Shown in pieces: positions 1 through 64,000 of a stretch of 64,000 nucleotides of DNA (position 1 is the stretch's first letter; the number at the start of each line of letters is the position of its first letter). The position numbers and the translations under genes are program-made. Under the pieces are notes generated by a model. That model had not been told where the DNA came from and did no database searches. It saw only the letters and a list, made by a program, of their open reading frames with translations. Origin of the DNA: Clostridia bacterium (GTDB lineage: Bacteria > Bacillota > Clostridia > JAAYHZ01); NCBI GenBank assembly GCA_050950825.1, contig JBMNIH010000009.1, positions 1-64,000 of the forward strand, in the 5' to 3' direction.

Positions 1-348
1 ACACAATACAACCCGCTGGTATCAAGCATTATCGTTGGCTCTTTATACTCATTGTGGACGGCTCCGTTGTACATAACCGGTCTGTTCGAAGAAGGACTCG
101 CGGGATTTTTATCGCAATTCATAATCAATATTCCGCTGGCCATTCCTTTTACTTGGCTGTATATGAAAACAAAAGGCAGCTTGTTTCATGTCGCGCTTTT
201 CAGTGCGTCCCTCAATACCTTCGGAATATTTATTCCGGTTACGGAACGTTCCTTTGTCATACTTATTCTCATATCGATCCTGTGTATCGTTGCCATTACA
301 ATGGAAAACCGCATGTGGATAAAAACGCGATGCATTGACGCCTTTTAA
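1..348 (+). CDS. CPBP (CAAX/Abi) family membrane protein, 5'-truncated by window edge; appears to lack the conserved histidines
   Basis: Frame 1 is open from position 1: TQYNPLVSSIIVGSLYSLWTAP...FTWLYMKTKGSLFHVALFSASLN, the CPBP C-terminal pattern; hydrophobic. Confidence 0.65.
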   Translation, partial: TQYNPLVSSIIVGSLYSLWTAPLYITGLFEEGLAGFLSQFIINIPLAIPFTWLYMKTKGSLFHVALFSASLNTFGIFIPVTERSFVILILISILCIVAITMENRMWIKTRCIDAF

Positions 349-367
349 GTCCTTCATCGATTAAAGA

Positions 368-1057
368 TTAGCGACTCATATCAATTCCTTTTCGTATGAG
401 TTCTTCGTTTATGGAACCGACGGCACCGGTGATGAGGTAGCCTTCTTCGTCTAAAAACAAGGACACGGGATAAGAAAAGATGCCTAAACCAATGGAAGCT
501 TCCAGATTCATATCATAAAACACGGGAAAGGTAAATTTGTTGTCGTTAATAAATTCGAGGGCTTTCTTTTTCGTTTCACGGCTGCCGTCCGTCAAATTGA
601 TCATAAGAAATTGAATTTCCTCTCCTAAATCTTCATAAACTTTTTGAAAGTCCGGCATTTCGTTTACACAAGGAGGACACCAAGTAGCCCAAAAATTGAT
701 GACGACGGGTTTACCGAAAAAGTCGGAGATCTCGTAGGAATTGCCATCGAAATCTTCAAAAGAAAAATCCGGAATCTTAAATTTCGTTACTTCCTCATCA
801 ACCTCTTCTTCGACGGTTTTCGACTCGGTAACCGATTCTTTCGTTGTTTCCGTTTCGTTTTTAGAAGTTTCCGAAATCTTCGAGGTTTCCGTTTCATTTT
901 TCGAAATCCGGGTATTTTCCTCGGTTCCTATAATTCCGGACGGATCGGACAATCGATCAATTTGCATATTTTTCGAAAGATTATCGTAAGCAAAATATGC
1001 AATGATCAAGGTTAATACCAGTGCCAGAATGTACGTGACGGTTTTCATTTTGCCCAT
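368..1057 (-). CDS. TlpA/ResA-like membrane-anchored thiol-disulfide oxidoreductase
   Basis: N-terminal TM helix, S/T/E-rich linker, VINFWATWCPPC thioredoxin motif; RBS GGAGG. Confidence 0.9.
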   Translation of the reverse strand: MGKMKTVTYILALVLTLIIAYFAYDNLSKNMQIDRLSDPSGIIGTEENTRISKNETETSKISETSKNETETTKESVTESKTVEEEVDEEVTKFKIPDFSFEDFDGNSYEISDFFGKPVVINFWATWCPPCVNEMPDFQKVYEDLGEEIQFLMINLTDGSRETKKKALEFINDNKFTFPVFYDMNLEASIGLGIFSYPVSLFLDEEGYLITGAVGSINEELIRKGIDMSR

Positions 1058-1071
1058 CTTTTTTTGTCCTC

Positions 1072-1739
1072 CTAATATGATAATAAGGATAAAAAGGATC
1101 CGAAAAGGCCTGTGGCCATCAAAAGTCCGACAACGATTAAAAATATTCCGCTAATTTTATTGATTATGCCGTAATGTTTCTTTATGAAATCAAATGCGGA
1201 TTTGAGTTTGGCGATTAGCAAAGCGGATAAAATGAAGGGGATTCCCAAACCTATGGAATACGCCAATAGCATCAATACGCCTTTTACGGACGCTGCCGCT
1301 TTGCGTTGCAAGCATGAGCGCCGAACCGAGAAAAGCTCCGACACAAGGCGTCCAGCTTACGGAAAACACCATACCGAACAAAACGGAACGAAAAAAAGTT
1401 GCTTCTTTACTTTCATGCCGGCTAAAGAAGGTACGGTTAAAAAAACCGATGCGAATAATCCCCAGAAAATGAAGCCCGAAGAAAATTACGATACCGCCGG
1501 TTATGATATTAACGATTACGGTACGCTCACGTAAAAAGCGTCCGACGGTGCCGGCGAAAAGCACCTAAGATTATAAAAACAAGGGTAAATCCTACAACAA
1601 ACCCCAATGCATTTTTTAATGAATTCTTCTCCTCTTCTTGTCCGCTTGCAAAATAGGACAGGTATACAGGCAGCAAAGGCAGCAAGCAAGGAGATATGAA
1701 TGTAATAATGCCTTCAAAAAATACGACAACGTATTCCAT
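1072..1739 (-). pseudogene. ccdA: CcdA (DsbD-family) protein split by two +1 frameshifts (pseudogene or sequencing error)
   Basis: Three consecutive fragments: EGIITFISPCLLPLLPVY, SVSWTPCVGAFLGSALM, LLAYSIGLGIPF. Frame breaks at the AAAA run at 1557-1560 and near 1282-1290. Confidence 0.8.
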
Positions 1740-1823
1740 GTCCCGTTCCTCTGTTTTTTGAAAAATTTTTACCATTATACCATGCAATTTTATAGGTGAT
1801 AAGTGACTTTGTTACAAAAAGCA

Positions 1824-1862
1824 AAAAAGCCTGACAATAACCGAGGGTCATTATTAGGCTTC
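1824..1862 (-). terminator. Probable intrinsic terminator of tlp
   Basis: AAGCCT...AGGCTT inverted repeat with an A-run on the left (U-tract on the minus strand). Confidence 0.5.
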
Positions 1863-1891
1863 TAAAAGATCATATTTTATACGAAGGAACG

Positions 1892-2128
1892 TTATTTATA
1901 ACCTTTTTCACGAGCAATGGATTCGTCGCGGATTTCCTTCCGCATTCCTTCGAGAGCGGATCTTCTTCTTTCGTTCTTTTCCAAAAGCTCCTTTATCGTT
2001 TTTTCGTTGTCGGTCTTCGCAATCATCTCTTCCGCCATTTCCATGTTTTGAATGGTTTTATCAATGTTGTATTGAATTTTTTCTACATTGTCTTTTCGAT
2101 CGTCCGGTTTTGGTTTGTTCTTATCCAT
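1892..2128 (-). CDS. tlp: Small spore protein Tlp
   Basis: KPKPDDRKDNVEKIQ...TIQNMEMAEE...KNERRRSALEGMRKEIRDE signature; RBS GAGGAGG. Confidence 0.9.
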   Translation of the reverse strand: MDKNKPKPDDRKDNVEKIQYNIDKTIQNMEMAEEMIAKTDNEKTIKELLEKNERRRSALEGMRKEIRDESIAREKGYK

Positions 2129-2161
2129 GTTTTCCTCCTCGCCATAGATAATGTATACGTT

Positions 2162-2190
2162 TATTGTTTACCGAAAGATTTAAAACATGC
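2162..2190 (-). promoter_or_regulatory. Putative forespore sigma-G promoter of tlp
   Basis: Minus strand GCATG-N17-AACAATA upstream of tlp. Confidence 0.45.
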
Positions 2191-2307
2191 AGTAAATAAT
2201 CGATTTTACTTGTGCTAAAAAATTGTCAGACTCTTTAAAAGAAAGAGGATTGATGTTATAATGAGGCAATTATGAGGCAAATGTTCACCAAGGCAGGAGG
2301 AGAAAAC

Positions 2308-3318
2308 TTGACAGAATACAATATTAACACGGAAATTAGCAGACCTCAAATGAACCTACGAGAAACAAACATTGCGATTAAATTTATCAAAGACAATTTT
2401 GAAAAAGTTTTGGCAAAAGAAATGAATTTAACTCGTGTATCCGCTCCCTTGTTTGTTCGTCCGGAAACAGGGTTGAACGACACGTTATCCGGTACGGAAA
2501 GACCGGTATCTTTTGATATCAAGAACGGCTCCTTTGTCGTGGAAATTGTTCATTCTTTGGCGAAGTGGAAAAGAATGGCCTTGAAACGGTACGGCTTCGA
2601 TTTTGGCGAGGGCTTGTATACCGATATGAATGCCATTCGGAGAGATGAAGTCTTAGACAACTTGCATTCCGTATATGTAGACCAATGGGATTGGGAAGTC
2701 GTTATTCACAAAGACCAACGTAACGTAGAAACGTTAAAATCCATCGTAAGGCGTTTGTATAAAGTGTTTAAAGAAGTGGAAAATAAGGTGACGGATCGAT
2801 ATCCTTACTTGATGCGCCTTCTGCCGGATGATATTTATTTTATTGATACGCAAGAGCTGGAAGACCGCTATCCTCATCTTACTGCGAAAGAAAGAGAAAA
2901 TGCCATTGCGAAGGAATACAAAGCCGTTTTCCTTATGAAAATCGGCGGCAAATTAAAATCGGGTAATAAACACGATGATCGTGCACCGGACTACGACGAC
3001 TGGAGCTTAAACGGCGATATTATTTTCTGGTATCCCGTACTCAATTGTGCATTTGAGGTATCCTCCATGGGAATCCGTGTAGACGAAGATTCTTTGGTAC
3101 GCCAACTGGAAGAGGCCGGATGCTTGGATCGTCTGAATATGCAGTTCCATAAGGATATTCTCAACAAGAATCTGCCATATACCGTAGGAGGCGGCATCGG
3201 CCAGTCGCGTATATGCATGTTTTATCTGAACAAAGCACATATAGGGGAGGTTCAGGCCTCCGTATGGACGGAAGACATTGAAAAAAAGTGTGCGGCTGAA
3301 AATATTCAGCTTTTGTAA
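2308..3318 (+). CDS. asnA: Aspartate--ammonia ligase
   Basis: VHSLAKWKR, GLYTDMNAIRRDE, VDQWDWE, RAPDYDDW, GGGIGQSR motifs; TTG start after GGAGG. Confidence 0.95.
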   Translation: MTEYNINTEISRPQMNLRETNIAIKFIKDNFEKVLAKEMNLTRVSAPLFVRPETGLNDTLSGTERPVSFDIKNGSFVVEIVHSLAKWKRMALKRYGFDFGEGLYTDMNAIRRDEVLDNLHSVYVDQWDWEVVIHKDQRNVETLKSIVRRLYKVFKEVENKVTDRYPYLMRLLPDDIYFIDTQELEDRYPHLTAKERENAIAKEYKAVFLMKIGGKLKSGNKHDDRAPDYDDWSLNGDIIFWYPVLNCAFEVSSMGIRVDEDSLVRQLEEAGCLDRLNMQFHKDILNKNLPYTVGGGIGQSRICMFYLNKAHIGEVQASVWTEDIEKKCAAENIQLL

Positions 3319-3338
3319 CGGGTATTCAATGGGTAAAA

Positions 3339-3707
3339 ATGAAGTTCATTGGTAATTTGATTTGGATTGTATGCGGCGGTTTCGTGGGAAGTATTTTGTG
3401 GTTTCTTGCCGGGATTCTTTTAGCGGTTACCGTTATCGGAATCCCTTTTGCTCTTCAATGCTTTAAAATTGCCGGCTTTGTTCTATATCCTTTCGGAAGA
3501 GATATCCTGTTCGGGAGTTTCGGTGCATTGGGGCTCCTAGGCAACATCTTTTGGATTCCGATTTTCGGTATGGAGCTGTGCGCGGCGCATTTTCTCATGG
3601 GATTACTCCTTTGCTTGACCGTCGTAGGCGTTCCCTTCGGAAAACAGCACTTTAAGTTAGCCAAGATTTCTTTAATGCCCTTCGGAACCCGGATCTATTC
3701 CGTATAA
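3339..3707 (+). CDS. YccF domain membrane protein
   Basis: Two repeats of GNxxW...TVIGIPF...FKIA...PFG. Confidence 0.9.
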   Translation: MKFIGNLIWIVCGGFVGSILWFLAGILLAVTVIGIPFALQCFKIAGFVLYPFGRDILFGSFGALGLLGNIFWIPIFGMELCAAHFLMGLLLCLTVVGVPFGKQHFKLAKISLMPFGTRIYSV

Positions 3708-3708
3708 C

Positions 3709-3745
3709 AAAAAAAAGGACGTGTCATCTACGTCCTTTTTCTTTT
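3709..3745. terminator. Bidirectional intrinsic terminator
   Basis: AAAAAGGACGT-loop-ACGTCCTTTTT between convergent genes. Confidence 0.75.
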
Positions 3746-3756
3746 GGGTTTTATGT

Positions 3757-4197
3757 TTAAAGATTTTTTTCCATGGATACATGAGGGATTCCCTCTTCGT
3801 AAAACACATCGGATGTTTGCACGTAGCCCAGCTTTCGGTAAAAGGGAAGAGCATGGGTCTGGGCATGCAGCATGGTTTTACGATATCCTTTTTCGAGGGC
3901 GATTTCCTCTAAGGCTTTCATGACCGTTTTACCTACACCGTGCATCCGTGCCTCCTTCAGCACGCAAACCCGTTCGCACTTCATGACTCCGTCCTTCGGA
4001 CGAATTCGACCGGTACCCACCGGTTTTCCGTTAAGACGGACGAGAACGTGAACGGATTCCGTCTCGTATTCGTCGAATTCGTTTTCGGCAGGTACCATTT
4101 GTTCATCCACAAACACCGTTTTACGGATGGTGCGGGAGGCCGAAAAGTCTTCTTCCTTCTGTATACGTATCACTTCAAAGATGCTTTTGGAATTCAT
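3757..4197 (-). CDS. GNAT N-acetyltransferase (ElaA/YjcF-like)
   Basis: IRKTVFVDEQ, ERVCVLKEARMHGVG, LHAQ..ALPFYRKLGY, EEGIPH. Confidence 0.9.
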   Translation of the reverse strand: MNSKSIFEVIRIQKEEDFSASRTIRKTVFVDEQMVPAENEFDEYETESVHVLVRLNGKPVGTGRIRPKDGVMKCERVCVLKEARMHGVGKTVMKALEEIALEKGYRKTMLHAQTHALPFYRKLGYVQTSDVFYEEGIPHVSMEKNL

Positions 4198-4200
4198 ATT

Positions 4201-6117
4201 CTACCTTTCTGTCCAATACCTTTTTCTTTGCATTGTATTGATCATTTCATAAACGTCAAGTACATTTTGCACAAGCATTTCGTTTTTGCGGTAGTAGTCA
4301 AAAAATTCGTTTCGTTTTTCTTTCGCTTCTTGAATGGATCCGGAAGCGGCTAACCGCAGGAAATCGGCGTAGATTAATGCGCCTTTGGCATGGATGTCTA
4401 AGTACAGGAAGGATTGAGCGACGGAACTGTCAGGATACATAAGACCTTCTTTTATAACGCTGTCAAAGGATTGAATTGTATTTGGTACCTTATTGAATTT
4501 TTCCAAAGCTTCCGGGTCATTAAATTGTTTTTCTCCTCTTATATAATAGGGATCGAACAATTCGGAAAGGGTCTTCATGTATTCAAGTACTTGCGGACCG
4601 TAGGTACCGTAAGCGGCATTAAAATATTCTACCGCGATATCGTCGAAGGCGATATTCGTATTCCATAAAGTTTTGGCCATGACATACATGGGCAAGCCGG
4701 TGGGATAGAATGCTCGTTGTACTTGGCAGCTGTTGAATCCGTTCAACCCGATATCGGCCAAATTCTTAATATCTTGATACAGGATTCTTGAATTGAAATA
4801 ATAGCCCGGATCGTTGTAGTGGTCCCACATCATATGGTAATCGAAGTCAAAGCTGTCGCCGGAAAATATTTTTTGCCAAGCTTTTAAGTGAGCGATATTC
4901 TCTTCCACTTTCTTTGGCATAATCAGCTTGTTGCGGTTGTAGGGAAGAATATCGGGGATCGGTTTGTCCGCCGAAAAGGACGCGGTATAGGATCTTGTGA
5001 TCGGTGCAAACATCATGATAAAGCGGTCGGGGTTGTTCAGCTTTTCTATTTGAGGAGGCCATAACAAATCCACGTAAATTAAAAATACGATCTTCGTTTC
5101 AATGTTTTTCTCGGTCAAATAGGAATCCACAAGATTTAAAAACTTAATGTAAAAATCCGATGGCAGCGCTTTGCGGCAGTTTTCGCATTCGCATTGGTTG
5201 TTCGAGCCGTCCGCCAGCCAAATGTGCAATATATCGATGCGAGGCCGGATTGTCAAATAGCGTACCACGTCTTGTGCCATCAAGTCCAATACCTTGGGAT
5301 TGGAATAGCATAGGTTGGTATTCAGCGGCACTTTGTACCATAGATCCCTCTCGCCGTTGATTTCGGCAAAGTATTGATAAGCGTCTTTCGGAATGGTATT
5401 CGGGTCGACTTCCTCCCAGGCGGTTCCGGGAATTCCCAAAGGCTCGCAAGTCCATCCGTGTCCTACTGCATGGTAAATAAGGCCCCGTTTGTCAATTTCG
5501 TCTTCAATAATTTTTACGAATCGGCGAGCATCTTCAACGGTAAAACCGGTTTTAACCAATTGGTCGTTTAAGTGATGAGAGTACCAACGGTCGAAAAAGG
5601 TGAAGCCTTCTCGAAATTGGATAAAATATGCGTTCATGCCTACCTTGGGCAGCCAATCTACGATATCCAGAATGTTTTCAATGCGATTCGCCCCCTCGAT
5701 GCATAGACCTCTGTGCCGATAAGCGGGTTTTTCGTTGATTTTACAGGTGAGATCCTGAACGTTTTTTTTGCAAATGATTTCGCCGTCGTATCCCGGACGT
5801 ACCCAGCGCAAGCCCGCTTCCGTTAAGAATCGGTAGACGCCTAACAGCACGCTGCGGCTGTTGGAGCCCGAGATGAATCCTGTACCGTTTGCAATGTCAA
5901 TAACGATATGATCGTCGAATTTATTCTCTGCGGAATAGAGGTCTTTTTCCGGAAGATTTAAATCGGTAAAGGTACCTAACGTTATTTTATCTTCCGAACT
6001 CTCTTGTCCGTTAAAGCATAATGAAATGCCATCGTTTCCCATCAGGGTCAAGTATTTTCGCAACTCGGCCGCTGCAAAGGATAGGGTTCTGTCGCCGCTG
6101 CAAAAGCATATTTTCAT
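4201..6117 (-). CDS. DUF4838-type putative glycoside-hydrolase-like protein
   Basis: GH20/GH67-like N-terminus (FAAAELRKYL...GSNSRSVLLGVYRFL), NLCYSNP, WLADGSNNQCECENC; start codon uncertain. Confidence 0.65.
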   Translation of the reverse strand: MKICFCSGDRTLSFAAAELRKYLTLMGNDGISLCFNGQESSEDKITLGTFTDLNLPEKDLYSAENKFDDHIVIDIANGTGFISGSNSRSVLLGVYRFLTEAGLRWVRPGYDGEIICKKNVQDLTCKINEKPAYRHRGLCIEGANRIENILDIVDWLPKVGMNAYFIQFREGFTFFDRWYSHHLNDQLVKTGFTVEDARRFVKIIEDEIDKRGLIYHAVGHGWTCEPLGIPGTAWEEVDPNTIPKDAYQYFAEINGERDLWYKVPLNTNLCYSNPKVLDLMAQDVVRYLTIRPRIDILHIWLADGSNNQCECENCRKALPSDFYIKFLNLVDSYLTEKNIETKIVFLIYVDLLWPPQIEKLNNPDRFIMMFAPITRSYTASFSADKPIPDILPYNRNKLIMPKKVEENIAHLKAWQKIFSGDSFDFDYHMMWDHYNDPGYYFNSRILYQDIKNLADIGLNGFNSCQVQRAFYPTGLPMYVMAKTLWNTNIAFDDIAVEYFNAAYGTYGPQVLEYMKTLSELFDPYYIRGEKQFNDPEALEKFNKVPNTIQSFDSVIKEGLMYPDSSVAQSFLYLDIHAKGALIYADFLRLAASGSIQEAKEKRNEFFDYYRKNEMLVQNVLDVYEMINTMQRKRYWTER

Positions 6118-6297
6118 AAATTCCATCCGGTTTTCTATCAAACCGGAAAATTCACCGCCTTTCCTCGATATGTTAAGTCCATTGTAGCATAAAGAATCAA
6201 AAAACAGCATTTTTTTGACTTGGAAATCGTATATTCCTTTTTAGGAATGGCCAGAATTCGGATATACCCAATAATTACTAATTTCAGGAAGGATCAT

Positions 6298-7899
6298 ATG
6301 AATCGATATAAATTGTTGTTTGCTCTGTTTGTATTTTGCATTGCCGCTTTGATACTTCGATTAGGAAGCTTGCAATTAATTTACTCACAAAAAATTCAAA
6401 CCGGGCTTTACGACCAGCGGTACAAGCAGTATTTACTGTATAAAGAAAAGGGTGATATTTTGGATCGCAACCGAATCCCTTTAACGGCCTCTTCCGTCGA
6501 GACGGTTTTAATTATGAACTACGATACCTATGTAGACAATAACGAGCTGTTTAATGAAATCGACAACTACATCTTTTTATCGTTATCTCCCGATAACCCC
6601 GTGATCATTCGAACGACTGAACAGGAAGGGAAAAGAATAAAAGAAGCGCTGAAGGATGAATGTCGAATATTAAGAGTAAAAAATACGAATCCTTCCTTAG
6701 CCAAACACGTAATCGGCTACCGAAGCGGGTACAACCAAGAAGGTATCGCCGGTCTCTTAAAAGCGTACGACGATATTTTGGACTGCGATACCGGTATTCT
6801 GTACTCCGTTTTGCAGGATATTAACGGCAATGTCATTTTCGACAGCGAACCGAGTATTACGGTAAAGGGAGATCGTTATCACCCTCATCATGTGGTTTTG
6901 ACTCTGGATATCCATTATCAGAGAATCGTTGAAGATTATCTGAAAGAAACGGGTAAAAAAGGTTGTGTCATTTTGCAGGATTGCAATACCGGTTATGTGT
7001 TGGCGATGGCTTCCGCCCCGGATTATACCGTCGATTATTCGGGAGAGTTTTTAAAGGGAGAAAACGGGGAGCTTTTAAACCGCGCCGTATGCGAGTATAA
7101 TCCGGGATCTATTGTGAAGGCCGTGATTGCTGCCGTCATACTGGAATCCTTCGATACAAGAGATTTTGATTTGCATTGCAACGGTTTTTATCGCTTCCAA
7201 GGTCGAACAATCCAATGTTCTGCTCATGATTTTGATCGGGAAAGAGCCGTCGATCTGCCGGAAGCCTTCGCCGTATCCTGCAATTCGTATTTCATAAACG
7301 CGGCAAGGAAAATCGGTTATGAAAAAATCTACCTTAAAGCCGTCGAACTGGGATTGACAAAGGAAACCGGCCTTCCTCAAGAAACGGGAGAGAAAAAAGG
7401 GTATCTTCCCGAGCCGGAGGAAGTAAAAAGCGATATCGACCTTGCCAACCTGGTTTTAGGACAGTGGGTTTTTAAGGTGACACCGATTCAAATATGCAAC
7501 TTGACATCCGCCGTTGCCAACGGGGGCATGTTAAATCGAGTTAATTTGGTATTGGGTGTTGTTAACGACAAAGGACAAAAAATCTTGGATCTTACGGACA
7601 AACACGGAGAAAGAGTCATCAGCAGAAATGCGGCCAAACGATTGGCCGGTATTATGGAAAGGTGCGTGAAATCCGGAACGGGAAAGCTTTCCGATCCCGG
7701 GAACATGATCGGTGTCGGAGGTAAAACCGGAACGGCGGGAGAGCAAGAAGGTCATAACACGGTATGGTTCACGGGCTTTTTCCCCGTAAGTAATCCCAAG
7801 TTTGCCATGACCGTACTTTTGGAGGATGCAACATCCGGAGCTTCGGATGCGGCGCCTCTTTTTGGAAAAATTGCAGCGGAGATCATGAATCAAAAATAG
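6298..7899 (+). CDS. Class B penicillin-binding protein (transpeptidase)
   Basis: N-terminal TM, KGDILDRN, SxxK (PGSIVK), SCN and KTG motifs. Confidence 0.9.
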   Translation: MNRYKLLFALFVFCIAALILRLGSLQLIYSQKIQTGLYDQRYKQYLLYKEKGDILDRNRIPLTASSVETVLIMNYDTYVDNNELFNEIDNYIFLSLSPDNPVIIRTTEQEGKRIKEALKDECRILRVKNTNPSLAKHVIGYRSGYNQEGIAGLLKAYDDILDCDTGILYSVLQDINGNVIFDSEPSITVKGDRYHPHHVVLTLDIHYQRIVEDYLKETGKKGCVILQDCNTGYVLAMASAPDYTVDYSGEFLKGENGELLNRAVCEYNPGSIVKAVIAAVILESFDTRDFDLHCNGFYRFQGRTIQCSAHDFDRERAVDLPEAFAVSCNSYFINAARKIGYEKIYLKAVELGLTKETGLPQETGEKKGYLPEPEEVKSDIDLANLVLGQWVFKVTPIQICNLTSAVANGGMLNRVNLVLGVVNDKGQKILDLTDKHGERVISRNAAKRLAGIMERCVKSGTGKLSDPGNMIGVGGKTGTAGEQEGHNTVWFTGFFPVSNPKFAMTVLLEDATSGASDAAPLFGKIAAEIMNQK

Positions 7900-7913
7900 A
7901 TCTTATGTTTTTT

Positions 7914-7950
7914 AGGACAAACACGTACAAGTACCCTTTTGCATATATTG
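7914..7950 (+). promoter_or_regulatory. Mother-cell (sigma-E/K) promoter with SpoIIID-like site upstream of sigK
   Basis: AGGACAAAC at 7914-7922 and -10 CATATATT at 7942-7949. Confidence 0.55.
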
Positions 7951-7980
7951 TATGGATAACGAATCTAACAGGAGTTCTCC

Positions 7981-8685
7981 ATGCATATTTTGTACTGTCT
8001 GCTTCTTAAATTATTAGGAGAATCTTTTTTTCTTACAGGGTACTTGACATCGCCAAACTCCTTCCCGGATCCTTTGGACCCGGAAGAAGAAAGCAAGTAC
8101 ATCAAGCTCGCCGCCGAAGGCGATCTTGAAGCACGGAACAAATTGATCGAAACGAATCTTCGATTGGTGGCTCACGTGGTAAAGAAATTTATCAATACCG
8201 GATGCGACAACGAAGATTTGGTTTCCATCGGAACCATCGGGCTGATCAAAGCGGTAGAGTCCTACAAAGACAACAAGGGTACAAAGCTTGCAACCTATGC
8301 GGCCAAATGTATCGAAAATGAGATTTTGATGCACATACGCTCCCGAAAAAGATTAAACAACGAGGTTCATTTAAATAATCCGATCGGTACCGACAAGGAA
8401 GGAAACGAGATTACGCTGATGGATGTGATTCCGGATAACGGAGACGATATTACCGATATGCTGGAGTTTCGAATGCATATCAAAAAGATATACGACCAGC
8501 TGAGCAAGGTGCTGACGGAAAGAGAAAATGAAATCATAAAACTCCGCTACGGATTGAATTGCTGCGACTGCTTGACACAAAGGGAAATTGCCGAAAGATT
8601 AGGGATATCCAGGTCCTACGTGTCAAGAATCGAGAAGAAAGCACTTCAAAAACTAAAGGGAGAGCTGACATCGAAAAAAAATTAA
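7981..8685 (+). CDS. sigK: Sporulation sigma factor pro-sigma-K, uninterrupted
   Basis: Hydrophobic pro-peptide then GY..SFPDPL, NLRLVAHVVKKF, KLATYAAKCIENEILM, TQREIA..LGISRSYVSRIEKKAL. Confidence 0.93.
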   Translation: MHILYCLLLKLLGESFFLTGYLTSPNSFPDPLDPEEESKYIKLAAEGDLEARNKLIETNLRLVAHVVKKFINTGCDNEDLVSIGTIGLIKAVESYKDNKGTKLATYAAKCIENEILMHIRSRKRLNNEVHLNNPIGTDKEGNEITLMDVIPDNGDDITDMLEFRMHIKKIYDQLSKVLTERENEIIKLRYGLNCCDCLTQREIAERLGISRSYVSRIEKKALQKLKGELTSKKN

Positions 8686-8712
8686 AGAGGCCGCGGCACG
8701 GACCTCTTTTTT
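8684..8712. terminator. Terminator between sigK and ilvE
   Basis: AAAGAGG...CCTCTTTTTT. Confidence 0.65.
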
Positions 8713-8734
8713 GCTGTGTAATGTACTATTTTTC

Positions 8735-9805
8735 TTATTCGACAGGAACAACCCATCCGAAAGGATCTTCTATTTTTCTGTACTGTATCCCCGTTAAAGA
8801 ATCATACAGCTTTTGAGATATCGGACCGATGCTGCCGTTGTTAATGGTGTAGATCTTATCTTTGTAATTCAATTCACCGATAGGCGAAATAACGGCTGCC
8901 GTACCTGTTCCGAAGGCTTCTTCCATGGTTCCTTCTTCGGCGGCATGGACAAGCTCGTCAATGGTAATCAGGCGCTCGGAAACGGGAATGTTCATGTGTT
9001 TCAACATGGCGATGACCGAATCTCTCGTGATACCCGGCAATATGGTTCCGTTTAAAGCGGGAGTTATTACTTCGCCGTTTACTTTAAAGAAAACGTTCAT
9101 GGCGCCTACTTCTTCCACGTATTTTCTTTTAATTCCGTCCAGCCATAATACTTGCACATAGCCTTTCTTTTCCGCTTCTTCTTGAGCCTTTAAGCTGATG
9201 GCATAGTTGGCCATGGTTTTTGCGTAACCGGTTCCGCCCTGTGCGGCACGTACATATTTATCTTCCACATAAATTTTAACCGGGTTGATTCCACCGGGAT
9301 AATAAGCACCGCTAGGCGCGAGGATAATCAAGAATTTGTAGGTATGTGAAGGATGTACACCTAAGAAAGGATCGGTGGCAATGATAAAGGGACGTATATA
9401 CAAGGATGTTCCGGGAGCCTTGGGAACCCAATCTTTTTCCAAGCGCACCAACGTTTTAATGGCTTCGACGATGAAATCTTCGTCCAGCTTCGGTATGCAC
9501 ATACGCTCGCAGGAATTGTTCATTCTTTCGATGTTTTTTCGAGGACGGAACAGCGCAATATCGCCCTTCGCCGTATAGTAGGCCTTGAGTCCTTCAAAAA
9601 TACCTTGGCCGTAATGCAATACGCAGGTGGAGGGATCCAAAGACAACGGTCCGTAGGGAACGATTCTAGGATCGTGCCAACCCTTTTCGGGATTGTAATC
9701 CATCACGAACATGTGATCGGTAAATGTTTTTCCGAAAGACAATTTGCTATCATCCGGTTTCACTTTAGGATTTGTTGTTTTTTCGATTTTAATATTGTAA
9801 TTCAT
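8735..9805 (-). CDS. ilvE: Branched-chain amino acid aminotransferase
   Basis: FGKTFTDHMF, LHYGQGIFEGLKAY, LYIRPF, EEVGAMN, ILPGITRDS, GTGTAAVISP. Confidence 0.95.
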   Translation of the reverse strand: MNYNIKIEKTTNPKVKPDDSKLSFGKTFTDHMFVMDYNPEKGWHDPRIVPYGPLSLDPSTCVLHYGQGIFEGLKAYYTAKGDIALFRPRKNIERMNNSCERMCIPKLDEDFIVEAIKTLVRLEKDWVPKAPGTSLYIRPFIIATDPFLGVHPSHTYKFLIILAPSGAYYPGGINPVKIYVEDKYVRAAQGGTGYAKTMANYAISLKAQEEAEKKGYVQVLWLDGIKRKYVEEVGAMNVFFKVNGEVITPALNGTILPGITRDSVIAMLKHMNIPVSERLITIDELVHAAEEGTMEEAFGTGTAAVISPIGELNYKDKIYTINNGSIGPISQKLYDSLTGIQYRKIEDPFGWVVPVE

Positions 9806-10307
9806 ACAATACCCCCGTATTCACTGGAATAATTAGTAGCTGAATCATGGTGTCAATGGATTTACATGAATTGTGACGATGTACTTTTTGGCACCGGTAT
9901 GATAAACAGCAAGTTAATTATATCACATGATCTCGTTTTTTACATAAAAAACTTGTCTTAACATACGCCTTAAGGTGTTTTCTTCCGGTTTTCTTTCTTG
10001 CATGTACTCGGAATAGTGTTATAATGTTATTGATTATTTGCAAAAAGGATAGATGTACAAAGCGTTCCGACGAAAAAGAACCTTTTTGTGTTGGCCTATA
10101 TTTTTGCATATGAATATGCTTGTGTGGAACAATGAAAAGGGCAAGAATTTAAACTTTTTTTGAAAAGGGATGAAACTAAAAAAGCATGATGACCGTCTAA
10201 ACATAAAGAAGTTTATATGGCGTTGATTTGCCTTGCAGACGGTATCATGCAAAGGAAATGAAAAATCAAACGGTATGACATAACTTTTTTTAAAAAAGGA
10301 GCGTCGA

Positions 10308-10817
10308 ATGAATAAATACTTGATTCCCGACAGAATGATACCGTCATTTGATATGCTGGATGTTGACGACTTAAAGGAAAGAAACATCGATACGATTCTT
10401 TTGGATATTGATAATACATTGGTAGGCCATAAATGCGTAAAGCCTACACCGAAAGTGAAAGAATGGATCCAAACCTTGCAAAAGGAAGGATTCAAAATCG
10501 GAGTTGTAAGTAATGCCAATCGAAGCCGAACGGAGATTTTTAGCAGGGATTTGGGGGTTGTATATATACACCGTGCGGCAAAGCCCGGAACCTCCGGAAT
10601 ACGAAAAGCCTTAAAGCTTTTGGAATCCGTTCCGGAACGTACGGCATTTGTGGGGGATCAGATTTTTACCGATATGTATGGATCCAACAAGGTCGGTTGT
10701 TATTCCATATTGGTAAAGCAGATCAGCAAAGACGAGTCTCTCTATTGCAAGTTTAAAAGAATACTTGAGCGGATGGTCCATCGAAAAATGCAAACGGAAT
10801 CCGACTTTAGAAAGTAA
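10308..10817 (+). CDS. yqeG: YqeG family HAD IIIA phosphatase
   Basis: DIDNTL, VSN, AAKP, VGDQIFTD motifs. Confidence 0.9.
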   Translation: MNKYLIPDRMIPSFDMLDVDDLKERNIDTILLDIDNTLVGHKCVKPTPKVKEWIQTLQKEGFKIGVVSNANRSRTEIFSRDLGVVYIHRAAKPGTSGIRKALKLLESVPERTAFVGDQIFTDMYGSNKVGCYSILVKQISKDESLYCKFKRILERMVHRKMQTESDFRK

Positions 10818-10881
10818 AACGACAACTAGGGATAAGCATCATTTTATACTTGATTATATTAGGACGGAGCTAAGATAGCAC

Positions 10882-12057
10882 ATGGGAAAGAGAAAGAATG
10901 CAAACAATAATGCCGCTCAGTCCGGTAAAAACGGCAGTGCGAAGAAAAAGATGAAGAAAAAAGGTATTAATAAGAACAAGCTTGCTTTAACCGTATCCTT
11001 CATCGTTTTGGTTTTCATTATCGGGGGTTTGTTTATACACGGGGAACTTATGAAATTTAACGAAGACGGTATCATTCCAATTGATTATGTCAAGGCGAAT
11101 GATACGAAAGAGCCGGTATCGGGGACGGAAGCCAAGGAGACCGACCCTAAATCTTCAACACAGGAAAATGAAGGAGATAATATTACCGGTAATGTTGATA
11201 ACAAACCGAAGGAAACCGCCAATAGCGAAACAAAGATCGAAGAGGTTCCCAAGGATCCCTATTACGAAATGGTGAACAACAGCAATCGAATCAATGTATT
11301 GTGTTTTGGGATTGCCGATTATCTTCTTGCCGATACGATCATGTTGGTCAGTCTTGATCCGGACAACTTGACGGCGGATGTAATTTCCGTTCCTAGAGAC
11401 ACCTTTTATCATACCAAGGGCAGAGACGAGCCCTACATGAAAAAGATAAATGCCTACTATTACGGTAACAATTCGGTGGAAAGAACCCAGAATATGATCA
11501 ATACCGTAAGCGCGTTGTTAAAGCTGCCGATTCATTATTACGTAAAAATCGAGTTTGACGGAGTCATCGCCATCGTGGATTGTATCGGAGGGGTTACGGT
11601 GGATATACCCTTCGATATGGATTACGACGACCCGGAAGCAAACCTGCATATACACTTTAAAGAAGGAAAGAATCAACTGCTGAACGGACAACAGTCTTTG
11701 GAATTTTTGAGATTCCGAATGAACAATGACGGTACCCGGTCCGACGGAGATATCGGACGAATCTATCGCCAACAGCAATTTTTGAAGACCGCTATAAAAA
11801 AAGCGTTGGGTTTGAACCTGTTGAGCGTTGTAAACGTGGCGCAAAACTATGTAAAAACCAATATGAAACCGGCGGAGATTGTCTCGATGGCAACAAAGTT
11901 TATGAGTATTCGCATGGAGGATGTAAGCTTCCATTTGCTGCCCGGATATCCCGACCAATTCGGAGGCGGTGATTACTGGGTATGCTCCGAAGAAAAAGCC
12001 AAAGAAATGATTACCCGCATTTACAAGGGTCTTGACAAGGAAGTAAATAGTAATTAA
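10882..12057 (+). CDS. LCP (LytR-CpsA-Psr) family cell-wall polymer transferase
   Basis: Basic N-terminus plus TM, ADTIML, SVPRDT, KINAYY, LRFR, DIGRIYRQQQF. Confidence 0.9.
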   Translation: MGKRKNANNNAAQSGKNGSAKKKMKKKGINKNKLALTVSFIVLVFIIGGLFIHGELMKFNEDGIIPIDYVKANDTKEPVSGTEAKETDPKSSTQENEGDNITGNVDNKPKETANSETKIEEVPKDPYYEMVNNSNRINVLCFGIADYLLADTIMLVSLDPDNLTADVISVPRDTFYHTKGRDEPYMKKINAYYYGNNSVERTQNMINTVSALLKLPIHYYVKIEFDGVIAIVDCIGGVTVDIPFDMDYDDPEANLHIHFKEGKNQLLNGQQSLEFLRFRMNNDGTRSDGDIGRIYRQQQFLKTAIKKALGLNLLSVVNVAQNYVKTNMKPAEIVSMATKFMSIRMEDVSFHLLPGYPDQFGGGDYWVCSEEKAKEMITRIYKGLDKEVNSN

Positions 12058-12292
12058 AATATGAAGGAATTGAATAGAGGAAAGACGAAAGGTACCTATT
12101 CATATATTCAAGCTTATTCGACGATATTATTATAGAACGGAACCTTAAAAAATCCGTAAATTTCGTCCTCGATTGTTTACAAAAAAATCGAGGATTTTTT
12201 GTATATTATGTATAATGGAAAAGGGTAAGCCGCACACCCGATTTTTTTCATAATATGTGCCGCAGGCGGCAGCGGCGGAATGGAGAATTATA

Positions 12293-13573
12293 ATGAAGAT
12301 AAACGCACCGAAAGGAACCAGAGACATTCTTCCGGAAGAGGTCTTCAAATGGCATTACGTGGAAGATGTTATTAAAGAAGTGTGCAATAACTTCAATTAC
12401 AATCAAATCCGTTTACCGGTATTTGAACATACCGAACTGTTTCAACGAGGAGTAGGAGATACAACCGACATCGTTCAAAAAGAGATGTACACCTTTGAAG
12501 ACAAGGGCGGCCGCAGCATTACCCTTCGCCCGGAAGGGACGGCAGGAGTCGTTCGCAGTTATATCGAGCACGGTATGTCTTCCCGAACATCGCCCGTGAA
12601 ATTGTATTATAACATCACCGCTTACCGATACGAAAACGTTCAAAAAGGAAGATATCGTGAATTTAACCAGTTCGGTGTGGAAGCCTTCGGATCCAATGAC
12701 CCGCTCATGGACGTAGAGGTCATTATGTTGATGGAAACCATATTGGAAAGATTAAGCTTAAAGGATGTGGCGTTAAAAATCAACAGCATCGGATGCCCCC
12801 TTTGCCGTAAAGAATACAATCAAATTTTGAAAGCGTATTTGGCAACTCGAATAGAGAAGATGTGCGAAAACTGCCGAAACCGCTTTGAAAAAAATCCCTT
12901 AAGGATTCTCGATTGCAAAGAAGAAAAATGCAAAGAGGAAATCAAGGAAGCTCCTCTTTTGGCGGATTACCTATGCAAGGATTGCCACGACCATTTTGAA
13001 GAAGTGAAAAAGGGCTTGGACGCTTGTCAAATCCCGTACGAAGTGGATAAAATGATAGTCAGAGGCTTGGACTATTACGTGAAAACCGTATTTGAATTCG
13101 TATCCGAAAACGTCGGTACCCAAGGTACTATCTGCGGCGGAGGCCGCTACAACGGCCTGGTGAAGCTTTGCGGCGGACCGGACGAGCCCGGTATCGGTTT
13201 TGCAATGGGAATGGAGCGCCTTATTATGGAGCTGGACAGCCGAAATTTCGTTTTTCCGGAACCCGAGCAATTAAAGCTTTTCATTGCCTCCGTAGGGAAC
13301 GAAACGAAGCATTTCGTATCTTCTTTAACTTACATGTTAAGAAGAAAAGGTATTAAATGCCAAAACGATGTTTCCGGACGTAGTTTAAAAGCCCAAATGA
13401 AATACGCGGACAAGATGAATGCCCGATATGTTTTGGTCATCGGAGATGAAGAGGTGGCTAAAAACGAGGGTTCTTTGAAGAATATGAAAACCGGCGAAAC
13501 GAAGACGGTTGCTTTGGACCGGCTGTACGAGGAATTGATACAGGAGGAGTGCAAAATATGTCAGAAAATTTAA
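12293..13573 (+). CDS. hisS: Histidine--tRNA ligase
   Basis: APKGTRDILP, LRPEGTAGVVR, RGLDYY, GGGRY, GFAMGMER. Confidence 0.97.
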   Translation: MKINAPKGTRDILPEEVFKWHYVEDVIKEVCNNFNYNQIRLPVFEHTELFQRGVGDTTDIVQKEMYTFEDKGGRSITLRPEGTAGVVRSYIEHGMSSRTSPVKLYYNITAYRYENVQKGRYREFNQFGVEAFGSNDPLMDVEVIMLMETILERLSLKDVALKINSIGCPLCRKEYNQILKAYLATRIEKMCENCRNRFEKNPLRILDCKEEKCKEEIKEAPLLADYLCKDCHDHFEEVKKGLDACQIPYEVDKMIVRGLDYYVKTVFEFVSENVGTQGTICGGGRYNGLVKLCGGPDEPGIGFAMGMERLIMELDSRNFVFPEPEQLKLFIASVGNETKHFVSSLTYMLRRKGIKCQNDVSGRSLKAQMKYADKMNARYVLVIGDEEVAKNEGSLKNMKTGETKTVALDRLYEELIQEECKICQKI

Positions 13574-15369
13574 CGGAAAACATGTCGGAAAATTTATACG
13601 GAATGAAAAGAACAGCTTATTGCGCAACGTTTACCGAAAATGACATCGGCAGGAGAGTAACGGTTATGGGTTGGGTACAAAAGTACCGTAATTTAGGCGG
13701 AGTGCTGTTTGTAGATTTAAGAGACAGGAGCGGTATACTCCAGTTAACTTTTCATTCCGAGCGCAATACGGCACTTTTTGAAAAAGCATCGCAAATAAGG
13801 AATGAATATGTAATTGCCGCAACCGGAGTTATTGCCGCCAGGGGACCGAAAGACATAAACAAGAATATGGTTACCGGTAAAATCGAGGTTTTATGCGACG
13901 AGCTTCGTATATTAAGTAAATCGGAAACCCCTCCCATTTACGTAGACGACCGTGCCAATACCAACGAAGCGGCACGTTTGAAATACCGCTATCTTGATTT
14001 GAGAAGACCGGAAATGCAGCAGGCCTTGTATATGAGGCACCGCATTGTTCAATCGGCGAGAGAGTTTCTCAATCAAAACGATTTTTTGGAAATCGAAACA
14101 CCCATATTGACCAAAAGTACACCGGAAGGAGCAAGAGACTATTTGGTTCCAAGCAGAGTCAATCCCGGAACCTATTACGCCTTGCCCCAGTCGCCTCAAA
14201 TATATAAGCAGCTTTTAATGGTATCCGGATTTGACCGTTATTATCAAATCGCACGCTGCTTTAGAGACGAAGACCTTCGAGCCGATCGTCAGCCGGAGTT
14301 TACCCAAATCGATATCGAAATGTCTTTTGTCAATACGGAAGACATTATGGAAGTAAACGAAAGGTTAATTGCGAAGATTTTCAAAGATATTCTCAATATC
14401 GAGATTCCGAGGCCTCTACCGCGCATGACCTACCAAGAAGCCATGGAACGGTTCGGTTCGGACAAGCCGAATATCGGATTCGGTATGGAGCTTGTGAATG
14501 TTTCGGACATTGCGGCGGCATGCGATTTTAAGGTTTTCCGTTCGGCTGTGGAAAACGGGGGAAGCGTTCGCTTAATCAATGCGAAAGGCTGTGCCGACAA
14601 ATTTTCCAGAAAGGAAATCGATGCTTTAGGAGAATTTGTGAAAACCTTTAACGCAAAAGGCTTGGCGTGGCTTGCCGTAGGAGAAGACCAACATAAGTCT
14701 TCCTTTGCCAAATTTTTAAAACCGGAAGAAACGGATGCTTTCATAAGAAAAGCCCAAGGAGAACCGGGGGACCTGTTGTTTTTCATCGCCGACTCCGACA
14801 ATACGGTCTTCGATGCTTTAGGAAACCTGAGACTGGAGGTTGCACGAAAGATCGGGATATTAGAGGATATAAAGGACCAATTCAACCTTTTGTGGGTTAC
14901 CGAGTTTCCTCTTCTTGAGTATGACGAAGAAGAAAAAAGATATGTGGCGAAGCACCATCCCTTTACTTCACCGATGGATGAGGATTTGCACCTTTTGGAC
15001 ACCGATCCATTAAAGGTTCGTGCAAAAGCCTACGACTTGGTTTTGAACGGAACGGAGTTAGGCGGAGGCAGTATTCGTATTCATCGTACCGAAATGCAAA
15101 ACAAGATGTTCGAGTTGTTGGGCTTTTCACAAGAAGAAGCGGAAAATCGATTCGGATTTTTGTTGGAAGCCTTCAAATACGGAACTCCGCCCCACGGCGG
15201 TATTGCTTTCGGCTTGGACCGTTTGGTCATGCTGCTGACCGGAAGAAAAAGCATTCGTGACGTTATTGCGTTCCCGAAAGTACAGAACGCTTCCTGCCTG
15301 ATGAGCGGCGCTCCGAGCAAGGTTGACCAAAAACAATTGGACGAATTGAAAATAAGAAATGTAGAATAA
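13558..15369 (+). CDS. aspS: Aspartate--tRNA ligase
   Basis: LKYRYLDLRR, STPEGARDYLVPSR, ALPQSPQ, FRDEDLRADRQPEFTQ, PPHGGIAFGLDR. Confidence 0.97.
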   Translation: MSENLTENMSENLYGMKRTAYCATFTENDIGRRVTVMGWVQKYRNLGGVLFVDLRDRSGILQLTFHSERNTALFEKASQIRNEYVIAATGVIAARGPKDINKNMVTGKIEVLCDELRILSKSETPPIYVDDRANTNEAARLKYRYLDLRRPEMQQALYMRHRIVQSAREFLNQNDFLEIETPILTKSTPEGARDYLVPSRVNPGTYYALPQSPQIYKQLLMVSGFDRYYQIARCFRDEDLRADRQPEFTQIDIEMSFVNTEDIMEVNERLIAKIFKDILNIEIPRPLPRMTYQEAMERFGSDKPNIGFGMELVNVSDIAAACDFKVFRSAVENGGSVRLINAKGCADKFSRKEIDALGEFVKTFNAKGLAWLAVGEDQHKSSFAKFLKPEETDAFIRKAQGEPGDLLFFIADSDNTVFDALGNLRLEVARKIGILEDIKDQFNLLWVTEFPLLEYDEEEKRYVAKHHPFTSPMDEDLHLLDTDPLKVRAKAYDLVLNGTELGGGSIRIHRTEMQNKMFELLGFSQEEAENRFGFLLEAFKYGTPPHGGIAFGLDRLVMLLTGRKSIRDVIAFPKVQNASCLMSGAPSKVDQKQLDELKIRNVE

Positions 15370-15404
15370 CCAAAAAAATTTAGGAAGGAATTCGGAGGGA
15401 TAGA

Positions 15405-17216
15405 ATGCCCGTTGATTATCAACGAAAAATAAGAAACTTTAGTATCATAGCTCACATTGATCACGGCAAATCCACACTGGCGGATCGATTGATTGAATTT
15501 ACCGGGGCTCTGGATAAACGTGAAATGCAAGAGCAGATATTGGATAATATGGATATAGAACGGGAAAGAGGCATTACCATTAAATCCAGATCCATACGGA
15601 TGAGCTATACTCACACGGACGGTGAAGAATATATATTAAACCTCATTGACACACCGGGGCATGTGGATTTTACGTATGAAGTGTCACGAAGCCTTGCCGC
15701 TTGCGAAGGCGCTCTGCTAGTGGTGGATGCGTCCCAAGGTATTGAAGCCCAAACATTGGCCAATGTATACCTTGCATTGGATAACAATCTGGAAGTGGTC
15801 CCGGTGATCAACAAGATTGATTTGGCAAGCGCGAATCCGGAACACGTAAAGAAAGAAATCGAGGATATCATCGGCTTGGATGCTTCGGAAGCTCCTTTGA
15901 TATCGGCTAAGCAAGGAATCAACATTCAGGACGTATTGAATGCGGTTATAAATAACGTACCGCCACCGAAGGGAGATCCGAACGGTCCCTTGCAAGCACT
16001 CATATTCGATTCATGGTACGATAGCTATAAAGGCGTTATGGTTTTGGTTCGAGTATTCGAAGGCACGTTAAAAGTCGGAGACCATATCCGTATGATGAAC
16101 ACCGAAAAAGAGTTTCAAGTGAACGAGTTGGGCTATTTAAAGGTATACGGCTTTGACAAATGCACCGAATTGAAAGCAGGAGAGGTAGGAATCTTTGCCG
16201 CCAGCATAAAAAATGTATCGGATACCCAAGTGGGAGACACCGTTACTTTGGTGAATAAACCGGCGGCAAAGCCTTTGGCCGGATATCGAAAATCGGTACC
16301 GGTGGTTTTCTGCGGTATTTATCCTGCAGACAGCGCTCGGTACGAAGATTTGAAGGATGCGTTGGGAAAACTAAAATTAAACGATGCTTCCTTCCACTAC
16401 GAGCCGGAGACCTCCGTGGCTTTGGGTTTCGGCTTCCGATGCGGATTTTTAGGTTTGCTTCATATGGAAATTATACAAGAGCGTATTGAAAGGGAGTTCG
16501 ATTTGGATATCGTAACTACCGCTCCCAGCGTTGTGTATAAGGTGCATACCACTTCCGGTAAAGTGATCAATATCGATAATCCGACCAATATGCCCGAAGT
16601 GTCTGCCATTGAAAAAATCGAAGAGCCTGTCGTAAAAGCTACCATCATCACTCCTCCGGAGTACGTAGGTGCCATTATGGAATTGTGCCAAGAAAGAAGA
16701 GGCGTCTACAAGAAGATGGAGTATATGGACGCTTCGCGAGCATCCTTGGAATACGAAATGCCTTTGAACGAGATCATCTATGACTTTTTCGATGCGCTAA
16801 AATCCAGAACCAAGGGCTATGCCTCTTACGATTATGAAATCTTGGAATACCGACCTTCCAAATTGGTGAAGCTGGACATTTTGTTAAACGGAGAGCCGGT
16901 GGATGCGTTGTCCTTTATTGTACATGAAGAAAAAGCGTATGCCAGAGGAAGAAGAATTGCGGAAAAATTGAAAGAGACGATTCCTCGTCATATGTTTGAA
17001 ATTCCCATACAAGCTTGTATCGGAGGAAAAATCATCGCTCGTGAAACCGTCAGCGCTTTGCGGAAGGATGTTTTGGCAAAATGCTATGGCGGCGACATCA
17101 CTCGTAAGAAGAAGCTGTTGGAAAAGCAAAAAGAAGGGAAAAAACGTATGCGTCAGGTTGGCAGTGTGGAAGTACCTCAAGAAGCCTTCATGAGCGTTTT
17201 GAAGCTGGATACATGA
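15405..17216 (+). CDS. lepA: Elongation factor 4 (LepA)
   Basis: [52 protein letters not shown]. Confidence 0.97.
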
Positions 17217-18364
17217 TCACGAGATGCAATAGCGAGTCTTTATCCGTATACGTACATTTCCCCTTTTGCAAGAGGAAATGTACGTATTGTGATTTTGCCT
17301 CCTACGAAGGAATGGAACATCGCATTCCGACATACATGGAGGCTTTAAAAAAAGAAATTATAGAGAAATCGGCGGAGTTTGAAAAGCGAAAAATATACAC
17401 CGTCTACTTCGGCGGCGGAACCCCGACGTATCCGGACTCCGGATGGATTCAGAAGATAATGAATTTGTTAAAAGAATCCTTCGATTGTTCTTTCTGCGAA
17501 GAATCCACTTTAGAGGCAAATCCCGGAACGGTAACGCCCGAGAGCTTAAAGAAATATAAAGAAGCGGGATTCAACCGATTGAGCATAGGGCTTCAATCCG
17601 CCAATGATCGTGAGCTGGAAAAAGCGGGTCGAATTCACCGATACCGTGATTTTCTCGAATCTTATCAATACGCAAGAAATGCAGGTTTTACAAATATCAA
17701 CGTCGATCTCATTTTCGGATTTCCTTGGCAATCCTATCAAGATTGGAAGAATTCCGTCGATACCCTTGTCAGTTTGAATCCGGAGCATATATCCTGTTAC
17801 GATCTCATATTGGAAGAAGGAACGCCTTTGTTCAACCAAATACAAAAGGGCGAATATGTAATGATATCCGATTCCTTGAACCGTGAAATGTATTATTACG
17901 TCTGCGATACGTTGAAGAAAAACGGATACCGCCAATATGAAATATCCAATTTTGCAAAGCCGGGCTTTGAATCGAAGCATAACACGGTCTATTGGAAGAC
18001 CTTAGACTATATCGGATTCGGGGCCGGAGCATATTCTTTTGTAAACGGAATACGATACGGAAATACCGATGACATCGAAGAATATATCGGACGTATTAAA
18101 AAAGACGGTAATGCCGTAATCCAAAGGGAAGCTTTAAGCTTTGAAGACCGTATGAACGAATATGCCATGCTGGGCTTTCGGATGACGGATGGCATTGATA
18201 TGGAAGAATTCTTTTCTAAATTCGGCGTCCGTTTCTCGGAATATTATAACGAAAAAATTCTCATGTTAACAAAGGAAGGTTTCATCGAAATACAAGATAA
18301 AAAAGTACGCTTATCTCGAAAGGGATTGGATTTTGCGAACCTTGTTTTCATGGAATTTATTTGA
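17213..18364 (+). CDS. hemW: Radical SAM heme chaperone HemW
   Basis: [28 protein letters not shown], HNxxYW; conserved lepA-hemW-hrcA order. Confidence 0.9.
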
Positions 18365-18372
18365 ATATATGC

Positions 18373-18401
18373 TTGACAAACAAACTTTTTGATGATATTT
18401 T
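18373..18401 (+). promoter_or_regulatory. Sigma-A promoter of the hrcA operon
   Basis: TTGACA-N17-TATTTT with TG extension; an alternative TATAAT lies at 18402-18407. Confidence 0.65.
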
Positions 18402-18408
18402 TATAATG

Positions 18409-18435
18409 TTAGCACTCAAACAACTAGAGTGCTAA
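18409..18435 (+). promoter_or_regulatory. CIRCE element (HrcA operator)
   Basis: Perfect TTAGCACTC-N9-GAGTGCTAA. Confidence 0.97.
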
Positions 18436-18453
18436 TGCCGGGAGGGTGTATTT

Positions 18454-19458
18454 ATGTTGGATGACCGTAAGCAAAGAATTTTGCAGGCCATCATTGATGA
18501 TTACATCGAAAGCGGTGAGCCTGTAGGATCCAAAACAGTGGCTCAAAAGTACGGAATAGGTTTAAGTTCTGCAACCATTCGTAACGAAATGACGGTTTTA
18601 GAAGAACAAGGATACATTACGCAGCCGCACACTTCGGCCGGGAGAATTCCTTCGGAGCGCGGTTTTCGCTTGTATATAGATGAATTGTTGTCGAAAAAGC
18701 CTATTTCGCCGGAAGATGCAAGACTTGTAAACAACATTTTGGATGACAGCATTAGCTCGGTAGAGGGTTTGCTGCAGAAGATTTCGTATATTTTATCGAA
18801 AGCATCCGGATACACTGTTTTTGGATGTGAAAAGCTAGGAAAGAGCATCGTATTGGATGCCGTAAAGATTGTAAAAGTCGATGAGCAGACGATTGCCGTA
18901 ATGATAATTGATAAAAGAAGCAGAGTGTATACGGAGTTGATTCGCATACGCGATATTGATTTTTATCTGCTCAACCGTTTATCGGAATATTTGACAAATA
19001 AGTATAACGGTAAATCGCTAAGGGATTTGGAAAAAGAAACTTTTTCCGAGTTCGAGTATCGTGATATCATTCGAGAAAAAGCCTTTTTAAAGGTTTTGTA
19101 CGCCATAAGAAACATGGAAATTAAAAACTTTAAACCGGACATCCACATTGAAGGCGCGACGAATATATTGAATTTTCCGGAATTTAAAGACATCATAGCG
19201 ATTAAAAGCATAATCAGCTTGATGAATGATAAGAATAAGCTAATGTCCATCTTGCTTTCGAGTTTATCGGAAAGCATTGAAATAAAAATCGGGTCCGAAC
19301 ACACGGTGGAAGGCATGGAAAATTTAAGCACCGTTTCCACCAGCTTTGAGGGAGGACTCAACGCTATTTTCTGCATTATGGGACCTATGCGGATGGAGTA
19401 CGGCAGAATCATCAGTATCATGTCGTATCTCAAGCAGAAAATACAAGACAACAACTAA
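18454..19458 (+). CDS. hrcA: Heat-inducible transcription repressor HrcA
   Basis: EPVGSK, SSATIRNEM, QPHTSAGRIPS, GPMRMEY. Confidence 0.95.
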   Translation: MLDDRKQRILQAIIDDYIESGEPVGSKTVAQKYGIGLSSATIRNEMTVLEEQGYITQPHTSAGRIPSERGFRLYIDELLSKKPISPEDARLVNNILDDSISSVEGLLQKISYILSKASGYTVFGCEKLGKSIVLDAVKIVKVDEQTIAVMIIDKRSRVYTELIRIRDIDFYLLNRLSEYLTNKYNGKSLRDLEKETFSEFEYRDIIREKAFLKVLYAIRNMEIKNFKPDIHIEGATNILNFPEFKDIIAIKSIISLMNDKNKLMSILLSSLSESIEIKIGSEHTVEGMENLSTVSTSFEGGLNAIFCIMGPMRMEYGRIISIMSYLKQKIQDNN

Positions 19459-19473
19459 AAGGGAAATGAAAGG

Positions 19474-20115
19474 ATGGATGATTTTTTGGAAGCTAAGGAG
19501 AATAATAAAAATAGGGAGACAACCGAGACAACCAATACGGATTCGACCGATAAGGTTCATAACGAGACTTTAGAGGATATGAAATGCAAAGAGGAATCAA
19601 CGGAATGCAAGGAAGCATGTACCGAAGAAGCTTCGATTTCGGAAAGTGAAAAATTGAAAGCCGAGTACGAGGAAAAATTAGCCAAAATGGCGGAAGAAAA
19701 CAAAACCTATTTGGATCATCTTCAGCGGTTAGCTGCGGAGTTCGATAACTATAAGAAACGAACGACAAAAGAAAAAGAAAGACTGTATCAAGATGCGGTA
19801 TGCGATACCGTATCCAAGCTTTTACCTGTAGTGGATAATTTTGAACGAGCTCTTGCGGCGATTGATACGGCGGATGAAAAATCTTTCCGTGAAGGAGTGA
19901 TTATGGTAGCAAAGCAGCTGGATAGCGTATTGGCAAATATCGGCGTGGAAAAAATCCAAGCTTTAGGTTGCAAATTCGATCCTAATGTTCATAATGCCGT
20001 TATGCACACACAGGATGACAATGTGGAAGAAAACACCATTGTGGAAGAGCTGCAGAGCGGATATAAATACAAGGACCAAGTTATTCGCCACAGCATGGTT
20101 AAAGTAGCAAATTGA
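19474..20115 (+). CDS. grpE: Nucleotide exchange factor GrpE
   Basis: RLAAEFDNYKKR, LLPVVDNFERA, FDPNVHNAV, VIRHSMVKVAN. Confidence 0.95.
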   Translation: MDDFLEAKENNKNRETTETTNTDSTDKVHNETLEDMKCKEESTECKEACTEEASISESEKLKAEYEEKLAKMAEENKTYLDHLQRLAAEFDNYKKRTTKEKERLYQDAVCDTVSKLLPVVDNFERALAAIDTADEKSFREGVIMVAKQLDSVLANIGVEKIQALGCKFDPNVHNAVMHTQDDNVEENTIVEELQSGYKYKDQVIRHSMVKVAN

Positions 20116-20129
20116 CTATTTTTTTTGGC

Positions 20130-20158
20130 TTGATAGTCAGGAATAGTCAAAGTAATAT
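20130..20158 (+). promoter_or_regulatory. Putative internal promoter with CtsR-like box upstream of dnaK
   Basis: TTGATA-N17-TAATAT; AGTCAGG-AAT-AGTCAAA at 20135-20151 fills the spacer. Confidence 0.45.
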
Positions 20159-20213
20159 AGAATATAGCATATAAAGTCGAATAAAATGGAAATGAAGGCT
20201 TATGAGAATATAG

Positions 20214-22055
<1,842 letters not shown>

Positions 22056-22080
22056 TTTTAGCAAACAGAATTCATAGAAG

Positions 22081-22132
22081 GAAAGAGAGAGTAAAGGCTT
22101 CGTCTTAACGAGTCTTTACTCGCTTTCTTTTC
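22081..22132 (+). terminator. Terminator after dnaK
   Basis: GAAAG..GAGTAAAG...CTTTACTC..CTTTCTTTT. Confidence 0.7.
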
Positions 22133-22180
22133 AAACGAGTTATGAAGGTTTCCCATAAAAAAGCCTTTATATGACGCGGC

Positions 22181-22210
22181 TTGCACCTTTAATCGACGTT
22201 GTGATATAAT
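22181..22210 (+). promoter_or_regulatory. Putative separate sigma-A promoter for dnaJ
   Basis: TTGCAC-N18-TATAAT with TG extension, downstream of the dnaK terminator. Confidence 0.55.
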
Positions 22211-22254
22211 AACTCGGATTTTGGAAATGTAATATCTGCGTAAGGAGTGGTCAT

Positions 22255-23373
22255 GTGGCAGAAAAAAGAGACTACTATGAGGTGCTTGAGGTCAGTAGAG
22301 ATGCTACTGATGAAGAAATAAAAAAAGCATATAAAAGATTAGCGAAAAAATATCACCCTGATGTAAATCCCGGTAATGAAGAAGCGGAATCGAAATTCAA
22401 GGAAATCAACGAAGCATACAGTGTTTTAAGCGATAAAAACGCAAGACAAAAATACGACATGTACGGTCATGCCGGACCGGACCAAACCTCGGGTTTCGGC
22501 GGTTTTGGCGATTTCGGATTTGGCGACATTTTTGATACGTTCTTCGGCGGTTCTACCTTTTACTCCAATGTTAGAAGAAAAGGTCCGCAAAAGGGTGCCG
22601 ATTTGCAATACTCATTGGAGCTTACTTTCGAAGAGGCGGCATTTGGAACGGAAAAAGAAATTTCAATCATGAAAGACACGGTATGCTCCTCCTGTAACGG
22701 AACCGGTGCAAAAGCCGGGACAAAGCCTTCAAGATGTAAGCACTGCAACGGTACCGGTCAAATCAATGTCCGTCAAAATACGCTTTTAGGGTCTTTCATG
22801 AGCGTTCGAACCTGTGACGTTTGCGAAGGAACCGGAGAAGTTATCGAGGATCCCTGTCCGGATTGCAATCAAGGGTTTGTTCGTAAAAAAACCAAAATCA
22901 ACATAAAAGTGCCTGCCGGCATTGATGATGGCCAGACCTTAACGCTTAGGGGGGAAGGTCAACCCGGAAGAAGAGGCGGCCCCTCCGGAGACTTGTACGT
23001 GGATATTCGAGTTAAACCTCATCCCGTATTCGAACGGCAAGGAAGCGACATCCATTATGAATTTCCGATTACCTTTGTTCAAGCCGCATTAGGTGCAGAA
23101 TTGACGCTTCCTACTTTGGAAGGATTCATTTCGTATAAATTACCGGAAGGTACCCAGTCCGAAACCGTTGTGCGGTTTAAAAATCACGGTATTAGGCATC
23201 TAAGAAGCGATTCGAGAGGGGATATGTACGTTCGTTTTTCCGTTGAGGTGCCTCGCAATCTGAATAATAAGCAAAAAGATTTACTGCGCGAATTTGAAAA
23301 GTTATGTGATAAAAAGAATAATAAAAAGCAATCCGGTTTTTTGGATAAGATAAAGGATGTATTTAAGCATTAA
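22255..23373 (+). CDS. dnaJ: Chaperone DnaJ
   Basis: J-domain with HPD, G/F region, four CxxCxGxG-type motifs. Confidence 0.97.
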
Positions 23374-23408
23374 CGGATGAACCGGATCGTGAAAAGGGAA
23401 TTAATAAT

Positions 23409-24362
23409 ATGGATTGGTATGAAATTTCGATTTTAACAAATAAGGAAGACTTGGATTTGGCTGCGGAAATCCTTCTCGAGCAAGGATGCGGCGGTGTATC
23501 CATCGTAGATCCCGATGAAGTAAAGAACCGATTGGAAAATCCGGAGCCTTTGGATTACGTAGGCAGCGATTTGACGGAAAATGTACCGGACCATTATTCG
23601 GCAAAAGCCTATTTTTGCATCGATACGGATATCGACGGCATAGTCAGTACAATTACCAAAAGGATTAAAGAATGCTGCAAAGGCGAAAATCATGTTCTGG
23701 TGAAAATGGTTAACGATGAAAACTGGAATTCGTGGAAAGAATATTTTAAGCCGTTTTCTTTAATTGAAGGCATTACCGTGGTTCCGAGCTGGGAAGAATA
23801 TACACCGATGCCGGATGAAAAAACGATTATCATCGATCCCGGAATGGCTTTTGGAACCGGAACCCACGAAACCACAAGGCTTTGCTCCGAATTGGTTTAC
23901 CGTTACGTATCCGAAGGCTATTCCTTTTTGGATTTGGGTACGGGAACCGGTATTTTGTCTATGGTAGCGAAGCTAAAAAATGCGAAAACCGTAACGGCGG
24001 TGGATATCGACGATGCGGCCGTACGAGCGGCAAAAGAAAATTTTCAATTGAACGGTATTGCCCTTCGCGGTCAGAACGGTAATGAAGAAGGTATTGAAGT
24101 AATTAAAGGGACCTTGTATTCGGTAACGGACCGAAAATTCCATGTGGTTGCCGCCAATATCATAGCCGAAGTTTTGATCGATTTGGCTCCCGATATGGGC
24201 CGTATATTGACGAAACCGGGGTTCGTCATTTTATCCGGTATCATAGAGAAAAAAGAAGAAGAAGTATTAAATGCGTACCGTGAAAACGGATTCGAACCGG
24301 TTGAAAGAATCGGTGAAAACGACTGGGTAGCGATGGTGTTTCAATGGCGAGATTTTATATAA
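23409..24362 (+). CDS. prmA: Ribosomal protein L11 methyltransferase
   Basis: IDPGMAFGTGTHETT, LDLGTGTGIL, ANII. Confidence 0.95.
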   Translation: MDWYEISILTNKEDLDLAAEILLEQGCGGVSIVDPDEVKNRLENPEPLDYVGSDLTENVPDHYSAKAYFCIDTDIDGIVSTITKRIKECCKGENHVLVKMVNDENWNSWKEYFKPFSLIEGITVVPSWEEYTPMPDEKTIIIDPGMAFGTGTHETTRLCSELVYRYVSEGYSFLDLGTGTGILSMVAKLKNAKTVTAVDIDDAAVRAAKENFQLNGIALRGQNGNEEGIEVIKGTLYSVTDRKFHVVAANIIAEVLIDLAPDMGRILTKPGFVILSGIIEKKEEEVLNAYRENGFEPVERIGENDWVAMVFQWRDFI

Positions 24363-25066
24363 ACAAAGAACAAATATCCGAAGGGAAAGTGATTATTCAA
24401 GGTAAGGACGTTAATCATATCAAAAACGTACTGCGGATGAAGGTCCAAGACTCCTTGGAGCTGTGCGATAACGAGAATACGCTGTATAACGGTCGTATTG
24501 CCGGTTTTCATCCGAACTTTATCGAGGTTTTTATCGATACGGTTTCCGAAAACCAAACGGAGCCGGATATCAAGCTAACGGTACTTCAATGCATACCGAA
24601 AGGGGACAAGATGAGCACCATCATACAAAAATGCGTGGAATTGGGTGTTTCGGAAATCATTCCGGTTCTTTCTCATCGATGCGTATCTCGTCCGGAAAAC
24701 AAAAAGGTAATACGTTGGAACGCCGTTTCGGAAGAAGCCGCTAAGCAATGCAAAAGAGGGATCATCCCGAGAGTTACCGATATTATGTCGTTTCAAGAAG
24801 CCGTTGATGCAGCGGACGCCGATTTAAAAATCATTTGTTATGAATTGGAAAATGAACGTACGCTTCATGATATCGATTTTTCCAACGAAAAGATAAAAAC
24901 CGTCGCCGTGATCGTAGGTCCGGAAGGAGGTTTGGAAGAAAAAGAGGTCGAATACGCTTGTAATAAGCAATTTTTTCCGGTATCTTTGGGTAAACGGATT
25001 TTACGAACGGAAACCGCAGCACCGACAGTGGCCGGGATTATCATGTACTGTATGAAGCAGATTTAA
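24344..25066 (+). CDS. rsmE: 16S rRNA m3U1498 methyltransferase
   Basis: HIKNVLR, QKCVELGV, EAAKQCKR, VGPEGG, LGKRILRTETA. Confidence 0.95.
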   Translation: MARFYINKEQISEGKVIIQGKDVNHIKNVLRMKVQDSLELCDNENTLYNGRIAGFHPNFIEVFIDTVSENQTEPDIKLTVLQCIPKGDKMSTIIQKCVELGVSEIIPVLSHRCVSRPENKKVIRWNAVSEEAAKQCKRGIIPRVTDIMSFQEAVDAADADLKIICYELENERTLHDIDFSNEKIKTVAVIVGPEGGLEEKEVEYACNKQFFPVSLGKRILRTETAAPTVAGIIMYCMKQI

Positions 25067-25099
25067 AGAAGAACAAAACGTAAGGCTGGTAAGTAGAAG

Positions 25100-25978
25100 A
25101 TGATTAGAAGCATGACAGGATACGGAAAAAGCGAAGGTGTCATTGACGGCCATTATTTTAAATTTGAAATCAAAAGCGTCAATCACCGATATCTGGACAT
25201 CTCCTTCCGAATGCCCAGACAATTGCAATATATGGAGGATCGGTTTAAAAACATGATCTCCGAAAAAATCGGAAGAGGAAAAATCGAGGTTTATGTAAGC
25301 TACCAATGCTATGCCGAGGGGAAATATGAAGTTCACGTAGATAAGAGCTTGGCGAAAATCTACAAGGATGCATATGAAATGTTAGGCGAGTACTTGGGTA
25401 TCGAAAACGATTTGGCCGTTTCCAACATTATCAAAGCGGAAAACGTTATTACGCTGAGAGCCCTTGAGGAAGATGAAAACAGGCTTACCGAGATTGCCTG
25501 CTCCGTTTTAAAGGAAGCGTTGGATAAAATTATTGGCATGAAAATCGAGGAAGGTTCCAAATTGGCGCAAGATATTTTGTTGAAAAATCAAAATATTGCA
25601 AATCTCTTAAGGGAAGTGGAGGCTATAGCTCCGCAGGTACCGGTCGACTACAAAGAGCGATTAATGAAAAGAATGCAAGAATTCATTCAAAATGATTTTT
25701 TGGATGAAAACAGAATCATAACGGAAGTTGCTCTTTTCGCCGATCGATGCAGCATTGACGAAGAAATCGTTCGGCTGAAAAGTCATGTGGATCAGCTGGA
25801 AAGCTTAATACGTCATGATTCGTCCTCGGGAAAGAAAATGGACTTTCTTATTCAAGAAATGAATCGTGAAATCAATACCATCGGATCCAAAGCTAACAAT
25901 CTGACTATCACAAAACATGTAGTGGAAATGAAAAGTGAATTGGAAAAGATCCGAGAGCAAGTGCAGAATATTGAATGA
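25100..25978 (+). CDS. yloC: YicC/YloC family endoribonuclease
   Basis: MIRSMTGYG, EIKSVNHRY, GKKMDFLIQEMNREINTIGSK, REQVQNIE. Confidence 0.93.
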   Translation: MIRSMTGYGKSEGVIDGHYFKFEIKSVNHRYLDISFRMPRQLQYMEDRFKNMISEKIGRGKIEVYVSYQCYAEGKYEVHVDKSLAKIYKDAYEMLGEYLGIENDLAVSNIIKAENVITLRALEEDENRLTEIACSVLKEALDKIIGMKIEEGSKLAQDILLKNQNIANLLREVEAIAPQVPVDYKERLMKRMQEFIQNDFLDENRIITEVALFADRCSIDEEIVRLKSHVDQLESLIRHDSSSGKKMDFLIQEMNREINTIGSKANNLTITKHVVEMKSELEKIREQVQNIE

Positions 25979-26075
25979 GATTCGCAATGCCGGTATAATA
26001 TCAATATATTGTCTGAATATAAGATATGAAGGTGTCGTTACGAGAGTAACGTTATGATGATTATTGGAGGTTTAT

Positions 26076-26351
26076 ATGAAACTAATAAATATTGGATTCG
26101 GTAATATGGTTTCCGCTGACAGGCTTGTAGCTATTGTCAGTCCCGAATCGGCACCGATTAAAAGGATAATCCAAGAAGCGAAAGACAGAGGCATGCTTAT
26201 AGACGCAACTTACGGCAGAAGAACTCGAGCGGTTATCTTTACGGACAGTGATCATATCATATTGTCTGCCGTACAACCTGAAACGGTATCTAACAGGTTA
26301 AACAACAAGGAAGTTGTCGATGAACCGCTAACGGATGACAGCAAGGAATAG
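26076..26351 (+). CDS. remA: RemA (DUF370) regulator
   Basis: [14 protein letters not shown]...SAPIKR...[13 protein letters not shown]...LSAVQPET. Confidence 0.93.
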
Positions 26352-26355
26352 CCAA

Positions 26356-26937
26356 ATGAGAAAAGGACTGCTTTTCGTTTTTTCCGCTCCTTCCGGTGCC
26401 GGGAAAAGTACGATATTGAATAGGGTTATCGAGGACGATCCGAACATTCAATTTTCCGTGTCGGCGACTACTCGTTTACCTCGAAAAAGTGAAGTGGACG
26501 GCAGGGATTATCATTTTTTGGATCGCCGGCAATTTCTCGATAATATTAAAAACGGCAAAATGCTTGAGTATGACATCTACTGCGATAATTACTACGGTAC
26601 GTTGAAAAGCGCAGTGGAAGAACCGATTAATAAGGGTATCGATATCATACTCGAGATTACCGTACCCGGGGCATTGCAGGTAAAGAAAATGTATCCGGAC
26701 TGTATTATGATTTTTATTTGTCCCCCGAGTTTACAAGAATTAGAAAAAAGAATCCGCAGGAGGGGTACGGAAGACGAAGAGGTCATTCAAAGAAGATTGG
26801 AGCAAGCCGCCAAGGAAATGGCACAAGCGAATTTATATGATTACGTTGTAATCAATGACGATTTGGAAAAAGCGGTTCGTGAGATAAAGCAATTGATTCT
26901 AGAGAATCGAATGAAACGGAGGAGCGAAAGCCTATGA
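26356..26937 (+). CDS. gmk: Guanylate kinase
   Basis: SAPSGAGKST, SATTRLPR, YYGT, PPSLQELEKR. Confidence 0.95.
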   Translation: MRKGLLFVFSAPSGAGKSTILNRVIEDDPNIQFSVSATTRLPRKSEVDGRDYHFLDRRQFLDNIKNGKMLEYDIYCDNYYGTLKSAVEEPINKGIDIILEITVPGALQVKKMYPDCIMIFICPPSLQELEKRIRRRGTEDEEVIQRRLEQAAKEMAQANLYDYVVINDDLEKAVREIKQLILENRMKRRSESL

Positions 26938-27173
26938 TGAATAAACCGACATTAGCAGAGCTTATGAGCCAAGGTATGGACAGCAAATACACCTTAGTAA
27001 TGGCGATAGCCAAAAGAGCCCGAAGAATAGCGGCCGGCGAAAAGCCTCTTGTTGATGCGTATACGGTGAAACCTGTTTCGATTGCAGCATTTGAAATTGC
27101 CAATGGGAAAATTAAATGCTACAGAAGATCGGAACCGGTAAGCGTTATCACGGAAGAAACGACAAGCAACTAA
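26934..27173 (+). CDS. rpoZ: RNA polymerase omega subunit
   Basis: SKYTLVMAIAKRAR, KPVSIAAFEI; follows gmk. Confidence 0.92.
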   Translation: MMNKPTLAELMSQGMDSKYTLVMAIAKRARRIAAGEKPLVDAYTVKPVSIAAFEIANGKIKCYRRSEPVSVITEETTSN

Positions 27174-27246
27174 CTTAAAATTTATTTTTTGATAAATAAC
27201 ATTTATAGTCTTATCTTGATATAGCTAAATGTGGGAAGGAGTCAGT

Positions 27247-28635
27247 ATGACAGTAGAGAAAACCATGGATAAAATCGTAGCTCTCGCGAAAAACCGCGGA
27301 TTCGTTTTTCCCGGTTCCGATATTTACGGAGGGCTGGCAAACGCATGGGATTACGGTCCATTGGGTGTTGAACTGAAGAACAACGTAAAAAAGGCTTGGT
27401 GGAAAAAGTTTGTACAAGAAAGCGAGTACAATGTAGGAATCGATTCCGCCATTTTAATGAATCCCCAAGTATGGGTTGCTTCCGGACACGTCGGAAGCTT
27501 CAACGATCCTTTGATCGACTGTAAAGAATGTAAAACTCGCCATCGTGCGGATAACTTGATAAAAGAGTACAATAGCCAAAACGGTATTAATATTAATGTG
27601 GACGGTTGGTCAAACGATGAACTCGTCGCATATATTGACGAAAAGAATATCGTATGTCCCGTATGTAAAAAGAAAAATTATACCAAAATTCGCAAGTTCA
27701 ACTTGATGTTTAAAACCTACCAAGGTGTTACCGAAGATACAAGCTCCGAAATCTACTTAAGACCGGAAACGGCCCAAGGTATATTCGTTAATTTTAAGAA
27801 TGTTCAAAGAACCACGAGAAAGAAAATACCTTTCGGTATAGGTCAAATCGGTAAATCCTTCCGAAACGAAATAACTCCGGGAAACTTTACATTCCGGACA
27901 AGAGAATTTGAACAGATGGAATTGGAGTTCTTCTGCGAACCGGGAACCGACTTGGAATGGTTTAATTATTGGAAAAACTTTTCCATCAATTGGCTTCTCA
28001 GCTTGGGTCTAAAAGAAGAAAATTTAAAGTTTAGAGATCATTCGGAGAAAGAACTGTCACACTACAGCAAAGCGACAACAGACATTGAGTATAAATTCCC
28101 CTTCGGTTGGGGTGAGCTGTGGGGTATTGCCGACCGTACGGACTACGACTTAAAACAACATATGGAGTACTCCAAGGAGGATTTGTCTTACTTTGATCCG
28201 ATTACCAATGAAAAATATGTTCCTTATGTTATTGAACCTTCGTTAGGTGCCGACCGTGTTGCCTTGGCATTCCTATGCGAAGCTTACGACGAAGAAGAAA
28301 TCAGCGAAGGAGACGTACGTACGGTATTGAGGTTCCATCCGGCTTTGGCACCGGTTAAAATCGCCGTTTTACCCTTGTCCAAGAAATTATCGGATGGCGC
28401 TTACGAAATATACAAGAGTCTGATTAAACGTTTCGTGTGCGAATTCGATGAAACCGGAAGTATCGGTAAACGTTACAGAAGGCAAGATGAAATCGGTACA
28501 CCGTATTGTATTACCTTTGACTTTGATTCCTTGGAAGATCATGCCGTAACTGTTCGTGACAGAGATTCCATGGAACAAGTACGTATCCCCATTGACGAAT
28601 TGGTAAGTTACTTTGATAAGAAGTTTGATTTTTGA
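27247..28635 (+). CDS. glyQS: Glycine--tRNA ligase (homodimeric type)
   Basis: [57 protein letters not shown]. Confidence 0.96.
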
Positions 28636-28651
28636 CAGGCTAAGCGAAACG

Positions 28652-28685
28652 GAGCATAGCCAAAAAGCAACGGCTATGCTCTTTT
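28652..28685 (+). terminator. Terminator after glyQS
   Basis: GAGCATAGCC-loop-GGCTATGCTC-TTTT. Confidence 0.8.
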
Positions 28686-28963
28686 CATATCCGTTATCGA
28701 CATAATCATTTTCCGGATTCAATCTGCAAAATGAAATTTATCTTTCAAAACAAAATGAAAACGATTGATTATTTCTTAGTGTTAGTATAAAATATACCGG
28801 AACTTATTCCATTTTTTATGCTTAAAATTCACAGCTTCAATGTTTGTAACATTACCGATTATAAAAATTAAAAATTGGAATTATTTAAGTAATAAATATG
28901 GCAAACTATAGCAATAATAAAAGTGGGCTATAAAGAAACAAAGTTCAACACAGGAGGATTTTT

Positions 28964-31618
28964 ATGGCAAAATATGTTTACCTTTTTACAGAGGGTAACG
29001 CCCAAATGAGAAATTTATTAGGCGGAAAAGGAGCGAACTTAGCCGAGATGACCGGCTTAGGGCTTCCTGTACCTAGAGGATTTACCATTACAACCGAGGC
29101 ATGCACGAGGTATTATAATGACGGAAGAATGGTTTGCACAGATGTCGAGGATCAAGTATACGAAGCTTTAGCGAAAACCGAAGAAATAGTAGGTAAAAAG
29201 TTTGGTAATCCTAAAAATCCGTTGCTTGTTTCCGTACGTTCGGGAGCAAGAGCATCGATGCCGGGAATGATGGACACGATTTTGAATCTCGGCCTTAACG
29301 ACCAAGTAGTGGAAGGTTTGGCTGAACTTACAAACAATCCGAGATTTGCATATGACAGCTATAGAAGATTCATCCAAATGTTTTCGGATGTGGTGATGGA
29401 AGTTCCGAAATCCAAATTTGAAGCCGTATTGGACGACATAAAAAAAGAAAAAGGTTATTCTTATGACAATGAATTAACCGTTGACGATTTAAAGAAGATC
29501 GTCGATGAGTATAAAAAGATATACAAGGATGCTTTAGGATCGGATTTCCCGCAAGAACCGATAAAACAGCTTATGGCGGCTATTCATGCGGTATTCCGTT
29601 CTTGGGACAACCCCCGAGCCATCACTTACAGGAGATTAAACGATATTCCGGGCGATTGGGGAACGGCCGTTAACGTACAAGAAATGGTGTTCGGTAATAT
29701 GGGCGACGATTCCGGAACCGGCGTTGCATTTACCCGAAATCCTTCCACCGGTGAAAAGAAGATTTACGGTGAATTCTTGATGAATGCCCAAGGAGAAGAC
29801 GTGGTAGCAGGCATCCGCACCCCCGAGCCTTTGGACAGGCTGAAGGAAGTCAATCCGCAAGTTTACAAGCAATTCATGGAAATCGCCGACATCTTGGAAA
29901 AGCACTATCGTGATATGCAGGACATGGAATTTACCATTGAAAAAGGTAAGTTATTCATGCTTCAAACAAGAAACGGTAAAAGAACGGCAGCCGCTGCAAT
30001 AAAAATTGCCGTTGATTTGGTTAAGGAAGGCTTGATAACCAAAGAAGAAGCGATTATGAAGGTTGATCCGAAGCAGTTAGATGCGCTGCTGCATCCTACC
30101 TTTGAAGAAAAAGCGATAAAGAAAGCGATTCCCATTGCAAAAGGTTTGCCGGCTTCTCCCGGAGCTGCTACCGGTGCCGTTTACTTTACGGCGGAAGACG
30201 CGAAAAAAGCCGTGGAATCGGGAATCAAAAAAGTCATATTGGTAAGACTGGAAACCTCTCCTGAAGATATTGAAGGAATGCATGCCGCTCAAGGTATTTT
30301 AACCTCCAGAGGCGGTATGACATCCCACGCCGCCGTTGTTGCACGCGGAATGGGAAAATGCTGCGTTGCCGGTTGTCCCGATATCACAATATTCGAAGAA
30401 GAAAAATACTTCTTGGATAAAAACGGCGATAAGATTGCGGAAGGTGAGATCATTTCCTTGGACGGTACCACCGGAAACGTTTACAAGGGCGAGATTAAGA
30501 CCGTTGCTCCCGAATTGTCCGGTGACTTCGGAACGTTAATGAGCTGGGCGGACGAAATTCGAACATTAAAGGTTCGTACCAATGCCGATTCTCCTAACGA
30601 CGCGAAGGTTGCTCTTGATTTCGGAGCGGAAGGTATCGGCCTCTGTAGAACGGAGCATATGTTCTTTGAACCGGATCGTATTCCTGCAATCCGTGAAATG
30701 ATCGTATCCGAAACCGAAGAACAAAGAAGAAAAGCTTTGGCAAAACTGCTGCCGATGCAAAGAGCCGACTTTGAAGGTATTTTCAAAGTGATGGACGGTT
30801 TCCCCGTAACCATTCGCTTATTGGATCCTCCGCTCCATGAATTCTTGCCGCAAGACGAAGAAGATATTAAAGAGCTTGCAGCGACCATGGGCATGACATA
30901 CGAAAAGCTGGTTTCCATCATCGAAAGCTTGCATGAAGTCAATCCCATGTTAGGTCACAGAGGATGCCGTCTGGCCGTATCTTATCCGGAAATCGCGGAA
31001 ATGCAAACAAGAGCCATTATCGAAGCTGCCGTTAACATTACGAAAGCCGGAAAGACGGTGAAGCCGGAAATCATGGTGCCTTTAGTAGGGGATGTAAAAG
31101 AATTAAAATACGTTAAGAGCGTTATCGTTCGTACTGCCGAAGAAGTCATTAAAGAAACCGGCGTAAATATTGATTATTATGTCGGAACCATGATTGAAAT
31201 ACCGAGAGCGGCTTTAACGGCCGATAAAATTGCACAAGAAGCGGAATTCTTCTCCTTCGGTACAAACGATTTGACGCAAATGACCTACGGATTAAGCCGC
31301 GATGACGCGGGTAAGATCCTGGAAGATTATTATGCAAGAAAAATCTATGAATTCGATCCTACCGCTCGTTTGGACTGGGAAGGTGTAGGCAAATTGGTTT
31401 CCATAGCCGTTGAATTGGGTAAGAAGACCCGACCGGATATCAAGCTCGGTATCTGCGGTGAACACGGCGGAGATCCTTCTTCCATCGAATTCTGCCATAT
31501 CACCGGATTGTCTTATGTATCTTGCTCACCGTACAGAGTGCCCATAGCAAGACTGGCGGCGGCCCAAGCATACATCAAGAATAGGAAAGACAATTCCGTA
31601 GAAGCAGGACAAAGATAA
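28964..31618 (+). CDS. ppdK: Pyruvate, phosphate dikinase
   Basis: LLGGKGANLAEM, SVRSGARASMPGMMDT, GGMTSHAAVVAR, FSFGTNDLTQ, GICGEHGG. Confidence 0.97.
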   Translation: MAKYVYLFTEGNAQMRNLLGGKGANLAEMTGLGLPVPRGFTITTEACTRYYNDGRMVCTDVEDQVYEALAKTEEIVGKKFGNPKNPLLVSVRSGARASMPGMMDTILNLGLNDQVVEGLAELTNNPRFAYDSYRRFIQMFSDVVMEVPKSKFEAVLDDIKKEKGYSYDNELTVDDLKKIVDEYKKIYKDALGSDFPQEPIKQLMAAIHAVFRSWDNPRAITYRRLNDIPGDWGTAVNVQEMVFGNMGDDSGTGVAFTRNPSTGEKKIYGEFLMNAQGEDVVAGIRTPEPLDRLKEVNPQVYKQFMEIADILEKHYRDMQDMEFTIEKGKLFMLQTRNGKRTAAAAIKIAVDLVKEGLITKEEAIMKVDPKQLDALLHPTFEEKAIKKAIPIAKGLPASPGAATGAVYFTAEDAKKAVESGIKKVILVRLETSPEDIEGMHAAQGILTSRGGMTSHAAVVARGMGKCCVAGCPDITIFEEEKYFLDKNGDKIAEGEIISLDGTTGNVYKGEIKTVAPELSGDFGTLMSWADEIRTLKVRTNADSPNDAKVALDFGAEGIGLCRTEHMFFEPDRIPAIREMIVSETEEQRRKALAKLLPMQRADFEGIFKVMDGFPVTIRLLDPPLHEFLPQDEEDIKELAATMGMTYEKLVSIIESLHEVNPMLGHRGCRLAVSYPEIAEMQTRAIIEAAVNITKAGKTVKPEIMVPLVGDVKELKYVKSVIVRTAEEVIKETGVNIDYYVGTMIEIPRAALTADKIAQEAEFFSFGTNDLTQMTYGLSRDDAGKILEDYYARKIYEFDPTARLDWEGVGKLVSIAVELGKKTRPDIKLGICGEHGGDPSSIEFCHITGLSYVSCSPYRVPIARLAAAQAYIKNRKDNSVEAGQR

Positions 31619-31633
31619 AAAAATAAAGAATAT

Positions 31634-31678
31634 TATGAAAACAGGGTGTATTCGAAATCGACACCCTGTTTTTTCATA
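31634..31678 (+). terminator. Terminator after ppdK
   Basis: AAAACAGGGTGT...ACACCCTGTTTTTT. Confidence 0.75.
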
Positions 31679-31756
31679 TATGTGAGCATATATGTGAGAA
31701 CCGTCCCCGTCATCTTCAAAAAAATAAAGGCTGCATAAAAGCTTGCAACCTTTTTG

Positions 31757-31830
31757 TGGCTGCGGACGAAGGATTCGAACCCTCACAGAATGATCCAGAG
31801 TCATTAGTGCTACCGTTACACCAGTCCGCA
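31757..31830 (-). tRNA. tRNA-Gln (CTG)
   Basis: Minus strand TGCGGAC...AATGA-CTCTGGA-TCATT...GGTTCGAATCC..GTCCGCA-GCCA. Confidence 0.95.
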
Positions 31831-31963
31831 ACGAATCAACGGTAATATATTAACACCATTATGCCGCTTTTTCAAGACTTTTTTTATGCTATAATGAACG
31901 TACGGATTCAAACGGTTTCAACTGTTTCATGTTTTTTCAATCATTACATACGAGGAGCGAATC

Positions 31964-32608
31964 ATGGTCAAATCAAAAGAATGGAATTGGGCAACGGTTA
32001 CGGACGAAATTTGGAATGAGCCTAGCGAGGATTCCTATTATTATCTCCATCGATGGATGGAAAAGAAATTTGAAAGGTTTTTGGATTTGGGCTGCGGATT
32101 GGGAAGACACTCGATATTGTTTGCAAAAAACGGTTTTTTAACCGATAGCATTGATCTTTCTCCGTATGCCGTAGAACAACTGACTCAAAAAGCAAAAGAG
32201 CAAAATCTAAGCATTAAGGCTGAGGTCGGCGACATTCATAATCTGCCTTACGAGGATAATCGGTTCGACTGCTTGTTGGCCTATCATGTCATATCTCATA
32301 CCGATTCCGAGGGGATTATTAAGGTTATAAGCGAAATCCGTCGCGTATTAAGAAGCGGAGGAGAGTTTTATATCACCCTATGCTCGAAAAGCAGCCCCAA
32401 TTTTACTCAGTCAAAGTATCCAAAAATCGATGAAAATACCGTCATAAAAACGGAAGAGCCGGAAATAGGCATTCCTCACTATTATGCCGATTTACAAGAT
32501 ATACATCGACTTTTACGTGAATTTTTAATCTTTCGAATCCGACACATTGAAGATTTCTTTAAAAATACAAGTAGCCGGCACTATTATATTCACGGCGGAA
32601 AACCGTAA
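31964..32608 (+). CDS. Class I SAM-dependent methyltransferase
   Basis: FLDLGCGLGRH, IDLS, GDIHNLPY, RRVLRSGG; RBS GAGGAG. Confidence 0.88.
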   Translation: MVKSKEWNWATVTDEIWNEPSEDSYYYLHRWMEKKFERFLDLGCGLGRHSILFAKNGFLTDSIDLSPYAVEQLTQKAKEQNLSIKAEVGDIHNLPYEDNRFDCLLAYHVISHTDSEGIIKVISEIRRVLRSGGEFYITLCSKSSPNFTQSKYPKIDENTVIKTEEPEIGIPHYYADLQDIHRLLREFLIFRIRHIEDFFKNTSSRHYYIHGGKP

Positions 32609-32633
32609 GGGTGAAGGACAGTAGGAAGAAAAG

Positions 32634-33371
32634 CTATTTTAACAACCTTTTTATCATCGATCGGTTCGCTTCTAATTCTTCCCGGTCGTTCAATTCTTGC
32701 AATTCCGGAGCATCCGGATATTTTTTCTTAAAAGCACAGGAAAGAATATAATCCGCAAGATGAGGGTTTTTAGGCAAAAGGCTGCCGTGAGAATAAGAAC
32801 AGAATACATTCTTGTAGCGTGCACCTTCGTATCCGTCTTCTCCGTTATTACCAAACCCCTTTACTACTTTGCCCAAAGGGTCTACTCCTTCACCGAGATA
32901 AGTTAAGCCGGAATGGTTTTCGAATCCGACGGCACGATACGATTCCCCGGTTTGATTGTGAACCCATTCGAACACCAAATTGCCGATCAATCGCTTTTTG
33001 GAGCTTTTGGTCTCGATATTGATAACTCCCGGAAGTTCAATGAGTTTTTCTTCGGTTTCGTAGTATTTTCCCAACATTTGGTAGCCGCCGCAGATTGCCA
33101 ATACGGTTCCGTCGTTTTCCACGTATCTTTTTATTTCCTCATGCTGTTTATAAAAATCTTCCAACATGATTTCCTGCTCGAAATCTTGACCGCCCCCGAT
33201 AAAAAGGATATCGCATTGTTCCGCCGAGAAAGGACGGCCTAAAGATATGTTTTGTATCCCGACATCAATGCCTCTCCAGAGGCATCTTTTTTGAAGAGCG
33301 ATTACATTTCCTCTGTCGCCGTATAAATTCAAAATATCCGGGTATAAGTGACAAATCGTTAATGAATACAT
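32634..33371 (-). CDS. gatD: Lipid II isoglutaminyl synthase glutaminase subunit (CobQ-like)
   Basis: LYPDILNLYGDRGN, GGGQDFEQ, AICGGYQMLG, GFENHSG, HGSLLPKNP. Confidence 0.92.
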   Translation of the reverse strand: MYSLTICHLYPDILNLYGDRGNVIALQKRCLWRGIDVGIQNISLGRPFSAEQCDILFIGGGQDFEQEIMLEDFYKQHEEIKRYVENDGTVLAICGGYQMLGKYYETEEKLIELPGVINIETKSSKKRLIGNLVFEWVHNQTGESYRAVGFENHSGLTYLGEGVDPLGKVVKGFGNNGEDGYEGARYKNVFCSYSHGSLLPKNPHLADYILSCAFKKKYPDAPELQELNDREELEANRSMIKRLLK

Positions 33372-33379
33372 AGGAAACC

Positions 33380-34774
33380 TCATTTCCAGAATTTTTTGAT
33401 ACCGTATCTGCGAACCAATAATTTTCGAAAATCCAATAAAGCGGTATAGGAGGGGAAAACGTAGAAATAGCCGTTTTCGGGTGTTATAGCTAATCCCTTG
33501 TCCACAAGCAGGTTATAATCCTTTATTAAACGAACCTTTTTCATATCCAAACCGGCGTATTTCAAACGAACGGTCATATCCTCGCCTCGCAGTCCGGAGG
33601 TAAAGAAAGCAGGCACAACCTCCTGTACTTGACCGAGTTTTTCAAATTCAACGTCCCAAAGCCACGAAATGTCTCTTCCGTCCGCGGTGAGATCGTTGAT
33701 GATCATGGCGGCAGGATAAGGTTTGTTTTGGGAAATGAACAATTCCAATGCTTGATCGAAACCGACTACGTTTTTCACCAAAACCATTCTTAACGTTTTA
33801 TTGCCGATACGAATATCTTCCATCCTCCCGAATCCGATTTCGAAGCCGGCCAAGGCCTCCACACTTTTTTTCGGATCGAAACCGAAAACCTTGCTTAATG
33901 TAATGGCGGCCATGGCATTGTAAATATTGTACTGACCGGGAACGGGGATTGTACCTTCGATGGTTTGAACATTCTCTTTGTTATCCGGATCGCCAATGGA
34001 AAGAAGGATTTTTGTGTTTTTGTCGGTCAAAACGGGAGTTTCCGACAAAGCCGTCAAAAGGTAAGGACGGCTAAAGCCACATTCCGGACAGTAAAAATCA
34101 CCTAAATGCCCGTAGGTGTGGTGGCGGTAAAGGTACTCGACTTTGCAATAGATGCAAAATCTTCCGTCGGAAACGCTTCCTTCTTTGTATTCGCCGAAAG
34201 CGATACGGGTTCCGTAATAGTAGGCTTCGTTGGGAAGGTCTTTTCCGATAGAAGCGCAAAAAGAATCGTCTCCGTTTAAAATAAGCTTCGTATTTGGGCA
34301 GCTGCTTAGTCCTTCCTTTACTCCGGATAATAAAGTATATAACTCGCCGAAGCGATCCAGCTGGTCTCTGAAAAAGTTTGTTACAACCACATAATCCGGC
34401 TTTATTAACGGAGCTATGGTTTTTAATGCCGCTTCGTCCACTTCCAAAACCGCATATTCTTCGTCAAATCGCCCGTTGAGCTTCATTGCGTTTAATAGGG
34501 TGGTGGTAATGCCGCTTTGCAAGTTGGCACCGGACTTGTTCGTAATATATTTGATATCATGAGCCTTTAAGATTCCCGTAATCATGCGAACCGTTGTTGT
34601 TTTTCCGTTTGTACCTGTGACGAACACCGTTTTAATGCGAGAAGATATAACCGAAAGGATATTCGGATAAATTTTAGCCGCAATTTTGCCGGGTAAAGAG
34701 GTACCGCCGGATTTAAAGATGCGCAATATCTTAACAAGTAGTTTTACCAACAAAACCGTAATCGTTAATCTCAT
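33380..34774 (-). CDS. murT: Lipid II isoglutaminyl synthase ligase subunit (Mur ligase + DUF1727)
   Basis: VTGTNGKTTT, EVDEA, NFFRDQLDRFGE, CxxC/CPEC, ADGRDISWLWD; adjacent to gatD. Confidence 0.92.
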   Translation of the reverse strand: MRLTITVLLVKLLVKILRIFKSGGTSLPGKIAAKIYPNILSVISSRIKTVFVTGTNGKTTTVRMITGILKAHDIKYITNKSGANLQSGITTTLLNAMKLNGRFDEEYAVLEVDEAALKTIAPLIKPDYVVVTNFFRDQLDRFGELYTLLSGVKEGLSSCPNTKLILNGDDSFCASIGKDLPNEAYYYGTRIAFGEYKEGSVSDGRFCIYCKVEYLYRHHTYGHLGDFYCPECGFSRPYLLTALSETPVLTDKNTKILLSIGDPDNKENVQTIEGTIPVPGQYNIYNAMAAITLSKVFGFDPKKSVEALAGFEIGFGRMEDIRIGNKTLRMVLVKNVVGFDQALELFISQNKPYPAAMIINDLTADGRDISWLWDVEFEKLGQVQEVVPAFFTSGLRGEDMTVRLKYAGLDMKKVRLIKDYNLLVDKGLAITPENGYFYVFPSYTALLDFRKLLVRRYGIKKFWK

Positions 34775-34977
34775 ACAATCTCCGCTCGTCTGAAAACAAA
34801 ATTAGCGGCGTCAAAGAATGTGGTTCTCTTAGCCGTTCGCCATACCTATTATAACCGTCCGGGAGAAGGTTTACAAGAAATTCATATACAAGATATTTTC
34901 ACGAACTTTTCAAATTGCAGTTGCACGAAAAACCGTTTATGCTATAATGTACTAAAATATTCTTACGGAGAGCAACG

Positions 34978-35403
34978 ATGATTTCAGGCGGCGGCGTTCC
35001 CGGAAGCAAAACGGTGGCAAAAATAGCGATTGAAATGGCTTTATCCGAAACCCGAGAACAAGAAAATATCATAAAGGAACGGTACGCAAAAGAAGGTATT
35101 TTGTGTGCGGCGGCGGAATACGGCGGGGAATTCTTAAATTCCGTCATGAAGATTGTCGAAAGAGCCGTCGTTGCCGCAAAGAGAGAAAACCTGATTCGTC
35201 CCTCTCATGCGGAAGAAGGGGCGGTTGCAGGTGCCACCCGAGAAGCGTTGAGCCAGATTATGCCGAAAGCAATCGGCTTGAATATCGGCGGGAAAATCGG
35301 TATTGCGCGCTACCAAGATCATATCACGGTTGCCATTTTCGTAGGAATCGGTCTTCTGCACTTGAATGAAGTGGCCATCGGCCTCGGTCATCGCGTGATA
35401 TGA
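34978..35403 (+). CDS. hutP: HutP family protein
   Basis: ERAVVAAKRE, HAEEGAVAGATREAL, GIGLLHLNEVAIGLGHR. Confidence 0.85.
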   Translation: MISGGGVPGSKTVAKIAIEMALSETREQENIIKERYAKEGILCAAAEYGGEFLNSVMKIVERAVVAAKRENLIRPSHAEEGAVAGATREALSQIMPKAIGLNIGGKIGIARYQDHITVAIFVGIGLLHLNEVAIGLGHRVI

Positions 35404-35485
35404 CAGTATAAAAATTTGAAATTTATATACAATACGTAATAAATCGAATCATTGTAAAAGTACGATTTTACTTGAAGGAGATTGA

Positions 35486-36163
35486 ATGAAATACACCATA
35501 GCCATTGACGGACCTGCCGGGGCAGGAAAAAGCACGATAGCAAAATTGTTGGCTTCCGAACTCAATATTCTCTACTTGGATACCGGAGCGATGTACAGAG
35601 CCGTCGGATTAAAAGCTCTCCGAGAAAACATTGATATAAAGGATACGGAAAAAATCGACGAAATGATTAAAAACATCGATATTCAAGTTCGCTACATTGA
35701 CGGTAAGCAGCATACGTATTTGGACGGCGAAGACGTTACCCACAAGATCAGAACTCCCGAGGTATCTTTAGCGGCGTCAAACGTTGCCGTCATTAAAAGC
35801 GTACGTCTTAAGATGGTAGAACTGCAGCGTGAAATTGCTAAAGACATGTCCGTTATCATGGACGGTCGGGATATCGGAACCTATGTATTGCCGAATGCTC
35901 CTTTCAAATTTTTCATTACGGCTACACCGGAGGAAAGAGCAAGAAGAAGATACTTGGAAATGAAAGAAAGCGGCGAAAAAAATGTCGATTATGATATAAT
36001 ATTAAAAGATATTAAATATCGCGATGAAAATGACAGCACAAGAGCTTTTGCTCCATTAAAAAAAGCGGATGATGCCATATTGGTCGATAACACCTTTATG
36101 ACGGTGGAAGAAACATTAAGCAAAATTCTTAGTCATATTAAAGGAGACGGAGTAAATCAGTAA
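35486..36163 (+). CDS. cmk: Cytidylate kinase
   Basis: IAIDGPAGAGKST, DTGAMYRA, MDGRDIGT. Confidence 0.96.
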   Translation: MKYTIAIDGPAGAGKSTIAKLLASELNILYLDTGAMYRAVGLKALRENIDIKDTEKIDEMIKNIDIQVRYIDGKQHTYLDGEDVTHKIRTPEVSLAASNVAVIKSVRLKMVELQREIAKDMSVIMDGRDIGTYVLPNAPFKFFITATPEERARRRYLEMKESGEKNVDYDIILKDIKYRDENDSTRAFAPLKKADDAILVDNTFMTVEETLSKILSHIKGDGVNQ

Positions 36164-36757
36164 GTGAGGCGTTTTATCAAAGGACTTGCGACGATTTTCG
36201 TCGGCTTGTTATACAGGGTAAAAGTTCAAGGACTTGAAAATATCGATAATAACCGGCCCTATCTATTGTGTGCAAACCATACCAGTATCATGGATTTGCT
36301 GTTTATCCAAGTCAAATTAAAAAGATGGGTCTATTGGATGGCAAAGAAAGAATTGTTCAAGAACCCTCTCTTTGGAAAATTTCTCGAAAAACTCGGAGCC
36401 TTCCCCGTGGAAAGAGGCAAGGCCGATTTGTCTGCGCTGCGAAAAGCTTTGAAAATCTTGAATGAAGGCCACATTTGCGGTGTTTTCCCGGAAGGTACCC
36501 GACAAAACCAACATGTCGGAGAAGAATTGAAGCCTAAATCCGGAGCGGCTTTTATTGCGTACAAAGCCGGTGTAAATATATTGCCCGTATACATTACCCC
36601 GAATCATCGTCCTTTTAGCACGGTGCATATCGTTATCGGCAAACCGTTCGCCATCGAAAGAGAGAAAAACCACGAGAACGGCAACGGAGCGGCACTGAAA
36701 GAGAATGCTCGATACATCATGGATCGAATTTATGCTCTTAAGGAGAATATTATATGA
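36164..36757 (+). CDS. plsC: 1-acyl-sn-glycerol-3-phosphate acyltransferase
   Basis: NHTSIMD (HX4D), MAKKELF, FPEGTR. Confidence 0.92.
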   Translation: MRRFIKGLATIFVGLLYRVKVQGLENIDNNRPYLLCANHTSIMDLLFIQVKLKRWVYWMAKKELFKNPLFGKFLEKLGAFPVERGKADLSALRKALKILNEGHICGVFPEGTRQNQHVGEELKPKSGAAFIAYKAGVNILPVYITPNHRPFSTVHIVIGKPFAIEREKNHENGNGAALKENARYIMDRIYALKENII

Positions 36758-39114
36758 ATATAATCGTATCCGAGCATGCCGGATTTTGCTTCGGTGTCAA
36801 AAACGCCGTAAAAAAAGCATTGGAAGAAGCGGAAAAACAAAAAAAACCCATACATACCTTAGGCCAGCTCATTCACAATAATACGACGATAAAGGATTTG
36901 GAGAACCGTGGGATTTATGCCGTAAACCGGCTTGATGAACTTAAACCGGGGGATACAGTGATTATTCGTGCCCACGGCATTCCGGAGAAAACCGAAGCGG
37001 AATTAAAAGAAAAGCAAATTCATATAATCGATGCCACCTGTCCTTTTGTGAAAAAAATTCACCGTTTGGCAGTGGAAAATTACAACAAGGGGAGGAAAAT
37101 CGTTATTATCGGGGATGCTAACCATCCTGAGGTTATCGGCATAAACGGATGGTGCGGTGACAGCGCCGTGATCATCAACAGCTTGGAAGACGCACAAAAT
37201 GTTAAAGAGAGCTTGAACAATGCCGTTGTCGTGGTGCAAACCACGTATAACGTAAACTTATATAAAGAAATAAAAAATTATTTAAATAAAACGTACGAAA
37301 ACATTGATTTTTATGATACAATATGTAATACTACCATAGGTAGACAAGAGAATGCCCGCAAAATAGCCTCTAATGCTGATATGATGTTGGTAATCGGCAG
37401 TCATCACAGCGCAAATTCCCAACAACTGTTTAATATTTGCAAAGGAGAATGTGTGCATACATATCTTGTTGAGTCTGCGGATGATATTCCGCATGATATT
37501 ATAAATGAAAACATTAAAAATATTGGGATTACTGCGGGTGCATCAACGCCTGATAAAGTAATCAAGGAGGTAATTGGACGCATGGAAGAGTTGAACAAAC
37601 AGGGGATCGAAACAGTTGAGGCTGCAAGCGTAGTTGATACTCCTGAGAGCAAAGAAAGCGGTGAAAAGAATTTCTTTGAGGAAGCTCTCGAAGATTCCCT
37701 TGTTACAGTGAGGACCGGTCAAGTTGTAAAAGGCAGGATAATCAGTTATAACACCCAAGCACAAGAAGTTTACGTGGATCTGGGTTTCAAAATTGACGGA
37801 ACCATACCCTTCAGTGAATATACTGATGACAGCGACTTTGATCCGGAGAAGGACATTAAAGAAGGACAAGAAATTGAAGTTCTTGTCATACGTGTGAACG
37901 AAAGCGAAGGCAACGTTTTATTGTCCAAGAAGAAAGTGGATAATAAAAGAAAGTGGAAGCTCATAGAAAACGCCCACAAAAAACAAGAGGTTGTCACCGT
38001 TAAGGTGAAAGAGGTCATTAAAGGCGGTTTGCTGGCCGTATACGAAGGACAGGAAGTCTTTATTCCTGCATCTCAAGTTAGCGATAGGTTTATTCGCAAC
38101 TTAAACAAATACGTAAATAACGATTTGGATATTAGAATTATTGAATTGAACAAAAGACGCAAAAAGGTCGTCGGTTCCTCAAGAGTTCTGATTGAAGAAG
38201 AAAAAGCAAGAGTCGAAAAAGAAGTTTGGGATAATATCGAAGTAGGAAAAGTATACAACGGTATCGTAAAAAGCATAACTGACTTTGGTGTATTCGTAGA
38301 CATTGGCGGTATTGACGGTTTGGTTCACATCTCCGAGCTGTCTTGGTCAAAGATTAATCATCCTTCCGAAGTGGTTAAAAAAGGCCAAGCGATGGAAGTA
38401 TTCGTTTTGGATTTCGATAGAGAAGCGAACAGGATTTCTTTAGGCTATCGCAAAGAAGAAGATAATCCTTGGTATAACGCTGAACAAAAATATGCCGTAG
38501 GTACAATTGTGGAAGGTAAGGTTGTTCGAATCGTTCCTTTCGGTGCATTTATAGAAATAGCCGAAGGTGTTGACGGACTGGTACACATATCGCAGATATC
38601 CACTGTTCGAATCAATAAAGTGGAAGACGTACTTACAGTCGGAATGAATGTGAAGGCCAAGATTATCGAAAATGATGTCGAAAACAAGAAGATCAGTTTA
38701 AGCATTAAAGAAGTAAGTCCTATCGAACCTCCTTATGCCCAAGAAATTATTAACGATAATATAGATTTTGCAGGTGATGAAGCGAATTACAAAACCGATC
38801 GCGCTGAAAAATTCGAAAAGAGTGAAAAAGTTGAAAAAACCGATAAATCGGATAAATTCGATCGTTTTGAAAGAGCTGAAAGAAATATTCGCGCAGCAGC
38901 GAACAAGCCGAAGGATTACAAGAAAATGATCGACGAAGAATCCACGGAATATAAACGTGAATTCAAGAAACCCGCTCGTGAAAGAAAAGACTTTAAAGAT
39001 ATGCCCGAAGCGGTGCTGGAACACAAAGAAGAATTGGAAAATAAGATCGGTGATTTGCTGCAGGGATTGAACCTAAGCTTCGTAACTGCAGACGAAGAAG
39101 AGAACAAAAACTAA
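36754..39114 (+). CDS. ispH: Fused 4-hydroxy-3-methylbut-2-enyl diphosphate reductase / ribosomal protein S1
   Basis: AGFCFGV, IDATCPFV, TICNTT, ITAGASTP followed by four S1 repeats (FGVFVDIGGIDGLVHISE) and a charged tail. Confidence 0.93.
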   Translation: MNIIVSEHAGFCFGVKNAVKKALEEAEKQKKPIHTLGQLIHNNTTIKDLENRGIYAVNRLDELKPGDTVIIRAHGIPEKTEAELKEKQIHIIDATCPFVKKIHRLAVENYNKGRKIVIIGDANHPEVIGINGWCGDSAVIINSLEDAQNVKESLNNAVVVVQTTYNVNLYKEIKNYLNKTYENIDFYDTICNTTIGRQENARKIASNADMMLVIGSHHSANSQQLFNICKGECVHTYLVESADDIPHDIINENIKNIGITAGASTPDKVIKEVIGRMEELNKQGIETVEAASVVDTPESKESGEKNFFEEALEDSLVTVRTGQVVKGRIISYNTQAQEVYVDLGFKIDGTIPFSEYTDDSDFDPEKDIKEGQEIEVLVIRVNESEGNVLLSKKKVDNKRKWKLIENAHKKQEVVTVKVKEVIKGGLLAVYEGQEVFIPASQVSDRFIRNLNKYVNNDLDIRIIELNKRRKKVVGSSRVLIEEEKARVEKEVWDNIEVGKVYNGIVKSITDFGVFVDIGGIDGLVHISELSWSKINHPSEVVKKGQAMEVFVLDFDREANRISLGYRKEEDNPWYNAEQKYAVGTIVEGKVVRIVPFGAFIEIAEGVDGLVHISQISTVRINKVEDVLTVGMNVKAKIIENDVENKKISLSIKEVSPIEPPYAQEIINDNIDFAGDEANYKTDRAEKFEKSEKVEKTDKSDKFDRFERAERNIRAAANKPKDYKKMIDEESTEYKREFKKPARERKDFKDMPEAVLEHKEELENKIGDLLQGLNLSFVTADEEENKN

Positions 39115-39131
39115 AAAAAGAATTTATCACT

Positions 39132-39160
39132 TTCAGAGGGGCATTACGCTCCTCTGAATT
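39132..39160 (+). terminator. Probable terminator after ispH-rpsA
   Basis: TTCAGAGG...CCTCTGAA hairpin. Confidence 0.6.
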
Positions 39161-39221
39161 GTTATTTAGACAAAAAACGAGTGCATCTCGCTTTTATTTT
39201 TCTAAAAAAGAGGTATAACAT

Positions 39222-39374
39222 ATGAAAACACTTGAGGAAATGAACAGGGAAGAGCTCTTGGAAATCATTGAAGTAAAAAATCAAATTATCAAAGAATTAG
39301 AGACGGAAATTGCACTTTATCAAAAACTTATTGAAGAGATCAAGAATAAATATATAGAAAACAATAGAAAATAA
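39222..39374 (+). CDS. Small 50-aa putative coiled-coil protein (not in the ORF track)
   Basis: ATG preceded by AGAGGT; MKTLEEMNREELLEIIEVKNQIIKELETEIALYQKLIEEIKNKYIENNRK. Confidence 0.6.
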   Translation: MKTLEEMNREELLEIIEVKNQIIKELETEIALYQKLIEEIKNKYIENNRK

Positions 39375-39487
39375 AACCGGCATTTTGATGACAACAACCG
39401 GTCAGCGATGAAGGATCGATGATGGATGGAATTCGAATAAAAAGGGAAATAAAAAAGGCTTCGATTGTATCCGAAGCCCTCATATAT

Positions 39488-39574
39488 TGGTGCGAGAGAC
39501 GGGAGTCGAACCCGTACGCCCTTGCGAGCACTAGAACCTGAATCTAGCGAGTCTGCCAATTCCACCACTCTCGC
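39488..39574 (-). tRNA. tRNA-Leu (CAG)
   Basis: Minus strand GCGAGAG...CTAGA-TTCAGGT-TCTAG, long variable arm, GGTTCGACTCC, CCA end. Confidence 0.95.
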
Positions 39575-39653
39575 AAATCAACAAGCAGATTATACAATAA
39601 AGATTTAAATTATTCAAGAGGTAATGTAAAGAAATATTTTTACGAGGTACTTT

Positions 39654-41045
39654 ATGACGAAGCGTTTTGAACATTATTTATATTCATTGAAAAATAAAAA
39701 AATAGCCGTTTTGGGGATGGGAATCAGCAATCGTCCTTTGGTGGACTTCTTTTATGAAAATGACATCTATCCGGATTTATTCGATAAAAACGAAGACGAA
39801 GCTCTGCATAAAAAGTATCATATTCCCGGAAAAAACCGCGTTTTTTTAGGACACGATTACATGTCCTATTGCAAAGGGTATGATTTGATATTCAAAACGC
39901 CTTCCATGCGCCCGGATCTGCCGGAATTGATAGCCGAAAGAGAACGCGGTGCAAAAATCACATCGGAGATAAATGAATTTTTAAAATTCTGTCCTTGTAA
40001 AACCTTCGGCATTACCGGTAGCGACGGGAAAAGCACCACAACCACCATTATCGCTAAGATGCTGGAGGCGGAAGGATATAAGGTTTGGTTAGGCGGAAAC
40101 TTAGGAACTCCTCTTTTCAATTGTCTTCCGAAAATAAAAGAGGATCACATGGCCGTTTTGGAATTATCCAGTTTTCAGTTGATGACCACGGAAGTCAGCC
40201 CGAATGTAGCCGTCATAACCAATATCACACCGAACCACTTGGATATTCATAAGGATTTTGATGAGTATATACAAGCCAAGAAAAATATATTACGTTATCA
40301 GAAAAAGAATGATAAAGCCGTTCTTAATATGGATAACAAGATAACAAAAGAGTTCTACGAAGATTATGAAAACGAAGCCATAGGCTTTTGTAAGCACCAA
40401 GACTGCGTTAGCTGCATTTGCTATGTGGACGGAGTGATTTGCAAGATTGATAAAATGCATAACCGAATGGTATTGCTTGAAGCGGATCGTATAAGATTAC
40501 CCGGAATTCACAATATCGAAAACTATATGGCTGCATGCGGTGCGGTCTTAGATGACGTTTGTATCAACAGTATTCAATCGGTAGCTTATTCGTTCAAAGG
40601 AGTGGAGCATCGAAGAGAAGAGGTTCGGACCGTAAACGGTCGAACTTTTTACAACGATTCGATTGCCAGCAGTCCCACAAGGACAAAAGCGACTTTATCC
40701 ACATTTAAAAATAAAGTGATTCTCATTGCCGGAGGAAAGGACAAAAAGAACGACTACTCCATTGTAGCGGAGGATTTGTGCAATAAGGTTAAAGTGTTGA
40801 TTCTGACGGGACAAACGGCCCAAGCCATCGAGGATGCGGTCAAACGATACATGGAAGAAAACCGGATAGAAGGACCGAAAATATACCGTTTCGATGATTT
40901 TGAAAAAGCCGTAAGGTTTTCCTATGAAATTTCGGAGCCCGGTGACGAGATTTTGCTTTCTCCTGCGAGCACCAGCTTTGATCGGTTTAAGAATTTTGAA
41001 GAAAGAGGAAATTATTTTAAAGAAATCGTTGAAAAGCTTTCGTAA
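39654..41045 (+). CDS. murD: UDP-N-acetylmuramoyl-L-alanine--D-glutamate ligase
   Basis: GITGSDGKSTT, GGNLG, LELSSFQL, NHLD, EHR, LLSPASTSFDRFKNFEERG. Confidence 0.95.
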   Translation: MTKRFEHYLYSLKNKKIAVLGMGISNRPLVDFFYENDIYPDLFDKNEDEALHKKYHIPGKNRVFLGHDYMSYCKGYDLIFKTPSMRPDLPELIAERERGAKITSEINEFLKFCPCKTFGITGSDGKSTTTTIIAKMLEAEGYKVWLGGNLGTPLFNCLPKIKEDHMAVLELSSFQLMTTEVSPNVAVITNITPNHLDIHKDFDEYIQAKKNILRYQKKNDKAVLNMDNKITKEFYEDYENEAIGFCKHQDCVSCICYVDGVICKIDKMHNRMVLLEADRIRLPGIHNIENYMAACGAVLDDVCINSIQSVAYSFKGVEHRREEVRTVNGRTFYNDSIASSPTRTKATLSTFKNKVILIAGGKDKKNDYSIVAEDLCNKVKVLILTGQTAQAIEDAVKRYMEENRIEGPKIYRFDDFEKAVRFSYEISEPGDEILLSPASTSFDRFKNFEERGNYFKEIVEKLS

Positions 41046-41082
41046 CATCGTCAACCAAGCTTCATAAAAGAAAAATTTCCGG

Positions 41083-41111
41083 TTGACTTCTCTTTCGTAT
41101 TTTTGTATACT
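41083..41111 (+). promoter_or_regulatory. Sigma-A promoter of tRNA-Phe/Tyr
   Basis: TTGACT-N17-TATACT. Confidence 0.8.
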
Positions 41112-41129
41112 GTCAAAGGTAAGCGATTC

Positions 41130-41205
<76 letters not shown>

Positions 41206-41210
41206 TATGC

Positions 41211-41295
41211 GGAGGAATTCCCGAGCGGCCAAAGGGGGCAGACTGTAAATCTGTTGGCAGTGCCTTCGGTGGTTCGAATCCACCTTCCTCCACCA
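41211..41295 (+). tRNA. tRNA-Tyr (GTA)
   Basis: GGAGGAA...GCAGA-CTGTAAA-TCTGT, variable arm, GGTTCGAATCC...CCA. Confidence 0.97.
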
Positions 41296-41296
41296 A

Positions 41297-41328
41297 AAAA
41301 GACTGTCGATGAATGTCGACAGTCTTTT
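41297..41328. terminator. Bidirectional terminator after the tRNAs
   Basis: AAAAGACTGTCGA-loop-TCGACAGTCTTTT. Confidence 0.8.
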
Positions 41329-42484
41329 GCATAATACGAGAAATTTTTCGAGATATTATCGATCTTAGTATTTCGTATCTTTGGCAAAGGGGCGATATTT
41401 GTCCAAAACCGCTTTGAACCAATCCATGTTACGGACTTCATCGTAAAATTTGTTTGTGTCAATGTAGTCCGGCACCCGCTTGATTTCGTTGCCTTCGTAA
41501 CCCGAATATACTGTTGATTTATCAAATACATGGTCTTTGACCAAAATGGAAACGTGTACGGTTTTCGTCGGCAGCTCGTCGTACATTTTACCGTGGAAGA
41601 GCCCCAAGTCCAAGTATTTCGCCGCATTTACATAATCCTTTAGCATAATGTATCGATTGGCGATATAGATGTACAGCTCGCATAAATGATAGTGGTTAAA
41701 TCCGTAGTCGGATTGATCATAAATCAAACGAAGCAAGTCAACGGCTTTTTCGAAAATATTTATTTGCTCATCCGGTGGTGATGATGTGTACAAAGCGATG
41801 TTTCGAATTTTTATAACCAACATATAAGTTAATTGATTGATGTTGCTTCGTACGACTTCGAACCATTTATCGCTTCCTCTGTCGTAAATTTCCTCAAGTT
41901 CTTCCTCTTGAGAATAACCATAGGTGGGAAAACGATTGTTGTATTCGAGGGCCTTCTCCGTATCTCCTTTATCACTGTATAGACTGCTTAGCATAGACAA
42001 GGCGGAATAATGAACGGAATCCAAAGGACATTCGTCCAAGATTCGATTGCAAAGATAAAACAATTCGTCCTCATTGGCAAGAGGAACATAGTTGCCGTTT
42101 TCATCGAAATTATTAGGCGCATTGTAATACAAGCCGAAAATATACTTTTCCATGATTCGGTAATCGTTCGGATATTCGTAATAGGCTTTTCGGATAAAGT
42201 CAAATGATTTATTTTCTTTACCTAAGTTCTTCAAGCGCGTGTATTCGGACAAGATTTCGTCGATTTTTTCTTGTTTTTTCGACAAATCAACGCCTAACAA
42301 TTCGTCCGTCGTCACATTGAAAAAATTCGCCAAAACGGGAAGCATGGAAATGTCGGGTAAAGCCGTGAACGGCGCATTTCATGCGCCGCCGTTGACAGTC
42401 CCGCCCGTCTTTGCTAAAGGGTAATCAAGGCGGGAAAGCCCTAAAATGGCTTCACACCTATTTCAATAATTGGAGGAGATAAAA

Positions 42485-43351
42485 ATGAGATCAGAAAAGG
42501 AAGTTTATGATATTGTTTTGAATTTTGCAAAAACAGACAAACGCATTCGCATGGTTACTTTGGAAGGATCTAGAACAAATACAAATATTCCGCCTGATGA
42601 TTTTCAGGATTTTGATATTACTTTTTTTGTTACGGATATGGACAGCTTCACAAGTGATGATAAATGGCTAGATATATTTGGTGAAAGGTTGATTCTGCAA
42701 AAGCCGGAAGATATGGAATTATTTCCAGCTGTAGAAAAGGGATTTTCATATTTAATGCTGTTTACTGATGATGTTAAGATAGATTTAACTTTGCTGCCGC
42801 TGGAACTGATAGACGAGTATTTTACATGGGATAAACTGGTAAAGTTACTGTTGGATAAAGACAACCGTATCGTAAAGCCGCCAATACCAACGGATATAGA
42901 CTACCACTTGCAGAAGCCTACTCAAAGAATGTTTGACGATTGCTGTAATGAATTTTGGAATACTACAACATATGTAGTAAAGGGCTTATGCCGCAAAGAA
43001 ATTCTTTTTGCTATTGACCATATGAATGATATAGTACGAAAAGAATTGCTTCGCATGATTTCCTGGCTGATTGGTATCAAACAGGGATTTCATTTCAGTT
43101 TGGGAAAAAACTATAAATTTATGAAGCAATATGTCCCAGAGGAATTGTGGGAACGACTTATGTCCACTTATAATATGGATTCCTATCCCCATATGTGGGA
43201 ATCCTTTGAACAATGTATGGCATTGTTCCGGGAGGTTTCGTCAGAAGTGGCATGCCAGTTGGATTACCAGTATCCACTATATGATGAAAAAATCAGTAAT
43301 TATGTGATTCGGCAAAAGAAAAAATATGGCATTGAAGATGATAACAAATAA
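42485..43351 (+). CDS. aadE: Aminoglycoside 6-adenylyltransferase ANT(6) (streptomycin resistance)
   Basis: MRSEKE...LEGSRTN...DDFQDFDI...KIDLTL...LLDKD...CCNEFW...GKNYKF, 288 aa; RBS GGAGG. From memory it resembles the mobile aadE/ant(6)-Ia allele; not database-checked. Confidence 0.93.
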   Translation: MRSEKEVYDIVLNFAKTDKRIRMVTLEGSRTNTNIPPDDFQDFDITFFVTDMDSFTSDDKWLDIFGERLILQKPEDMELFPAVEKGFSYLMLFTDDVKIDLTLLPLELIDEYFTWDKLVKLLLDKDNRIVKPPIPTDIDYHLQKPTQRMFDDCCNEFWNTTTYVVKGLCRKEILFAIDHMNDIVRKELLRMISWLIGIKQGFHFSLGKNYKFMKQYVPEELWERLMSTYNMDSYPHMWESFEQCMALFREVSSEVACQLDYQYPLYDEKISNYVIRQKKKYGIEDDNK

Positions 43352-43469
43352 AATTTTTTCAATCGAAAAAATTTATTTTGATTATTCAATTTTGAAAAAC
43401 TGAATACCTCAAAATCAGAAAGAGCGCGGCCAAGCACTTTGAGGGATTGGCCGCCTTGTCCACCCATCC

Positions 43470-43546
43470 AGCGGGACGGCGGGCGGCGGTCAAGGCCGGG
43501 TGTAAACCCGTTCATTTCAGCCTTGACGGTTGCCCGCTGTCCTGCT
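43470..43546. repeat. Long GC-rich imperfect inverted repeat (GTCAAGGC/GCCTTGAC core), possible single-strand origin or promoter
   Basis: AGCGGGACGGCGGGCGGC-GGTCAAGGC...GCCTTGAC-GGTTGCCCGCTGTCCTGCT. Confidence 0.7.
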
Positions 43547-43764
43547 ACTTTTCCGGGAGTGTGGCCACAACTTCGGGACACTTTGTCCACAAGTCGGAGC
43601 GTAGGACGAGGAACGGGGGCTTTCATATACGCCCTGTCTGCTGATGAAACCAGACCTGCGCTTGCGGCTCCACGCCACGCAAGCACAGCCCTGTTTTCCT
43701 GCCGCTTCAAATGCCCTTGCCCTCCCCGGCGGCAACGGCATTTTCACGGCAACGCCGACAGAGC

Positions 43765-43802
43765 GTATAACACACTACACTTTGCTTCGCAAAGTCGTGT
43801 GC
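43765..43802 (-). other. MOBV (pMV158/RSA-type) origin of transfer
   Basis: Minus strand GCACACGACTTTGC-GAA-GCAAAGTGTAGTGTG^TTATAC: inverted repeat plus the conserved TAGTGTG/TTA nic motif; predicted nick between 43771 and 43770. Confidence 0.8.
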
Positions 43803-44120
43803 CAAATGGGGGCGTTGCCCCCTTTGGAAACCCCCACAAGAAAAGGCGGTACGCTACCCCTCCACGGGGCGCATAGCCGGTTTCCCATTTCGAGACGGCT
43901 TGAAAGGATACGCCCAATCTTTCGGCAAGCTGCTCCTGCGTTAAATCCGTCTTTTTTCGCAGTTCTTTTATTTTCTTTCCCAAACGATCCATAATTCTTT
44001 CTCCTTATCGTTGATTTTGCTTGCAAGCTACTTCCATTATAATCCTTGATAAAGTTTTATCCATATAACCGTATTTGAATTCTATTCAACCGCGGTTCGA
44101 ATAATGGTATTTGCCGATAT

Positions 44121-44153
44121 AAAAAACAGGCGGCCTTTGAAGACCGCCTGTTA
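44121..44153 (-). terminator. Terminator after glycerate kinase
   Basis: AAAAAACAGGCGG...CCGCCTGTT. Confidence 0.75.
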
Positions 44154-44172
44154 TGCTTAAATTCTTTTAGCT

Positions 44173-45312
44173 TTATTTACCTATAGTATTTTTTATGAAT
44201 CTTATCAAATTGTCCATTGTCAAATAAAGGTCCTTTTGGGCTCGCAATTTTGCTTGCGGGAAATCAACGGCAACGCGGTTGATGCTGAATACGGCCGATA
44301 CCCCCGTTTCGTATACCGGGTCAATATCGTCACCGATATCGCCGACAATGGCGATTACGGGAACATGAGCGAGTTTTGCACGCTTGGCAACACCGATCAC
44401 AACTTTCCCTCGCAGCGTTTGCGAATCGATTTTTCCTTCTCCCGTGAACACAAAATCCGCATCTTTTACAAGGCTATCGAATTGAACGGTATCCAACACC
44501 GTTTCAATCCCCATTTGAAGCCTTGAGCCGAAGAATACATGCATACCGTAGCCCATGCCGCCTGCCGCTCCTGCTCCGGGCATGCTCTCGGATTCGATTC
44601 CTATATCCCTTTTTACGATTTCGGATACATGACGCAACCCTTTGTCCAATTCTTCGACCATGGAGGGGTCCGCTCCTTTTTGAGGTCCGAAAATATGGGC
44701 AGCGCCGTTCGTACCGAATAAGGGATTGTTGATATCACACATAGTCGTAATGGATACATCTTTAAGTAGGGGATTTAATGTTTTTGCATCGATAGCGGCA
44801 ATGTCTTTTAGTGTTCCGCCCGTGGGAACGAATGACTTTCGATTCCGGTCGAAAAATACAACACCACAGGCGGCTGCCGCACCGGTTCCGGCATCATTGG
44901 TAGCGCTTCCGCCGAGACCTACAATGACATGCTTCGCTCCCTTTTTTACGGCATCTAAAATCAATTGTCCTACGCCGTAGGTGGTTGTCAAGGAGGGATT
45001 TTTTTTGTCACCCACCAAGGGTAGACCTGCGCAAGCCGCCATTTCAATGACGGCGGTTTTTCCATCGTCCAGCATTCCGTAAAAGGCATCCATATCTTCG
45101 AAGTAAGGACCTTTGACCGTGGTATATACTTTCGTTCCTCCTGCCGCTTGTAAAAAAGCATCCACACTTCCTTCTCCGCCGTCCGCCACGGGGATTTTTT
45201 GAATTTCAGCGGAAGGATAATACTTTTTGACGGCTTCTTCCATGATGTCACATATTAAGGATGAACTCATCGTCCCTTTAAAAGAATCGGGAATAAGGAT
45301 TACTTTTCTCAT
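44173..45312 (-). CDS. glxK: Glycerate kinase (GlxK/GarK family)
   Basis: PDSFKGTMSS, PVADGGEG, GLGGSATNDAG, PGAGAAGGMG, TGEGKIDSQT. Confidence 0.93.
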   Translation of the reverse strand: MRKVILIPDSFKGTMSSSLICDIMEEAVKKYYPSAEIQKIPVADGGEGSVDAFLQAAGGTKVYTTVKGPYFEDMDAFYGMLDDGKTAVIEMAACAGLPLVGDKKNPSLTTTYGVGQLILDAVKKGAKHVIVGLGGSATNDAGTGAAAACGVVFFDRNRKSFVPTGGTLKDIAAIDAKTLNPLLKDVSITTMCDINNPLFGTNGAAHIFGPQKGADPSMVEELDKGLRHVSEIVKRDIGIESESMPGAGAAGGMGYGMHVFFGSRLQMGIETVLDTVQFDSLVKDADFVFTGEGKIDSQTLRGKVVIGVAKRAKLAHVPVIAIVGDIGDDIDPVYETGVSAVFSINRVAVDFPQAKLRAQKDLYLTMDNLIRFIKNTIGK

Positions 45313-45382
45313 CGGCAGCCTCCTGTTATCCGTATATCTACGGTTTTTATTTCATTATACCTTATATCTCATTGCACCGAAA

Positions 45383-46741
45383 CTACCTTAAAATCAAATA
45401 GGCGATATAAACGCCGATGATGGATGCCAGACCGACCACGAGAGTTCCTAATGTTTGAGTCTTGTAGCCGTCCTGTGTTTTCATGGAACCGAAGTTGGTA
45501 ACAACCCAGAAATAGCTGTCGTTTGCATGGGATACGGTCATAGCACCCGCTCCGATGGCAATTACCGTTAAAGCGCCTAGCATTGGCGTATTGAATCCCA
45601 TGGTTGCCATTAAGGGAGCCATGATACCGGCTGTGGTGGTGATGGCGACCGTAGAGGATCCTTGGGCGGATTTTAATATGGCTGCCAATATAAAGGGGAA
45701 GAAGATACCGATGGTAGCCAGTACGGTTGAATTTTCGGTGATATAGGGGACGATGTTTGTTGAGGCAATGACCTTTCCTAAAACCCCGCCTGCCGCCGTT
45801 ACGAACAAGATGGGACCGGTAACCTTTAACGTTTCGTTCGTAAGGTCATAAAAATCGGCTCCTTTTTTGGTGCTAAACAAAAGCGCTATGGATAAAATCG
45901 CACCTACCGCCAAAGCGATAATGGGAGTACCTAAGAAGGCGATAAGAGAAACGGACAAACCGGCCATGGAAAACGCGGAAGAAATGGCCATTAAAAGAAT
46001 GGGAACAACGATGGGAGCGAAAGAGGCCCAAGCATTCGGCAATTTTCCATAAGATGCAACCAACTCCTCGTAGGTTTTTTCAACACTGCCTTCTACGACG
46101 ATGTCGGCTTCGTCATTGGCTTTGACTTTCTTGCCGATAAACAAGGAGAAGAAGTAAGCGGCAATCAGACTGGGGATCGACAGAATGATACCCAAGACGA
46201 TAACCAACAGTAAGTTTTCACCGTATCCCAATGTATTCGCCGCCGCAATGGGACCCGGCGTCGGAGGGATAAAGCAGTGGGATATATACAAGCCTAAAGA
46301 CAAACACATGGTCATGGCAACGGAAGAGACCTTTGTACGTTTTACAAGAGCTTTGCGTATGGGGTTTAAGATGACAAATCCGCTGTCACAGAAGACCGGG
46401 ATGGAAACAATCCAACCCATAATGAGCATAGCCAGCTGAGGATTCTTTTTGCCCACCAAACGTACGACGCAGTCGGACATTTTTAATGCGGCACCGGTTT
46501 TTTCAAGCAACGTACCGACCAAGGCACCGAATATGATGACAATTCCGATGCTTGAGAAGGTTCCGCTGAATCCGGCTCCGATTACTCCGGGTATATCTTT
46601 TAAAGGAATGCCGGCGATGATGGCAAAGAGAAGAGATATACCCATTATGGACAAGAAGGGATGGACTCTAAACTTGGAAATCGCTAGAATCATGACAATG
46701 ATCGCCACTACGAAAACGATGATAAGTGATAGACCTGACAT
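45383..46741 (-). CDS. GntP family (sugar-acid/glycerate) permease
   Basis: HPFL, SIPVFCDSGF, PPTPGP, AQGSSTVA, SHANDSYFW; multiple TM segments. Confidence 0.92.
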   Translation of the reverse strand: MSGLSLIIVFVVAIIVMILAISKFRVHPFLSIMGISLLFAIIAGIPLKDIPGVIGAGFSGTFSSIGIVIIFGALVGTLLEKTGAALKMSDCVVRLVGKKNPQLAMLIMGWIVSIPVFCDSGFVILNPIRKALVKRTKVSSVAMTMCLSLGLYISHCFIPPTPGPIAAANTLGYGENLLLVIVLGIILSIPSLIAAYFFSLFIGKKVKANDEADIVVEGSVEKTYEELVASYGKLPNAWASFAPIVVPILLMAISSAFSMAGLSVSLIAFLGTPIIALAVGAILSIALLFSTKKGADFYDLTNETLKVTGPILFVTAAGGVLGKVIASTNIVPYITENSTVLATIGIFFPFILAAILKSAQGSSTVAITTTAGIMAPLMATMGFNTPMLGALTVIAIGAGAMTVSHANDSYFWVVTNFGSMKTQDGYKTQTLGTLVVGLASIIGVYIAYLILR

Positions 46742-46974
46742 AAACTCCACCTCTCATTTCTTGAAAATCTATGGATTTACTTTAATATTAACATTAAATA
46801 GCTAAAATATTAATATCTAAAAAATATAATTATTTAAGTATGTTTAGAACTTTTTTAGCACCAAAAACATCTTTCAAGCCGTCTGTTCCCAAAAACAGAA
46901 TTATGGTACAATCTTCGTTATGAACGGATTAAACGAAAATCAATCACCTATCGTTTTTTTCAAGGAGTAAAAAT

Positions 46975-48147
46975 ATGGACTATAGAAAAGAATCGTTAAA
47001 GCTGCACCGGGAATGGAAGGGTAAAATCGAAGTTATTGCTTCCGTACCGGTTCGAAACAAAGAAGAATTGTCTCTCGCGTATACCCCCGGAGTCGCCGAG
47101 CCTTGTCTTGCCATAAAGGAAAACACCGATCTTTCCTATGAATTGACCAGAAGATGGAATTTGGTAGCCGTTGTAACCGACGGAACGGCGGTTTTAGGGT
47201 TAGGAGATATCGGTCCGGAAGCCGGTATGCCGGTGATGGAAGGAAAGTGCGTGTTATTTAAAAAGTTTGCGGATGTAGACGCTTTCCCTCTTTGCATTCG
47301 TTCGAAGGACGTCAACGAAATCGTTCAGACCGTAAAGCTGATATCCGGCAGCTTCGGTGGTATCAATTTGGAAGACATATCTGCACCTCGCTGCTTCGAA
47401 ATTGAAAGGCGGTTAAAAGAAGAATGTGACATACCGATTTTCCATGACGATCAGCACGGCACGGCGATTGTGACGTTGGCCGCATTGACTAACGCCATGA
47501 AATTGACGAACAAGAAGCCGGAAGAAATCGAAATCGTTATCAACGGAGCGGGGGCGGCAGGGATCGCCATCGCGAAGCTTTTGCTTGTGGCGGGATATGA
47601 GAACATTATCCTTTGTAACAGGCAAGGAGCCGTTTACGAAGGAAAAGAGAATCTGAACCCGGAAGTGGAAAAGATTGCGAAAATTACGAATCGAAAGCAT
47701 AAAAAGGGTTCCTTGAAGGACGTTATCGTAGGAGCCGACGTTTTCATCGGGGTATCCGCGGCAGGTCTTGTAACACCGGAAATGGTTCGATCCATGGCCA
47801 AAGATCCTATACTGTTTGCCATGGCAAATCCGGTACCGGAGATCATGCCGGATTTGGCACTGGAGGCCGGTGCCATGATTATGGGAACCGGGAGATCGGA
47901 TTTTCCGAATCAAATCAACAACGTTTTGGCTTTTCCGGGTGTTTTCCGAGGCGCTTTGGATGTTCGTGCAAAAGATATCAACGACGAGATGAAAATGGCC
48001 GCCGCCTATGCCATTGCATCCATTATTTCGGATCATGAGCTTCGACCGGATTACATCATTCCCGCACCCTTTGACGAAAGGGTTGTACAAAAGGTAGCCC
48101 GGGCGGTTGCGGAAGCGGCAATAAAAACGGGCGTGAACAGAATATAG
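46975..48147 (+). CDS. NAD(P)-dependent malic enzyme
   Basis: [51 protein letters not shown]. Confidence 0.95.
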
Positions 48148-48160
48148 AAAGGGCGAAGGA

Positions 48161-49420
48161 ATGGATATCGATTTATTGTTAAAAAATGATAAAGTCTGCG
48201 GCTGCGGAAAACGGCATACGGTGGATATCGAAAAAACGATTATTGAATCCGGTGCCGTCGATAAATTGTATGAGCTGACCGAGGAATACGAACGTGTTCT
48301 ATTGGTTTCCGACAGCCATACCTACAAGGCCTGCGGGGAGCAGGTGAAAGATCTTCTCGGGGATAAAATAGAAACGAATCTCGTTTTTGAATGCGAAGGA
48401 TTCTTAGTACCGGACGAAAAGGCCGTGGAGGTTTTAAGATCAAAAATATCTTCCGACACGGATTTAGTCATCGGTGTCGGGTCCGGAGTAATAAACGATT
48501 TATGCAAGTACGTAAGCTTTCTTTCGGATCTTCCGTATTTTATCGTGGCGACCGCCCCTTCCATGGACGGATACGCTTCCACGGGTGCCGCCATGATTTT
48601 TAAAAATATGAAGGTGACCTTTCATGCAAGGGTGCCGAAAGCCATTATTGCCGACACGAAGGTATTAAAAAATGCGCCTTCGGATTTGATCAAGGCGGGC
48701 TACGGCGATATTATCGGCAAATATTCGGCTTTGAACGATTGGAAATTGGGACATGTTGTCCTGAACGAATACTTTTGCAGCGAGGTATACGATTTGGTCA
48801 TGGAGACGACGGAGAAAACCGTTAGCCTTGCGGCGGGATTAAAGGATCGAAAGGAAGATAGCATCGAAACCTTGATGGAAGCGTTGGTGATTACGGGAAT
48901 TGCCATGAGTTATGTGGGAAATTCCAGACCGGCTTCCGGAAGCGAACATCATTTTTCCCACTTTTTCGAAGTTGTCGGGCTGTTGAATAACGAACCGTAT
49001 CTTTTGCACGGCATTGACGTCGCTTTCTCCGCCGTTGAAACACAAAAAATTCGGGAGAAGCTACTAAACATATCAAAACCTTCAAAATTTCGAATATTCG
49101 ACAGAAACTTGTGGGAAGAGAATATTAAACGTGTTTACGGAAAAGGAGCCGCGGAAATCATTGCCCTGCAGGATAAAATCGGTCGGTACGAACAAAGCTT
49201 AAACGAGATTTATATATCCAAATGGGAAGAGATAAAAAGCGTTTTAGAAGAAGCTCCGAAAAGTGAGCAAATCAAAGGGCTTTTGGAGGATGCGGGTCTG
49301 AACTATGAAGATTTTCTTAATATATACGGTAAAGAAAAATTAGCGGATGCCTATCTATATGCAAAGGATTGCAAGGACCGATATACCGTCTTATGGCCCT
49401 ACTATTCCATACTCGGATAA
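48161..49420 (+). CDS. sn-glycerol-1-phosphate dehydrogenase (AraM/EgsA-like)
   Basis: CGCGKRH N-terminus, GVGSGVINDLCK, TAPSMDGYAS, SRPASGSEHH.SH, HG. Confidence 0.88.
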   Translation: MDIDLLLKNDKVCGCGKRHTVDIEKTIIESGAVDKLYELTEEYERVLLVSDSHTYKACGEQVKDLLGDKIETNLVFECEGFLVPDEKAVEVLRSKISSDTDLVIGVGSGVINDLCKYVSFLSDLPYFIVATAPSMDGYASTGAAMIFKNMKVTFHARVPKAIIADTKVLKNAPSDLIKAGYGDIIGKYSALNDWKLGHVVLNEYFCSEVYDLVMETTEKTVSLAAGLKDRKEDSIETLMEALVITGIAMSYVGNSRPASGSEHHFSHFFEVVGLLNNEPYLLHGIDVAFSAVETQKIREKLLNISKPSKFRIFDRNLWEENIKRVYGKGAAEIIALQDKIGRYEQSLNEIYISKWEEIKSVLEEAPKSEQIKGLLEDAGLNYEDFLNIYGKEKLADAYLYAKDCKDRYTVLWPYYSILG

Positions 49421-49427
49421 AAGGATA

Positions 49428-49465
49428 GACCCGTACTTTCCTTTCGGAGGGTACGGGCTTTTTTT
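49428..49465 (+). terminator. Terminator after the G1P dehydrogenase
   Basis: CCCGTAC...GTACGGG-CTTTTTTT. Confidence 0.75.
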
Positions 49466-49552
49466 ACGGAAAATATTAAGGATCATACCGAACCTTTCTT
49501 GTTATTCACCTACTTAGTAAGTAACAGAACACAATTTTTTGAGGTCGGAAGT

Positions 49553-51151
49553 ATGAAACGATTTTTTACGGAAGAATTGATCGAGACAACGTATTTATAC
49601 TGCTATAAACGGCTGAACGATTCGGAGGATGCCAAGGAATTGGCGCAAGATATTTTAACCGAAGCCTATGCTGCCGTTAAAACGGGCAGAAGGATTGATA
49701 GCTTCTACTCTTGGTATTGGCAATTGGCATACAACCGATACTGCCTTTATCTTAAGATGCGTTCAACGGGAGCCGTTTCTTTGGAAACGGCAGGCGGCGT
49801 CATTCCGGCGGAAACGGAGCCCTTTGACTCCATTGAAGATGACGAAGAAATTTCCGCTTTGAATTATGCCTTGTCTCGATTATCCAAAGCCTATCGTGAA
49901 ACCGTCGTTTTGTACTACCTCAAAGAACTGTCGATCAAGGAGATTGCAATTCGCTTAGGGTTACCGGAAGGTACCGTTAAGAGTCGATTGCATGATGCCA
50001 AATTACACGTTAAGGAAGGTGTCGAAAGGATGAACAGAATCGGACAATTGTCGTATGCTCCCGTCGATCTTCAATTGTTTGGCGGGTATTCCGCACCCCG
50101 ATATTGGGACTCCGTAAATGATTTGATGACGAAGCAAATTTTTTCGGTATGTGCTAAGGAACCGAAAAGCATAAGGGAAATCGCCGATGAAATCGGTGTA
50201 GCCCCGGTGTATTTCGAAGAAAAGATGGAGTATCTGTTGAAGAATAAGTTTATCAAGGAAAAGACCAAAGGCACATACGTAACGGATTTTGTGATACTCC
50301 CCAAGCAAGCATGGGTAGATTTTCAATATGAGTGTTCTTGTATCTATGAATCCTTTGGAAAGGAGATTACCGAAGCGATTCGTTCCGTTGAAAAAACGAT
50401 CAGAGAACTGCCTTTTTACGGAAATGATATGGAGCTTTCCTACCTTCTATGGATCCTGTACGTCTATGCATGCACGGCTGCCGGAAGCAACATGATGAAG
50501 ATCCATAAGGAAAGCCTAAAGGAAAAGGTACCCGATTATAACGGAAAAGATTACCGCATCGCGGGTATCGTAACGTTGCCGAACGAAAACATTGTATATA
50601 AAAAGATAAAGACCGTGAGCCGGAGCAATCTTCACAACGATTTCCAAACCTCTCGATACCGAAAAGTAACACATGCGAATTTATTCCAAATAGAGCCTTT
50701 CCCTTCGAGAGACCAAATCATTTCCGAAAGAAATATCAATACGGTCATGAAGCTTTTCAATAATCCCTATGCGGCTTTAACCGATGTGGAGCAAGAACAG
50801 GCGGCAAAGCTGATTGAAAAGGGTTATCTTCAAAAGAAAGGAACCGGGCTATTTCTCACCATGCCGGTGATAGAATATAAAATAAAAAAGGAAATGGAGA
50901 GCATTTTCGAAAGAGTAACCGTCGATATGTCAAAAAAGTATGTACAATCGGTGACAAAGCTCGGAGATCGAATTTTGCTGCCTCATATAAGAGAGGATTT
51001 GTTCGAAGAATACGTTAATTTTATCCTGAGCATTTCCTTCTCTTCTATAAACCGTGTTTTCTACTACGGCATGTACGAAGGAAAAACTCCGGCCATACCC
51101 GAAGATTACAATCGTTCGGCGGCAGGAATTTGCTTGTACTATACGGAGTAA
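49553..51151 (+). CDS. ECF sigma-70 factor with ~370-aa C-terminal extension
   Basis: Region 2 DAKELAQDIL..FYSWYWQLAYN; region 4 LSIKEIAIRLGLPEGTVKSRLHDAK; second HTH-like segment KSIREIADEIGVAPVY. Confidence 0.85.
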   Translation: MKRFFTEELIETTYLYCYKRLNDSEDAKELAQDILTEAYAAVKTGRRIDSFYSWYWQLAYNRYCLYLKMRSTGAVSLETAGGVIPAETEPFDSIEDDEEISALNYALSRLSKAYRETVVLYYLKELSIKEIAIRLGLPEGTVKSRLHDAKLHVKEGVERMNRIGQLSYAPVDLQLFGGYSAPRYWDSVNDLMTKQIFSVCAKEPKSIREIADEIGVAPVYFEEKMEYLLKNKFIKEKTKGTYVTDFVILPKQAWVDFQYECSCIYESFGKEITEAIRSVEKTIRELPFYGNDMELSYLLWILYVYACTAAGSNMMKIHKESLKEKVPDYNGKDYRIAGIVTLPNENIVYKKIKTVSRSNLHNDFQTSRYRKVTHANLFQIEPFPSRDQIISERNINTVMKLFNNPYAALTDVEQEQAAKLIEKGYLQKKGTGLFLTMPVIEYKIKKEMESIFERVTVDMSKKYVQSVTKLGDRILLPHIREDLFEEYVNFILSISFSSINRVFYYGMYEGKTPAIPEDYNRSAAGICLYYTE

Positions 51152-51281
51152 AAAATTATCGAAAATGTTTTTAATAAATACCGTTGCGATTAAAGTCGTA
51201 ACGGTATTTCTATGGCTAAAAATTCAATTGTTTTATGATATAATCCAATTAAAGTGTGGAAAAGGAGCCAAATAGATTAAA

Positions 51282-52538
51282 GTGATTCAGCCTGTTCAAT
51301 CCGCCATCGGTAAGAAGACGGAATCCGTTTTTCAAGAAATAAAGAACATTTGGTTATGCTCGGAAGAACGTTTTCCGGAGTATTTGCCTGTCGTTTCCGA
51401 AGAAACACGCATGCGAAATTTACGGAGCATTCAAGAAAAAACATGTCTTTTCCGGAATCGGATTCGGCAATTTCCTCGTTTGCTTCTGAATAGAAACCGG
51501 TGGGCGCAAAAGGTTAACAAGGACATTCATGACATCTTACATAACGATGACGTTTGGGGGATTCGGCAGGTGATGTCAAAAGATAAAATCGATTTGTGGC
51601 AAGAAGAGCTGAAAGAATTTTTGCGACGGACCCGTATGCTTTTTCCCCGAATGTCCTTCGAAGAGATCGGTCAAGGGATACGCAATTACATGGTTTATGC
51701 CATGATTCGAGAGTTGTGCGATGTCTCCATGGAATTTAGCAAGGCGGCGTACGGCTACAGCATGCTTTATCCCGTGACGGATAACTTTTTGGACGGCAGC
51801 CGCTCCGTAGAAGACAAACTCGAATACAACCGCTTCATCAAAGACGTCATCGAAGGCAAAGGTCCGGCTCCGAAGAATTTTCATCAACAAAAGACAAAAG
51901 AGATGCTGGATTTTATCCGCTCGGAGTTTTTGCCCGAGCAGAACAAAGACCTTTATGATCTTTTGCTGATGATGCTGGATGCACAAAACACAAGCTTGAC
52001 ACAGCAAAACAAGCAAAAGAGCCTATCACCGGATGAACGGTTGAACATATCCATATACAAAGGCGGAATATCGGTGCTGTTCGACCGCTTCTTGGTAAAG
52101 AAGAAAATTGCGGAAAACGACCTTTTCTCCTATATCGGTTTAGGATTCTTCCTTCAGCTTTCCGACGACCTTCAGGATATCCAAGAAGACGGGAAGAGGG
52201 GACACCAAACGATTTTTACATACAATACCGATCCCGAATATATCGAGGGCTTGGTCAATAAAATGCTTCGGTATATTTTTTACGTCATGGAGCGCCTTCA
52301 AACCGTACACGAACCCTTTAAAGAATTTTTACTGCAAAACTGCTGCAATTTGGTTTATGCATCGGTTCTGATGAGCAAGGGCTTTTTCTCGGAAGCGTAT
52401 TTGAAAAGACTGGAATCCTTCATGCCGATTCCCGCCCCTTCCGTAGAAGCATACTTGGAAAATCGACTTGAGGAGTTGGACGAGAAGGAACAAAAACGTT
52501 ATCGAAAAATGCTTGATGCCATTATATTTTTAAAATAA
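51282..52538 (+). CDS. Class I isoprenoid-synthase-fold (DDxxD) protein
   Basis: Asp-rich motifs LYPVTDNFLD and FLQLSDDLQDIQED, KGG; helical composition. Confidence 0.6.
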   Translation: MIQPVQSAIGKKTESVFQEIKNIWLCSEERFPEYLPVVSEETRMRNLRSIQEKTCLFRNRIRQFPRLLLNRNRWAQKVNKDIHDILHNDDVWGIRQVMSKDKIDLWQEELKEFLRRTRMLFPRMSFEEIGQGIRNYMVYAMIRELCDVSMEFSKAAYGYSMLYPVTDNFLDGSRSVEDKLEYNRFIKDVIEGKGPAPKNFHQQKTKEMLDFIRSEFLPEQNKDLYDLLLMMLDAQNTSLTQQNKQKSLSPDERLNISIYKGGISVLFDRFLVKKKIAENDLFSYIGLGFFLQLSDDLQDIQEDGKRGHQTIFTYNTDPEYIEGLVNKMLRYIFYVMERLQTVHEPFKEFLLQNCCNLVYASVLMSKGFFSEAYLKRLESFMPIPAPSVEAYLENRLEELDEKEQKRYRKMLDAIIFLK

Positions 52539-52553
52539 TTCGGAGATAAGACT

Positions 52554-53021
52554 ATGAACGAATACATCAAATCGCTGCGCAAGAAAATAGGACACGACCT
52601 GATTATACAATGCGGCGCAAGCGTGATTGTACTGAACGAACAAAACGAAATATTGCTTCAGCTTCGAAAAGATAACTCGTGTTGGGGCTATGCAGGCGGC
52701 GCGGTGGAACCCAATGAACCGGTGGAAGAGGCCGCCAAAAGAGAATTGTACGAAGAAACGGGACTCATTGCAAACAAGCTGGAGCTTTTCGGTGTTTTTT
52801 CCGGTCCCGATCTTCATTACATTTACCCGAACGGAGACGAAGTGTCAAATGTGGATATCGTTTACTTGTGTAAGGATTATTCCGGCGAACTAAAGTGCCA
52901 AGATTCCGAGGTTTCGGATTTACGCTTTTTCCCTTTGGATCGATTGCCGGAGAATTTATCTCCGCCCGTAAGAAAAGCGATTCTTCGTTTTGCGGAAGAA
53001 TTTTTAACGAGAAATAAATAA
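52554..53021 (+). CDS. NUDIX hydrolase
   Basis: Nudix box GGAVEPNEPVEEAAKRELYEETGL; YPNGD. Confidence 0.92.
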   Translation: MNEYIKSLRKKIGHDLIIQCGASVIVLNEQNEILLQLRKDNSCWGYAGGAVEPNEPVEEAAKRELYEETGLIANKLELFGVFSGPDLHYIYPNGDEVSNVDIVYLCKDYSGELKCQDSEVSDLRFFPLDRLPENLSPPVRKAILRFAEEFLTRNK

Positions 53022-53047
53022 AGGACAATAAGAAGGAGGATAAGGGT

Positions 53048-53980
53048 ATGTTTACGATTTCGAACGGTGTATATCCTACCATGATTACACCCTATACAAA
53101 GGACAACGAGGTGGATTACGAGAATGTGAAAAGGATCGCCTCTTGGTATATTCAAAAGGGCTGCGAAGGTATATTTTCCGTATGCCAGTCAAGCGAAATG
53201 TTCTATCTTAGCTTGGATGAAAGAGTGAACATTGCAAAAACCGTGAAGAATACGGCGGGACCGAATGTCTGTGTAGTGGCATCCGGACATACGGGCAGTT
53301 CCATCGAAGAACAGGCTTATGAATTGAATGCCATGGCGGAAACCGGCGTTGACGGTATCGTGCTGGTCAGCAATCGTTTGGATATGCATAACGACGGCGA
53401 TACGGTATGGATCAAAAACGCCGAAAAGCTTTTATCAAAAATCAAGTCCGACATCCCCTTGGGTATTTACGAGTGCCCTCATCCGTATAAAAAGCTGTTA
53501 TCTTCGGCCATACTGAATTGGATGAAAGAAACGAATCGATTCGTCTTTATTAAAGATACCTGCTGCAGCCCGAATCTTCTAAAGCAAAGATTGGAGCTTT
53601 TACGGGGAAGCGGTATCAAGCTGTACAATGCCAACGGCCAAACGCTTTTGTATTCCTTGCGTTTAGGCGCGGGAGGCTACTCCGGCATCATGGCCAATTT
53701 CCATCCGGAGATTTACGTTTGGCTGTGCAAAAACCCTGATCATCCCTATGCGGAAAAAGTACAGACTTTTTTAAGCTTGTATGCTTTTACGGAAGCGTTA
53801 CCTTATCCTCTGACCGCCAAATACCGTATGTCATTAGAAGGCATACCGGTCAATCTCGAATCGAGAATGGTGGACAAAAAAAGGTGGGACGACTTTGCGA
53901 AATTTATGATCCACCAATTATTGGATATCGAAAAAGAAACGATTGAATATATCAAGAAAATGGATAGTAAATCGATATAA
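53048..53980 (+). CDS. Dihydrodipicolinate synthase-family aldolase/lyase
   Basis: GVYPTMITPY, CQSSEMFYLS, GIYECP, IKDT (Schiff-base Lys), GYSGIMANF. Confidence 0.88.
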   Translation: MFTISNGVYPTMITPYTKDNEVDYENVKRIASWYIQKGCEGIFSVCQSSEMFYLSLDERVNIAKTVKNTAGPNVCVVASGHTGSSIEEQAYELNAMAETGVDGIVLVSNRLDMHNDGDTVWIKNAEKLLSKIKSDIPLGIYECPHPYKKLLSSAILNWMKETNRFVFIKDTCCSPNLLKQRLELLRGSGIKLYNANGQTLLYSLRLGAGGYSGIMANFHPEIYVWLCKNPDHPYAEKVQTFLSLYAFTEALPYPLTAKYRMSLEGIPVNLESRMVDKKRWDDFAKFMIHQLLDIEKETIEYIKKMDSKSI

Positions 53981-53996
53981 AGCTCCGATATAAAAA

Positions 53997-54036
53997 AATA
54001 AAGGCCGGCCGTCCGAAAGAACGACCGACCTTTATA
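53997..54036. terminator. Bidirectional terminator
   Basis: ATAAAGG-CCGG-CCGT...ACG-ACCG-ACCTTTAT between convergent genes. Confidence 0.65.
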
Positions 54037-54038
54037 TT

Positions 54039-54983
54039 TTACAGAATTTCGTCGTAAAAAACGCTTTTAAATCCGTTTTCACTTACGATTCTCACGGCCG
54101 TTTCGATTTTCTTTGTGTAATTCGGCTGATAGGAGCGGTATTTCGGATAAAAATATTGTTCGTGGGTTCCGAATCCTATGTATTCTTTATCCAAATCCTG
54201 CGTTATCAATGCGGCGATTTTTTCGGGCTGCAGGCGGTCCAAAACGAATTTCACGGTGGATTTAAATTTCAATCCGGTTTTCTCGTCCGTGTAGTATTTT
54301 ATCGTATCCATTTGATCCGTATAGGCTTCGTCACTGATATGATTGTATCCTTTCAACCGCAGCATGTTCACATCGGGGGACAGGTGGTGATACACCCATG
54401 AAGCGGATTCGGTACGGTTTTGAAAAAGACGATCCCGGTGTGCATCCGATAAACCGGATAAATCGTCGTCGAAAGGCAAAACCCTTCCGTGTGTTGCGTT
54501 TAAGCATTGTACGCCTACATCCGCCAAAGCTATACAGCCTTCGTAGCTTACGCAGTTCCAGTGGGCAACCATTTGGGAATAGGAAAAGGTATCCTCTCCT
54601 GCAAAACGATAGACTTCGTCACGGACGCGAGTAAAAGCATCCTTCATTTCGTCGTATGTAACATTGATGAAAGGATAGTCGGGAAACTCGGCTTTTGCAT
54701 GGAATGCAAGCCGTAACCAACGAGAATTGGCCTTCCATTCCTCTTTGTAGCAATCCGGCATTTCCGAAAGGTTAAAAGAGCCTTTTTCGCCTAAAGGATC
54801 GCTGAGAGGATGGGTTTCAAAGAATACGTTTAATTGCACTTTCATGCCGTACTTGTCATGCAAGCTTTTTAAAAATGCCAAATAGGCATGGTCAAACAAA
54901 GAAGAAGGCCGCTCCCTTGCGATGTCCCTTAAAAACCAAATGTTGTCGTCTATGAAAAAATAGTATACGCTCATATCTGTCAC
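54039..54983 (-). CDS. Hypothetical protein, possibly polysaccharide-deacetylase-like barrel
   Basis: FFIDD near the N-terminus, LAFH and HEQY metal-ligand-like motifs. Confidence 0.5.
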   Translation of the reverse strand: MTDMSVYYFFIDDNIWFLRDIARERPSSLFDHAYLAFLKSLHDKYGMKVQLNVFFETHPLSDPLGEKGSFNLSEMPDCYKEEWKANSRWLRLAFHAKAEFPDYPFINVTYDEMKDAFTRVRDEVYRFAGEDTFSYSQMVAHWNCVSYEGCIALADVGVQCLNATHGRVLPFDDDLSGLSDAHRDRLFQNRTESASWVYHHLSPDVNMLRLKGYNHISDEAYTDQMDTIKYYTDEKTGLKFKSTVKFVLDRLQPEKIAALITQDLDKEYIGFGTHEQYFYPKYRSYQPNYTKKIETAVRIVSENGFKSVFYDEIL

Positions 54984-55147
54984 ATCCTTTTCATTTATTT
55001 CCTGAAAATAAGCGCATCTTAATAGATATTGTGGTACTTATGTACAATTATACCACAATGAACTTTTTAAACCCTTTTACTTTTATTATGCTTTAAAGGA
55101 ATGAAGGTTTTATAGTATACTGAAGCTGCAAAGGAAGGATGGTCCCC

Positions 55148-55336
55148 ATGAAAAAGAAAGCACAATCAAAATGTGAATCTTGCTATCATTACACCTACGA
55201 CGAGGATTACGGCTATTATACCTGCCAAATCGACTTGGACATTGACGATATGGAAAGGTTTTTAACCGATACCTTTCGCCATTGTCCCTATTACCAATAC
55301 AACGACGAATACATCATTGTAAAGAAGCAAAATTAA
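55148..55336 (+). CDS. Small Cys-containing protein (DUF6472-like)
   Basis: CESC..Y.YDED..YY.C..DLD.DD...F....CPYY...DEY.IV.KQ pattern. Confidence 0.7.
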   Translation: MKKKAQSKCESCYHYTYDEDYGYYTCQIDLDIDDMERFLTDTFRHCPYYQYNDEYIIVKKQN

Positions 55337-55366
55337 CCGATCCGCGGGAGAAAGGAAAGAAAGCCT

Positions 55367-56425
55367 ATGAACCTTCAATATACGGAAAAATGCAGTATAC
55401 CTGAAAACGGTTTTTTTGGTGAAGACCAAGCCTTGATGCCTTTGTTCGAAAAGGATGAGGAGCAAACCCTTGAAATTTGGGAGCAAAAACGTAAAATTCT
55501 TATCGAACAGTGGCAAAAGGTAATCGGAGAGCCCTCATATACGGATTACGAAAAGACAACGAAGGTCATCGAAAAGTTTGAACATCCGGAATTTTACGGA
55601 ACCGTATGCAAGCAATCCGTCGGTCCTATGAACAAGCAATTGGTATTGATTATGGAGCCCAAAAATCCCGTAAAAACACCGAGACCGGGAGCGATTGTGC
55701 CCTTCTATCGGCCGGATGCCATGGCGGGATTTGACCTTGCGCAAAAAACACCGATTGAAGACGGGAAAAATGTTCAATTCGGCCTTCATCTTGTCCGCCA
55801 AGGGTATGTTGCAGTTTGCACCGAAGCTTTTCCTTTCAATACCGTTCCGGAATTTAACGATGACAAGGGCTTGGCCCGGTGGAAGGTGGCGGCGGAAAAA
55901 TTGTTGAAAGAAAACCCCGGGTGGACGGGAATCGGAAAGCTGATCCAAGATACAAGCCGCGGCGTCGATCTTTTGTTAAGCCTCGAAAATATCGACCCGG
56001 AACGGATTGTAGCCGTTGGCCATTCCTTAGGAGGTAAAATGGTCTTTTGCACCGCCGCATTCGATGAAAGAATCAAATGCGTTATCGCTTCGGATTTCGG
56101 CATCGGATGGAGCTTTACCAACTGGAACGATATTTGGTATTACGGTAAAAAGATCAATGAAAAGGATTTTCCGTTGGCGAATCATCAGCTTCTTGCCCTG
56201 ATAGCGCCTCGCTCCTTCCTGTTGGTCGCCGGCTTATACGACAAAACGGAAAGCCTGCAGTATCTTTCGGAAGCAAAAAAGGTGTATGCTCTTTACCGAA
56301 GAGAGAATCGTGTAGGGATGTTCGATCACAAATCCGGACATCGCCCTCCGGAATATGCCATGGATATCGCCTACAAATGGCTTGCCGAGCAATTCGAATT
56401 GCCCTATAGGGAATGGAATTTTTAG
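55367..56425 (+). CDS. Alpha/beta hydrolase (dienelactone-hydrolase/carbohydrate-esterase-like)
   Basis: GHSLGGK nucleophile elbow, AAFDERI, LLALIAPR, C-terminal GH. Confidence 0.8.
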   Translation: MNLQYTEKCSIPENGFFGEDQALMPLFEKDEEQTLEIWEQKRKILIEQWQKVIGEPSYTDYEKTTKVIEKFEHPEFYGTVCKQSVGPMNKQLVLIMEPKNPVKTPRPGAIVPFYRPDAMAGFDLAQKTPIEDGKNVQFGLHLVRQGYVAVCTEAFPFNTVPEFNDDKGLARWKVAAEKLLKENPGWTGIGKLIQDTSRGVDLLLSLENIDPERIVAVGHSLGGKMVFCTAAFDERIKCVIASDFGIGWSFTNWNDIWYYGKKINEKDFPLANHQLLALIAPRSFLLVAGLYDKTESLQYLSEAKKVYALYRRENRVGMFDHKSGHRPPEYAMDIAYKWLAEQFELPYREWNF

Positions 56426-56537
56426 CTTTTAGGGAAACTTCGATTATACGCAACCTGTCAATTGCGTTTTGTATCGTTTCCCGATAGTCTGATATAAAAG
56501 GCGAATAAGGAAAGAATGAAGAATAACAGGAGGATCC

Positions 56538-57581
56538 ATGCTCGACATCATAAACTACGGCTATGATCCGACACTCGAACCGATTCCGGAAGGAATTGAA
56601 GTTGCACGGGTAGCGGCGGTATATAAGGAACGTTACGAACTCATATGCCGTTACGGTTTGATTTACGGACGTCTTAAATCAAGCGTATATTACGATAAAA
56701 ACGAGGAATTTCCCACAACCGGGGATTTTGTTTGGATACAATACAATCCTTCCGGAGACAGTGTCATCATCAAGACATTGGAAAGAAAATCCTTCTTTTC
56801 GCGCTTGGACCCGATACCCGGAAAAGGGATGCAGGCCGTAGCGGCGAATTTCGATTACGTGTTCATACTCACATCATTGAACCGAGATTTTAATTTGAAA
56901 CGATTGGAACGCTATCTGGCCCTTTCCTGGCAAAGCGGCGGCATTCCCGTCATTTTACTTACCAAATCCGATTTGATTGAGGACCCTTCCGAATACGTGA
57001 AACAGGTTGAAAAGACGGCAAAAAACGTGTTGGTCCATACCATCAGCGTAAAAACCGGTTACGGGCTTCAAGACCTTTCCGAATACTTAAAGCCGCGTAA
57101 AACCGTCGTACTTTTAGGTTCCTCGGGGGTCGGAAAATCCAGCCTCATAAATGCATTGGCCGGCAGTGAAATCATGAAAGTAAATGAAATTCGGGAAGAC
57201 GATGCCCGAGGACGGCATACCACGACAAAACGCCAATTGATTCCGCTTTCATGCGGTGCCATGATCATCGACACCCCGGGCATGCGTTCCGTGGGTATGC
57301 AGGATACGGAGCAAGGATTAGGGGAAGCTTTTTCCGATGTGGAAGAATACTTTGGCAAGTGCCGATTCAAAGACTGTAAGCATTCAAAGGAGCCGGGTTG
57401 TGCAATAAAGGCGGCGTTACAAAACGGGGAGCTTTCCTTGGAACGATGGAACAGTTATCTGCAATTAAAAAGAGAATCGGAATATTCCGAGGATCCTTTT
57501 GAATACTTGAAGAAAAAGAAAGAAAAGTTTAAGACCATTGCCAAGATCAACAAGGAAAAGTACAAGGGAAGAATCGAGTAA
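56538..57581 (+). CDS. rsgA: Ribosome small subunit-dependent GTPase A (circularly permuted GTPase)
   Basis: TKSDL, GSSGVGKSSLIN, GRHTTT, IDTPGMR, CRFKDCKH..EPGC. Confidence 0.93.
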   Translation: MLDIINYGYDPTLEPIPEGIEVARVAAVYKERYELICRYGLIYGRLKSSVYYDKNEEFPTTGDFVWIQYNPSGDSVIIKTLERKSFFSRLDPIPGKGMQAVAANFDYVFILTSLNRDFNLKRLERYLALSWQSGGIPVILLTKSDLIEDPSEYVKQVEKTAKNVLVHTISVKTGYGLQDLSEYLKPRKTVVLLGSSGVGKSSLINALAGSEIMKVNEIREDDARGRHTTTKRQLIPLSCGAMIIDTPGMRSVGMQDTEQGLGEAFSDVEEYFGKCRFKDCKHSKEPGCAIKAALQNGELSLERWNSYLQLKRESEYSEDPFEYLKKKKEKFKTIAKINKEKYKGRIE

Positions 57582-57611
57582 CGGTAAATTCTTAATTTAA
57601 CGAATGCGAAT

Positions 57612-57642
57612 AAGCATGTACCTTTACGGTATGTGCTTTTTT
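57612..57642 (+). terminator. Terminator after rsgA
   Basis: AAGCATGTACC-TTTAC-GGTATGTGCTTTTTT. Confidence 0.7.
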
Positions 57643-57754
57643 CATGTAAATAAAAAATATCGCGAATTAAATACGGTGAAAAAGTCGAAACGTTATGATA
57701 CAATCACGATACAAATGGTGAACCAAATTCATTTGAAAAAAAGGAGAAGCCGTT

Positions 57755-60700
57755 ATGAAACGTTTTGAACGTGACACCGTGAAAACTTCTCGGACCTTTT
57801 ACACCGATGAAAAATTGCGCAATGCAAAGAAAAATATCGAGAAGTTCGAATGGGCAAGAAAAGAAAAAGAGAAGGCTGTAAAAATGGCCGAGGAATTTTT
57901 GGCATACGGAGTTCCCAACCTGCTGACGTATGTGACACAGCAAAACATTCCTCGAAGCTACGGGGTCAATCAAATGAAAGGCTGCCCGGTTTGCGGCAAA
58001 GGCATCGATAAGTACGGTAATTATCCTTATCTTGCCGACATTTTCAACAGGCCTTTCAAACTGCAGTGTCCGAATTGCAAATCCCTTTTCCCGTCCAACG
58101 ATTTCGATTCCTACTACAAAAGCGGACTGGACGAAAACGGAAGATTTCATTATGAAAAAGCCGATCCGAAATATTTGGTAAACGAACTGTATCCCGATAA
58201 GCCCTCCGACTGGTGTGTTGACAACGGATTCGGATGGGTGGATCCGGAAGGATGCAAGACAAAATCCTATTCCATGGTATACGACAAAAACGGATATCAT
58301 CAAAAAGATACCACCACCGGAGACAATCGTTATACCTTTATCGCCTATTACAACCACTGGTTCATATGGATGACCTGGCAAGGCGTCGGTATGGTTACAT
58401 GTGCCATATCCGCGTTACGAGATGCGTACCTATACACGGATGACCCGAAATACGCCAAAGCGGGGCTGATGCTTTTAAACCGTGTTGCGGACTTTTACAA
58501 AGAATACGATGCCTGCGTCTATAAATGGGAAGACAATTTCCGCCACTCGGGAGGCGCATGGGGCAAAATCGTAGGCTCTATCTGGGAAGAAAGCGTTGTG
58601 AACCAATTCATTAAAGCATACGATGCCTTTTTCCCCGCCATTACGGAGGAAGTCGTTCAAGAAATCAATGCACATCCCTTCTACAAAAACAATCCCGTAT
58701 CTCCGAAAAACGCCGAAGACATTAAATTGAATATCGAGAACAATATTCTCTACCAAATTCTACCGGAAGTAAAGAACCACAGAATACGCGGCAATTTCGG
58801 TATGCATCAGGAAAGCATCGCTTTGGCCGCTTTGGTTCTTCAAAACGATGAATACTTCAAATACAGCATCGATACCATCATGGAGACCACGGACGGCCAG
58901 CCGTGGGGTGTGGGAAACATTGAAAATGTATTGATCAACGAGATTGACCATGACGGATGCGGAAACGAAACCGCCGCCGGGTACAACGGAATTTGGATCA
59001 ACGGTATGAGTGCCATTGCCGACATATTGAAGGGGACTTCGAAGGATCTGTACAACAATAAAAAGTTTTTAAAGATGCACGACCTCGAAATCCCGTATAT
59101 CGTTGCGGATCGATATACTTTAAACATCGGAGATTCCGGTATTGCCGGAAATCCACACACCGTCGTATACAAAGACCCTCAAATTGCCCTGTTCCTTCAC
59201 AACGGCAACGTACAAAGCGCACAGCTTCTGGATTTGGATGCGAAGGTTCGAAAACAAAAGGGGGAAAACGGCTCCATTGTTCAGAACATGCTTATCGATT
59301 GTGAAAAAGTAGAAGAAGACATCGTCAAAACCATTGAAAAACACGGCCCCTTCCGGTCCGTCAGCGAAAACTACAGCGGATACGGCATCGCCAAATACGA
59401 AATTCGAAATGAAGCCCAAGAGCCGAAAAGCGTATGGATGTATTACGGGCGAAACACCGGCCACGGACATAAAGACACATTGATGTTGGGCTTTTTCGGG
59501 TACGGCGTATTTCTAAACCCGGACCACGGTTACCCCTGCTTTGCAGACGGCAATTTCGAACGCAGCCGCTGGACCGTAAATACCCTATCTCACGATACGG
59601 TTTCGGTAGACGAAGGCCCCGGAAAGAACCACGTCGTCGGCATTCCTCATCACTTCGATGCAAGAGAAAAAATCGGCGTTATGGACACGGAAGCGCCTCT
59701 TCTGTATGAGCAAACCTCATGCTATCGAAGAACGTCGGTTACGGTGAACTTGGACGGCGCCGCATACACCGCCGACTTTTTCAGAGTGGCGGGAGGAAAA
59801 GACCATCGGTACGTATTCCACGGTGCGGAAGGTGAGGCTCAAACGACGGGCTTGAACCCGGTCGCCCAAATGCGTGGAACCTATGCCGGAGAAGACGTTA
59901 AGTTTGCATCGGAAGAATACGATCGTAAATCTCGCAGCGGCTTTAACTATTTGTACGACGTAAAAAGAGATTCTTCGGTGAAAGGCTCTTTTACGGTGGA
60001 TTGGAAAGTAAAAGACACCTTCAAAGTATGGAATAAGGAAAGAGACGTCCACATTGCCGTTACGGTTTTGGATCCGCCGTACGAAGCCGTCCTTGCAAAA
60101 GGCCAACCGCCGCAAAACAAGCCCGGCAACCCGAAGGAATATACCTATTTGATCGTTCATAACAAGGGCGAAAATTTGGAAAGCCAATTTGCAACCGTCA
60201 TCGAATCCTATGAAAACGATAGCGCCGTATTGAATGCGGAAGCCTTGCCTATCGCTTGCGAAGACGGAAGCGATCCCGGGTATCTTGCCAAAGCGGTGAA
60301 GGTTACGATGAAAAACGGTCGCATCGATTATATTTTAAACGCCATTGATCAAAGAACCTACGTTGTCGACAACGGAAAGATGAAGTTCAAGGGATTTCTT
60401 GCGGTTATCAGCGAAAAAGACGGCCGTGTTTGCTACAAGTATGCGAATGATCTTTCCTACTTGAAATTCAAGGATCAGGAGCTTGTCAAGGGGGATCTGT
60501 TCGTAACGGGAATCGTTATTGATTTTACCAAAGAAAGCAGTTTGGATAACAGAATCATCGTGAAGCTTGATACCGACGTATGTCCTTCCAAGCTTACTCA
60601 TGCATACACGGATATCGAAACCGATAAGATCCGAAACGGATGCTACAAAATCCTCTCCGCTCAAAAGAACCGAGACGGTTTGTACGAATTGAATATCGGA

Positions 60701-60808
60701 GACATTACATTGATTCGCGCTTTGGTTAACGAGGGCCAAGAAGAAAAATACGTATACAATATAGCCGAAGGCGCCAAAATACGTATACCGTTGGCCAAGG
60801 AAGAATAA
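57755..60808 (+). CDS. Heparinase II/III-like polysaccharide lyase, paralog A (1017 aa)
   Basis: Helical N-half (AYLYTDDPKYAKAG), NE..GY, GHGHKD, D.GYP, W..NTLSHDTV motifs; N-terminal CPVC/CPNC; no signal peptide. Confidence 0.7.
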   Translation: MKRFERDTVKTSRTFYTDEKLRNAKKNIEKFEWARKEKEKAVKMAEEFLAYGVPNLLTYVTQQNIPRSYGVNQMKGCPVCGKGIDKYGNYPYLADIFNRPFKLQCPNCKSLFPSNDFDSYYKSGLDENGRFHYEKADPKYLVNELYPDKPSDWCVDNGFGWVDPEGCKTKSYSMVYDKNGYHQKDTTTGDNRYTFIAYYNHWFIWMTWQGVGMVTCAISALRDAYLYTDDPKYAKAGLMLLNRVADFYKEYDACVYKWEDNFRHSGGAWGKIVGSIWEESVVNQFIKAYDAFFPAITEEVVQEINAHPFYKNNPVSPKNAEDIKLNIENNILYQILPEVKNHRIRGNFGMHQESIALAALVLQNDEYFKYSIDTIMETTDGQPWGVGNIENVLINEIDHDGCGNETAAGYNGIWINGMSAIADILKGTSKDLYNNKKFLKMHDLEIPYIVADRYTLNIGDSGIAGNPHTVVYKDPQIALFLHNGNVQSAQLLDLDAKVRKQKGENGSIVQNMLIDCEKVEEDIVKTIEKHGPFRSVSENYSGYGIAKYEIRNEAQEPKSVWMYYGRNTGHGHKDTLMLGFFGYGVFLNPDHGYPCFADGNFERSRWTVNTLSHDTVSVDEGPGKNHVVGIPHHFDAREKIGVMDTEAPLLYEQTSCYRRTSVTVNLDGAAYTADFFRVAGGKDHRYVFHGAEGEAQTTGLNPVAQMRGTYAGEDVKFASEEYDRKSRSGFNYLYDVKRDSSVKGSFTVDWKVKDTFKVWNKERDVHIAVTVLDPPYEAVLAKGQPPQNKPGNPKEYTYLIVHNKGENLESQFATVIESYENDSAVLNAEALPIACEDGSDPGYLAKAVKVTMKNGRIDYILNAIDQRTYVVDNGKMKFKGFLAVISEKDGRVCYKYANDLSYLKFKDQELVKGDLFVTGIVIDFTKESSLDNRIIVKLDTDVCPSKLTHAYTDIETDKIRNGCYKILSAQKNRDGLYELNIGDITLIRALVNEGQEEKYVYNIAEGAKIRIPLAKEE

Positions 60809-60811
60809 CAA

Positions 60812-60872
60812 AAAGAAAAAGGCTGCTGCATTCCAAAGGAAAACCTCTTATGAATGCAGAGCCTTTTTCTTT
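60812..60872 (+). terminator. Terminator-like hairpin between the two lyase paralogs
   Basis: AAAGAAAAAGGCT-G-CTGCATTC...GAATGCAG-AGCCTTTTTCTTT. Confidence 0.75.
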
Positions 60873-60902
60873 ATACCAAAACCTTGAAAAGGAGTAGCCG
60901 AC

Positions 60903-63900
60903 ATGAAATTCTTTGAACACGATACCGTGAAGACTTCCCGAACCTTTTATACCGACGAAAAAATACGAAATGCAAAGAAAAACATCGAAAGATTCGATCG
61001 GGCAAGAAAAGAAAAAGAAAGAGTCGTGCAATTAGCCGAGGAATATTTGGCTTACGGAATAAACAATCTTTTGACTTACGTGACGCAGCAGAATCTTCCC
61101 CGAAGCTATAGCGTAAACGAAATGAAGGGTTGTCCGGTCTGCGGGAAAGATATCGATCGATTCGGTAATTACCCTTACATTGCCGATATTTTCCAAAAGC
61201 CTTTCAAACTTCAATGTCCCAATTGCCAATCGGTTTTTCCTTCCAACGATTTTGATTCTTACTACAAAAGCGGGTTGGACGAAAACGGAAGATTTCATTA
61301 TGAAAAAGCCGATCCGAAATACTTGGTAAACGAATTGTATCCGGACAAGCCTTCCGATTGGTGTACCGACAACGGATTCGGATGGGTGGATCCGGAAGGC
61401 TGCAAAACAAAATCCTATTCCTATGTCTATGACAAAGAAAAGGGCATGGTATTCAAGGAGACCACCGTAGGGGACAATCGCTATACCTTCATCGCCTATT
61501 ACAACCACTGGTTCATCTGGATGACCTGGCAAGACAAGACGATGGTTACGGGCGCCATATCCGCGTTACGAGATGCGTACCTATACACGGATGACCCGAA
61601 ATACGCCAAAGCGGGGCTGATGCTTTTAAACCGGGTTGCGGACTTTTACAAAGAATTCGATGCTTGTATCTACAAATGGGAAGACAACTTTCGTCATTCG
61701 GGAGGCGCATGGGGTAAAATCGTAGGCTCCATATGGGAAGAAAGTGTTGTGAATCAATTTGCAAAGGCCTACGACGCCTTTTTCCCGGCCATTACGGAAG
61801 ATACGGTCCGAGAAATCAACGCCCATCCCTTCTACAAAAGCAATCCCCAAGCCCCGAATACGACGGAGGATATTAAACGAAACATAGAAAACAATATCCT
61901 TTATCAAATCCTTCCGGAAGTGAAAAATCACAGAATCCGAGGCAACTTCGGCATGCATCAGGAAAGCATTGCCTTAGCGGCTTTGGTTCTTCAAAACGAA
62001 GAATACTTTCGGCACAGCATCGATGCCATTATGTCCTTCTCGGACGGCAGTTCTAGGGGCATAGGAAACATTGAAAAGGTGCTGATCGATGAAATCGACC
62101 ATGACGGATGCGGTAACGAGACCTCCATCGGCTACAACGGCATATGGCTCAATACTTTAAGTACCATTGCCGATATTTTAAGAGGAACTCCTTCGGATCT
62201 TTATAAGAACATCAAATTTTTAAAAATGCATAACCTGGAGATTCCTTCTATTATTGCCGATCGATATACTTTGAATATCGGCGATTCGGGTCATGCCGGA
62301 AATCCCGAGACCGTTGTGAATATAAATCCCCATATCGCTTTGCTTCAAAATTATGCCGACGTAACAAGCGCCCGGCTTTTGGATTTAGCACAAAGGGTAA
62401 AGAAAGAAAAAGGAGAAGAGGGTGCCTTTTATCAAAATATGTTTGTCGATTGGGAAAAGACGAATCGAAATATTGCAAAAATCGTTGAAAAACACGGTCC
62501 TTTTCGATCCGTCAGTGAAAACTACAGCGGTTACGGTCTTGCCAAATACGAGATACGGAATGAAGCCCAAGAACCGAGAAGCGTATGGATGTATTACGGT
62601 CGAAATACCGGCCATGCTCACAAAGACACTTTGATGCTGGGCTTTTTCGGATACGGCGTATTTTTAAATCCGGATCACGGTTATCCCTGTTATACCGACG
62701 GCAACTTTGAGCTTCGCAACTGGACCGGCAATACCCTATCTCACGATACGGTTCTTGTAGGCGAAGAACCGGGGAATAACCATGTGGTCGGTATTCCTCA
62801 TCATTATGATGCAAAGGAATCCGTCGGCGTTATGGATATCGAAGCTCCTCTTTTATACGAGCAAACATCCTGCTACCGAAGAACGGCGATCACGGTGAAC
62901 AGGGACGGTATCGTATATACCGTCGACTTATTCCGAGTAGCGGGAGGAAACGATCATCGGTACGTATTCCACGGTGCGGAAGGAGAGGCGCAAGCTACGG
63001 GCTTGAACCCGGTCGCTCAAAAGCGGGGAACCTATGCCGGGGAAGAGGTGGAATTCGCTTCGGAAGAGTACGATCGAAAATCTCGCAGCGGCTTTAACTA
63101 TTTGTACGATATCAAAAGAGACCCTTCGGTGAAAGGCTCCTTTACGGTGGATTGGAAAATTAAAGACACTTTTAAGGTATGGGAAAAGGATAGAGACGTT
63201 CATATTGCAATCACGGTTTTGGACCCTCCCGACGAAGCGGTTCTTGCAAAAGGCCAACCGCCGCAAAACAAGCCCGGCAATCCGAAGGAATATACCTATT
63301 TGATCCTTCATAACAAAGGGGAGGACATCGAAAGCCAATTTGCAGCCTTAATCGAATCCTATGAAAACGATAGCGCCGTATTGAATGCGGAAGCCTTGCC
63401 TATCGCTTGCGAAGACGGAAGCGATGCCGGGTATCTTGCAAAAGCAGTGAAGGTGACGATGAAAAACGGACGCATCGATTACATTCTAAACGCCATTGAT
63501 CAAAGGACTTACGTTGTCGGAAACGGAGAATTCGAATTCAAGGGCTTTCTTGCAATCATCAGCGAAAAGGACGGCCGTGTTTGCTACAAGTACGCAAACG
63601 ATCTTTCCTACTTGAAATTCATGGATCAGGAGCTTGTAACGGAGGATCTTTTCGTAACGGGAACCGTTATTGATTTTACCAAAGAAAGCAGTTTGGACAA
63701 CACAATCGTCGTGAAGCTTGATACCGACGTATGTCCTTCCAAGCTTTTCGGTGCTTACACGGATATCGAAACCGACAAGATCCGAAACGGATGCTATAAA
63801 GTCCTCTCCGCCGAGAAGAATAAAGACGGGTTGTACGAATTGAATATCGGAGACATTACGTTGATTCGTGCCGCGACGGGGGATGTCGGCCAATACGAAT

Positions 63901-63959
63901 ACAATATCGCAAACGGAGCCCAAATACGTATTCCGCTGTCCGAAGAAGAACGAAGATAA
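60903..63959 (+). CDS. Heparinase II/III-like polysaccharide lyase, paralog B (1018 aa)
   Basis: Colinear near-copy of 57755-60808 with GHAHKD; RBS AAGGAG. Confidence 0.7.
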   Translation: MKFFEHDTVKTSRTFYTDEKIRNAKKNIERFDRARKEKERVVQLAEEYLAYGINNLLTYVTQQNLPRSYSVNEMKGCPVCGKDIDRFGNYPYIADIFQKPFKLQCPNCQSVFPSNDFDSYYKSGLDENGRFHYEKADPKYLVNELYPDKPSDWCTDNGFGWVDPEGCKTKSYSYVYDKEKGMVFKETTVGDNRYTFIAYYNHWFIWMTWQDKTMVTGAISALRDAYLYTDDPKYAKAGLMLLNRVADFYKEFDACIYKWEDNFRHSGGAWGKIVGSIWEESVVNQFAKAYDAFFPAITEDTVREINAHPFYKSNPQAPNTTEDIKRNIENNILYQILPEVKNHRIRGNFGMHQESIALAALVLQNEEYFRHSIDAIMSFSDGSSRGIGNIEKVLIDEIDHDGCGNETSIGYNGIWLNTLSTIADILRGTPSDLYKNIKFLKMHNLEIPSIIADRYTLNIGDSGHAGNPETVVNINPHIALLQNYADVTSARLLDLAQRVKKEKGEEGAFYQNMFVDWEKTNRNIAKIVEKHGPFRSVSENYSGYGLAKYEIRNEAQEPRSVWMYYGRNTGHAHKDTLMLGFFGYGVFLNPDHGYPCYTDGNFELRNWTGNTLSHDTVLVGEEPGNNHVVGIPHHYDAKESVGVMDIEAPLLYEQTSCYRRTAITVNRDGIVYTVDLFRVAGGNDHRYVFHGAEGEAQATGLNPVAQKRGTYAGEEVEFASEEYDRKSRSGFNYLYDIKRDPSVKGSFTVDWKIKDTFKVWEKDRDVHIAITVLDPPDEAVLAKGQPPQNKPGNPKEYTYLILHNKGEDIESQFAALIESYENDSAVLNAEALPIACEDGSDAGYLAKAVKVTMKNGRIDYILNAIDQRTYVVGNGEFEFKGFLAIISEKDGRVCYKYANDLSYLKFMDQELVTEDLFVTGTVIDFTKESSLDNTIVVKLDTDVCPSKLFGAYTDIETDKIRNGCYKVLSAEKNKDGLYELNIGDITLIRAATGDVGQYEYNIANGAQIRIPLSEEERR

Positions 63960-64000
63960 ATTTTTGTTAATTGTTTGTAAATTCGTTGACAAATACAAGT

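Follow-up and report, generated by a model that had tools for sequence, protein, structure and literature searches.

A 1.5-kb aadE insert in an XRE regulator gene as a probable stranded cargo module of a larger IME

Tn4451 and Tn4453 are mobilisable elements moved by TnpX, a large serine recombinase with a 2-bp GA core, and their target is not known to be a conserved protein motif. Integron cassettes are bounded by a core-site consensus of the GTTRRRY type. An aadE IME of C. difficile is described in sections of PMC12271512; it encodes a serine recombinase and a MobV relaxase, is integrated in an HTH regulator gene and has an ICE inserted into its recombinase gene, and these sections report no discernible core motif at the integration sites. 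CIMEs, that is, ICE and IME remnants (cis-mobilizable elements), are dealt with in the relevant parts of PMC12084326.

Here we consider a 64,000-nucleotide stretch of a Clostridia bacterium genome (the window; GCA_050950825.1, contig JBMNIH010000009.1, positions 1 to 64,000) in which an XRE regulator gene is interrupted by DNA carrying aadE. We favor the possibility, at a probability of about 0.7, that the insert is a stranded fragment, the cargo module, of a larger IME, situated at the hot spot of that IME family, and not a self-contained element. A preliminary description of the locus had raised the prospect of an undescribed class of element, which has to be given up as the C. difficile IME in the sections of PMC12271512 referred to above already combines aadE, a serine recombinase and MobV with a location in an HTH gene. 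There is no categorically new biology here; the kind of element has already been described.

The split regulator gene and its insert

The XRE gene lies on the minus strand. Its N-terminal 40 codons (43873..43992; Pfam HTH_3, 46.6 bits) end in S-K-W-E-T-G-Y, the open reading frame 43992..43873 translating to MDRLGKKIKELRKKTDLTQEQLAERLGVSFQAVSKWETGY. The interrupted frame picks up at 42363 as ALPDISMLPVLANFF and is open down to 41365, giving 332 C-terminal codons (41365..42363, minus strand) that start A-L-P-D-I-S-M-L and include a TPR-like tail. Separating the two halves of this XRE/HTH-TPR gene are 1,509 bp (42364-43872), with the break directly after W-E-T-G-Y. An ortholog in a congeneric genome (G001) is intact, at 366 aa (381 aa as an open frame); it contains SKWETNAAYPDISMFPVLANFF and is 60% identical to the C-terminal half. 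In two paralogs the region matching the junction reads WERGECYPDISML and WERGEGYPDITLL. The codon count across the junction is equal in the ortholog and in the window gene minus the insert. Because the ortholog and the paralogs have matching codon spacing, excision without loss of host bases is the right model. The preliminary description had proposed just such a clean split; it had also remarked on a GC dinucleotide at each junction, and this is present at 42362-63 and 43871-72.

The insert (42364..43872, plus strand) is best read as part of the aadE IME, its Lm-aadE-Rm cargo module with the ends trimmed off; other copies have positions 42366-43875 in common with it. Its edge letters are CGTGAAC on the left and GGGGCGC on the right, and the edges carry TGAACGGCGC and CCACGGGGCGC, respectively. 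In the inner part of the left module, Lm (42366..42479, plus strand), a short hairpin (42370-42377/42381-42388) is present together with half of the long Lm hairpin, namely its 3' arm; the matching 5' arm sits in the outer 35 nt of canonical copies and is missing from the window. The promoter may lie in Lm. It is followed by aadE (42485..43351, plus strand), encoding a 288-aa ANT(6) aminoglycoside 6-adenylyltransferase that matches NCBIfam NF033084 at 456.3 bits (cut-off 420) over residues 2-277 of 288; matching plasmid records carry the AMRFinder label AadE at 100%. The insert is predicted to confer streptomycin resistance, and it inactivates the XRE-TPR regulator.

The right module, Rm (43385..43872, plus strand), is GC-rich and non-coding, with inverted repeats at 43470-43546, 43646-43698 and 43709-43743; GC content is 58-59% over 43400-43872, where two open reading frames gave no family match in profile searches. 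An Rfam scan of 42200-44100 returned sub-threshold chance matches and nothing else. Within Rm is a candidate oriT (43765..43833, plus strand), a widely dispersed 70-nt motif in which the hairpin ACTTTGC-TTC-GCAAAGT (43779-43801) is followed by CGTGTG. The motif (query 1402-1470) is matched at approximately 80% in at least eight other genomes, and we take it to resemble MobV-type nick regions. The insert closes with a remnant of the terminal Rm hairpin (43836..43872, plus strand), made up of the 5' arm (43836-43859), the loop and the first 7 nt of the 3' arm; the remainder of that arm and the recombinase-binding end are absent from the window.

The insert is present in one copy in the 3.55-Mb genome (11 contigs, 97% completeness), which has no second copy of Lm. 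All matches of the genome's proteins to PF07508, PF00589 and large serine recombinases fall outside the window, and Mob_Pre gave no match in the whole genome. The only relatives of the DUF4368-type recombinase in the genome are split over two frames or contain stops (26-54% identity), and an intact cognate recombinase is absent. These results sustain several statements of the preliminary description: that the insert consists of aadE and hairpin-rich DNA (the remainder outside the ANT(6) gene is non-coding), that neither the insert nor the window has an integrase, and that the unit, having no recombinase or relaxase gene, is non-autonomous. Its proposal to look for the enzymes in the rest of the genome yielded neither an intact cognate recombinase nor MobV.

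The probable parent IME and its target

Over 42366-43875, the window unit is 99.4% identical (9 mismatches in 1,510) to the IME copies at loci L070, L104 and L156. The full IME is 7.45 kb and carries, in order, genes for a large serine recombinase, MobV, RepA_N, a Cys-rich VLP protein, an XRE protein and an AAA/zeta-like kinase, and then Lm-aadE-Rm. In L104 the recombinase is a 525-aa protein with the Pfam domains Resolvase, Recombinase, Zn_ribbon_recom and DUF4368, in keeping with the earlier suggestion that the enzyme of this family is a large serine recombinase, and it is presumably the IME integrase. The relaxase of L104 matches Mob_Pre (172.7 bits), and there are further Pfam matches to RepA_N, Cys_rich_VLP, HTH_3 and AAA_18/Zeta_toxin. 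A 7.4-kb block of the IME is 99-100% identical in all five genomes searched. Its ends, as defined in L193, are 19-nt inverted arms that agree at 17 of 19 nt. In one genome (G409) a gap of approximately 28.8 kb at IME position ~1480 corresponds to an ICE in the recombinase gene.

The Lm-Rm backbone is found in at least 120 species genomes, with aadE, Erm-like or Mef(A)-like genes in or beside it, and there are arrays that include ant(9) (ant(9)-Lm-aadE, L002) and aph (Lm-AAA ATPase-aph, L007); at four loci (L019, L021, L020 and L024) Rm directly follows Lm, without aadE. A plasmid-database search with the big Lm-bearing element as query gave only four short matches, and a search of the literature for small elements as such found nothing specific. 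A 1,631-bp form was considered as a discrete element and dropped, as it is the right end of the IME in L104, L070 and L156; in L004 it is immediately preceded by the genes for RepA_N and the Cys-rich VLP protein. We also dropped the idea that the conserved 20 nt left of Lm (ending in TTCCCATTTATCGGGGAG) represent XRE C-terminal halves of independent targets: L070, L104 and L156 have this left flank in common but three different genes on the right, so it is an internal IME remnant and not a target.

The IME crosses over at the GG of the Gly codon in TGG-GAR-NNN-GG, mostly in XRE genes; its conservation in HTH_3 (XRE) genes stems from its coding for W-E-x-G. In 3/3 complete pairs of junctions, host sequence starts again with the Gly codon's third base on one side and ends after codon x on the other, SKWESG being joined to ATNPDINNIISLSEIYGVSTDYILLGK in G410, SKWEQG to LSVPDSDMLISISEVLETPVSTLLGE in G409 and, in a non-HTH gene, TGWEPG to KTYTEAL in G406. 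W-E-x-G adjoins all nine of the T2/T3-type right ends in our locus census, eight of which have a clear HTH N-terminus, and likewise the right flanks of L018, L003 and L004, as compared with 0/24 ends of another type (T1). For T2-type ends, the flanks alone did not fix a 2-bp core. The right flank of L002 has no TGGGA word, which we count against the stranded-fragment reading. The preliminary description was right in that relatives sit in HTH genes, and at one codon position, the Gly of W-E-x-G; its GC pair, taken as the crossover, is another matter, since the crossover of the family is the Gly-codon GG, 4 nt away. In the window gene the target word is TGG GAA ACC GG, and the IME recombinase would be expected to cross over at the GG dinucleotide at 43877..43878 (minus strand), 4 nt from the actual junction at 43872/43873.

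This expectation is matched by metagenome contigs from three studies (X1, X2 and X3; 6.9, 4.9 and 9.0 kb), in which the outer-left letters of canonical copies lead into the unit; after it come 90 additional letters and then window positions 43877-44300 with a single difference. The host DNA in these contigs is near-identical to that of the window, and the canonical right end is found at the GG crossover in the same XRE gene, the host resuming exactly there. The distance from the unit to the CC core is exactly 90 letters in four of four T3 copies. To the left of the X1-X3 insertion, at least 244 to 4,037 letters are unlike the window, a point against the stranded-fragment reading; parts of 41900-42365 are without cover in X2-X4 and are uninformative. 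The X1-X3 element has 12 of 14 variant letters in common with L141 and L167 and 0/14 with the IME copies nearest the window unit; it belongs to another lineage and hence is not the ancestor of the window insert.

Endpoints and rival origins

The endpoints 42364 and 43872 were not found in any other copy examined. At 13/13 other left ends a conserved 35-nt stretch continues outward, and on the right approximately 90 nt more are present in all other copies but three; 10/10 other complete copies extend past the right end of the window unit, L162 by 16 nt. Earlier breaks occur only in truncated copies, namely five Campylobacter plasmid records at ~43630 and L132 at the locus end. When metagenomes were scanned for left junctions other than the canonical one, 0/5 matches were of the window type, and no sequencing run had the window's own arrangement, the best run containing 0.74 of its words. 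The preliminary description had looked to recurring boundaries in support of its model and had named unique endpoints inside larger elements as grounds for abandoning it; the endpoints are unique and lie within a larger element, so those grounds apply. Furthermore, the endpoints cut two terminal hairpins that are complete in L104 (the long Lm hairpin, with 28-nt arms at 5783-5810/5840-5867, and the terminal Rm hairpin, with 24-nt arms at 7287-7310/7317-7340 that are 88% complementary). One arm of each is gone in the window, and the absent arms co-vary with the kept arms even in copies of 81-85% identity. The 19-nt inverted ends are absent at both junctions, the unit stopping 35 nt short on the left and ~90 nt short on the right. 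The window has no large serine recombinase gene, no relaxase gene and no IME-type junction at the Gly-codon GG; the feature of the IME that it does have is homology to the Lm-aadE-Rm cargo module.

Some of our observations sit uneasily with a stranded fragment. A 2-bp-core recombinase acting on other sites would be expected to leave just such an insertion, clean, offset by 4 nt from the crossover and flanked by GC at either end. In this rival reading the 1,509 bp would be a minimal cassette, complete with ends of its own and moved as a circle through a GC crossover by a serine recombinase supplied in trans. The preserved ortholog spacing is in line with this. So is the 14-bp near-palindrome (6/7 pairs) that forms if the insert ends are joined, which has a chance probability of ~0.2% per register and roughly 1% over seven registers, but its centre is 3 nt off the junction. 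Immediately beyond the unit, canonical copies have stretches similar to the host arms (6/8 nt on the left, 8/16 on the right), a likeness that hints at an older, real insertion site and, in the cassette reading, at an old XRE target. Against a cassette, however, stand the lack of any second instance of its endpoints among the genomic copies, metagenome matches and sequencing runs above, and the fact that those endpoints cut conserved hairpins with co-varying arms. Moreover, the two letters preceding TGAACGG are CG in the window and GA in all donors, so that no donor circle having the window joint can be derived. We consider a self-contained cassette quite unlikely. A bolder extension strikes us as distinctly improbable. 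In it, the mobile unit would originally have been just the inner 1,509 bp, a cassette with a palindromic joint; its first XRE-like site would be fossilised as the outer ~35 and ~90 nt that all other copies carry, and the window would show a fresh second jump, this time into a real XRE gene, with a recombinase acting in trans. The Lm and Rm hairpins would be the recombination sites at which a Firmicute system shuffles cargo, with the W-E-x-G codons of repressor genes as its target.

The insert might instead have decayed in place, from a canonical IME or a small element in this XRE gene that was cut back on either side by deletions stimulated by hairpins. Deletions are frequent at long palindromes, X1-X3 are canonical insertions into this very gene, and in L162 the right part is shortened to the end of a hairpin arm with the core junction kept. 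Nevertheless, simple deletions from a GG-core IME cannot yield the window allele because the host ATAG would then be on the left; it lies to the right of an insert whose host-side junction is clean, with no base lost. These two features, which also weigh against the stranded-fragment reading, mean that an origin by trimming in situ needs several steps. Deriving the window junctions from a canonical insertion by one deletion per side failed, as the left junction requires at least two deletions or filler letters and a one-deletion right side fits only a junction model that X1-X3 contradict. Given also that the X1-X3 element is of another lineage, decay in place is unlikely. Very improbable, in our estimation, is hairpin-directed single-strand recombination of the kind known from integron attC sites, IS200/IS605 or relaxases, with the Lm and Rm hairpins as sites: each boundary falls within or next to a hairpin, the cargo gene that follows Lm differs between the arrays of L002 and L007 and there is a cargo slot between Lm and Rm, but the window has no tyrosine recombinase, the genome no MobV and the boundaries no integron core-site pattern, and a serine recombinase with a 2-bp core accounts for the complete relatives. 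That the assembly wrongly joined a resistance contig into the XRE gene is hardly credible, as each junction, compared with the ortholog, keeps the reading frame to the exact base, the genome is in few contigs at high completeness and independent contigs have the same gene as target.

In the reading that we favor, the IME recombinase inserts the element at the Gly-codon GG of W-E-x-G in XRE genes. Of the element, the window genome has only the inner 1,509 bp, which lack the two ends that the recombinase would bind, one of the two arms in each terminal hairpin and every enzyme. Most likely, the unit arrived or was reshaped once, in a non-canonical event at the attB hot spot involving GC or ATA microhomology, and it would now be immobile. 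This is the route of formation that we infer for the window copy.

Implications and relation to known systems

A resistance gene can stay fixed in a chromosome after the loss of its vehicle, and a 1.5-kb piece without mobility genes would be missed by tools that seek integrases or relaxases. The Gly-codon GG of W-E-x-G in HTH_3 genes pinpoints the target of a widespread IME that carries resistance, a recombination site held constant through protein conservation, and in Firmicutes of the gut and of bioreactors the Lm-Rm backbone marks a common cargo slot.

The insert is reminiscent of an integron cassette in having just one resistance gene, followed by structured non-coding DNA on its 3' side, and Lm-gene units are arrayed in its relatives. 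However, there is no PF00589 match in the window and no boundary of the GTTRRRY type, and the boundaries of the complete Lm-Rm relatives are explained by a serine recombinase. By description, the aadE IME is like Tn4451 and Tn4453 in its large serine recombinase, 2-bp crossover, resistance cargo, mobilisable but non-conjugative nature and occurrence in Clostridia, whereas the window lacks the recombinase. As an enzyme-less derivative of a mobilizable element at that element's target, the insert is also like the CIMEs in the relevant parts of PMC12084326; CIMEs as defined there keep both att sites, so the window copy, without both element arms, falls outside the definition, and the same absence of both parental recombination sites sets it apart from a MITE-like element. 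The nearest likeness is to the C. difficile aadE IME, which, compared by description and not by sequence with the relevant sections of PMC12271512, shares with the IME family here the same cargo, the two enzyme families and the kind of target gene, and of which G409 repeats the arrangement of an ICE in the recombinase gene. The window differs from that element in having 1.5 kb only, without enzymes or ends, and where those sections report no core motif, the paired junctions here point to the GG in TGG-GAR-NNN-GG.

The interrupted XRE gene and its insert

The XRE gene, on the minus strand, is cleanly split: 43992..43873 encodes 40 residues of the HTH_3 domain and ends with SKWETGY, and the rest, beginning ALPDISMLPVLANFF, follows in the same frame from 42363 to 41365. 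The ortholog in the congeneric genome G001 is unbroken (366 aa, SKWETNAAYPDISMFPVLANFF), and two paralogs have the sequences WERGECYPDISML and WERGEGYPDITLL. Given these sequences, the codon count across the break is exact and zero host bases were lost, which bears out the earlier claim of a lossless 1,509-bp insertion. The insert (42364-43872) is present once in the 3.55-Mb genome of 11 contigs. Its sole recognisable gene is ANT(6)/aadE (42485-43351; NCBIfam score 456 bits, cut-off 420), 3' of which lies ~490 bp of non-coding DNA with 58-59% GC that is rich in inverted repeats. A 39-nt hairpin at 43489-43527 (GTCAAGGC...GCCTTGAC) and a 70-nt, oriT-like candidate hairpin at 43765-43833 both recur, at 78-88% identity and away from any aadE, in numerous genomes across the class. 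The stretch immediately past the 3' end of the interrupted gene (41130-41295) holds tRNA-Phe(GAA) and tRNA-Tyr(GTA), and the long ORFs listed there are artefacts.

It had also been claimed that the insert carries no enzymes of its own, and this holds: searches of the genome gave no serine or tyrosine recombinase match in contig 9 positions 1-64000 and zero Mob_Pre matches genome-wide. Nor was a second copy of Lm, the non-coding module left of aadE, found in this genome. Relatives of the recombinase described below are present only in split or stop-containing form (26-54% identity). Two of these, of DUF4368 type, lie at C4:310788-312196 and C3:194850-195921, one split over two frames and the other with stop codons.

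The longer unit, its parent element and its target

Of 18 matching records in the plasmid collection, 3 carry the stretch 42366-43875 (hereafter the unit) at 98-99% identity, namely those from Lactobacillus amylovorus, Subdoligranulum variabile and Pusillibacter faecalis. The unit is also complete in one of 400 sampled genomes of the class (G194); the aadE stretch breaks off at ~43630 in five Campylobacter plasmids. At all 13 readable left ends the match to the window begins at 42366 and is preceded by a conserved 35 nt, ATAGCAAAGCC...GGTCAAGA, and five of six right ends have a common conserved stretch beyond 43875. The window endpoints thus fall inside a longer conserved unit. At the left of this longer unit, the outermost 28 nt make up one arm (5') of a long hairpin; its other arm (3') is inside the window copy. 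The right boundary of that copy falls within the 3' arm of another hairpin, with arms of 24 nt. The two letters at the left junction are CG in the window versus GA in all donors. A metagenome scan for non-canonical left junctions gave five matches, none of the window type (three were unrelated GC-rich coding DNA and two diverged canonical forms), and the best public run contained 0.74 of the window's sampled words, none being higher. A second kind of shortened right end occurs in the aadE copy L162 (oriented, ~1,550 nt past the left end): its right part ends with the hairpin 3' arm (...CTTTTCTTGT), followed by a CC core and an HTH N-terminus, ...SKWENG.

The nearest copies to the unit (99.4%) form the right end of a 7,451-bp block, an integrative mobilizable element (IME) that is 99-100% identical in five genomes. 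It encodes a 525-aa serine recombinase (Resolvase, Recombinase, Zn-ribbon and DUF4368 domains), a Mob_Pre relaxase, RepA_N, a Cys-rich VLP protein, an HTH_3 protein and an AAA/zeta-like protein, and then Lm-aadE-Rm, Rm being the right non-coding module. The element terminates in 19-nt inverted repeats (17/19 identical), which is what one would expect if they are the half-sites of a serine-recombinase attP. Both flanks were readable for three complete insertions: G410 (...ISRQAVSKWESG joined to ATNPDINNIISLSEIYGVSTDYILLGK), G409 (...RQTISKWEQG joined to LSVPDSDMLISISEVLETPVSTLLGE) and G406, where the flanks are a non-HTH gene containing GWEPG. In all three, the GG of a glycine codon (CC on the other strand) bounds the element at both sides, and this dinucleotide is the dyad centre of the joined inverted ends. 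Large serine recombinases whose crossover is 2 bp long have this geometry, and we infer that the IME recombinase acts as the integrase.

A census covered 33 loci at which both ends are present. Right ends of two related types (T2/T3) adjoin W-E-x-G (DNA word TGG-GAR-NNN-GG) in 9/9 cases, eight with a clear HTH N-terminus; for the third end type (T1) the count is 0/24. Three more HTH genes are targets (L018, L003, L004), L026 has the DNA word in another frame and L002 is without it. As the G406 insertion (L193, G406:C8:72300-81000) lies in a non-HTH gene with GWEPG, recognition is by DNA word and not by gene family.

Contigs from three bioreactor-metagenome runs (X1-X3), from three studies, have the contents of a canonical insertion in the same XRE gene as the window. 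Along them lie, in order, the outer-left letters in canonical form, the unit with 14 differences from the window, another 90 letters, and window 43877-44300 (one difference). The distance from unit to CC core is 90 in four of four T3-type copies and 83+7 in T2-type copies. No letters fit both sides of the joint, so the letter before CCGG there is not the window's G; taken with the 90-letter spacing, this shows the junction to be canonical and to lie at the GG of the glycine codon in this gene. Twelve of the 14 variant letters are common to L141/L167 and none to the IME copies nearest the window unit; the element is of a different lineage, and the gene has thus been hit at least two times independently. 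Left of Lm these contigs have 244 to 4,037 letters unlike the window.

The Lm-Rm backbone and its cargo slot

At least 120 species genomes contain a 27-letter word that straddles the canonical left boundary; among the matches listed, carriers are mainly Clostridia, with Negativicutes, Erysipelotrichia, one Collinsella and one Spirochaetia MAG. Three sorts of content were found downstream of the boundary: Lm-Rm backbones without cargo (0.5-0.7 kb), the aadE form, and a large relaxase class ordered Lm, sigma-70 region 4 protein, MobC, MobA/VirD2 relaxase, Cys-rich VLP, RepA_N and DnaC-like protein. The four large-class copies read in G401/G402 continue with a large serine recombinase, 5.7-8.2 kb past the left end. 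At L049 and L179-L182 in these genomes, Lm positions 1-109 start the large class, and the recombinase (536-539 aa) is followed by a small membrane ORF and more large ORFs; the cargo slot of L181 holds an Erm-like methyltransferase (193 bits, under the cut-off of 212).

At L019, L021, L020, L024 and L005 Rm directly follows Lm, and a contig from run X4 omits window 42468-43409, with 19 other letters in place (joint 42467->43410). This places aadE in a defined slot between ~42479 and ~43385. Directly left of one backbone (the next 702 bp) lies a 1,591-bp block, L065 5304-6894, with a 406-aa Mef(A)-like MFS gene (542 bits, short of 675, the Mef(A) cut-off). Across 12 loci (L065, L091, L093, L101, L106, L112, L124, L126, L138, L148, L157, L161) this block is 99.8-99.9% identical, while their right flanks are all different. 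Lm also sits between resistance genes in plasmid arrays of Campylobacter (L006, L007) and L. amylovorus (L002), with the order ant(9)-Lm-aadE in L002 and Lm-AAA ATPase-aph-...-aad(6)-sat4 in L007.

Origin of the window copy and its published counterpart

The window copy has kept the cargo and is without both recombinase-binding ends, one arm of each terminal hairpin, and the enzymes. The preliminary description took the 1,509 bp to be a complete mobile unit with its own ends. We give this little credence, roughly the prospects of a long shot: such a cassette predicts more loci with the window endpoints, and no further locus with these boundaries was found. A derivation from a core-integrated IME by one deletion per side is excluded: a core-integrated IME would put ATAG on the left, but in the window the host ATAG is on the right, the junction falling between codons five and six after W and 4 nt away from the GG core. 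In a 3.5-Mb genome, chance cannot account for a junction in the few bases between the family crossover and the next leucine codon, and we therefore read the copy as a one-off event at the family's hot spot. We favor, at about even odds against the alternatives, a non-canonical capture or reshaping of IME cargo there. Such an event may have been helped by a brief resemblance of the host arms to the sequences that flank the unit in donors (6/8 and 8/16 nt), and GC and ATA microhomologies are a further possible aid.

The insert is thus a fragment, now stranded, of an element whose type is known: an aadE-carrying serine-recombinase IME that targets HTH genes. The suggestion of a minimal resistance unit of a possibly undescribed class was right as to the reality of the find and the logic of cargo and target, but not as to the class. 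Likewise, the family does aim at HTH genes, but this is already in print: PMC12271512 describes a C. difficile IME that lies inside a helix-turn-helix regulator gene and combines aadE with a serine recombinase and a MobV relaxase, and reports no discernible core motif. What may be new is modest, namely where exactly in the W-E-x-G word the crossover falls and how widely the Lm-Rm cargo backbone occurs. The same paper describes an ICE integrated into the recombinase gene of the C. difficile aadE IME. In G409 an insertion of ~28.8 kb interrupts the aadE IME at IME position ~1480 (G409:C4:27245-28726 and 57505-63561), so that here, as in the C. difficile system (PMC12271512), inserted DNA is nested within the IME recombinase gene.
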